Below are positions 1 through 24,861 of a stretch of 24,861 nucleotides of DNA, piece by piece. The DNA comes from a bacterium (GTDB lineage: Bacteria; Arandabacterota; Arandabacteria; Arandabacterales; JALGWA01), in contig JASFEA010000030.1 of assembly GCA_050125095.1 (NCBI GenBank), positions 1 through 24,861 on the forward strand. The letters are read 5' to 3'. A program made the translations under genes and the position numbers. Numbering within the stretch: position 1 is the stretch's first letter; every line of letters begins with the position of its first letter. The notes beneath the pieces are model-generated. The model was not told the origin of the DNA and ran no database searches. It saw nothing but the letters and a program-made list of their open reading frames with translations.

Positions 1-2
1 AA

Positions 3-623
3 GTCTCAATCGTCCTGGGGCCCACCGGCTCGGGCAAGACTTCGCTATTGAGGCTTCTCAACCGGCTGGACGATCCGACCTCGGGCGACGTTCTCTACAT
101 GGACAGGCCCATAAAGACGGCGGACGTTCGCGATCTCCGAAAAGAAGTCGGGATGGTGCTGCAGCAGCCTTTTCTCTTTGACGGCACGGTGCTCGACAAC
201 GTGCTTTACGGCGCGCGTCTTCACGGTATTGACGCCGATGTCGAAGAGATCATCTCTCTCGTCGGTATCGAAAAGGACATGCTTCCGCAGGACGTCTCGA
301 CGCTCTCCGTGGGCCAGTCGCAGAAAGTCTCGATAGCAAGAGCAATAGCGGTAAAACCCAGGGTGCTTCTTCTCGACGAGCCGACCAGCGGACTGGACCC
401 GACGGCGACGCTCCAGATTGAGGAACTCATCGCGGGTCTGGTCGATGCCCTCAGCCTCACATGCGTCTTCGTCACGCATCACATCGAACAGGCCAGGCGG
501 CTCGGCCACAGGGGCATTCTCATCATAGAAGGCACGTGTATTGAGGAGTGCGACATCCAAGACATGCTCTCGTCGCCCGCCGACGAGCGGACACGCAAGT
601 TCATAAGCGGGGAACTGAGATGA
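3..623 (+). CDS. fetA: ABC transporter ATP-binding protein, FetA/YbbL (STAR1)-like; 5'-partial
   Basis: Frame is open from the window edge. Walker A GPTGSGKT lies upstream of the ORF-track start, followed by Q-loop, signature LSVGQ, Walker B LLLDEPT and H-loop VTH. Stop overlaps the next start (ATGA 620-623). Confidence 0.8.
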   Translation, partial: VSIVLGPTGSGKTSLLRLLNRLDDPTSGDVLYMDRPIKTADVRDLRKEVGMVLQQPFLFDGTVLDNVLYGARLHGIDADVEEIISLVGIEKDMLPQDVSTLSVGQSQKVSIARAIAVKPRVLLLDEPTSGLDPTATLQIEELIAGLVDALSLTCVFVTHHIEQARRLGHRGILIIEGTCIEECDIQDMLSSPADERTRKFISGELR

Positions 624-1360
624 GCCAGCTTATAGCGTCCACAGTGCTCCTGGCCATTGCGATCATACTGACGGAAGTGAGGAGGCTGGGGGTCGGATGG
701 GATATCCTCAAAGGGGCGGTGCGGAGTTTCATACAGCTTATGGCCGTCGGGTTCGTGATCAAGTTCATCTTCGGCCTCGAACAGGTACAGTACCAGATAC
801 TCCTGCTCCTCGTGATGGTAGTCGTGGCGGCGTACACGGCGCGCGGCAGGGTCAAATCCATGCCGGGGGCGTTCAGAATCTCATTCATATCCATACTCGC
901 GGGGGCCTCGGCAACGCTCGGAGTGATGCTGGCTCTCGACATCATTGACGCCTCGCCCAATTACCTGATCCCGCTGGGCGGCATGATCATCGGCAATGCC
1001 ATGAACGCGCTCTCGCTTGGGTTCGAGCGCATCGGCTCGGAGGTAAAGCAGAGGCGGGGTGAGATAGAGACGGCCCTCTGCCTGGGCGCCAGCCCGCAGA
1101 AGGCCATCGAGCCCCTCGTCAGGCGATCGGTTAAGGCGTCTTTCATACCCATGCTCAATCTCATGAAGATAGTCGGCATAGTGCAAATGCCGGGGGCCAT
1201 GACGGGGATGCTGCTGGCCGGGGCCGACCCGCTGGACGCGGTGAGAATTCAGCTCGTCGTAATCTACATGCTGGTCGCGAGCACCTCTATCACAATGCTC
1301 ATGGGTACCGCCTTCACCTACCGGAGTTTCTTCAACCGCAACTGGCAACTCATGGGGTGA
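620..1360 (+). CDS. fetB: ABC transporter permease, FetB/YbbM (UPF0014, ALS3/STAR2-like)
   Basis: Hydrophobic protein with the family motifs R..IQL..VG, YLIPLGGMIIGNAMN and GIVQMPGAMTGMLLAGADP..A...Q. ATG at 620 is coupled to the ATPase stop. Confidence 0.85.
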   Translation: MSQLIASTVLLAIAIILTEVRRLGVGWDILKGAVRSFIQLMAVGFVIKFIFGLEQVQYQILLLLVMVVVAAYTARGRVKSMPGAFRISFISILAGASATLGVMLALDIIDASPNYLIPLGGMIIGNAMNALSLGFERIGSEVKQRRGEIETALCLGASPQKAIEPLVRRSVKASFIPMLNLMKIVGIVQMPGAMTGMLLAGADPLDAVRIQLVVIYMLVASTSITMLMGTAFTYRSFFNRNWQLMG

Positions 1361-1412
1361 GCACGCCAGGCCACCTGGATGTGCTTGTAGATCACCTGCA
1401 CCGGGGGTTCTA

Positions 1413-3050
1413 CTATATGTATCCCAGGCCCTTGAGCCGGTCGACCACTTCTTCATTGTCTTCGTCTTCGGGGAGTTCCACGCTGCCCTCTTCATACGAA
1501 CAGGGCGGCGGAGGCTTTCTCGATGAAGCGTACTCGGGTGCGAACACTTCCTTCATCACCCTGCCGTCGAAGCGATCGCTGGACGGGAGGTTCTGCATGA
1601 AGAAGATGGTGGGCAGGACGTCCTCTATGTCGGCGCTGAACTTCTTGCCGGGTATGACGCCTTCTCCCGCGAGCAGGACTATGCCGTCCCGGCGGTGGTC
1701 GCCCTGCCGCCAGTCGTATCCTCTGTCCAGTATGCCGGGGGCATCGGTGATGTTGGAATAAGCCGTGTGGAAATGCTCATCGTCGAATTCGAAGAATAGA
1801 TCCGGGGCCTCTTCTATTCCCGAGATTCCATAGAGGTCCTCGATGAAATGAACGGTCTTCATTATCTTCTCGCCGTTCTCATCCTTGAGGTCCATGAGCC
1901 TCTCCTCTAATTCCCTTCTGAAACTCTCCAGCTCGGGACCGGGCTCGACAGTGCCGAACTGGTCGCGCCCGCGCACGTTTATCCTTATCCCGTTGGTCAC
2001 ATAGGCGTAGGCCCGGGTGCGCTTCCAGTCCACCCTGGACGTGCCCACGTAAATGAGTTTCCGGGCCAGGGGTTTGCCGGACCTCTCGAGCAAAGCCCGG
2101 AGTTTCCCGCTTATTCCCAGTTTCTTCAATACGCTCTTTATGAAGAGCCCGGGCGTCTGGCGGTCGCCTAGCTCGCCGTAGTAACCCAGGCTCTTGAGCC
2201 AGACGGAGGGATAGAAATTCCCCCGGACGTCTCCGAAGCCGTGGTCCGAACAGATGACCAGCGTCGCTTTGCCACTTATTTCGTCTGCTATTCTCCCTAT
2301 GATGGAGTCCATGTAGGAGTAGTGCTCGAAGGCCCGGTCTTTCACAACCGACTCGCCCTCGCTCGTGATATCCCGCCACAGGTAATGCTGGATACGGTCC
2401 ATGCTGATGAAATTGACCTGGAAAAGGTCCCACTCCTTGTTGGCCATGAGATAGAGCACGGCCTCTTGCCTTGCCCTGGTGACGCCCCTGAGGTCCTCGA
2501 AGAAATGCGCGGCGTCATCGGCCAGGTAGGATCTGAGTCTCTTCTCGAGCTCTTTCTGGTCGCCCTCGAGCTTTATGTCGATGCGGTAGTCGATGCCCCG
2601 GCTCTTAAGCTCATCCATGAGGTCGAGCGGGTAGAAGAACCTCGCCTCGCTGGAAGGCGTCATCATCCCGCTCGTGATAATGCCGTCCTCCTCTCGCGGG
2701 GGATAAGTCATGGGCATGTTCAGCGAGATCATCCTGCGCTTGAGCTGATAGTACATGTCCATGACGGTCGGCGCCTTCATCCTGGTCCGGTTGGCCAGGG
2801 AGGAAAGCACGACCCCGTCCCGGTTTTCCGTGACCGTGTACCCGAAGATACGGTGCTTAACCGGTTTGGTCCCGGTGAGGAGACTGGTCCATGCCACCGG
2901 CGTCACGTAGGGTATGGTGGAGTTCAGCACCCCGCTTGCGCCGCCCTCGACCAGCGCCTTCAGGTTTGGCATGATCCCCCGCTCCATGAGCGGGTCCAGT
3001 ACGCGCCAGGTCGCCCCGTCCAGCCCGAGCAGGAAAACCTTCTCCGTCAT
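1413..3050 (-). CDS. Alkaline phosphatase superfamily / type I phosphodiesterase-nucleotide pyrophosphatase
   Basis: Starts MTEKVFLLGLDGATW. Motifs STIPYVTPVAWTSLLTG (Thr nucleophile), DRIQH, SDHGFG and GDHRRDG; C-terminus RLKGLGYI. The likely start at 3050 overlaps the flippase stop; the ORF-track extension to 3614 is spurious. Confidence 0.85.
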   Translation of the reverse strand: MTEKVFLLGLDGATWRVLDPLMERGIMPNLKALVEGGASGVLNSTIPYVTPVAWTSLLTGTKPVKHRIFGYTVTENRDGVVLSSLANRTRMKAPTVMDMYYQLKRRMISLNMPMTYPPREEDGIITSGMMTPSSEARFFYPLDLMDELKSRGIDYRIDIKLEGDQKELEKRLRSYLADDAAHFFEDLRGVTRARQEAVLYLMANKEWDLFQVNFISMDRIQHYLWRDITSEGESVVKDRAFEHYSYMDSIIGRIADEISGKATLVICSDHGFGDVRGNFYPSVWLKSLGYYGELGDRQTPGLFIKSVLKKLGISGKLRALLERSGKPLARKLIYVGTSRVDWKRTRAYAYVTNGIRINVRGRDQFGTVEPGPELESFRRELEERLMDLKDENGEKIMKTVHFIEDLYGISGIEEAPDLFFEFDDEHFHTAYSNITDAPGILDRGYDWRQGDHRRDGIVLLAGEGVIPGKKFSADIEDVLPTIFFMQNLPSSDRFDGRVMKEVFAPEYASSRKPPPPCSYEEGSVELPEDEDNEEVVDRLKGLGYI

Positions 3051-4552
3051 TTCTTTTTCCTCTTCAATACCTCTCTCAAGACCTCGCGTTCCTCCTTGAG
3101 GCCCAGACCATAGAGCATCAAGATGTAAAGCGCTGCGAAAGCTATACACAGGCCGACGGTATTGAAGATGCCCGTCCACTGGAAGTGCCTGTTGAGAAAG
3201 TAGAATACGGCCGATGTCACGGCGCCCGCCGCCGCGGGCTTGGCGAGGTCGTATCTGAAAGGCGTGAAGCCGTAGAGTATCTTCACCTCGACGACTCGCA
3301 GTATGTTCGTTGACGCGATCGAAAGCGTGGTCGCGAGGGCCGCCCCGTTCATGCCGTATTTCGGTATGAATATCAAATTGAGGGCGACATTGGAGCTGGC
3401 TAGACAGATTGAGTTGACCAGGTTGAGCTTCTGGCGTCCCGTCATTGTGAGTATGAATCCGATGGGGCCCACAACGGCGTTCACTATCTGGCCGATCGCG
3501 AGTATCACAAGCGCCGTAGCTCCCTTCGGGAAGTCGTTCCCGAATATGCTCAGAATCCCCGGCGCAAAGAGCAGGTACACGCAGAATACCGGCAGACTGA
3601 GCGTGAAGATCCACTTGGAGACTGACTTGAAATGCGTCATGAGCTCAAGACGGTTGCCCGTCTCCCAGAGCTCGGAAATTATGGGCGCGAATATCTTGCT
3701 GAACGACATAAGGCTGATGGAAACGAACGGCGAGAGCACCAGCGTTGCGCTCAATATACCCACAGTCTCCGAGTCAAGGTAGTAGCCCGATATCATTACA
3801 TTGGACCGGGAGATGAGGACGTTCATGAAATTGGCGAGCACAAGCGGCAGCGAGTAGAAGAAGAGCTCGTTGGCGACTCCTTTGCTGCGGGTCTTCCGGA
3901 AGTCGAATGGGGATACCTTGACGGCGTAAATTAATGCTATGACTGCTGCCACGGCGATCGCCCCCACTCCGCCCAGCACGACCGCGAAGAGCCTAAGGCC
4001 CGCGAGGAACAGGAGAAGTATGAGCACGAGCCGCGCGACGGGCCGCGCGATCATCTCGACGATCACACTCGGCTTGAGCGTCTTGAATCCCTGTGTGTAA
4101 CCGTTGAACACAAGTATCATGGTGAAGAACGGGAGCCCGATGATGTATACCCTGAGCGCCAGGTCGAGGCCGGTCACCTGGGAATAGAACCTGCGGGCCA
4201 CAGAAGGGGCGACCAGAGCCGTGATCCCTACCAGGGCGATCGAGAGGATGCTTGTCAGGACCACGCCGGAAACCAGCGTGCCCTTTACGCGAGCCGTGTC
4301 GCCCAGAGCCATGTATTTGGAAGTGAGGCGCACGACGCCGCGGTTCATTCCGAATATCGCCAGTATGCACAGCACCTGGAAGATGCTGCTCGCCAGCGAG
4401 TAAGTGCCGAAGAGCTCGGGCCCGATGGTTCGGGTGATGATGATGCTCGCGACGAAGGAAAAGACGATGTTGAAAGCCTGGCCGAAGACGTCCAGGCCCG
4501 CGTTCTTTATGATGAGACCGAATTCGGATTGGCTGCCCTTGTCCACGCTCAC
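3047..4552 (-). CDS. Wzx-type polysaccharide flippase (MOP superfamily)
   Basis: About 14 hydrophobic segments, with IITRTIGPELFGTYSLA and NVALNLIFIPKYGMNGAALAT. Lies between a glycosyltransferase and a phosphodiesterase with overlapping start/stop codons. Confidence 0.85.
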   Translation of the reverse strand: MSVDKGSQSEFGLIIKNAGLDVFGQAFNIVFSFVASIIITRTIGPELFGTYSLASSIFQVLCILAIFGMNRGVVRLTSKYMALGDTARVKGTLVSGVVLTSILSIALVGITALVAPSVARRFYSQVTGLDLALRVYIIGLPFFTMILVFNGYTQGFKTLKPSVIVEMIARPVARLVLILLLFLAGLRLFAVVLGGVGAIAVAAVIALIYAVKVSPFDFRKTRSKGVANELFFYSLPLVLANFMNVLISRSNVMISGYYLDSETVGILSATLVLSPFVSISLMSFSKIFAPIISELWETGNRLELMTHFKSVSKWIFTLSLPVFCVYLLFAPGILSIFGNDFPKGATALVILAIGQIVNAVVGPIGFILTMTGRQKLNLVNSICLASSNVALNLIFIPKYGMNGAALATTLSIASTNILRVVEVKILYGFTPFRYDLAKPAAAGAVTSAVFYFLNRHFQWTGIFNTVGLCIAFAALYILMLYGLGLKEEREVLREVLKRKKK

Positions 4553-5667
4553 CCCTTCAGAAGGTCTTCGTAAACCCTCTCGGTGCGGCTGACCATGACG
4601 TCGAGTCCGAGATTGCCCAGGAAGAACTCGCGACCCTTCCTGCCCATTTCCACGCGCGTCTTCTCATCCCCCGCGAGCGCGAGCATCTTGGCAGCAAGGT
4701 CGTTGGCATTGCCGGGAGTCGCCAAAAGCCCGGTCACGCCCGTCCTCACCAGCTCCCTGTTGCCGCCCATCGCAGTCGCAACGACGGGTTTGGCCAGTCC
4801 CATATATTCGCAAATGCTGTTCGAGAGGCCCTCGCTGTAGTCTCCATGCGAGGCCAGGACTCCGATGTCAAAGTGCCTTGCGATGTCAAGGACATCCTTG
4901 CGGTGGCCCATGAAGATGGTGCGCGATGCTATGCCGAGCTGCCTGGCCAGCGCCTCGTAGTCTCCCCGCCGGTCGCCCTCGCCCAGGATGACCGCGTGGG
5001 CGTCGTCGTATTTCTCGAACACCTGGGCGAGCGCCGCGAGGAAAGTGGGATAGTCCTTGAGGTATGTGAGATTGGCTACATGGCCTATGAGGAGCCCCTT
5101 CTCGGGCAGTCCCAGTTCGGCTCTCGGCCTGGTCGGCGCCGGGTCGAAGTCAGCGATGTTGTAGCCGTTGTATATTACCCTGGTCTTCTCGCGCCCGGGC
5201 CAGTGCTTGAAATAGTGCTCCACGCCGGCGTGGGAGTTCGCGATTATCAGATCGGAGATGAGGAAGCCGATTCTCTCGCTCGAGTCGGCCACGCGCCGGC
5301 GGGGGCCGGCGATCCTGATGGTCGTTATTGCCTTCCTCCCGGCCAGTTTCGCCGCAACGGCGCCGTAGAAGCCGGGCAGCCCCAGGTACGGATGTACGAT
5401 GGCGATGTCTTCGCGCTTTATGTAACCGTAGAGCCGGGTAATGACTCCGAGGTCCCATCTCCACTTCCTGGGAGCTACAGTGAGCGGCAAGCCGATCTCC
5501 ACAGCGGCGCGTCCGACAGGGCCGCCGGGTTCGAGACATACGAGATGAGGCGTGAAACGGTCGCGGCTCAGGCCCTTTAGGAGCTCGATGAGCTGCCGCT
5601 CGGCCCCGCCGAGTATGCCGGTATCATGGGAAACGTACAGAATGTTTGACTTCGGTAGTTCGGCCAT
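4549..5667 (-). CDS. Glycosyltransferase family 4 (GT-B)
   Basis: GGAERQ near the N-terminus, VIYNG, K-D-Y, EGLSNSICEYM (E-x7-E) and PVVAT..GG..E. Confidence 0.9.
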   Translation of the reverse strand: MAELPKSNILYVSHDTGILGGAERQLIELLKGLSRDRFTPHLVCLEPGGPVGRAAVEIGLPLTVAPRKWRWDLGVITRLYGYIKREDIAIVHPYLGLPGFYGAVAAKLAGRKAITTIRIAGPRRRVADSSERIGFLISDLIIANSHAGVEHYFKHWPGREKTRVIYNGYNIADFDPAPTRPRAELGLPEKGLLIGHVANLTYLKDYPTFLAALAQVFEKYDDAHAVILGEGDRRGDYEALARQLGIASRTIFMGHRKDVLDIARHFDIGVLASHGDYSEGLSNSICEYMGLAKPVVATAMGGNRELVRTGVTGLLATPGNANDLAAKMLALAGDEKTRVEMGRKGREFFLGNLGLDVMVSRTERVYEDLLKG

Positions 5668-5731
5668 CGCTCACTTCGCGTGTGATTACGCGCGTTCCTC
5701 GCCATATACTAGATTATCGGCAGCGGGAATT

Positions 5732-7090
5732 CTATATCTTAATACTCCTCCACTTGCCCGTGCGGAATCTCAGGAAGTAGGTGAGGCCGAGCGCGATGAT
5801 GTAAACCGTGGCCCCGCCCCAGGCCCCGACAGCCCCGCCCTTGAGCGCTATGGCGCCGATGTAGGCGAGCGGCACGAAGATGAACCAGGCGTAACCCACC
5901 CCGATGATCATTGCCCATCTCGTGTCGCCGGCGCCCCTGAGAGAACCGTTGGCCGCGATGCCCATGCTGTCGAAGAGGAGGAATATGGCGGCGACCCTCA
6001 GTATCATGACGCCAAGTTTCACGACTTCGGGGTCCTGGTTAATGAGCATCACGAGTTGGCGCGGGATGATGAGGAAGAGAAGTGCTATGAGGCCGGCGTA
6101 CAGCATGCTCATCTTTATGGCCGTGTAGCCCGATCTCGTCGCACGCGGTATTTCCTCCGAACCGATATATTGCCCCACCAGCGTCGTCGCCGCGATTGAT
6201 ACTCCGAATACCGGCATGAAGGAAAGGTGCATCAGCCTTAAGCCCGCCGTGCTTGCGGCGAGCTCGAGGGTGCCTATTCTGCCTATCAGCGCCGAGAACA
6301 CTATGAAACTGGCCATGTCGAGTAGCCATTGCAGCCCCATGGGGAGGCCGACGCGGGAGAGCCGGTCCATGAGGTCGAGCCTTACGCGCCAGGTGCTCCG
6401 GGTCGAGAACATCTCATTGCTCTTCCTCGATAGGAACACCAAGAGGAAGATGAGCGCCCCCACGCCGCTCGCGCCCACCGTCGCGTAGGCCGCGCCGTCT
6501 GTGCCCAGCCTCGGGAACCCCAGCTTTCCGAATATGAGAACGTAGTCGCCCGCGACGTTGAGGAGGTTTATGAAGATCACGATCTTGAGTGGCGTCCGCG
6601 TGTCGCCTATGCCGCGCAGGTAAGCTGAGAAACACATGTAGAGCACTATGAAGACGCCGCCCCACATCCTTATGCCAAGATAGGAGGAGCCGATGCGCTG
6701 GACGTCGTCCGCGGGACCGAGGAGCCTCATGAGCTCGACATTGTAACGGCTGAGGAAGATGAGAATCACGCCCGATACGAGGGCGAAGTACACGCCCTGC
6801 CAGGTCACTCGTCCTATATCGTCGAAGCGCCTGGCGCCGTAGTTCTGCGCCACGAAGGTGTTGACGCCGTTTACGAGGCCGTTGAAGAAGGAGAAGAGCC
6901 CCCACGTGAGCGTTCCGGAGAGCCCCACGGCGGCGAGCTCGGTCGGGCCCAGCCGCCCCACCATCATGGTGTCGACAAAGGTCATGACGGTCTGGCTGAC
7001 CATGGTGAGCACGGCGGGGTAGGCGATATGCCAGACCTCGGCGTAGCCGCCCTTCTTGTGCTCGGGATATTGCTTTCTTTCCATGGTCAT
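5732..7090 (-). CDS. MATE family efflux transporter
   Basis: VDTMMVGRLGPTELAAVG, LRGIGDTRTP, FGKLGFPRLGTDGAAYAT and LRGAGDT. Start is ATG at 7090 or 7084, downstream of a GGGAG. Confidence 0.9.
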   Translation of the reverse strand: MTMERKQYPEHKKGGYAEVWHIAYPAVLTMVSQTVMTFVDTMMVGRLGPTELAAVGLSGTLTWGLFSFFNGLVNGVNTFVAQNYGARRFDDIGRVTWQGVYFALVSGVILIFLSRYNVELMRLLGPADDVQRIGSSYLGIRMWGGVFIVLYMCFSAYLRGIGDTRTPLKIVIFINLLNVAGDYVLIFGKLGFPRLGTDGAAYATVGASGVGALIFLLVFLSRKSNEMFSTRSTWRVRLDLMDRLSRVGLPMGLQWLLDMASFIVFSALIGRIGTLELAASTAGLRLMHLSFMPVFGVSIAATTLVGQYIGSEEIPRATRSGYTAIKMSMLYAGLIALLFLIIPRQLVMLINQDPEVVKLGVMILRVAAIFLLFDSMGIAANGSLRGAGDTRWAMIIGVGYAWFIFVPLAYIGAIALKGGAVGAWGGATVYIIALGLTYFLRFRTGKWRSIKI

Positions 7091-7210
7091 GAGATAGAGA
7101 CTCCCTGCGGCCCGGTCAATCGAGGGGTTTATCTTAATGTGGCTGAAACCCCTTTGCATGTCAACACATACGGACCAAGCTGGATAATAAGTAATTAATT
7201 TAGTAACCTT

Positions 7211-7227
7211 ATACCCGTATGGGGTAT
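7211..7227. promoter_or_regulatory. CsoR operator (CsoR-box)
   Basis: ATACCC-GTATG-GGGTAT is a pseudo-inverted repeat with C/G tracts, matching known CsoR operators (TACC...GGGTA). It sits directly upstream of csoR, next to an AT-rich tract at 7184-7210. Confidence 0.8.
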
Positions 7228-7259
7228 CTAATCGGTAGATGCCTCAAGGGGGTGAACAG

Positions 7260-7541
7260 GTGATAGACGACAAACTCGAAAAGGACGCTCTGGCAAGGCT
7301 CAAACGGATCGAGGGCCAGGTGGCGGGAATACGCAAAATGGTGGAAGAACGCCGCTACTGCATGGACATCGTCAACCAGATATCGGCTGTGGAGGCGGCG
7401 CTCCACAAAGTGTCGGCGCTGGTCTTGAGAAACCACATGGAGACATGCGTGCTCTCGGCGTTCCGGTCCACCGACGAATCCGAAGTCACCTCGAAGATCG
7501 ACGAACTCATGCGCGTATACAACAACCTTCGCATGAGATAG
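7260..7541 (+). CDS. csoR: CsoR/RcnR family copper-sensing repressor
   Basis: RLKRIEGQVAGIRKM, YC-x24-H-x3-C (C/H/C Cu(I) fingerprint) and DELM. GTG at 7260 follows a GGGGGTG RBS; ATG at 7239 is an alternative start. Confidence 0.9.
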   Translation: MIDDKLEKDALARLKRIEGQVAGIRKMVEERRYCMDIVNQISAVEAALHKVSALVLRNHMETCVLSAFRSTDESEVTSKIDELMRVYNNLRMR

Positions 7542-7550
7542 GAGAGACCC

Positions 7551-8798
7551 ATGGAGCGCCCGCATAGAGGAGCCATAAGGATTTGCCTGGCCGCCTGTCC
7601 GGCCCTTTTTCTGCTGGCCGGGACGGCCTTTGGCATGACATTGGGCGAGGCCGTGCAGCGCGCGACGGTGCATAACCCCGCGGTGGCCGGAGCCCATGAG
7701 AAATACATGGCGGCCGAGAGGGCCGGGAGCGAGATCGGCTGGGTGGCAGACCCCGTGCTGGCGCTCGGCTACAAGAGCGGCGGCTGGATGGCCAATGAAA
7801 GCATGCGGACCCTCATGATCGACCAGCCCATACCCTTCCCGACCAAGACTTCGGGACGGAAGTCCAAAGCCGGCCTCGTGGCGATGGCCGAGCAGGCGAG
7901 ATACAGAAGCCAGGTGAGGATGACGGTCAAGGCCGTGAAGGCCGCCTACATTGAGCTCCTCCTGGTCAATGCCACGATCGACATTTACGAGGAGGATCTC
8001 GAGGACGCGCTCGCGGTTATGGAGTCTGCCAGGCAGAAGTACGAGACCGGCGCGGCAACCTACCATGACCTCGCCGGCAGCCGCGTGAACGCCCTGCTCG
8101 CCGAGAATGACCTCCAGACGCTGAGGGAGGACGACCGCGTGAAGGCGGCCGCGGCCCTGCGGGCCGTGCTCGGTATGTCCGGCCGGGAAACGCTTGGCGA
8201 CCTCACCTTGCCGGAGGTTCCCGTGATGCAGGTCAAGTTGGAGAGTCTCGAGGTCTATGAAGCGTCGCTGTCGCCCGAGGTGGACGAGTACCGTTACAGG
8301 CTGGAGGCCATCGGCGAAGACATGAGCCTGGCGCGCCAGCGCTACATCCCCGACCTCAGGCTGCGTTACTGGACCGAGCGCAAGGATAGCGACATGGGTG
8401 AGATATCTACGAATGGATTCATGGTCTTCTTCAACGTGCCGGTGTGGTTCTGGAACACCGAGGCCTCAAAGGATGCCGCAGGCCATCGTTACGGCGCGGC
8501 GGAGTCCATGCTCAAGGCCGAGGTCGACCGTGTGACCCGCGACCTCGAGTCAGCGGTGGCGGCGTTCGCAGCCACCAGGGGCCGGCTGGTACTGGTCGAG
8601 GATGAGATTATCCCGGAGGCGGAGGCTTCATACCAATCCGCCATGACGGCATATGAAAACGGCGGCATAGATCTCGCGAGCCTGGTGGCCGCAAGGGATG
8701 TGCTCAGGGATGCGAGGCTGTCACGTGCGAGGCTCTGGGCGAAAGCCGCCAGGGGGCTCGCGGAAATAGAGAGACTCACGGGGCTCGCTTTCTACTAG
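7551..8798 (+). CDS. TolC-family outer-membrane efflux protein (CusC/CzcC-like)
   Basis: Signal peptide ending AFG, then TL.EAV..A..HNP, duplicated OEP repeats (KYETG / AYENG) and a C-terminal ERLTG. Confidence 0.85.
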   Translation: MERPHRGAIRICLAACPALFLLAGTAFGMTLGEAVQRATVHNPAVAGAHEKYMAAERAGSEIGWVADPVLALGYKSGGWMANESMRTLMIDQPIPFPTKTSGRKSKAGLVAMAEQARYRSQVRMTVKAVKAAYIELLLVNATIDIYEEDLEDALAVMESARQKYETGAATYHDLAGSRVNALLAENDLQTLREDDRVKAAAALRAVLGMSGRETLGDLTLPEVPVMQVKLESLEVYEASLSPEVDEYRYRLEAIGEDMSLARQRYIPDLRLRYWTERKDSDMGEISTNGFMVFFNVPVWFWNTEASKDAAGHRYGAAESMLKAEVDRVTRDLESAVAAFAATRGRLVLVEDEIIPEAEASYQSAMTAYENGGIDLASLVAARDVLRDARLSRARLWAKAARGLAEIERLTGLAFY

Positions 8799-8816
8799 GA
8801 ACATGGAATATACGAG

Positions 8817-10379
8817 GTGATGAGAATGAGAGCAGGCAAGACGAGAGGTTGGAGGCGATTTCGGGGTCTATTAGCGGCGGCGGTGCTGCTGTCTTCGGCG
8901 CTGCCGTTGATGTCGTCGGGCTCCCTGTCCGGGCCGCTGGGCGCGTCGCTGTGCCTGGCATCGGGTGGCGGCCAGGCCGATACGGTCTGGGTGTGCACCA
9001 TGTGCCCGGACGTGGAGGCAAGTGAGCCCGGGCGATGCCCGACATGCGGCATGAATCTCGTGCCCAAGGTGGCGGAGGCGGAACCCGCCGCCGGGCACTC
9101 CGGTCACGCCCGTACAAATGAAGTCCGCGAGTGGACCTGCGGCATGCACCCCTCCATAAGGTCGGAGCAGCCGGGCAAGTGTCCCGTATGCAATATGGAT
9201 CTCGTGCCTGTTGAGAAGGGAGAAGCCGGCGGGCTCGTCGAGCTCGACGCCGGACGGGCCGAGCTCGCGGGGCTGGAGCACGCCGAGGTGACCTACCTTC
9301 CGCTAATAAAGAGGATATGGGCCGTAGGCGAAGTCGACTATGACGAGACGCGGGTCGAGAACATCGCGAGCCGCGTCCCCGGCCGCATCGAGGACCTCAG
9401 GGTGGACTTCACGGGCGCGCGGGTCTCAAGGGGCGACGTCCTGCTCACCATATACTCCCCGGAGCTCATCACGGCCTTCAAGGAGTACAAGAGGTCGCTG
9501 GAAAGGGGCGGCGGGAGCGGAGCCGGGGCGGGTGCCCTGGCCGGATCTTCGCGCCGGAAGCTCCTGCTCTGGGGGCTGACGGAGGAAGAGATAGACGGCC
9601 TCGCCGCGATGGATGAGATACCGGACGAGATCCCCGTCCGGTCGCCCATCGCCGGCACCGTGATAGAGCGCAACGCCACGGAGGGCGAGTACGTCAAGGA
9701 GGGGGAGAACCTCTATATAATCGCCGACCTCTCGGGCGTCTGGATCATGAGCCACGTTTACGAAGAGGACATAGCGTTCATAGAGCCGGGCGATCCCGTT
9801 ACCATAGCCGCCGAGGCCTTCGCCGGCGAGGAGTTCCAGGGCCGCGTGACCTATATCGACCCGTACCTCGACAGGCACACCAGGACACTCGGCGTGCGGG
9901 TAGACGCCGAGAACCCCGGCCAGAAGCTCAAGCCCGGCATGTACGCGCGGGCGAGTTTCGAAACTCCGCTCAACCGGGAGAAGGGGCATTTCTACACATG
10001 CCCTATGCATCCTGAAGTGGTCTCGGCAGGGCCCGGCGAATGTCCCATATGCGGCATGTTCCTCGAGAAGGTCGAGGGCGGCCGGGTTCTGGCGGTTCCC
10101 AGGGAGGCAGTGGTACATGCCGGGAAGGCCTACGTGGTCTATGTCAGGCGGGGAGAGTGGTCTTACGAGCCCAGGCAGGTGAGTCTGGGCGAGCTTGGCT
10201 CGCTCAGGGGCGGCGAGGGCGGTTCCTATTATGAGGTTCTGGACGGGCTTATGCCGGGCGATGTCGTGGTGGCGCGCGGTGCTTTTCTGGTCGACTCTCA
10301 GGCCCGGCTCACCGGCCAGGCGACTTCCGCATACGGCGGCGCCATGAGCGTGGAGCCCGCCGGCGGCCATCATCACTAG
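8817..10379 (+). CDS. cusB: RND periplasmic adaptor, CusB-like, with three heavy-metal-binding domains
   Basis: Membrane-fusion-protein motifs (G.V.YDE, IYSPEL, SPIAG, LKPGM), three CxM(H/C)P...PGxCPxCxMxL modules and C-terminal HHH. Start may be at 8820 or 8826. Confidence 0.85.
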   Translation: MMRMRAGKTRGWRRFRGLLAAAVLLSSALPLMSSGSLSGPLGASLCLASGGGQADTVWVCTMCPDVEASEPGRCPTCGMNLVPKVAEAEPAAGHSGHARTNEVREWTCGMHPSIRSEQPGKCPVCNMDLVPVEKGEAGGLVELDAGRAELAGLEHAEVTYLPLIKRIWAVGEVDYDETRVENIASRVPGRIEDLRVDFTGARVSRGDVLLTIYSPELITAFKEYKRSLERGGGSGAGAGALAGSSRRKLLLWGLTEEEIDGLAAMDEIPDEIPVRSPIAGTVIERNATEGEYVKEGENLYIIADLSGVWIMSHVYEEDIAFIEPGDPVTIAAEAFAGEEFQGRVTYIDPYLDRHTRTLGVRVDAENPGQKLKPGMYARASFETPLNREKGHFYTCPMHPEVVSAGPGECPICGMFLEKVEGGRVLAVPREAVVHAGKAYVVYVRRGEWSYEPRQVSLGELGSLRGGEGGSYYEVLDGLMPGDVVVARGAFLVDSQARLTGQATSAYGGAMSVEPAGGHHH

Positions 10380-10394
10380 ACGGAGGAACAGCAG

Positions 10395-13300
10395 GTGATC
10401 GAGCGATTCGTTGAAGCATGTCTCTCGAGGCGGGGACTCGTACTTCTCGTGGTACTCGTGCTTGTGATACTCGGCGCGCTGTCGCTAAGGGAGACGTCGG
10501 TTGACGCGATTCCCGACATCGGCGAGAACCTCGTCATCGTCTACACCAACTGGCCGGGCAGGAGCCCGCGCGACGTGGAGGACCAGGTAACGTATCCCCT
10601 CACCGTCAACCTCATGGGCGTCCCGAAGGTCAAGACCGTGAGATCGACTTCCATGTTCGGCTTCTCGCTGGTCAACGTCATCTTCGAGGACAATGTCGAC
10701 TACTACTGGGCGCGCACGCGCGTGCTCGAGAAGCTCGAGTGGGCTTCCAGAGACCTTCCTGAAGGCGTCGAGCCCACGCTGGGGCCCGACGCGACACTCG
10801 TGGGCCAGATCTTCTGGTACGCCGTAGAAGGCGAAGGGCACGACCTGTATGAGCTGCGTTCGATAAACGACTATTACATCAAGCTTGCGCTTCAGTCGCT
10901 CAACGATGTGGCCGAGGTGGCAAGTGTCGGGGGGTTCGTCAAGGAGTACAGGGTCGAAGTCGACCCGGCGAAGCTCCTCTCTTACGGCGTCCCCGTGACG
11001 CAGGTGATCGGCGCGGTAAAGTCCTCCAATATGGACGTAGGGGCCGAGGTGCTGGAAGAGGGCGACACCGAGTTCGTTGTGAGGGGCGTCGGGTTCATAC
11101 GTTCGATTGAGGATATCGAGAATGTAGTCGTGGCCGCGCGGGACGGCGTTCCCGTTCTGGTAAAACATGTGGGCAGCGTGACCGTGGCGCCCGACTTCCG
11201 GAGGGGCGCGCTGGACAAGGACGGGAGGGAGGCCACGGGCGGCGTGGTGCTCATGCGCTACGGGGGCAATCCGCGCAAAGTGATCCGGGCGGTAAAGGGC
11301 AAGATCGCGGAGATAGAGCCCGGTCTGCCCGTCGGCGTTAAGATCGTGCCGTTCTATGACAGGACGCGCCTCATAGAGCAGACCACGCGCACGCTCGAGA
11401 TATCCGTGATACTCCAGATCGCGGCCACGGTGGTGGTGGTATTCCTTATGCTCGGCCATGCCGGCACAAGCGCAGCCGTGGCTCTGGGGCTTCCGGTCTC
11501 GATACTGGCGACCTTCATCGTGATGAACCTCATGGGGCAGACATCCAATCTGATGTCCATCTCGGGCATAGCCCTTTCCATAGGCGTGATGGTCGACAGC
11601 GGCATAATCATGGCAGAGAACATATACAAGAAGCTGGCGCTCTTTGCGGCCGCGGGCGGCACCGGCAGCAGGCTCGACGCCGTGAAGGCCGCTGCAAGAG
11701 AGGTCGCAAGACCCATCTTCTTCTCGGTAATCATCATCATAATAGCCTTCGCCAATATCTACTTCCTCAGGGGCCAGGCCGGGAAACTCTTCAGGCCGCT
11801 GGCGCTCACCGAGAATATCATCATGGCGGCTTCGGCCATACTGGCCATATCCCTTGTTCCGGTGCTCTCCTACTATTTCATCAGAGGGCGCGTCAGGTCG
11901 CTTGACGACAGCCGCCTGACGAGGGGCCTAATCAGGTCATACGGGCCAGTCCTGGGCTGGGTGCTGGATCATAAGCGAGCCGTTCTCGCCGTCGCTCTCA
12001 TCGTGCTGGTCGCGGCTTTCGTTTCGACGCGCGCCATCAAGTCGGAGTTCATGCCGCCGCTTAACGAGGGCGATATCCTCTTCATGCCGGTTCTTCTGCC
12101 CGGCGCGACCGTGGACCAGGTTATGGAGGTCATGAGGAAGCAGGATGAGATCCTGATGTCATTCCCCGAAGTCGACATGGTCGTGGGCAAGCTGGGGCGC
12201 GCCGAAACCGCCACCGACCCGGCGCCCGTATCCATGATAGAGACGGTGATACGACTCAAACCACGGGGCGAGTGGCGCCCCGGGCTGACGCGCGAGAAAC
12301 TAATCGCCGAGATGGACCGGTCGCTTGTCATCCCCGGCGTATCCAACATATGGACTCAGCCCATACGCAACCGGATCGACATGCTGGCGACGGGTATTCA
12401 GACTCCCGTGGGGGCCAAGATATTCGGGCCCGACCAGCGCGTCATAGAGCGCGTGGCCGTCGATGTCGAGCGCGTTCTGCGCGGCGTCGAGGGCGCGGTA
12501 AACCCGTTCGCCGAGCGCACAGGCGACAGACCCTATCTTGAAATCAGCGTGGACCGCGAGAGGGCTGCGCGGCACGGCATCAGCGTCGCCACGGTCAATT
12601 CAATAGTGGCCACCGCGGTCGGAGGCAGGAACATAAGCACCTTCTACCGGGGCAGGGAGCGCTATCCCATCAGCGTCACCTATGCGCCCGAGTACAAGGA
12701 AGATCCCGACCTCATCGGGCGCCTGCCCGTGCCGACCTCGCACATGGGCCAGGTCCCGCTTTCGCAGGTGGCGTCGATCGAGCGCACGCTGGGCCCGGCC
12801 ATGATAGCCACGGAAAACGCCGTTCCATACGGCAGGGTGTTCGTCAATATAGACCCGGACAGGACCGGTGTGCTGGACTTTGTAGACAGGGCCCGGGCAG
12901 CGGTGGCGAGCCAGGTCGACGTGCCGCCGGGCTACTTCATCTCCTGGGAGGGCCAGTACAAGTATGAGGTGGAAACTCGCAGGAGGCTGCTTCTCGTGAT
13001 TCCCCTCTGCCTGGTTGCGATCTTCATCGTGCTCTACATAGAATTCGGGTCCATGGGGTTGGCCGGCCTTGTGTTTTCGGCTCTGCCTTTCGCTTTCGTG
13101 GGCGGCATACTGCTCCAGCACGCCCTCGGGTACAAGTTCTCGACGGCGGTGTGGATAGGTTATGTAGCCCTGTTCGGAGTCGCGGTCGAAGACGGGCTCG
13201 CGCTCGTCGAGCATCTCAAGCACAAGATGGTCTCCTGGACGGGGGACACACGCGAGATGGTGATAGAGGCGGCCACGTATAAATTGAGGCCCATCCTCAT

Positions 13301-13487
13301 GACCACGGTGACCACCATACTGGCGCTCCTGCCCATCATGCTATCGAAGGGCACAGGCAGCGAGATCATGAAACCCATCGCCGCGCCCGTCGTGGGTGGC
13401 ATGGTGACGGCAACCCTCCTCAACCTCTTCATAGTGCCCGTTCTCTTCGCCCTCTATGCCCGGGGCAGGCGGAATACGGTTTCTTGA
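10395..13487 (+). CDS. cusA: Heavy-metal efflux RND permease, CusA/SilA type
   Basis: DAIPDI, VEDQVTYP, LGPDAT.VG, GVMVD and RPILMT. The three Cu(I)/Ag(I) methionines are in CusA-like contexts: EGDILFMP, TDPAPVSMIET and RNRIDMLATG. Confidence 0.93.
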   Translation: MIERFVEACLSRRGLVLLVVLVLVILGALSLRETSVDAIPDIGENLVIVYTNWPGRSPRDVEDQVTYPLTVNLMGVPKVKTVRSTSMFGFSLVNVIFEDNVDYYWARTRVLEKLEWASRDLPEGVEPTLGPDATLVGQIFWYAVEGEGHDLYELRSINDYYIKLALQSLNDVAEVASVGGFVKEYRVEVDPAKLLSYGVPVTQVIGAVKSSNMDVGAEVLEEGDTEFVVRGVGFIRSIEDIENVVVAARDGVPVLVKHVGSVTVAPDFRRGALDKDGREATGGVVLMRYGGNPRKVIRAVKGKIAEIEPGLPVGVKIVPFYDRTRLIEQTTRTLEISVILQIAATVVVVFLMLGHAGTSAAVALGLPVSILATFIVMNLMGQTSNLMSISGIALSIGVMVDSGIIMAENIYKKLALFAAAGGTGSRLDAVKAAAREVARPIFFSVIIIIIAFANIYFLRGQAGKLFRPLALTENIIMAASAILAISLVPVLSYYFIRGRVRSLDDSRLTRGLIRSYGPVLGWVLDHKRAVLAVALIVLVAAFVSTRAIKSEFMPPLNEGDILFMPVLLPGATVDQVMEVMRKQDEILMSFPEVDMVVGKLGRAETATDPAPVSMIETVIRLKPRGEWRPGLTREKLIAEMDRSLVIPGVSNIWTQPIRNRIDMLATGIQTPVGAKIFGPDQRVIERVAVDVERVLRGVEGAVNPFAERTGDRPYLEISVDRERAARHGISVATVNSIVATAVGGRNISTFYRGRERYPISVTYAPEYKEDPDLIGRLPVPTSHMGQVPLSQVASIERTLGPAMIATENAVPYGRVFVNIDPDRTGVLDFVDRARAAVASQVDVPPGYFISWEGQYKYEVETRRRLLLVIPLCLVAIFIVLYIEFGSMGLAGLVFSALPFAFVGGILLQHALGYKFSTAVWIGYVALFGVAVEDGLALVEHLKHKMVSWTGDTREMVIEAATYKLRPILMTTVTTILALLPIMLSKGTGSEIMKPIAAPVVGGMVTATLLNLFIVPVLFALYARGRRNTVS

Positions 13488-13512
13488 CCTCCCGGGCCCG
13501 CTGTAGTAGATT
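13484..13512 (+). promoter_or_regulatory. Putative sigma70 promoter for hutH
   Basis: TTGACC-17 nt-TAGATT, overlapping the cusA stop. A strong AGGAG RBS precedes ATG 13556. Confidence 0.55.
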
Positions 13513-13555
13513 GTATAGACTCACCTTAACTTTAAGCGCCTAGGAGGAGTAGGAG

Positions 13556-15100
13556 ATGAGTGTAGTTGTTACCGGCGACGGGATCACGGTTGAGAAAGTT
13601 CATGACGTGGCGAGGAAGAAAGCCAGGGTTATGCTCTCGCCACGTGCCAGGAAGGCGATAAAGAGGTGCCGCGGCACGGTTGAGGAGCTCGTCAAAGAGG
13701 GCAAGCTCATATACGGCGTGACGACCGGTATCGGCGAGCTGGCCAGGGTTCACGTCCCCAAGGAGGTTGGGGAAGAGCTTCAGAAGCGCATCGTTTACAG
13801 CCACTCGGCGGGAGTCGGGGAGTTCTTCGAGGAAGACGAGGTGCGCGCGGCCATGCTCTTAAGGTCGAATGTGCTCGCCAGGGGCTATTCCGCGGTAAGA
13901 CTGAGCACGGTTGAGACCCTCATAAAGATGCTGAACCGGAATGTCATCCCCGCCATAAACGAGAAGGGCTCGGTGGGGACGAGCGGCGACCTCTCGCCCC
14001 TGTCGCAGATGGCCGAAGTGGTGATGGGAGAGGGCCGCGCTTTCTACAAGGGCAAGTTCATGCGCGGCGGCCAGGCGCTCAAAAAGGCCGGCATCAAGCC
14101 GGTTAAGCTGAGTTTCAAGGAGGGCCTGGGACTTATCAACGGCACCCAGATGTTCACGGGCTGCGGCGCGCTGCGCCTGTACGAGGCCGAGCGGCTCATC
14201 AAGAACGCCATAATCGCGAGCGCCATGTCCGCGGAGGCCCTGCGCACGCCGCACCGGGCCTATGACCGCCGGATACATGAGGTACGTCCGTATAACGGCC
14301 AGAACGCCGTTGCCGCTAACATGAGAAAGCTCCTTAGGGGGAGTAAACTGGCGGGAACCGCGGGCAAGGTGCAGGACGCCTACAGCCTGAGGTGCATACC
14401 GCAGGTGTACGGCCCATCCATAGACGCTTATCATTATTCAAGGCAGCAGATCGAGATAGAGATGAACTCCGTCATTGACAACCCGCTCTTCTTCGCCCGC
14501 GAGAAGAAGCAGCTCTCATGCGGCAACTTCCACGGCCAGCCCGGGACGTTCGCCCTCGACTTCATGGCCATAGCGGTGAGCGAGCTCGGGGGCCTGAGCG
14601 AGCGCCATATCAACAGACTCATGAATCCCAACCTCAACCTGGGCCTTCCCGCGTTCCTGGTGGAGGGAGAGGGCCTCAACTCCGGCCTCATGGTCGCGCA
14701 GTACACGGCGGCCTCGCTCTGCTCGGAAAACAAGATGCTGTCGCATCCGGCCGTGGTGGATAACTTCAGCATGGCCGCCGACCAGGAGGACCATGTTTGC
14801 ATGGGTCCGATCTCGGCGAGGAAGCTCAAGGAGATTATATGGAACGTGACAAACGTCCTCGCTATTGAGATGATGAGCGCTGCGCAGGCATTCGACTTTC
14901 TTGAGGGCTCCCCCGGAGCGGGGACGGGTGCGGCGTTCAAGGAGATACGCAAGGTGGTGAAGCCCCTGAAGAAGGACCGCGTGCTATGGCCGGACATCCA
15001 GGCCATCGCCGAGAAAATAACGAACTGCGATATTCTCAGCGCAGTTGAAAATAAAGTCGGACCTATAGGTCTCATCTGGCGTAGGAGGAAGCAGGCATGA
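13556..15100 (+). CDS. hutH: Histidine ammonia-lyase (MIO-dependent aromatic amino acid lyase)
   Basis: YGVTTG.G, YSHSAGVG (SH specificity pair typical of HAL), GSVGTSGDL, KEGLGLINGT, VQDAYSLRC.PQ, GNFHGQP and QEDHV.M. Confidence 0.85.
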   Translation: MSVVVTGDGITVEKVHDVARKKARVMLSPRARKAIKRCRGTVEELVKEGKLIYGVTTGIGELARVHVPKEVGEELQKRIVYSHSAGVGEFFEEDEVRAAMLLRSNVLARGYSAVRLSTVETLIKMLNRNVIPAINEKGSVGTSGDLSPLSQMAEVVMGEGRAFYKGKFMRGGQALKKAGIKPVKLSFKEGLGLINGTQMFTGCGALRLYEAERLIKNAIIASAMSAEALRTPHRAYDRRIHEVRPYNGQNAVAANMRKLLRGSKLAGTAGKVQDAYSLRCIPQVYGPSIDAYHYSRQQIEIEMNSVIDNPLFFAREKKQLSCGNFHGQPGTFALDFMAIAVSELGGLSERHINRLMNPNLNLGLPAFLVEGEGLNSGLMVAQYTAASLCSENKMLSHPAVVDNFSMAADQEDHVCMGPISARKLKEIIWNVTNVLAIEMMSAAQAFDFLEGSPGAGTGAAFKEIRKVVKPLKKDRVLWPDIQAIAEKITNCDILSAVENKVGPIGLIWRRRKQA

Positions 15101-16122
15101 GAAAGCTCCTGGTTTTAGGCGTACTGATTGCGGCTGTCGCATTGATGGCCGGCTGCGGCGGAGAGGAATCCGGGCAGGCGGAGAGCACGAGCACAACAGG
15201 CGGGAGAGCCGCATTAAGCCCCGCCGAAGGAGGAAAGATGGCTGTCAAGGTCAATGGTACGACCATCACTGAGGCGGAAGTTGCAGAGGAGGAGGGAAGG
15301 CTCACCATGGCCATGGGCGGCCGAATGGACCCCCAGCAGCTCGAGTCTATGAAGCCCATGATAAGGGAACAGGCGACCAACAACCTGATCAACAGGACCC
15401 TGCTTGCCGAGGCGGTGAAGGAGGAAGGCATCGAGGTCACCTCTGAGGAGGTGGACACCCGGATGGCGGACCTTGAAATGGCCGCCGGCGGTACGGAGGC
15501 CTTTGATAACAGGCTCTCGATGATGGGCGTCAGCCGGGACGAACTCCGCGAGGAGATCGAGCTCGGGGTCAAGATCGAGAGACTCATGGAGGAGAGGGCC
15601 GGCGATTCGGGCGAACCCACCGAGATCGAGATAAAGACGTTCTATGATGAAAATCCGGCCCAGTTCGAGAAGCCCGAGCAGGTGCATGCCAGCCATATTC
15701 TCTTTATGGTCGAGGAAGGCGCAACCGATGAAGCCAGGACGGAGAAGCGCAAAGAGGCCGAAGAAGTGCTGGCTCAGATAAGGTCCGGCGGCGACTTCGC
15801 CGCCCTTGCGACGGCGCATTCGGACTGTCCCAGCTCGTCAAAGGGAGGGGATCTGGGATACTTCTCGCGCGGTCAGATGGTTCCGCCGTTCGAAGAGGCG
15901 GCTTTCGCCATGGAGCCCGGCGAGGTAAGCGACATAGTTGAGACGAGGTTCGGCTACCACATTATCAAGGTGGTCGATAAGGCGAAGGCGGAGAAGGTCC
16001 CTTACGACGAGGCCAAGAGCAATATCAAGCAGTACCTCGGCGGCCAGGACAAGCAGCAGGCCATGACCAACGTCATAGAAGATCTTCGCGCAAACGCGAC
16101 CATCGAATACCCGGAACCATAG
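15097..16122 (+). CDS. PpiC/parvulin-type peptidyl-prolyl isomerase lipoprotein (PrsA/SurA-like)
   Basis: Lipobox LMAGC and a SurA-N-like region, then HASHIL, SDCPS..KGGDLG.F.RGQMVPPFE and VETRFGYHIIKV. Confidence 0.9.
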   Translation: MRKLLVLGVLIAAVALMAGCGGEESGQAESTSTTGGRAALSPAEGGKMAVKVNGTTITEAEVAEEEGRLTMAMGGRMDPQQLESMKPMIREQATNNLINRTLLAEAVKEEGIEVTSEEVDTRMADLEMAAGGTEAFDNRLSMMGVSRDELREEIELGVKIERLMEERAGDSGEPTEIEIKTFYDENPAQFEKPEQVHASHILFMVEEGATDEARTEKRKEAEEVLAQIRSGGDFAALATAHSDCPSSSKGGDLGYFSRGQMVPPFEEAAFAMEPGEVSDIVETRFGYHIIKVVDKAKAEKVPYDEAKSNIKQYLGGQDKQQAMTNVIEDLRANATIEYPEP

Positions 16123-16146
16123 TCCGGCGAGTAGAGGAAACAGTGT

Positions 16147-16174
16147 CCGGGGCCGGGTGACCGGCCCCGGTTTT
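16147..16174 (+). terminator. Intrinsic terminator
   Basis: Perfect 10-bp stem CCGGGGCCGG-GTGA-CCGGCCCCGG followed by TTTT, 24 nt after the PPIase stop. Confidence 0.8.
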
Positions 16175-16240
16175 GGCTTGCGCGGACTGATAAGTGCTGG
16201 CACAATGAGCTGGCGCATGTGCCATGGGGGTGATTAAGTC

Positions 16241-17365
16241 ATGTATCCCATCAGGATTTTCCTCCTGACATTGATCGCGCTGGCGGTCATCACGGGTATC
16301 AGATGCGGGGGCGACGGCCCCACTGACCCCGGTAACGGCGATTCCTACATCAGCATTACGCCCGACTCCACTGTGGTTATGATCAGCGCTTCCCAGCAGT
16401 TCGATGTATCTCATAGCGATGACGTACAGGACGTCATATGGTTCGTGGCCTCCGTCCGGGGCGGGACCCCGTCGACCGGTGTTGTAAATGCCTCCGGCCT
16501 TTATATCGCACCGGGCGCGGTGCCGGAAGACAGCACGGTGGACGTCAAGGTCTTCGCCGTCGGCAACTCGAGCCTAAGTGCGACAGCGACGGTGGTCATA
16601 AGAGGCGGCGGCGGCGCATCCAGCGTCAGGGCGGTTCCGGCCGACACGACGCTTGCCCCGGGCCAGCCCATGGTCTTCGATAAGGAGGTATATGGCTGTG
16701 CCTCAGAGGAAGTCGCCTGGTCGGTTGAGCCCCTCCTCGGGGGCGGTGTGGACGCGGGGAGCATCGGGCCCGACGGCTCCTATACGGTGCCGGCCGGTAT
16801 CGACCAGGGCATACGGCTTCTCGTGAGAGCGTCCAGCCAGACCTGCACGGACAGGACAGGAATAGCCGTTGTCACGGTAGTGCCGCCTCACGAGTTCATC
16901 GTCGAGCTCGAGGACTATGCCGAGAGCCATGACGAGGAGGCCGGCAACAATTACATCCGGATAGAGGCCTGCTCTAAGGCCAGCGGCGGGGCCATGGTGA
17001 AGGGCCTCGACTATATCGGCGAGTATATTGACGTGCCTTTTAATGTCGATGAGGCCGGGACATATGAAGTAACGCTGGCCTACGCGACCCTGCCCGGCGA
17101 CACCCTTGGAGCCACGGTGATATTCACGGGGTGCGGCTCGGCCCTCACCGAGCCGGAAGTCGATTTCTTCATGGACAAGGGCGCGGGGCTCGGGTGAAAG
17201 CTCGTGTATAAGGAGGCTGCCGGGAGCAGCACCGTGACTCTGAACAGCGGCCAGTGCACCCTCAGGTTCATGCATACGTATGGCATACCGCTCACCTACG
17301 GCCAGATGGACGCCCTGACTTTCGTGCGGGTGTTCGACACCCGCCTGGCCGCCGGAACGGATTAG
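16241..17365 (+). CDS. Secreted/lipoprotein with two Ig-like repeats and a CBM6/35-like domain; in-frame TGA at 17195-17197 (candidate selenocysteine, otherwise a nonsense lesion)
   Basis: Signal peptide plus C-GG, repeated 'P....V/L......F...' and 'G.I/V...G.Y..P' Ig-like units, and a CBM-like ELEDY..ASGG..V..GEYI...F.V.EAG.Y.V.L.YA. The frame stays open for 55 codons after the TGA (V.L.SG..TLRF...MDAL.F) to TAG 17363-17365. Confidence 0.7.
17212..17233 (+). promoter_or_regulatory. Candidate bacterial SECIS hairpin
   Basis: GCTGC-CGGGA-GCAGC stem-loop (17216-17230), extendable with GG/CC. The loop starts 23 nt after the UGA and has G as its second base. Confidence 0.5.
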
Positions 17366-17401
17366 GCCCGGCAAGGAGGCTTCGGCGCCGGGAGGGAACG
17401 A

Positions 17402-18748
17402 ATGACCACAGACCCGGCGGGCTTCGCCCCGGACATCAAGGAGCTTCTCGACGCCGGAAGCGCGGACGAAATACGCGGGTTCCTCGAGGAGTTCCAGCCG
17501 CATGACATCGCGCGGCACATCGAGTTTCTAGAACCGGAGGACATCGCCAGCGTCATGAGTATCCTCGGCGACCCTCTGGGCCCAGACGCCTTCCAGAAGC
17601 TCGATATCGAGACGCAGATCCCCGTCCTCCGCGTAATGCCGCGTAAGCAGTGCGTGCACCTGATCGAGGAGATGGACCCCGACGACACCACCGATCTCAT
17701 AAAGGCCATGCCTGAAGAACAAGCCGAGCGCGTGCTGCCGCTCATTGCGCAGGCCCGGCGTAACGAGATAGCGCGGCTCATAAAGTACGAAGAGGGCACG
17801 GCGGGATCCATCATGACCACCGAATACGCGGCCGTGCAGGCGAGCATGACGGTGCGCGAGGCCATAGCCTATCTCAGCGAGATCGCTCCCGACCGCGACA
17901 CCATATACAATGTCTTCGTTCTCGACGCCGACCGGAGGCTCGTCGGGGCCATATCGCTCAAGGACCTCTTCGTCGCGCCGCCGCATGCCGGGGTGAGCGG
18001 CGTCATGAAGACGGATATACAGGGGTTGGACGTCAACATGGACGTCGAGCATGTCGCCCATTACGTGCGGGACTACGACCTTGTATCGGCAGCGGTCGTG
18101 GACGAGCGGGGCCGCCTGATCGGCATAGTCACCATTGACGACGTCGTGGACGTCGTGGAGCAGGAAACCACGGAGGATATTTATCACTATGGCGCGGCCG
18201 GGGAGTACATGCGCTATTTCCCCTCCAACCCGCTCAAGCTCGCCGGCCAGAGGGTGATCTGGCTCATCGTTCTGGTGGCGGTGGGCTTTTTGTCCGGCAT
18301 GGTCCTGCACCGCTATGAGGGGCTTATAACCAGCATGTTCGCGCTTGCCGTGTTCATCCCGGTGATCAACGCCTCCGGCGGCAACGCGGGAACCCAGGCT
18401 TCTACCGTAATAATCAGGGGACTCGCGACCGGGGAGATAAACGTGACCGACTGGCTCAAGGTGTTCGGCAAGGAACTGGTCGTCGGCGTTACAATCGGCG
18501 TTGTAGTGGCCCTGGTCGCGGGCCTGAGGGGATATCTCATCGACAGCTTCAACCTCGCCTTGACCGTGGGATGCGCGATGATAGGCGTGGTGACCATCGC
18601 CACCATGCTGGGCGCGCTGCTTCCCCTGGTCTTTAAAAAGATCAATCTGGACCCGGCGGTTGTGTCCGGCCCGCTGATCGCCAGCATTCTCGATGTGGTG
18701 GCGCTGTTTATCTATTTCGAGATTGCCAAGTACATACTCAAGGTCTAG
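17402..18748 (+). CDS. mgtE: Magnesium transporter MgtE
   Basis: MgtE N-domain (MDPDD..D), TAGSIMTTEY, CBS pair, GGNAGTQ and DPAVVSGPLI..I.D. Confidence 0.95.
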   Translation: MTTDPAGFAPDIKELLDAGSADEIRGFLEEFQPHDIARHIEFLEPEDIASVMSILGDPLGPDAFQKLDIETQIPVLRVMPRKQCVHLIEEMDPDDTTDLIKAMPEEQAERVLPLIAQARRNEIARLIKYEEGTAGSIMTTEYAAVQASMTVREAIAYLSEIAPDRDTIYNVFVLDADRRLVGAISLKDLFVAPPHAGVSGVMKTDIQGLDVNMDVEHVAHYVRDYDLVSAAVVDERGRLIGIVTIDDVVDVVEQETTEDIYHYGAAGEYMRYFPSNPLKLAGQRVIWLIVLVAVGFLSGMVLHRYEGLITSMFALAVFIPVINASGGNAGTQASTVIIRGLATGEINVTDWLKVFGKELVVGVTIGVVVALVAGLRGYLIDSFNLALTVGCAMIGVVTIATMLGALLPLVFKKINLDPAVVSGPLIASILDVVALFIYFEIAKYILKV

Positions 18749-18816
18749 CCAGCGCGGTCAGCACTGCTCGATAACCCTCCTGCACAATCTGCGACCAGGC
18801 TCCGGTCTTCCCGCCT

Positions 18817-19491
18817 CTATTCGTCCTGGGCCGGGGTCCGGAACAGGGGAGTCTCTATTTCCGCGGGTTGCCCGGTGCCCGAGGCGAAGAGGAGTATGTC
18901 GAGGAGTATTCTCCGGTCGAAGTGAAGCCAGGAGAGGTATGTTTCAGACCACAGCGCTGAGGCCGTCCCGATCGCGGCCCCGCCGATGATGTCGCTGATA
19001 TAGTGGCGCTCAAGATAGACGCGGGAGATGCTCACAAAAAAGGCCATTTCGAATGCCTTCGGGCCCAGCTCGGGATAGTGCATGGCGAGGGTGGTGGCGA
19101 AAGCGAAAGCCGACGAAGCGTGGCTGGAGGGGAATGACGAGTTGTTCCGGTCGAGTTCCCCGTCGGGGCGGCGCCTGCCGACGATGTACTTGAGCGAGCT
19201 TACGAATGCCTCGGAGACGGCCATGGCCTTGGCGCTCGATTCGAGCCAGGCATATGCCCTGTCGTCGCCGTGCGCGACTATGGGTATGGACGTCTCGAGG
19301 TAATTCTCGTTCGACCAGAGCTCGGTAAGCTTGAGCATGGCGTGATCGTACGCCGTGGACCTGGTTTCGGCAACGCGGGCGAGGCCGTAGCGGTCGGGGA
19401 AGTTGGTGTAGAGCATGCCGGCCGCGGCGAGCGCGATGCCCGCGGCGAGCGCGGCGCCGAGAATTATGACAAGAGGCTTCAGGTTTCGCAT
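18817..19491 (-). CDS. PAP2 family phosphatase
   Basis: C1 K-x6-RP (KYIVGRRRP), C2 SFPSSH and C3 SRVYLERHYISD; N-terminal signal/TM segment. Confidence 0.85.
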   Translation of the reverse strand: MRNLKPLVIILGAALAAGIALAAAGMLYTNFPDRYGLARVAETRSTAYDHAMLKLTELWSNENYLETSIPIVAHGDDRAYAWLESSAKAMAVSEAFVSSLKYIVGRRRPDGELDRNNSSFPSSHASSAFAFATTLAMHYPELGPKAFEMAFFVSISRVYLERHYISDIIGGAAIGTASALWSETYLSWLHFDRRILLDILLFASGTGQPAEIETPLFRTPAQDE

Positions 19492-19549
19492 ACAGGCTCG
19501 AGACTAAGACCTCGGGGTGGGCGACACAAGCGGAAACCGGCCGGCGCGA

Positions 19550-20218
19550 TTATCGTATTCTGCGGGAGAAATAGATTTTCACCGAGCCCAGGCCCTCTCC
19601 CGCTTCCACCCTGATGGGTATCTGGCTCAGAACCTCGCCGCGGTCGACATGCCACCTCCGGAGGTAGCGGTTGGCGAGATACCCGCCGAGTACTCCTATG
19701 CCCGCTCCCACGATTACGTCGCCGGGGTGGTGCGCGTCCAGGTAGACTCTCGAATAGGAGATGAGGGCGGCCATGCCGTAAGCCGGGATCGTCCATCTGG
19801 GATAGTATGTCGAAACGCTGAATGCGACAGCGAAACTCGAGGAAGCATGGCTGGACGGGAATGATGAATTCGCCCGCGAGTGCGGCTCTCCGTCCGGGCG
19901 CTCGCGATTTACGGTCCATTTGAGCGCAGCCGTTGTCGACTCTGAGATGAGCATGGATTTCCACGCCAGCTCCAGGCATCTGAAGGCCCTGTCATCGCCG
20001 AGGGCCATTACGGGCAGCGACGCCAGTATGAGATTCTCCGGGTTCCATGCTTCGCTGACGTCCGTCATGAAGCAGTCCATCGAGCGGTATCGGCATTCAT
20101 CCGCCGACTCGAGGACTCTCATGTCGATCGGTTCGAGGCAGTATGAGCCGGTTGGCCGCGCGGCCGCCGCGGCGATAAGGGTGAATAACACGGCCAGTAT
20201 GTGCTTCGTCCGGGCCAT
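19550..20218 (-). CDS. PAP2 family phosphatase (paralog of the neighbouring gene)
   Basis: KWTVNRERP, SFPSSH and SRVYLDAHHPGD; N-terminal signal peptide. Confidence 0.88.
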   Translation of the reverse strand: MARTKHILAVLFTLIAAAAARPTGSYCLEPIDMRVLESADECRYRSMDCFMTDVSEAWNPENLILASLPVMALGDDRAFRCLELAWKSMLISESTTAALKWTVNRERPDGEPHSRANSSFPSSHASSSFAVAFSVSTYYPRWTIPAYGMAALISYSRVYLDAHHPGDVIVGAGIGVLGGYLANRYLRRWHVDRGEVLSQIPIRVEAGEGLGSVKIYFSRRIR

Positions 20219-20225
20219 CGTGGGT

Positions 20226-20234
20226 AGTATAGCA
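20226..20234 (-). promoter_or_regulatory. Extended -10 promoter, probably giving a leaderless PAP2 mRNA
   Basis: Minus strand reads TGC-TATACT, then 7 nt, then ATG (20218). No Shine-Dalgarno sequence. Confidence 0.55.
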
Positions 20235-20291
20235 GATTCGGCGCCGGGGGGCCATGCCGGGGGCGCGGCTCCGGGGCCCCGGTGAAGGTAA

Positions 20292-20344
20292 TGTGCATTC
20301 TGAGACGTGACCCCGGCATTTTGTGCATTTCAAGACCTGACCCC
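20292..20344. repeat. Imperfect direct repeat, 2 x 23 bp, period 30 bp
   Basis: TGTGCATTCTGAGACGTGACCCC (20292-20314) and TGTGCATTTCAAGACCTGACCCC (20322-20344), 19/23 identical. Confidence 0.75.
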
Positions 20345-20351
20345 AACGGGA

Positions 20352-20380
20352 TTGACAAAACGCCCGGCCCGTTGTATTAT
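20352..20380 (+). promoter_or_regulatory. Sigma70 promoter for the dehydrogenase operon
   Basis: TTGACA-17 nt-TATTAT, close to consensus. Confidence 0.75.
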
Positions 20381-20455
20381 CGGCGCTTGAACTGTCGTTG
20401 ACCTTCCAGGTTTTCGGTAAAACACCAGTTGGACTCAGTTCAAGAGGGGGAGGAA

Positions 20456-21655
20456 ATGGACCAGGCAGCAATCGACAAGGGCAAGAAGCATTTTGGGGAC
20501 CTGATCAAGAGCCAGATGGAACGCGTGGAGATAATGAAGAAGGGCGAGGACTTCACAGACTACTCCAAGCTCAAGCCCATCATTATCGGCGTGCTTGGCG
20601 GGGACGGCATCGGGCCCTTCATAGCCGCGGAGGCGCAGCGGGTTTTGGAGGCCCTGCTGGCTGACGAGATCAAGGACGGCAGGGTCGAGTTCCGTGTGCT
20701 CGAGGGGCTCACCATTGAGAAGAGGGCCGAGGTCGGCAAAGCCGTCCCCGATGATGTGCTCGAAGAGATAAAGAAATGCCACGTCACTCTCAAGGGACCC
20801 ACCACGACACCCAGGAAGGGTGATCCCTGGCCCAATATCGAGAGCGCAAACGTCGCCCTGAGAAGATATCTCGACCTTTTCGCCAACGTGCGGCCCGTGA
20901 GGGTTCCGTCACAGGGAATCGACTGGATGTTCTTCCGTGAGAACACCGAGGGCGCCTATGTGCTCGGAAGTTGCGGCATAGATGTCACCGACGACATCGC
21001 CTTCGATTTCAAGGTTATCACCACGCAGGGTGCCGAGAGGATCATCCGGCTCGCCTTCGAGCATGCCAAGAAGGCCGGCAGGAAGCGGGTCACCATCGTC
21101 ACCAAGGCCAATGTCGTCAAGACCACCGACGGCAAGTTCCTAAGGATCGGCTACGAGATCGCCAAGGAGTATCCGGGCATCGAGTGCGATGACTGGTACA
21201 TCGATATCATGACGGCGAAGCTCGTCGACGAGAAGAGAAGGCGTGATTTCCAGGTCCTGGTGCTCCCAAATCTCTACGGCGACATCCTCACCGACGAGGC
21301 GGCCGAGTTCCAGGGCGGAGTGGGAACGGCCGGCAGCGCAAACATCGGCAAGAAGTACGCCATGTTCGAGGCCATACACGGGTCGGCTCCCAGGATGGTG
21401 AAGGAGGGCCGCGCCCAGCACGCCGATCCCTCCAGCATGATCCGCGCCGGGGCGATGATGCTGAACCACATAGGCTTCCCCGAGACGGGCAAGAAGCTCG
21501 AGATGGCTCTCGACATCTGCGGCCAGTACGAGAAGAAGGTAGTCATGACCGGCCGCCCGGGCGGAGGCACGGCGGAGGAGCTGGGCAACTACCTCCTCGA
21601 TACGATCAACGATCCCAAGATCGAGGAGAAGTGGAAAGGATACGTCGGACTGTAA
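20456..21655 (+). CDS. Isocitrate/isopropylmalate dehydrogenase family; most like isocitrate or homoisocitrate dehydrogenase
   Basis: GDGIGP, KGP.TTP, S-A-N-VALRR.LDL..NVRP, RENTEG.Y, KAN, PNLYGDILTD and FEAIHGSAP. ATG 20456 follows GGAGG. Confidence 0.88.
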   Translation: MDQAAIDKGKKHFGDLIKSQMERVEIMKKGEDFTDYSKLKPIIIGVLGGDGIGPFIAAEAQRVLEALLADEIKDGRVEFRVLEGLTIEKRAEVGKAVPDDVLEEIKKCHVTLKGPTTTPRKGDPWPNIESANVALRRYLDLFANVRPVRVPSQGIDWMFFRENTEGAYVLGSCGIDVTDDIAFDFKVITTQGAERIIRLAFEHAKKAGRKRVTIVTKANVVKTTDGKFLRIGYEIAKEYPGIECDDWYIDIMTAKLVDEKRRRDFQVLVLPNLYGDILTDEAAEFQGGVGTAGSANIGKKYAMFEAIHGSAPRMVKEGRAQHADPSSMIRAGAMMLNHIGFPETGKKLEMALDICGQYEKKVVMTGRPGGGTAEELGNYLLDTINDPKIEEKWKGYVGL

Positions 21656-23463
21656 TGATCCGTCTTGCAATCATAGCCGGGGCAATCACTCTGTTAGTTG
21701 CCCCGGCTCTTCTTCATTGCGCCGTTCCATCCGACCTGCAGTGCTACCTCGTACAGATGCATATCCACGCGCACACAAACCACAACGGCACCGACCTGCC
21801 TGCATCCATGGAATGGCACTGCGCCTATGCCCGGGAGTACGGATTCGATGTCGTGTGGTGGTCGGATCATGCGGAGGTGTTCGATACCTACCAGGACATG
21901 AGGATCTCATTCGGGCGGGCAATGATCAGCGATGACCGGAGGAGCATAAACCTGGGGATCACCGGAGGCCGCCGGCCGCTGTCTATGCTCGCCATAGACG
22001 CCACGAGGGACGGTTTTGATCTGGGAATCGAAGGGGCGCGGTTGAATGTCGGGCTCACTTCGCGGGGCAGCGGCGAGTTCGATACGGTGAGGCTCACGCC
22101 GGCCTCCAGAAGGGGGCCTGTCAAGACGGTGAGATTCTGCCGCCCGGTCACAAGCGGGCTGAGGTTCGTGGCAGTCATGGACTTCTCCGGGCCGCCGGAT
22201 GATTCGTTTTTGCGCTTCGGTTTCGACCTGGCCGCGCATCCTGAAGGACGCCATCATCTACTGTTCGATATAGTGCGCAGGCCCGGCGCCGGACCGAGGG
22301 TCATCGGAGATACGCTTGTTGTGGATGAAATGCTCGTGGAGGATTTCCCCGCAAGGCTCAGCTTCGATCTTGAGAGAACGGCGTCTCATCTGCCCGATGG
22401 CTATGATAACACCCTTGGCTCGGTCTATATTGAGTTTGGAGCCAGAAACGGAGCCACGGTCGAGGTGGCAATCGACAGCCTGATAGTGATAAGCGACCGG
22501 CCCGACGGAAGTAACCAGTACCGCGTCATAACTCAGCTGGCCGACCGGTATGAATCCCGATACGGCATTGCGCAGTACGTCGGCGTTGAGGCCAGCGGCA
22601 TGCACACACCGGAGTGCCCCCACATGAACGCCTTTTTCCCCGAGAGTACCGAGACTCTTGAAAACCTCGTCGTCGATCCTCGTTTGACGAGGGCGGAGTG
22701 GGCGAGGGGCGTCGAGAGGCGGGGTGGACTCGTGTCGCTTAACCACCCGTTCGGCGCAGCTCTGAACCCGGTGGGAAGGGGCCTCTACGAGGTAGATGCA
22801 AAAACTCCGCTTCGGGAGCTGTCCGCCAGAGCCGGGCCGATTCCCGAAGAAGACCTTTGGGCTGTGGCAGCTCCCATAATTGAGAGTGATGGAATGGGCT
22901 GCCGAATTATGGAAGTGGGATACCTCTTCCGTGGAAGCGGGACGCTTGCCGATCACCTGAAGCTCTGGGACCTGGTCCTGGCAAATGGCGTGAGGCTCGT
23001 GGGAAATGGTGTGTCCGACGCGCATGGCGGGATCTGGGGACCCGACATGAGACCTAATCCATTTGCGACCTGGATATGGGCCGAAGACAAAGACCGGGAC
23101 TCGTTGCTGGAGGCGCTTCGGGCCGGCAGGGTGTTCTTCGGCAATCCGTTTCTTTACCAGGGCGAGTTCATGTTCGGCGTGAATGATGTCCTCATGGGTG
23201 ATACGCTTTATGTCAGAGGGGGAGAGGAGGCGCGCGGGTGGGTGCGCCTGGAGACGCGGGTAGATGATCTGGAGATGCGGCTTGTGCACGTGAAGCTCGG
23301 CGCCGGAAGGGAGGCTCGCTATATCAGTCGGGATACGCTCGTGGACCCCGAGGGCGGCTTTTCGCTTGTTGTGAACGAGGCCGGTTTTGCGAGGATAGAG
23401 GTCTATGGACACGGCGGAGAGCCTGTCATCTTCAGCAATCCCGTGTGGCTGATCCCCCGGTAG
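21655..23463 (+). CDS. Secreted PHP-like (CehA/McbA-type) metallohydrolase
   Basis: Signal peptide, then MHIHAH, WSDH, GVE, PHMN, NHP, GVSDAH and C-terminal FSNPVW. Start overlaps the upstream stop (TAATG). Confidence 0.7.
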   Translation: MIRLAIIAGAITLLVAPALLHCAVPSDLQCYLVQMHIHAHTNHNGTDLPASMEWHCAYAREYGFDVVWWSDHAEVFDTYQDMRISFGRAMISDDRRSINLGITGGRRPLSMLAIDATRDGFDLGIEGARLNVGLTSRGSGEFDTVRLTPASRRGPVKTVRFCRPVTSGLRFVAVMDFSGPPDDSFLRFGFDLAAHPEGRHHLLFDIVRRPGAGPRVIGDTLVVDEMLVEDFPARLSFDLERTASHLPDGYDNTLGSVYIEFGARNGATVEVAIDSLIVISDRPDGSNQYRVITQLADRYESRYGIAQYVGVEASGMHTPECPHMNAFFPESTETLENLVVDPRLTRAEWARGVERRGGLVSLNHPFGAALNPVGRGLYEVDAKTPLRELSARAGPIPEEDLWAVAAPIIESDGMGCRIMEVGYLFRGSGTLADHLKLWDLVLANGVRLVGNGVSDAHGGIWGPDMRPNPFATWIWAEDKDRDSLLEALRAGRVFFGNPFLYQGEFMFGVNDVLMGDTLYVRGGEEARGWVRLETRVDDLEMRLVHVKLGAGREARYISRDTLVDPEGGFSLVVNEAGFARIEVYGHGGEPVIFSNPVWLIPR

Positions 23464-23510
23464 CCGCGTGAATATGAGTGGTAGTCGGACGGTTTGATTG
23501 GAGGTTCGCA

Positions 23511-23858
23511 ATGCTGATAATCGGCGTGATCATAGGCGCACTGGCTATGGTGGTGCTGGGGGAGCTGCCCATACTCGGCCCCCTCCTGGCAGGGTTCCTG
23601 GCCGGGGTGATCGCCGGAGGCGCGAGGCGCGGCGCCCTTGCCGGGTTCCTCAGCGGAACCATCGGAAGCATACTGGCCATGGCCGTGCTGACCGGGCTGG
23701 GCGCCTTCTTCGGCGGCCTATTCGCGGGCATACTGGGCGCCGGGGCGGGAGCGTTCATGGGCGCAATCGTAGGCATGGGCTTCTTCATCGTGAGCCTGTA
23801 CCTCGGGATACTCGGCCTCATAGGCGGCGCCATTGGCGGAGCTCTCAGGAAGCCTTAA
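23511..23858 (+). CDS. Small Gly-rich membrane protein (DUF5518-like)
   Basis: ATG follows GGAGG. LP.LGPLLAGFLAG...GG..RGALAGFLSG..G and GLIGGAIG; about 4 TM segments. Confidence 0.7.
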   Translation: MLIIGVIIGALAMVVLGELPILGPLLAGFLAGVIAGGARRGALAGFLSGTIGSILAMAVLTGLGAFFGGLFAGILGAGAGAFMGAIVGMGFFIVSLYLGILGLIGGAIGGALRKP

Positions 23859-23863
23859 GGGTA

Positions 23864-23892
23864 TTGACCTGTCGGGCCTTCTGTGCTAAAAT
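23864..23892 (+). promoter_or_regulatory. Sigma70 promoter for the Trp leader
   Basis: TTGACC-17 nt-TAAAAT with an extended TG (TGCTAAAAT). The predicted TSS at about 23898-23901 falls at the leader start codon. Confidence 0.75.
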
Positions 23893-23900
23893 TAGTGGTG

Positions 23901-23948
23901 ATGAAAGACCTGATACACATAATGAGCTGGTGGCGCACCTGGACGTAG
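23901..23948 (+). CDS. trpL: Tryptophan attenuator leader peptide MKDLIHIMSWWRTWT
   Basis: ATG AAA GAC CTG ATA CAC ATA ATG AGC TGG TGG CGC ACC TGG ACG TAG. It has three Trp codons, including the WWRT motif seen in E. coli TrpL. Confidence 0.85.
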   Translation: MKDLIHIMSWWRTWT

Positions 23949-24007
23949 GTGCGCCCGTCACTGCGTAACAGTTAATTGGCGGGACGCCAAGGCGTTTCCC
24001 GCCTTTT
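23932..24007 (+). promoter_or_regulatory. Ribosome-dependent transcription attenuator (1:2 pause, 2:3 antiterminator, 3:4 terminator)
   Basis: 1:2 is GGCGCACCT/AGGTGCGCC (23932-23955). 2:3 is GCGCCCGTCA (23951-23960) with TGGCGGGACGC (23977-23987). 3:4 is GGCGGGACGCC-AA-GGCGTTTCCCGCC plus TTTT (23978-24007). Confidence 0.8.
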
Positions 24008-24016
24008 CCATATTCA

Positions 24017-24050
24017 GGGGTCGCGGAAATGCCGCGACCCCCTTTCTGTT
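24017..24050 (+). terminator. Second terminator-like hairpin in the leader
   Basis: GGGGTCGCGG-AAATG-CCGCGACCCC (10-bp stem) followed by CTTTCTGTT. Confidence 0.65.
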
Positions 24051-24073
24051 GCGCCCGGGGAGGTGCATTTCAA

Positions 24074-24861
24074 TTGGAGAGGAACAAAACAGGCGAGAAG
24101 AGCCTGAAGCAGTTTGCGACAGCCATGCGGGCATCGGGCATGAATCCCGAGCGGCTCCATCTGCACGTCGGGCAGCTTCCGGAGGTGAAGGTGGTGCGCA
24201 TAGACTCGCTGGAATTCCACGAGAAGCCGGACAGCCAGCGATTTCACTATCTCAAGCGCCGCATAAGCCTGGACGGCTTTCTTCGCAATCCGCCGATAGC
24301 TGCGAGGGACGGGAAGAACGGCTCGCGCGTTCTTATAGACGGCGTCAACCGGATCGAGGCCCTGAGGCAGCTGGGCGTGCCTCACGTCCTCGTGCAGGAG
24401 GTTGACTTCGCCGACGGGGATCTCACGCTTTCAACCTGGCATCATATCGTCGAGGGTTACGAGCCCGCGGAGCTCATGTCCGAGATCTCAAGGTCGGCGG
24501 AGGTCATCGCATGCGCGCCCGCGTTCACCCCGGAGGGCGATTACGTGCCGCAGTTCTTCGAGCGCGGCGCCTGCACGGTGGTTCTGCCGGACCGCCGCTG
24601 CTATGTGGTGTGTTCAACCAGGACGCTCGACAGGCGCCTGGAGGTCATTAGCCATGTCGTCGACGTCCTCAGGTCGGGGACGACGAGGGACCGCGTCTCC
24701 TATACCAGTATGCCCGACCTGTCGCGCAACTACTCCAACCTGTCGGCGCTGGTGTGCTACAGGGGATACTCGAAGGCGGAGGTGCTCGAGTCCGCCGCGA
24801 GGGGCAGGCGCTTCCCGAGCGGGGTCACGCGTTTCAGCGTTCCCAAGAGGGCTTTGTCGCT
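24074..24861 (+). CDS. ParB/Srx-fold SbnI/SerK-like free L-serine kinase; 3'-partial
   Basis: Not in the ORF track because it has no stop inside the window. TTG start follows GGAGGTG. Translation includes VVRIDSLEFHEK, DGFLRNPPI, VLIDGVNRIEALRQLG..VLVQEV, LSTWHH and FPSGVTRFSVPKRAL. These are collinear with recalled SbnI motifs (HE, IRHP, IDGVHR, VQE, STWQH, PAGVTRF..R.L). Confidence 0.75.
   Translation, partial: MERNKTGEKSLKQFATAMRASGMNPERLHLHVGQLPEVKVVRIDSLEFHEKPDSQRFHYLKRRISLDGFLRNPPIAARDGKNGSRVLIDGVNRIEALRQLGVPHVLVQEVDFADGDLTLSTWHHIVEGYEPAELMSEISRSAEVIACAPAFTPEGDYVPQFFERGACTVVLPDRRCYVVCSTRTLDRRLEVISHVVDVLRSGTTRDRVSYTSMPDLSRNYSNLSALVCYRGYSKAEVLESAARGRRFPSGVTRFSVPKRALS

Follow-up and report, generated by a model that had tools for sequence, protein, structure and literature searches.

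The gene at positions 16241–17365 on the plus strand of a 24,861-nucleotide stretch of bacterial DNA (the window) very probably encodes a genuine selenoprotein and would be the founding example of an unlisted family with the CBM6/35 fold, as judged from its own sequence and those of its relatives. In the proposed mechanism, UGA-319 would be decoded as selenocysteine (Sec, U) by standard SelB/SECIS recoding, with a short SECIS hairpin in the coding sequence (5-bp stem, loop CGGGA) recruiting SelB and Sec-tRNA(Sec). The predicted product, a selenoprotein of 374 residues residing in the cell envelope, begins with a signal peptide bearing the probable anchor Cys, continues with two Ig-like stalks and ends in a jelly roll. 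In the jelly roll, the site that would once have bound sugar may now hold a chalcogen pair made up of Sec and a conserved Cys of the β3–β4 loop. At the cell surface, this pair might be redox-active, as a selenenylsulfide, or might bind soft metals or metalloids.

Reading frame and conservation of the in-frame UGA

The window is contig C30 of a source genome of 3.35 Mb that is 91% complete. The called open reading frame (16241–17197, plus strand) ends with the residues DKGAGLG followed by TGA, and this codon, at 17195–17197, is the sole interruption of the frame between 16241 and 17365. Beyond it, the frame continues with KLVYKEAAGSSTVTLNSGQCTLRFMHTYGIPLTYGQMDALTFVRVFDTRLAAGTD, a run of 55 further open codons that extends as far as a TAG at 17363–17365. 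The gene starting at 17402 was identified as MgtE with Pfam, and a gap of 36 nt separates it from the read-through gene. The original prediction had described the stop after DKGAGLG, the continuing frame and the 36 nt to mgtE, and all of these are present as it described them. The features of the coding frame are as follows:

16241–17365, plus strand: complete read-through gene, 374 residues with Sec at position 319, plus TAG; the layout is identical in the orthologs from related genomes
17195–17197, plus strand: in-frame UGA, assigned as Sec319, within the motif G-x-G-x-G-U
17363–17365, plus strand: true stop codon TAG, 36 nt ahead of mgtE (17402)

Assemblies from two other studies (X2 and X4) contain the whole gene and differ by 10 substitutions over 1401 nt, none of them at the TGA; eight of the 10 fall within the gene (five synonymous and three conservative). 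A sequencing error at the TGA was excluded because these independent assemblies carry no change there. An RNA-library record (X9) yielded a single contig of 230 nt (16526–16755), which lies 5′ of the UGA and could derive from DNA carry-over; the remainder of the gene is uncovered, which counts neither for nor against the reading.

Relatives of the C-terminal domain were detected in 20 of 61 related genomes using a six-frame search that read through stops. When TGA was translated as U, this residue fell on one alignment column in all 43 domain copies (42 unique), and a second alignment (A2) placed an identical U column in 44/44 rows, within the motif G-x-G-x-G-U. Searched with the A2 profile, the host phylum contained the domain in 18 of 18 genomes, with a TGA inside all 44 matches that spanned the site, although these genomes are kin, so that counts across them, like the shuffles reported below, overstate independence. 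A 45th match in the phylum is a contig-edge fragment whose first codon is the in-frame TGA. The source genome itself holds four domain copies (on C30, C80, C15 and C124), one of which is a contig-edge fragment. Two relatives of the same order are named ‘Candidatus Eisenbacteria bacterium’.

In a second phylum, that of genome G052, the domain was found in 29 of 121 sampled genomes, giving 38 matches, of which 35 contained one TGA and three contained none. Inspection of six of these sites revealed four Sec forms and two Cys forms (G-I-G-C and G-V-G-C), the latter two being among the three matches that lack a TGA. Conservation extends 3′ of the UGA, where the columns G126 and D155 and three strands predicted with pLDDT values of ~88–97 are retained; the coding sequence downstream supplies the last three strands of the predicted CBM6/35 jelly roll. 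Both the recurrence of the TGA in homologs, which holds over two phyla (44/44 and 35/38 matches), and the preservation of the downstream coding sequence thus agree with the original prediction. The case it had named as refuting, TGG in homologs, was not seen within the family: Trp or Tyr at or beside the U column occurred only in classical multi-CBM proteins.

When 1.84 billion cluster representatives were searched with a profile, 1151 matched at E ≤ 1e-3, and the best 150 of these were examined. Of these 150, 90 stop immediately ahead of the U column, with termini of the type G-x-G-x-G, and the stop codon of these public proteins is presumably TGA. Public entries of 318 residues likewise exist for the present gene product as called up to the TGA. 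Among the same best 150 clusters, 14 pieces carry Cys on the U column, 13 of which are clear short or medium-sized proteins. The latter display the motif G-x-G-x-G-C and keep the upstream partner Cys (see below), once shifted by one residue. Together with two second-phylum loci (L071 and L074) that have TGC at the U column, these 13 public proteins provide the Cys aligned to the UGA that had been named as supporting evidence from homologs. Ten Cys forms have cluster names that are all ‘hypothetical protein’ or absent, and a search of the Protein Atlas with the Cys form P0011 matched only ‘hypothetical’ and CBM_6 clusters (<0.9). In classical CBM pieces, Trp occupies the U column in four of 64 and lies at most three residues away in 31 of 64, with Tyr in many others.

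SECIS hairpin, decoding machinery and alternative readings of the UGA

A candidate SECIS element follows the UGA within the coding sequence:

17216–17230, plus strand: SECIS apical hairpin GCUGC-CGGGA-GCAGC, which encodes A-A-G-S-S; assigned from covariation and the loops of kindred SECIS elements
17216–17220, 17221–17225 and 17226–17230, plus strand: its parts GCTGC, CGGGA and GCAGC

The stem starts 18 nt past the UGA and the loop 23 nt past the A of the TGA, within a range of 23–29 nt for the loop across the family. The distance from UGA to apical loop used by bSECISearch is reportedly ~16–37 nt. All Sec forms encode (A/V)(A/T)G(S/G)(S/D/G) after U, and the corresponding RNA forms a 5-bp stem with the loop CGGGA/G. 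Pairing was found in 96.9% of 195 cells from 40 sequences (39 distinct), with double-sided changes at three of the five pairs, namely CG↔UA in 11 and 17 sequences and GC↔AU in five. The covariation score of 0.467 compares with 0.252 ± 0.025 after shuffling, and none of 500 shuffles of these related sequences scored as high; the slid-register controls were, without exception, far below the observed score. The coupled changes among AAGSS, VAGSD and ATGGG make sense as RNA pairing rather than as a protein motif, and the peptide A-A-G-S-S appears ‘conserved’ because the hairpin resides inside the coding sequence. The Sec forms of the second phylum possess the same hairpin (GCCGC-CGGGA-GCGGC and GCUGC-CGGGA-GCAGC). 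It cannot be formed in the two Cys-form genes inspected at the DNA level, and the AAGS peptide was found in only one of the 13 Cys proteins. The SECIS-like hairpin that had been proposed, with its loop 23 nt past the UGA, is therefore confirmed as an element kept with compensatory changes.

Two known selenoprotein genes of the same genome carry comparable elements. In selD, AUAGGUC-CGGGC-GACCUAU is located 16 nt past the UGA of that gene, and in a SelW-like CxxU gene (Pfam Rdx, E 7e-16), CUUCC-CGGGU-GGAAG is located 21 nt past its UGA. These share with the family hairpin a five-base loop CGGGN closed by C-G and a place 16–21 nt past the UGA (23–29 nt in the family), but differ from it in stem sequence and in the shorter stem of the family (5–6 bp). 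Rfam detected no SECIS family in positions 17100–17400 at E ≤ 10, returning only a chance match to a frameshift element. When the whole genome was scanned for in-frame TGA codons followed by a 5-bp hairpin with a G-rich loop, 11 and 88 matches were obtained, which were mostly noise; the two scans helped only in locating the family copies, selD and the SelW-like gene.

The source genome encodes the machinery for Sec insertion, which the original prediction had asked for as selA, selB, selC and selD: all four were found. The selA gene is present (491 bits), a SelB wing domain lies in a 630-codon frame, and there are two selD genes, one of which has an in-frame TGA of its own. Of its 43 tRNAs, one is tRNA-SeC, which has the sole UCA anticodon found by Aragorn. 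SelA was also found in all five other domain-holding genomes tested, G052 included. Among the open frames of 300 codons or more, 981 of 2267 end in TGA, which is the commonest stop of long frames; because TGA is otherwise an ordinary stop, a global reassignment of TGA was excluded.

Other ways of reading the codon were weighed against these observations. If the TGA were a genuine stop, the product would be a CBM-like lipoprotein of 318 residues, truncated or in decay, and the frame beyond the TGA would be a relic; this would agree with the gene callers and with the public 318-residue entries, all of which terminate there. Yet the frame stays open, and its conserved residues and three predicted strands are kept over two phyla; a relic is unlikely to retain a compensated hairpin, and a domain so shortened would be deprived of the Ca-binding Asp and of one third of the sandwich, so that we assign this reading a negligible probability. 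Slightly less remote, although still highly improbable, is read-through of the UGA in which a near-cognate or suppressor tRNA delivers an ordinary residue (Trp, Cys or Gly) in place of Sec. The presence of Trp or Tyr at or beside the column in classical CBM6/35 relatives and the existence of Cys paralogs could be taken in its favour, but the prevalence of TGA as a stop of long frames, the tRNA-SeC as the only tRNA with a UCA anticodon, the hairpin that trails the codon with a loop like those of the selD and SelW-like elements, and SelA in 5/5 of the other holders tested all argue against it. We therefore retain selenocysteine as the very probable residue 319.

Protein architecture and the proposed Sec/Cys site

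The protein was divided into domains mainly from AlphaFold2 (AF2) predictions:

16241–16306, plus strand: signal peptide up to Cys22, with an AF2 helix at residues 5–17 followed by a low-confidence linker; non-canonical lipobox G-I-R-C
16349–16603, plus strand: first all-β, putatively Ig-like stalk domain, residues 37–121, from AF2 secondary structure
16622–16879, plus strand: second all-β Ig-like stalk domain, residues 128–213, with invariant Cys153 and Cys202, from AF2
16886–17338, plus strand: jelly roll of CBM6/CBM35 fold containing Sec, residues 216–366, from AF2, Foldseek and VIA-align
16970–16972, plus strand: codon of Cys244, domain residue 42, in the motif C-x-x-A-S-G; candidate partner of Sec
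17132–17134, plus strand: codon of Cys298, which co-occurs with Cys339 (17255–17257) in long orthologs only

The full-length AF2 model (pLDDT 79.8) comprises a signal helix, a disordered linker, two β-sandwiches of ~85 residues each and the C-terminal domain. The consensus lipobox at the end of a signal peptide is [LVI][ASTVI][GAS]C. Cys22, the probable lipid-anchor residue, is present in all 12 orthologs compared, where it is preceded at position –1 by R, Q, N, H or S rather than by G, A or S. The original assignment as a lipoprotein is partly supported: an invariant Cys follows the signal helix, but the –1 residue is non-canonical and lipidation is putative. Residues 1–210 gave no Pfam match at E ≤ 1, and one homolog cluster has a precomputed match to PF07679; from the model, we infer that the first stalk domain is Ig-like.

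For the C-terminal domain, AF2 run on the 44 sequences of A2 predicted an all-β domain (pLDDT 91.3), for which CBM6/35 modules rank top in Foldseek (E ~1e-6). Superposition with VIA-align onto 2cdo_A gave a Z score of 16.6 and an rmsd of 2.5 Å over 135 of 138 residues. Profile matches in the PDB included 8zvk_A (4.5e-7) and the CBM35 entries 2w47/2w1w (1.4e-3). The Pfam CBM_35 model matched with an E value of 0.032 and 15 bits, under its gathering cut-off of 28 bits, and Pfam provided no CBM model match for the paralogs and Cys forms. Two architectures occur in the family, the long anchored form seen here and a secreted form of ~190 residues with a TWGxIKxLYR tail, and there are also Cys paralogs. 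Cys298 and Cys339 occur in 20 and 19 of the 44 A2 rows, respectively, and are nearly or fully invariant in the long forms, where they probably constitute a structural disulfide; the short Cys forms have a different extra Cys pair. Both kinds of extra pair are probably disulfides of exported proteins. Signal peptides are visible among family members, and surface display is suggested by two Cys homologs, of which one has a T9SS sorting domain and the other fn3 repeats.

The ligand site was compared with that of classical modules, for which the region A Trp, the region C Asn and the Ca ligands are defined in the accessible part of PMC9843283. By these definitions, the ligands of the structural Ca are kept in A2 (E20 in 39/44 rows, E22 in 41/44 and D155 in 43/44). 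The position of the sugar-stacking Trp of region A is occupied by Sec in 44/44 rows, and the position that carries the region C Asn in classical modules, two residues ahead of the Asp that binds Ca, is Asn in three rows and Arg in 28. The original proposal that Sec occupies the CBM6/35 ligand position is supported in the alignment, in which it replaces the region A aromatic residue. Cys244, in the β3–β4 loop, is Cys in 41 of 44 A2 rows. The three rows that lack it all belong to the class-level family f3 and have a Cys two residues before U instead, and four shortened public proteins end in ...G-G-C-G or ...G-G-C-S. This swap of the partner Cys was seen in one family, f3, and possibly reflects a single event. 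The pattern fits a Cys/Sec pair formed by Cys244 and Sec319. The suggestion made at first, that Sec might pair with the IEACSKASGG Cys, is partly supported, by the co-conservation of the two residues and by the one swap, and the two may lie close together in space.

The neighbourhoods of the genes were surveyed at 14 loci each for the window ortholog and the short paralog. The window ortholog has HAL upstream in nine and MgtE downstream in six of the 14, or else has PAP2 genes beside it; this HAL/MgtE neighbourhood is housekeeping order. Next to the short paralog, a Glycos_transf_4 gene stands in convergent orientation at 11 of 14 loci, and an aminotransferase (10/14), a hexapeptide transferase (8/14), an epimerase (6/14) and SerRS are also found near the paralog. 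Because these neighbours lie on the opposite strand, a shared operon with sugar genes is not indicated and the synteny is a weak lead only. No redox or metal partner was found in the neighbourhoods of either the window ortholog or the short paralog. Elsewhere in the window, positions 7551–13487 contain a Cus-type RND efflux system with three heavy-metal-binding domains.

Judged from its position, the Sec/Cys site may have a role in redox chemistry or soft-metal binding. A more far-reaching possibility, somewhat less likely than not, is that a lectin-type CBM6/35 module has become a surface chalcogen site, in which Sec, in place of the sugar-stacking Trp, and the loop Cys would capture or chemically convert a ligand outside the cell, by way of a covalent selenenylsulfide or of a soft metal. 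Provided that the protein is a selenoprotein, the Cys/Sec pair could serve, possibly along with the invariant Asp of G-x-D, to bind soft metals or metalloids (Cu, Hg, Cd, As or Se) at the cell surface, making the domain a binding or chaperone module and not a redox catalyst. This is possible, if on the unlikely side: the partner Cys can move to give C-x-U, a spacing suited to chelation, the efflux system shares the window, and exported metal-binding selenoproteins are described in the accessible portion of 10.1101/2022.07.06.499078, but it is HAL and MgtE that recur beside the orthologs and not efflux genes. A lectin that still binds envelope glycans, with Sec/Cys tuning or covalently capturing the sugar ligand, would account for the retained fold and Ca ligands and for the sugar-modifying genes near the short paralog; we nevertheless regard it as improbable, as both signature sugar-binding residues are lost and the neighbouring genes are on the other strand. 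The domain is likely expressible with U replaced by C, and its function is therefore open to redox, metal and glycan assays.

Relation to known families and significance

Compared with CBM6/CBM35 modules (2cdo, 1uxz and 2w47), the family has in common the jelly-roll fold (Z scores of 14–16.6), a weak but significant sequence relation, the E-x-E ... D Ca ligands, the G-D-W-I-E strand and an extracytoplasmic location. It deviates from them in that Sec or Cys takes the place of the aromatic residue of region A, the Cys of the β3–β4 loop is conserved, and no glycoside hydrolase is attached. The SaoB and SaoX proteins of the SAO system (Haft & Gwadz), which are among the families in the table of PMC13188914, resemble it, as far as the accessible part of their description goes, in being extracytoplasmic (lipo)proteins with Sec in a ligand site, Cys counterparts and UGA-truncated entries. 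According to the same partial source, they differ in their ABC substrate-binding fold, their CU dipeptide or UxP motif and their dedicated nine-gene locus; no dedicated locus of that kind was seen in the neighbourhoods of the present family. With the DsbA-like, DsbG-like and thiol:disulfide interchange selenoproteins (PMC13188914) it shares extracytoplasmic Sec/Cys pairs and Sec-to-Cys exchange among homologs. However, those periplasmic proteins have a thioredoxin fold and a local UxxC motif, while the present family has a jelly roll in which Cys and Sec are ~75 residues apart (or, in a single lineage, form C-x-U).

A search of NCBIfam release 20.0 at E ≤ 1 gave no families for the window protein (P0001), two paralogs, one f3 copy and two of four Cys forms, and the matches obtained for the other Cys forms (P0054 and P0075) fall outside the domain. 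Candidate selenoproteins from groundwater MAGs have reportedly been presented by Deng et al. 2026 (Cell Rep). Table 1 of PMC13188914 (May 2026), which covers 119 prokaryotic selenoprotein families, contains no CBM, jelly-roll or lectin family, and most known prokaryotic selenoproteins are thioredoxin-fold redox proteins according to the same article. BSepDB, in the accessible part of its description, holds 111 families compiled from earlier reports. The literature search found no link between a selenoprotein and CBM6/CBM35 or Eisenbacteria, supplementary lists (including BSepDB Table S2) being outside its scope. The original statement that this is not a recognised selenoprotein family is consistent with the NCBIfam and Pfam results and with the 119-family table.

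If the chalcogen-site reading is correct, no earlier selenoprotein family would have been built on a carbohydrate-binding fold, and Candidatus Eisenbacteria would possess a phylum-wide selenoprotein family, present in several copies, that public databases have hidden behind truncated ‘hypothetical proteins’. At least 90 clusters (at 50% identity) of wrongly shortened gene calls would be open to re-annotation, and a poorly known phylum would contribute a compact and well-compensated SECIS element with the loop CGGGN. Sec placed where a jelly-roll module, whether secreted or anchored, binds its ligand would broaden the range of chemistry ascribed to this residue.

Other genes of the window and neighbours of the ortholog loci

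Several further genes or gene groups were located in the window, as follows:

7551–13487 (+), heavy-metal RND efflux operon of Cus type, whose genes code for an outer-membrane factor, a membrane-fusion protein in which the heavy-metal-binding repeat HMBD occurs three times, and a pump resembling AcrB/CusA
18817–20218 (-), two PAP2-superfamily phosphatase genes in tandem, downstream of mgtE
21631–23463 (+), 610-residue ORF
23498–23968 (+), 156-residue ORF

Neither of the last two ORFs had a Pfam match at E ≤ 1e-5. Homologs of the 610-residue ORF adjoin orthologs of the window gene, the gene at 16241–17365 that very probably encodes selenocysteine (Sec), in three loci (L012, L014 and L019), and PAP2 homologs adjoin the ortholog in L014, L015 and L019.

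Relatives, paralogs and further selenoproteins

In two class-level relatives of the source genome (G000), the domain terminates far longer proteins with four to six Ig-like repeats (G017, contig C6, L022 and L036; G016, contig C171, L025). Copies of the domain occur in tandem in G017, and in the copies on both of these contigs a C-x-U motif replaces the distant Cys.

The neighbourhood of the short Sec paralog, a secreted form of the same family of about 190 residues, was found to be conserved across 14 loci (L053–L066). A convergent Glycos_transf_4 gene lies downstream in 11 of the 14 and a seryl-tRNA synthetase gene upstream in seven, while genes for a DegT aminotransferase (10/14), a hexapeptide transferase (8/14) and an epimerase (6/14) are found nearby.

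G000 also encodes two more selenoproteins, namely a SelW-like Rdx protein with a CxxU motif (contig C13, L067:190–435) and a Sec-containing SelD (contig C59, L004), and the SECIS hairpin of each gene carries the loop CGGGN. A second selD match, on contig C26, lies within a 753-codon open frame, which may represent a fusion.

A shared C-terminal tail

A genome-wide regular-expression scan of G000 was performed for the tail E-P-(T/S)-T-W-G-x-I-K-x-(L/M)-Y-R followed by a stop, which closes 47 frames, approximately 45 of them clear, on contigs including C80, C15, C124, C3, C4 and C7. The short Sec paralogs belong to this set, and the window gene itself does not carry the tail. Scanning of two paralogs against NCBIfam and Pfam returned no recognition of the tail. 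Cys forms from other phyla, in which Cys stands in place of Sec, have the same kind of C-terminal ending. The tail appears to be a C-terminal sorting tag spread across the lineage.

Follow-up and report, generated by a model that had tools for sequence, protein, structure and literature searches.

The window, a stretch of 24,861 nucleotides (contig C30), breaks off within a gene. Its last kilobase probably holds the regulatory leader and the opening gene of an operon of two genes, a serK-like one and then trpB2. All features described here lie on the forward strand. The region starts with a sigma-70-type promoter (23864..23892), consisting of the -35 hexamer TTGACC (23864-69), a 17-nt spacer, and the TG-extended -10 hexamer TAAAAT (23887-92). 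It agrees with the consensus at 10 of 12 positions and bears out the promoter that the original prediction had placed upstream of the ORF. A promoter scan returned 2 promoter-like sites per 1 kb here, compared with 0.3 +/- 0.6 in shuffled sequences.

The promoter is followed by a leader peptide ORF of 15 codons, MKDLIHIMSWWRTWT (23901..23948), with its ATG at 23901 and the stop codon TAG at 23946-48. The ORF contains two tandem UGG codons (23928-30 and 23931-33) and a third Trp codon at 23940-42. The WWRTW leader peptide previously read from this stretch is present, and the tandem WW occurs in 16/16 distinct leaders. Leaders that diverge elsewhere in the peptide keep the tandem Trp codons just 5' of segment 1, the first strand of hairpin A. 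A GTG at 23883, with which the listed frame opens (23883..23948), was rejected as the leader start; the -10 hexamer (23887-23892) sits inside the frame started by it, and the usable start is therefore the in-frame ATG at 23901. The promoter-to-ATG layout was counted in 12 of 17 leaders, and in 11 of these 12 the -10 box lies 7-9 nt 5' of the leader ATG within the same promoter layout. Transcription would start at the leader AUG or right next to it, 7-9 nt past the -10 box, so that the 15 codons would be read without a Shine-Dalgarno sequence. The leader ORF is thus probably translated from a leaderless or near-leaderless mRNA.

The region 23880-24060 folds at -81.8 kcal/mol, while shuffled sequences fold at -60.06 +/- 4.11 kcal/mol (z -5.29; 0/200 shuffles as good). 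Hairpin A (segments 1:2; 23932..23955) is formed by GGCGCACCUG and UAGGUGCGCC, comprises 9 pairs at -19.5 kcal/mol, and is fully paired (100% of cells) in the 16 leaders. Its segment 1 begins at 23932 and overlaps the codons directly after WW, with UGG UGG located at 23928-23933. Hairpin B (segments 3:4; 23978-24003, -18.5 kcal/mol) and its U-rich tail (24004-24014) together form a putative regulated intrinsic terminator (23978..24014). The antiterminator (segments 2:3; 23951..23987) pairs 23951-23960 with 23977-23987 and thereby occupies the entire 5' arm of hairpin B; its duplex energies range from -13.4 to -20.0 kcal/mol in 8 leaders. In the leader alignment, 93.1% of the pair cells are paired, as opposed to 45-61% with the partners slid. 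A covariance model of the leader has a single match in the organism's own genome at 128.8 bits, with the next best at 17.1 bits. No Rfam family reaches its gathering score in the leader, and the Trp_leader family RF00513 scores 15.3 bits against a threshold of 41 (E 5.2).

These elements would act as a switch. When charged tRNA-Trp is plentiful, the ribosome would reach the stop codon and cover segment 2, whereupon segments 3 and 4 would be free to pair as hairpin B, and the polymerase would terminate at the U tract. When tRNA-Trp is scarce, the ribosome would stall on the tandem UGG codons and cover segment 1; segment 2 would then pair with segment 3, hairpin B would be blocked, and the polymerase would continue. 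When the RNA is cut off ahead of segment 4 and a ribosome is placed at the Trp codons, 2:3 is the minimum-free-energy structure in 16/16 leaders; with the ribosome moved to the stop codon, the 2:3 helix is seen in 0/16. With segment 4 present and the ribosome mask on, hairpin B stays the minimum-free-energy structure at equilibrium in 11/17 leaders and 6/17 switch; a working switch thus has to rely on kinetics, as is commonly argued. Even without a ribosome, 2:3 beats hairpin A in 4/16 leaders when the RNA is ended before segment 4. From the sequence features, their conservation and the alternative pairings, we infer that the leader responds to Trp. Of the mutually exclusive hairpins claimed originally, the alternative pairings hold in 16/16 leaders, but the hairpins number three (A, B, and C) and not two.

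Hairpin C (10 bp, 24017-24041) is a second terminator-like element with the U-rich tail CTTTCTGTTG (24017..24051 in total), and 5/10 of its pairs show changes on both sides. No conserved strand competing with it was found: the best partners vary by leader and reach -9.8 to -15.3 kcal/mol, compared with -17.4 to -25.8 kcal/mol for hairpin C itself. If it is a working terminator, hairpin C would also halt read-through transcripts. Both B and C are enclosed by a long-range helix P (23963..24054), in which GCGUAACAG (23963-71) pairs with CUGUUGCGC (24046-54). Helix P was seen only in the genus of the window, where it is part of the minimum-free-energy structure of the window's leader and of the relatives G002 and G001; G001 shows a single compensatory exchange, with A-U replaced by G-C.

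The second ORF likely starts with the TTG at 24074-76, which is preceded by the Shine-Dalgarno sequence GGGGAGGTG (24057-65; both elements 24057..24076); in G002 and G001 the same start is preceded by GGGAGGTG. The Shine-Dalgarno sequence could also be covered by a small hairpin (24050-24067), which was discarded because, by eye, L077 and L079 do not preserve it. The ORF (24074..24861) encodes residues 1-262 of a protein of 308 residues, assigned through NCBIfam, PDB sequences and a fold search as a putative free L-serine kinase of the SbnI/SerK family. Matches to the NCBIfam models of SbnI and SerK span it end to end, as do those to PDB sequences, and the HMM and fold comparisons thus agree with the earlier statement that SbnI/SerK motifs run along its whole length. 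The full-length protein scores below the NCBIfam equivalog cut-offs (SbnI 90.7 vs 350 bits; SerK 34.8 vs 380 bits) and shares 18-27% identity with the solved SbnI and SerK members. By these scores it forms its own branch within the family and is orthologous to neither.

In an AlphaFold model of the protein (pLDDT 88.2), the top 9 Foldseek matches in the PDB are all SbnI or SerK, with E values of 3.6e-17 to 6.9e-14, TM scores by target of 0.75-0.81, and alignments of 243-274 columns that cover both domains of the fold. The next match is to the ParB/Noc N-domain alone (E 3.5e-4), with ParB-type alignments of ~80 columns, and Pfam detects no ParB-type domain in the ORF. A family profile searched against the PDB finds SbnI at 6.8e-32 and SerK at 1.1e-11, aligning the HE motif with H19-E20 of SbnI and H29-E30 of SerK. 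The Glu of this motif, Glu50, had been singled out as the residue to check; its codon lies at 24221..24223 as expected, and it aligns with SbnI Glu20 and SerK Glu30. Asp89 (24338..24340) belongs to a DGxNR motif (IDGVNR); the Asp residues in IDGVHR of SbnI and in VDGHHR of SerK align with it. Both E50 and D89 are invariant in 53/53 aligned family members. According to their titles, PDB entries of SerK include complexes of E30A and E30Q mutants, and we take the HE-motif Glu to be catalytic. In SbnI the corresponding residues are E20 and D58, D58 being the Asp of the DG(V/H)HR nucleotide-site motif. The product is likely a free L-serine kinase, with L-serine as the putative substrate and an NTP as the putative phosphate donor.

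The remainder of the gene is found on contig C89, which opens with the same 127 nt with which the window ends; there the kinase-like ORF continues at L003 3-266 and is followed by trpB2 at L003 366-1730. The search for trpB2 beyond position 24861, proposed along with the original prediction, thus ended at the adjoining gene. The contig join is backed by a single metagenome contig, L080, which is colinear with both contigs (identities of 99.2% across 9000 nt and 99.06% across 4809 nt) and holds the complete sequence for the 308-residue protein at 9069-9992. A trpB2 directly behind the kinase-like gene is present on the next contig, on this 99%-identical metagenome contig, and in six relatives. 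The downstream product exceeds both TrpB2 cut-offs (NF009057, 733.8 vs 366 bits; TIGR01415, 654.4 vs 518.85 bits), while the TrpB1 model TIGR00263 gives 162.4 bits against a cut-off of 392.45. It matches 6hul_B (7e-133) and 4qys_B (2.2e-114) in the PDB. It carries the motif GLRYHG at the position at which TrpB1 has GLDYPG, and is predicted to use O-phosphoserine.

The leader, the hairpins and the gene order recur in the genomes of 6 relatives and in 11 metagenome contigs, which excludes a chance arrangement. The survey of homologs for Trp leaders and trpB2 linkage was likewise productive, as loci with both exist, also in Ignavibacteria. In 8/8 of the loci L014-L021, the gap from the kinase-like match to the start of trpB2 is 15-173 nt. 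WW or WWW peptides precede the same gene pair, with different RNA, in 5/20 Ignavibacteria loci. The Ignavibacteria locus L021 has a WW leader followed by a hairpin and U8 that resemble hairpin B by eye only; the covariance model R1 finds no match in the L021 leader at E <= 0.01, and no Rfam family reaches its gathering score in 17 Ignavibacteria loci. Within 3 kb, trpB2 is absent from 52/60 homologous loci from other phyla. Where a homolog has no trpB2, the genes around it are for the most part unrelated; a cysK/M-like gene occurs within 3 kb in 4/63 such loci.

A profile search of the organism's own genome, which is 91% complete, gave 0 matches to trpA, IGPS, and Chorismate_bind. Likewise, trpB1, trpC, trpE, serC, and DUF1015 are missing from it, absences that are no proof at this completeness. 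The trpB profile matches TrpB2 only, and the best trpD match reaches 38.8 bits. Across the order, trpA is present in 1/16 genomes, serC_1 and serC_3 exceed their cut-offs in 0/16, and DUF1015 is found in 0/16. The chromosome-level relative G041 has neither trpA nor Chorismate_bind. A tryptophanase-family gene is located in the same genome as the window.

The organism and its order thus seem to be devoid of a de novo Trp pathway, for which reason the role of the operon would be indole salvage and not a branch of biosynthesis. The lack of trpA, trpB1, trpC, trpE, and serC points to an NTP-driven indole salvage with its own supply of O-phosphoserine. The first product, a serine kinase of the SbnI/SerK fold, would convert Ser and NTP to O-phosphoserine, and the second, TrpB2, would join O-phosphoserine and indole to yield Trp. 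A unit of serine kinase and TrpB2 probably lets a bacterium that does not make Trp rebuild it from scavenged indole. We consider it likely, with some reserve, that the account as a whole is correct: a two-gene operon, controlled by attenuation upon Trp starvation, that would perform an indole salvage fed by O-phosphoserine, with the enzyme activities, the Trp response, the transcription start and the indole source all putative.

The attenuator and the operon could be real and the SbnI/SerK-like protein still not be a serine kinase that feeds TrpB2. It might act on another small molecule, be a partner or activator of TrpB2, or serve as a regulator, the last being conceivable because SbnI is also a transcription regulator; NCBIfam names it 'bifunctional transcriptional regulator/O-phospho-L-serine synthase'. 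In one variant, a nucleotide-binding activator of TrpB2 would replace the missing TrpA. Scores far under the equivalog cut-offs and the low identity to solved members are compatible with such roles, and a SerK-like protein bound CTP and not ATP according to the accessible part of PMC12704722. Furthermore, five genomes of the order contain only a second TrpB2 paralog, with neither a kinase gene nor serC, so that TrpB2 can apparently work without the kinase. In the relatives, this paralog lacks a WW leader, and a gene for a Fer4_5 protein comes after it. On the other hand, the catalytic Glu and the Asp of DGxNR do not vary among the 53 members, and the entire two-domain fold fits the kinases, whereas ParB-type DNA binders match ~80 residues only. 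Neither serC nor DUF1015 was found as an alternative source of O-phosphoserine, and a distant homolog at L063 directly precedes a cysM-like gene, echoing the pairs SbnI-SbnA and SerK-CysK. A role other than that of a serine kinase is regarded as unlikely. It is very improbable that the enzyme runs in reverse, or in general serine/phosphoserine metabolism, and would supply TrpB2 with L-serine. The organism's genome has no true serB (best match 30 bits, cut-off 144), and PMC13759103, in its accessible part, suggests that phosphoserine phosphatase can be replaced by the DUF1015 protein 'SerBK', which is distantly related to SbnI in structure. Yet the same source describes the reverse reaction as thermodynamically unfavourable, the lack of a serC over cut-off in all 16 genomes would leave no phosphoserine to dephosphorylate, and the Trp-codon control links the gene to Trp supply.

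The leader, too, permits another explanation, in which the WWRT codons are kept for RNA structure and control is exerted by a protein or ligand on B, C, or P, or by Rho, instead of by Trp-dependent antitermination. Hairpin C and helix P are conserved outside the attenuation model, coding and structure are inseparable in the nearly invariant helix A, and the Rfam Trp_leader score is low. This explanation appears very improbable given that the tandem Trp codons just before segment 1 are kept while the rest of the peptide differs, that WW or WWW peptides stand before the same gene pair in Ignavibacteria with different RNA, and that the folds by ribosome position match the attenuation model.

Attenuation by tRNA-Trp, the preferred reading, places the leader beside the classical trp attenuators of E. 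coli, Corynebacterium, and Streptomyces (PMC1262725), with which it has in common adjacent UGG codons in a short ORF, pairings that overlap one another (1:2, 2:3, and 3:4), and a GC-rich terminator with U tract 5' of the first gene. Strands with several pairings that are conserved over long distances, described for trp leaders in the accessible part of that source, are seen here as well. In contrast to the classical systems, the controlled genes are a kinase-trpB2 pair and not trpE, the leader ORF is seemingly leaderless, its AUG lying 7-9 nt past the -10 box, and the additional conserved hairpin C and long-range helix P follow; the leader also remains below the RF00513 threshold. In mycobacteria, leaderless cysteine-rich short ORFs act as attenuators. 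The likeness to these lies in a peptide that is read from leaderless mRNA and would sense the supply of one amino acid, whereas the amino acid and the phylum differ and a clear intrinsic terminator/antiterminator is present here.

In the staphyloferrin B operon of Staphylococcus, SbnA consumes O-phosphoserine made by SbnI, and a kinase of this fold is likewise located beside a PLP-dependent beta-replacement enzyme. The protein studied here has the fold, the HE Glu, and the DG..R Asp in common with SbnI, but differs in its identity of 22-27%, in its partner TrpB2 instead of SbnA, and in control by Trp codons instead of iron or heme. With SerK (TK0378), the ADP-dependent free serine kinase of Thermococcus kodakarensis, it shares the two-domain fold and the Glu aligned with E30, at an identity of 18-20%. 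SerK supplies O-phosphoserine to a PLP enzyme for cysteine formation (PMC5120207); the accessible part of this source reports no clear-cut SerK homologs in bacteria and has 0 occurrences of tryptophan or TrpB. The downstream gene resembles known TrpB2 (solved structures 4qys, 6hte, and 6hul), exceeding both model cut-offs, and differs in that a dedicated kinase-like gene precedes it. TrpB2 enzymes use O-phospho-L-serine, a preference reported since 2014 (Busch et al., as cited in the accessible part of PMC11917138).

In the searchable literature, neither the source of O-phosphoserine for TrpB2 nor the purpose of TrpB2 is settled, and no description of Trp-attenuator control over a coupling of serine kinase and TrpB2 was found. 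A kinase gene fixed 5' of trpB2 under a Trp-codon attenuator bears on these questions. If the account is true, it adds a step that is missing from pathway-prediction tools, and lineages called 'tryptophan auxotroph' become 'indole-dependent'. Beyond the model phyla, it would also supply a probable case of a regulatory peptide that is read from leaderless mRNA and linked to a terminator/antiterminator of the classical type. A wider reading is possible but rather doubtful as a whole: the entire order of uncultured bacteria would have given up the trp pathway and live on an NTP-driven module of free-serine kinase and O-phosphoserine-dependent TrpB2 for indole salvage. Phosphate release would draw in indole even at trace levels, and the module, with its own leaderless WW-peptide attenuator, would be found again across several phyla. 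Combined with the tryptophanase-family gene, it would make a switchable Trp/indole economy. Hairpin C and helix P would add a checkpoint that responds to a signal other than tRNA-Trp.

If the assignment is true, many uncultured bacteria would join staphylococci and hyperthermophilic archaea as carriers of free-serine kinases of this family. All 83 relatives found of the kinase-like protein are labelled 'hypothetical protein' or unnamed.

The contig that forms the window (C30 of a 268-contig assembly) ends inside a kinase-like ORF, and a second contig, C89, opens with the same 127 nt. An overlap of assembly contigs is by itself no proof of a join; the join is settled by the metagenome contig L080, which is colinear with both, matching the window's final 9000 nt at 99.2% and the first 4809 nt of C89 at 99.06%, with the two alignments overlapping by the same 127 nt. 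C89 carries the last 87 codons of the kinase-like gene, a spacer of 99 nt and a 454-codon gene. For the latter, the TrpB2 models NF009057 and TIGR01415 give 733.8 bits (cut-off 366) and 654.4 bits (cut-off 518.85), and the TrpB1 model gives 162.4 bits (cut-off 392.45). The original prediction had pointed to trpB2 beyond position 24861, and a TrpB2 gene is indeed located there, 99 nt behind the kinase-like gene. The spacer (L003, the C89 locus, 264-368) contains four copies of ATAGAGA at 287, 300, 313 and 330, spaced by 13, 13 and 17 nt. Counting both strands, this motif has a genome-wide frequency of 0.19 per kb. Elsewhere in the genus, G001 has a 169-nt spacer without the motif, and G002 a spacer of only 11 nt.

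The kinase-like gene most likely starts at TTG 24074 (+ strand, as are all window features described here), 8 nt after GGGGAGGTG; relatives carry GGGAGGTG at the Shine-Dalgarno position. No Pfam domain was found in the ORF. Its 262 residues in the window match the NCBIfam models of SbnI (60.5 bits) and SerK (29.8 bits) end to end, and a PDB sequence search with them returns SbnI at 4.8e-12 to 5.1e-9. The full-length protein of L080, comprising 308 aa, reaches 90.7 bits for SbnI, covering positions 7-249 of the 254 in the model, and 34.8 bits for SerK; the equivalog cut-offs, 350 and 380, lie far higher. Its structure was predicted from an alignment of 53 family members taken from the fetched loci (mean pLDDT 88.2, pTM 0.81). 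The nine best PDB structure matches are all SbnI (5uje, 6nr6, 5ujd) or SerK and its Pyrococcus homolog (1vk1, 5x0k, 5x0e, 5x0g, 5x0j, 5x0b), with E-values of 3.6e-17 to 6.9e-14, TM scores by target of 0.75-0.81 and 243-274 aligned columns. The tenth match is a Noc N-domain (E 3.5e-4, 82 columns). The likeness to SbnI and SerK is therefore borne out along the whole ORF, as had been claimed. A PDB search with the family profile gives E-values of 6.8e-32 for SbnI and 1.1e-11 for SerK; in it, the HE motif aligns with H19-E20 of SbnI and H29-E30 of SerK, and the DGxNR motif with IDGVHR of SbnI and VDGHHR of SerK. The glutamate of the HE motif, E50, is encoded exactly at the predicted position (24221-24223), and D89 of the DGxNR motif is encoded at 24338-24340; both are invariant in 53/53 family members. 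According to the PDB titles, E30 of SerK is the residue altered in the solved substrate complexes. Catalytic roles are reportedly assigned to E20 and D58 of SbnI. By its modelled structure, the protein is placed in the SbnI/SerK fold family as an ortholog of neither, and the putative kinase is predicted to work like the SbnI and SerK kinases. The protein collection yielded 83 relatives, every one of them unnamed or annotated as "hypothetical protein" and lacking a precomputed Pfam domain.

Expression of the gene pair appears to start from a sigma-70-type promoter at 23864-23892 (TTGACC-17 nt-TAAAAT with a TG extension), which agrees with the consensus at 10/12 positions. The promoter scan identified two such sites in the kilobase read, vs 0.3 +/- 0.6 in shuffles. 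The ORF list offers a 21-codon frame from GTG 23883; as the -10 box lies within this frame, the usable leader start is the in-frame ATG 23901 downstream of it. From there, the leader peptide MKDLIHIMSWWRTWT extends to the stop codon at 23946-48. Both the promoter and the Trp-codon leader peptide of the original prediction are hence present, and tandem Trp codons also occur upstream in relatives. In 11 of the 12 leaders checked (out of 17), the end of the -10 hexamer is 7-9 nt from the leader ATG, and 10 of these 11 have TG before the hexamer; in the twelfth, L017, the scan picked a different hexamer. The junction of TG-extended -10 box and ATG, which lacks a Shine-Dalgarno sequence (window 23887-23903), recurs in 11 other leaders at the corresponding position. 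Since 7-9 nt leave no room for a Shine-Dalgarno sequence, the mRNA encoding the leader peptide is probably leaderless or nearly so, as judged from the spacing of -10 box and ATG and not from a mapped start. Further upstream on the + strand are a small, glycine-rich and very hydrophobic ORF (23510-23858) and a 610-aa ORF (21631-23463), the same two neighbours as in the relative L007.

The leader RNA is unusually stable: region 23880-24060 folds at -81.8 kcal/mol, vs -60.06 +/- 4.11 in shuffles (z -5.29, equalled by 0/200). Hairpin A (segments 1:2, 23932-23955) runs from a 5' arm directly behind the UGG pair to a 3' arm that opens with the stop codon. Hairpin B (segments 3:4, 23978-24003), the putative regulated terminator, is followed by TTTTCCATATT. 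The Rfam Trp_leader model scores 15.3 bits on the leader (gathering score 41), and the leader lies outside this curated family. A covariance model was built from an alignment of 16 distinct leaders. In the window's own genome it finds this leader once, at 128.8 bits, the next matches scoring 17.1, 15.8 and 14.9 bits at E-values of at least 0.09; the leader is a putative control element private to the kinase-trpB2 operon. Standard pairs fill 93.1% of the pair cells of the model-fitted alignment (shuffles 90.3 +/- 0.4, 0/500 reaching the observed value), and sliding the partners by 1-3 columns lowers paired cells to 45.5-61.5%. Both sides change in 8/35 pairs, a number attained in 2/500 shuffles. 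As the alignment is biased towards the structure to which it was fitted and the sequences are related, these statistics indicate consistency with the structure and are no proof of it. Helix A is nearly invariant (7/9 pairs never vary), as expected when W-R-T is encoded by the same bases. Two pairs covary in helix B, where, as judged by eye, five rows from the window's genus are misaligned by one column.

The mutually exclusive hairpins proposed originally are recovered when the RNA is ended just before segment 4 and 28 nt are masked as a ribosome would cover them. Masking around the first UGG lets segment 2 (23951-23960) bind segment 3 (23977-23987), and thereby the 5' arm of hairpin B, in 16/16 leaders. 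When the stop codon is masked instead, the 2:3 pairing is absent in 16/16, and segment 3 takes part only in a weak local hairpin. Without a mask, hairpin A forms in 12/16, and the 2:3 helix wins in the other four (L009, L011, L017, L076). At equilibrium with segment 4 included, the Trp-codon mask switches 6/17 leaders to 2:3. Hairpin B stays the minimum in the other 11, so the switch would have to be kinetic, with the 2:3 helix forming before segment 4 exists. The duplex energies of eight leaders range from -13.4 to -20.0 kcal/mol for 2:3, vs -18.5 to -29.3 for hairpin B. The E. coli trp attenuator also switches kinetically, its terminator likewise being more stable than its antiterminator.

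The attenuation model does not account for hairpin C (24017-24041, followed by CTTTCTGTTG), which stands between hairpin B and the gene. This hairpin is strong (-17.4 to -25.8 kcal/mol), covarying (5/10 pairs among the 16 leaders) and terminator-like. The duplex comparisons revealed no conserved strand able to compete with it, and nothing like it occurs in the Ignavibacteria leader L021. If termination at hairpin C were efficient, the operon could not be expressed; hairpin C would be either a leaky terminator or controlled by something else. In the window's genus only, a 9-bp helix P joins GCGUAACAG (23963-71), located in the loop of the 2:3 helix, with CUGUUGCGC (24046-54), just 3' of hairpin C, and encloses B and C; one compensatory change is seen, in G001. 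Together with helix P, hairpin C could act as a second checkpoint or as a stabilising structure.

The genomic context suggests what the unit is for. In the window's own genome (91% complete, 3.45% contamination), no match was found for trpA, IGPS/trpC or the TrpE chorismate-binding domain, trpD reaches 38.8 bits (cut-off 199), and the trpB search yields TrpB2 alone; these searches were positive in 14/14 control genomes. Across the order, trpA is present in 1/16 genomes, and in the relative G041, assembled to chromosome level, both trpA and a chorismate-binding gene are missing. The own genome does encode a tryptophanase-family protein (NF009709, 498.2 bits vs 285; contig C4, L096 1246-2823). 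Such a gene in a genome seemingly devoid of a trp pathway suggests that the organism may both release and recapture indole. The Ignavibacteria genome G042 contains both trpA and a chorismate-binding gene, and there the kinase-trpB2 unit, going by gene content, adds to a complete trp pathway.

Whether TrpB2 depends on a dedicated kinase can be weighed by other sources of O-phosphoserine. The serC_1 and serC_3 models exceed their cut-offs in 0/16 genomes of the order (best 32 bits; controls positive in 12 and 13 of 14), and DUF1015, proposed as another serine kinase in PMC13759103, is likewise found in 0/16. No other source is thus visible, which fits a dedicated kinase. A strict need for the kinase is argued against by a second TrpB2 paralog (580-590 bits; identity to the operon TrpB2 about 51%), which is present in eight genomes and is the sole TrpB2 in five; in these five, neither the kinase gene nor serC was found, and the paralog has no WW leader. 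By eye, the paralog loci (L102-L109, from G003-G006, G008, G009, G011 and G012) have promoter-like sites of their own, and in the three loci scanned downstream (L102-L104) a 258-265-aa Fer4_5 iron-sulfur protein follows.

TrpB2 enzymes are described as using O-phospho-L-serine (Busch et al. 2014, as cited in PMC11917138). No paper linking a free-serine kinase to TrpB2 was found in the searchable literature. In the SerK paper (PMC5120207), "tryptophan" and "TrpB" occur nowhere, and it states that bacteria have no clear homologs. With TrpB2 downstream, the SbnI/SerK fold and the Trp-codon leader, the original prediction is supported as far as sequence analysis reaches: the region likely opens an operon for indole salvage that is induced by Trp starvation and whose kinase, from a new SbnI/SerK branch, would supply O-phosphoserine to TrpB2. 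Every component is of a known kind; the combination, with the seemingly leaderless attenuator and the extra hairpin, is a new variation on these known parts.

The kinase-like gene is found in 7/41 genomes (own and 40 relatives), namely 3/3 of the window's genus and 4/13 of the sister family, and, with the alignment as query, in 7/16 genomes of the whole order. Among species-representative genomes, 60 loci encode a relative. In eight (L014-L021), the relative is followed on the same strand by a trpB2 that begins 15-173 nt later; at the remaining 52, the 3 kb fetched contain no trpB2. Seven of the eight come from the window's order or near it, and the eighth, L021, is from an Ignavibacteria MAG; the L020 record is titled Candidatus Eisenbacteria, and L017 is a chromosome-level MAG. 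A short upstream ORF with tandem Trp codons is present in all six relatives, L017 and L021, and loci of the L014-L021 type combine Trp leader and trpB2 as anticipated. A DNA pattern from conserved leader columns, which requires certain letters and so samples leaders with bias, retrieved 14 metagenome stretches, comprising 11 leaders and three chance matches in coding DNA. All 11 leaders precede the kinase-like gene, followed by trpB2 in eight; the remaining three contigs end within the kinase gene.

In the class of the Ignavibacteria MAG, 134/285 genomes have some match, mostly weak and partial. Among the best 30 loci, 20 score at least 265 bits, with trpB2 23-47 nt downstream in 19, and 10 score 189-206 bits, with trpB2 downstream in none. 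WW or WWW leader peptides precede five of the 20 (L110, L122, L124, L125, L126); for the rest, no leader and no Rfam family was found. Three loci without a WW leader (L111, L112 and L118, with L121 similar) share the upstream motif GTGCGGGGCTGA...TTCCGATACCTA, reading GTACGGGG in L118. Rfam contains no family for this motif, which may represent a further type of regulatory RNA acting on the kinase-trpB2 pair. At 4/63 loci, a distant kinase homolog adjoins a cysM-like PLP enzyme gene (L063 3720-4763, also L058, L053 and L049; TIGR01138 389 bits vs cut-off 394). These loci belong to Chloroflexota-like and Sysuimicrobiota MAGs, and the pair echoes the SerK-CysK logic.
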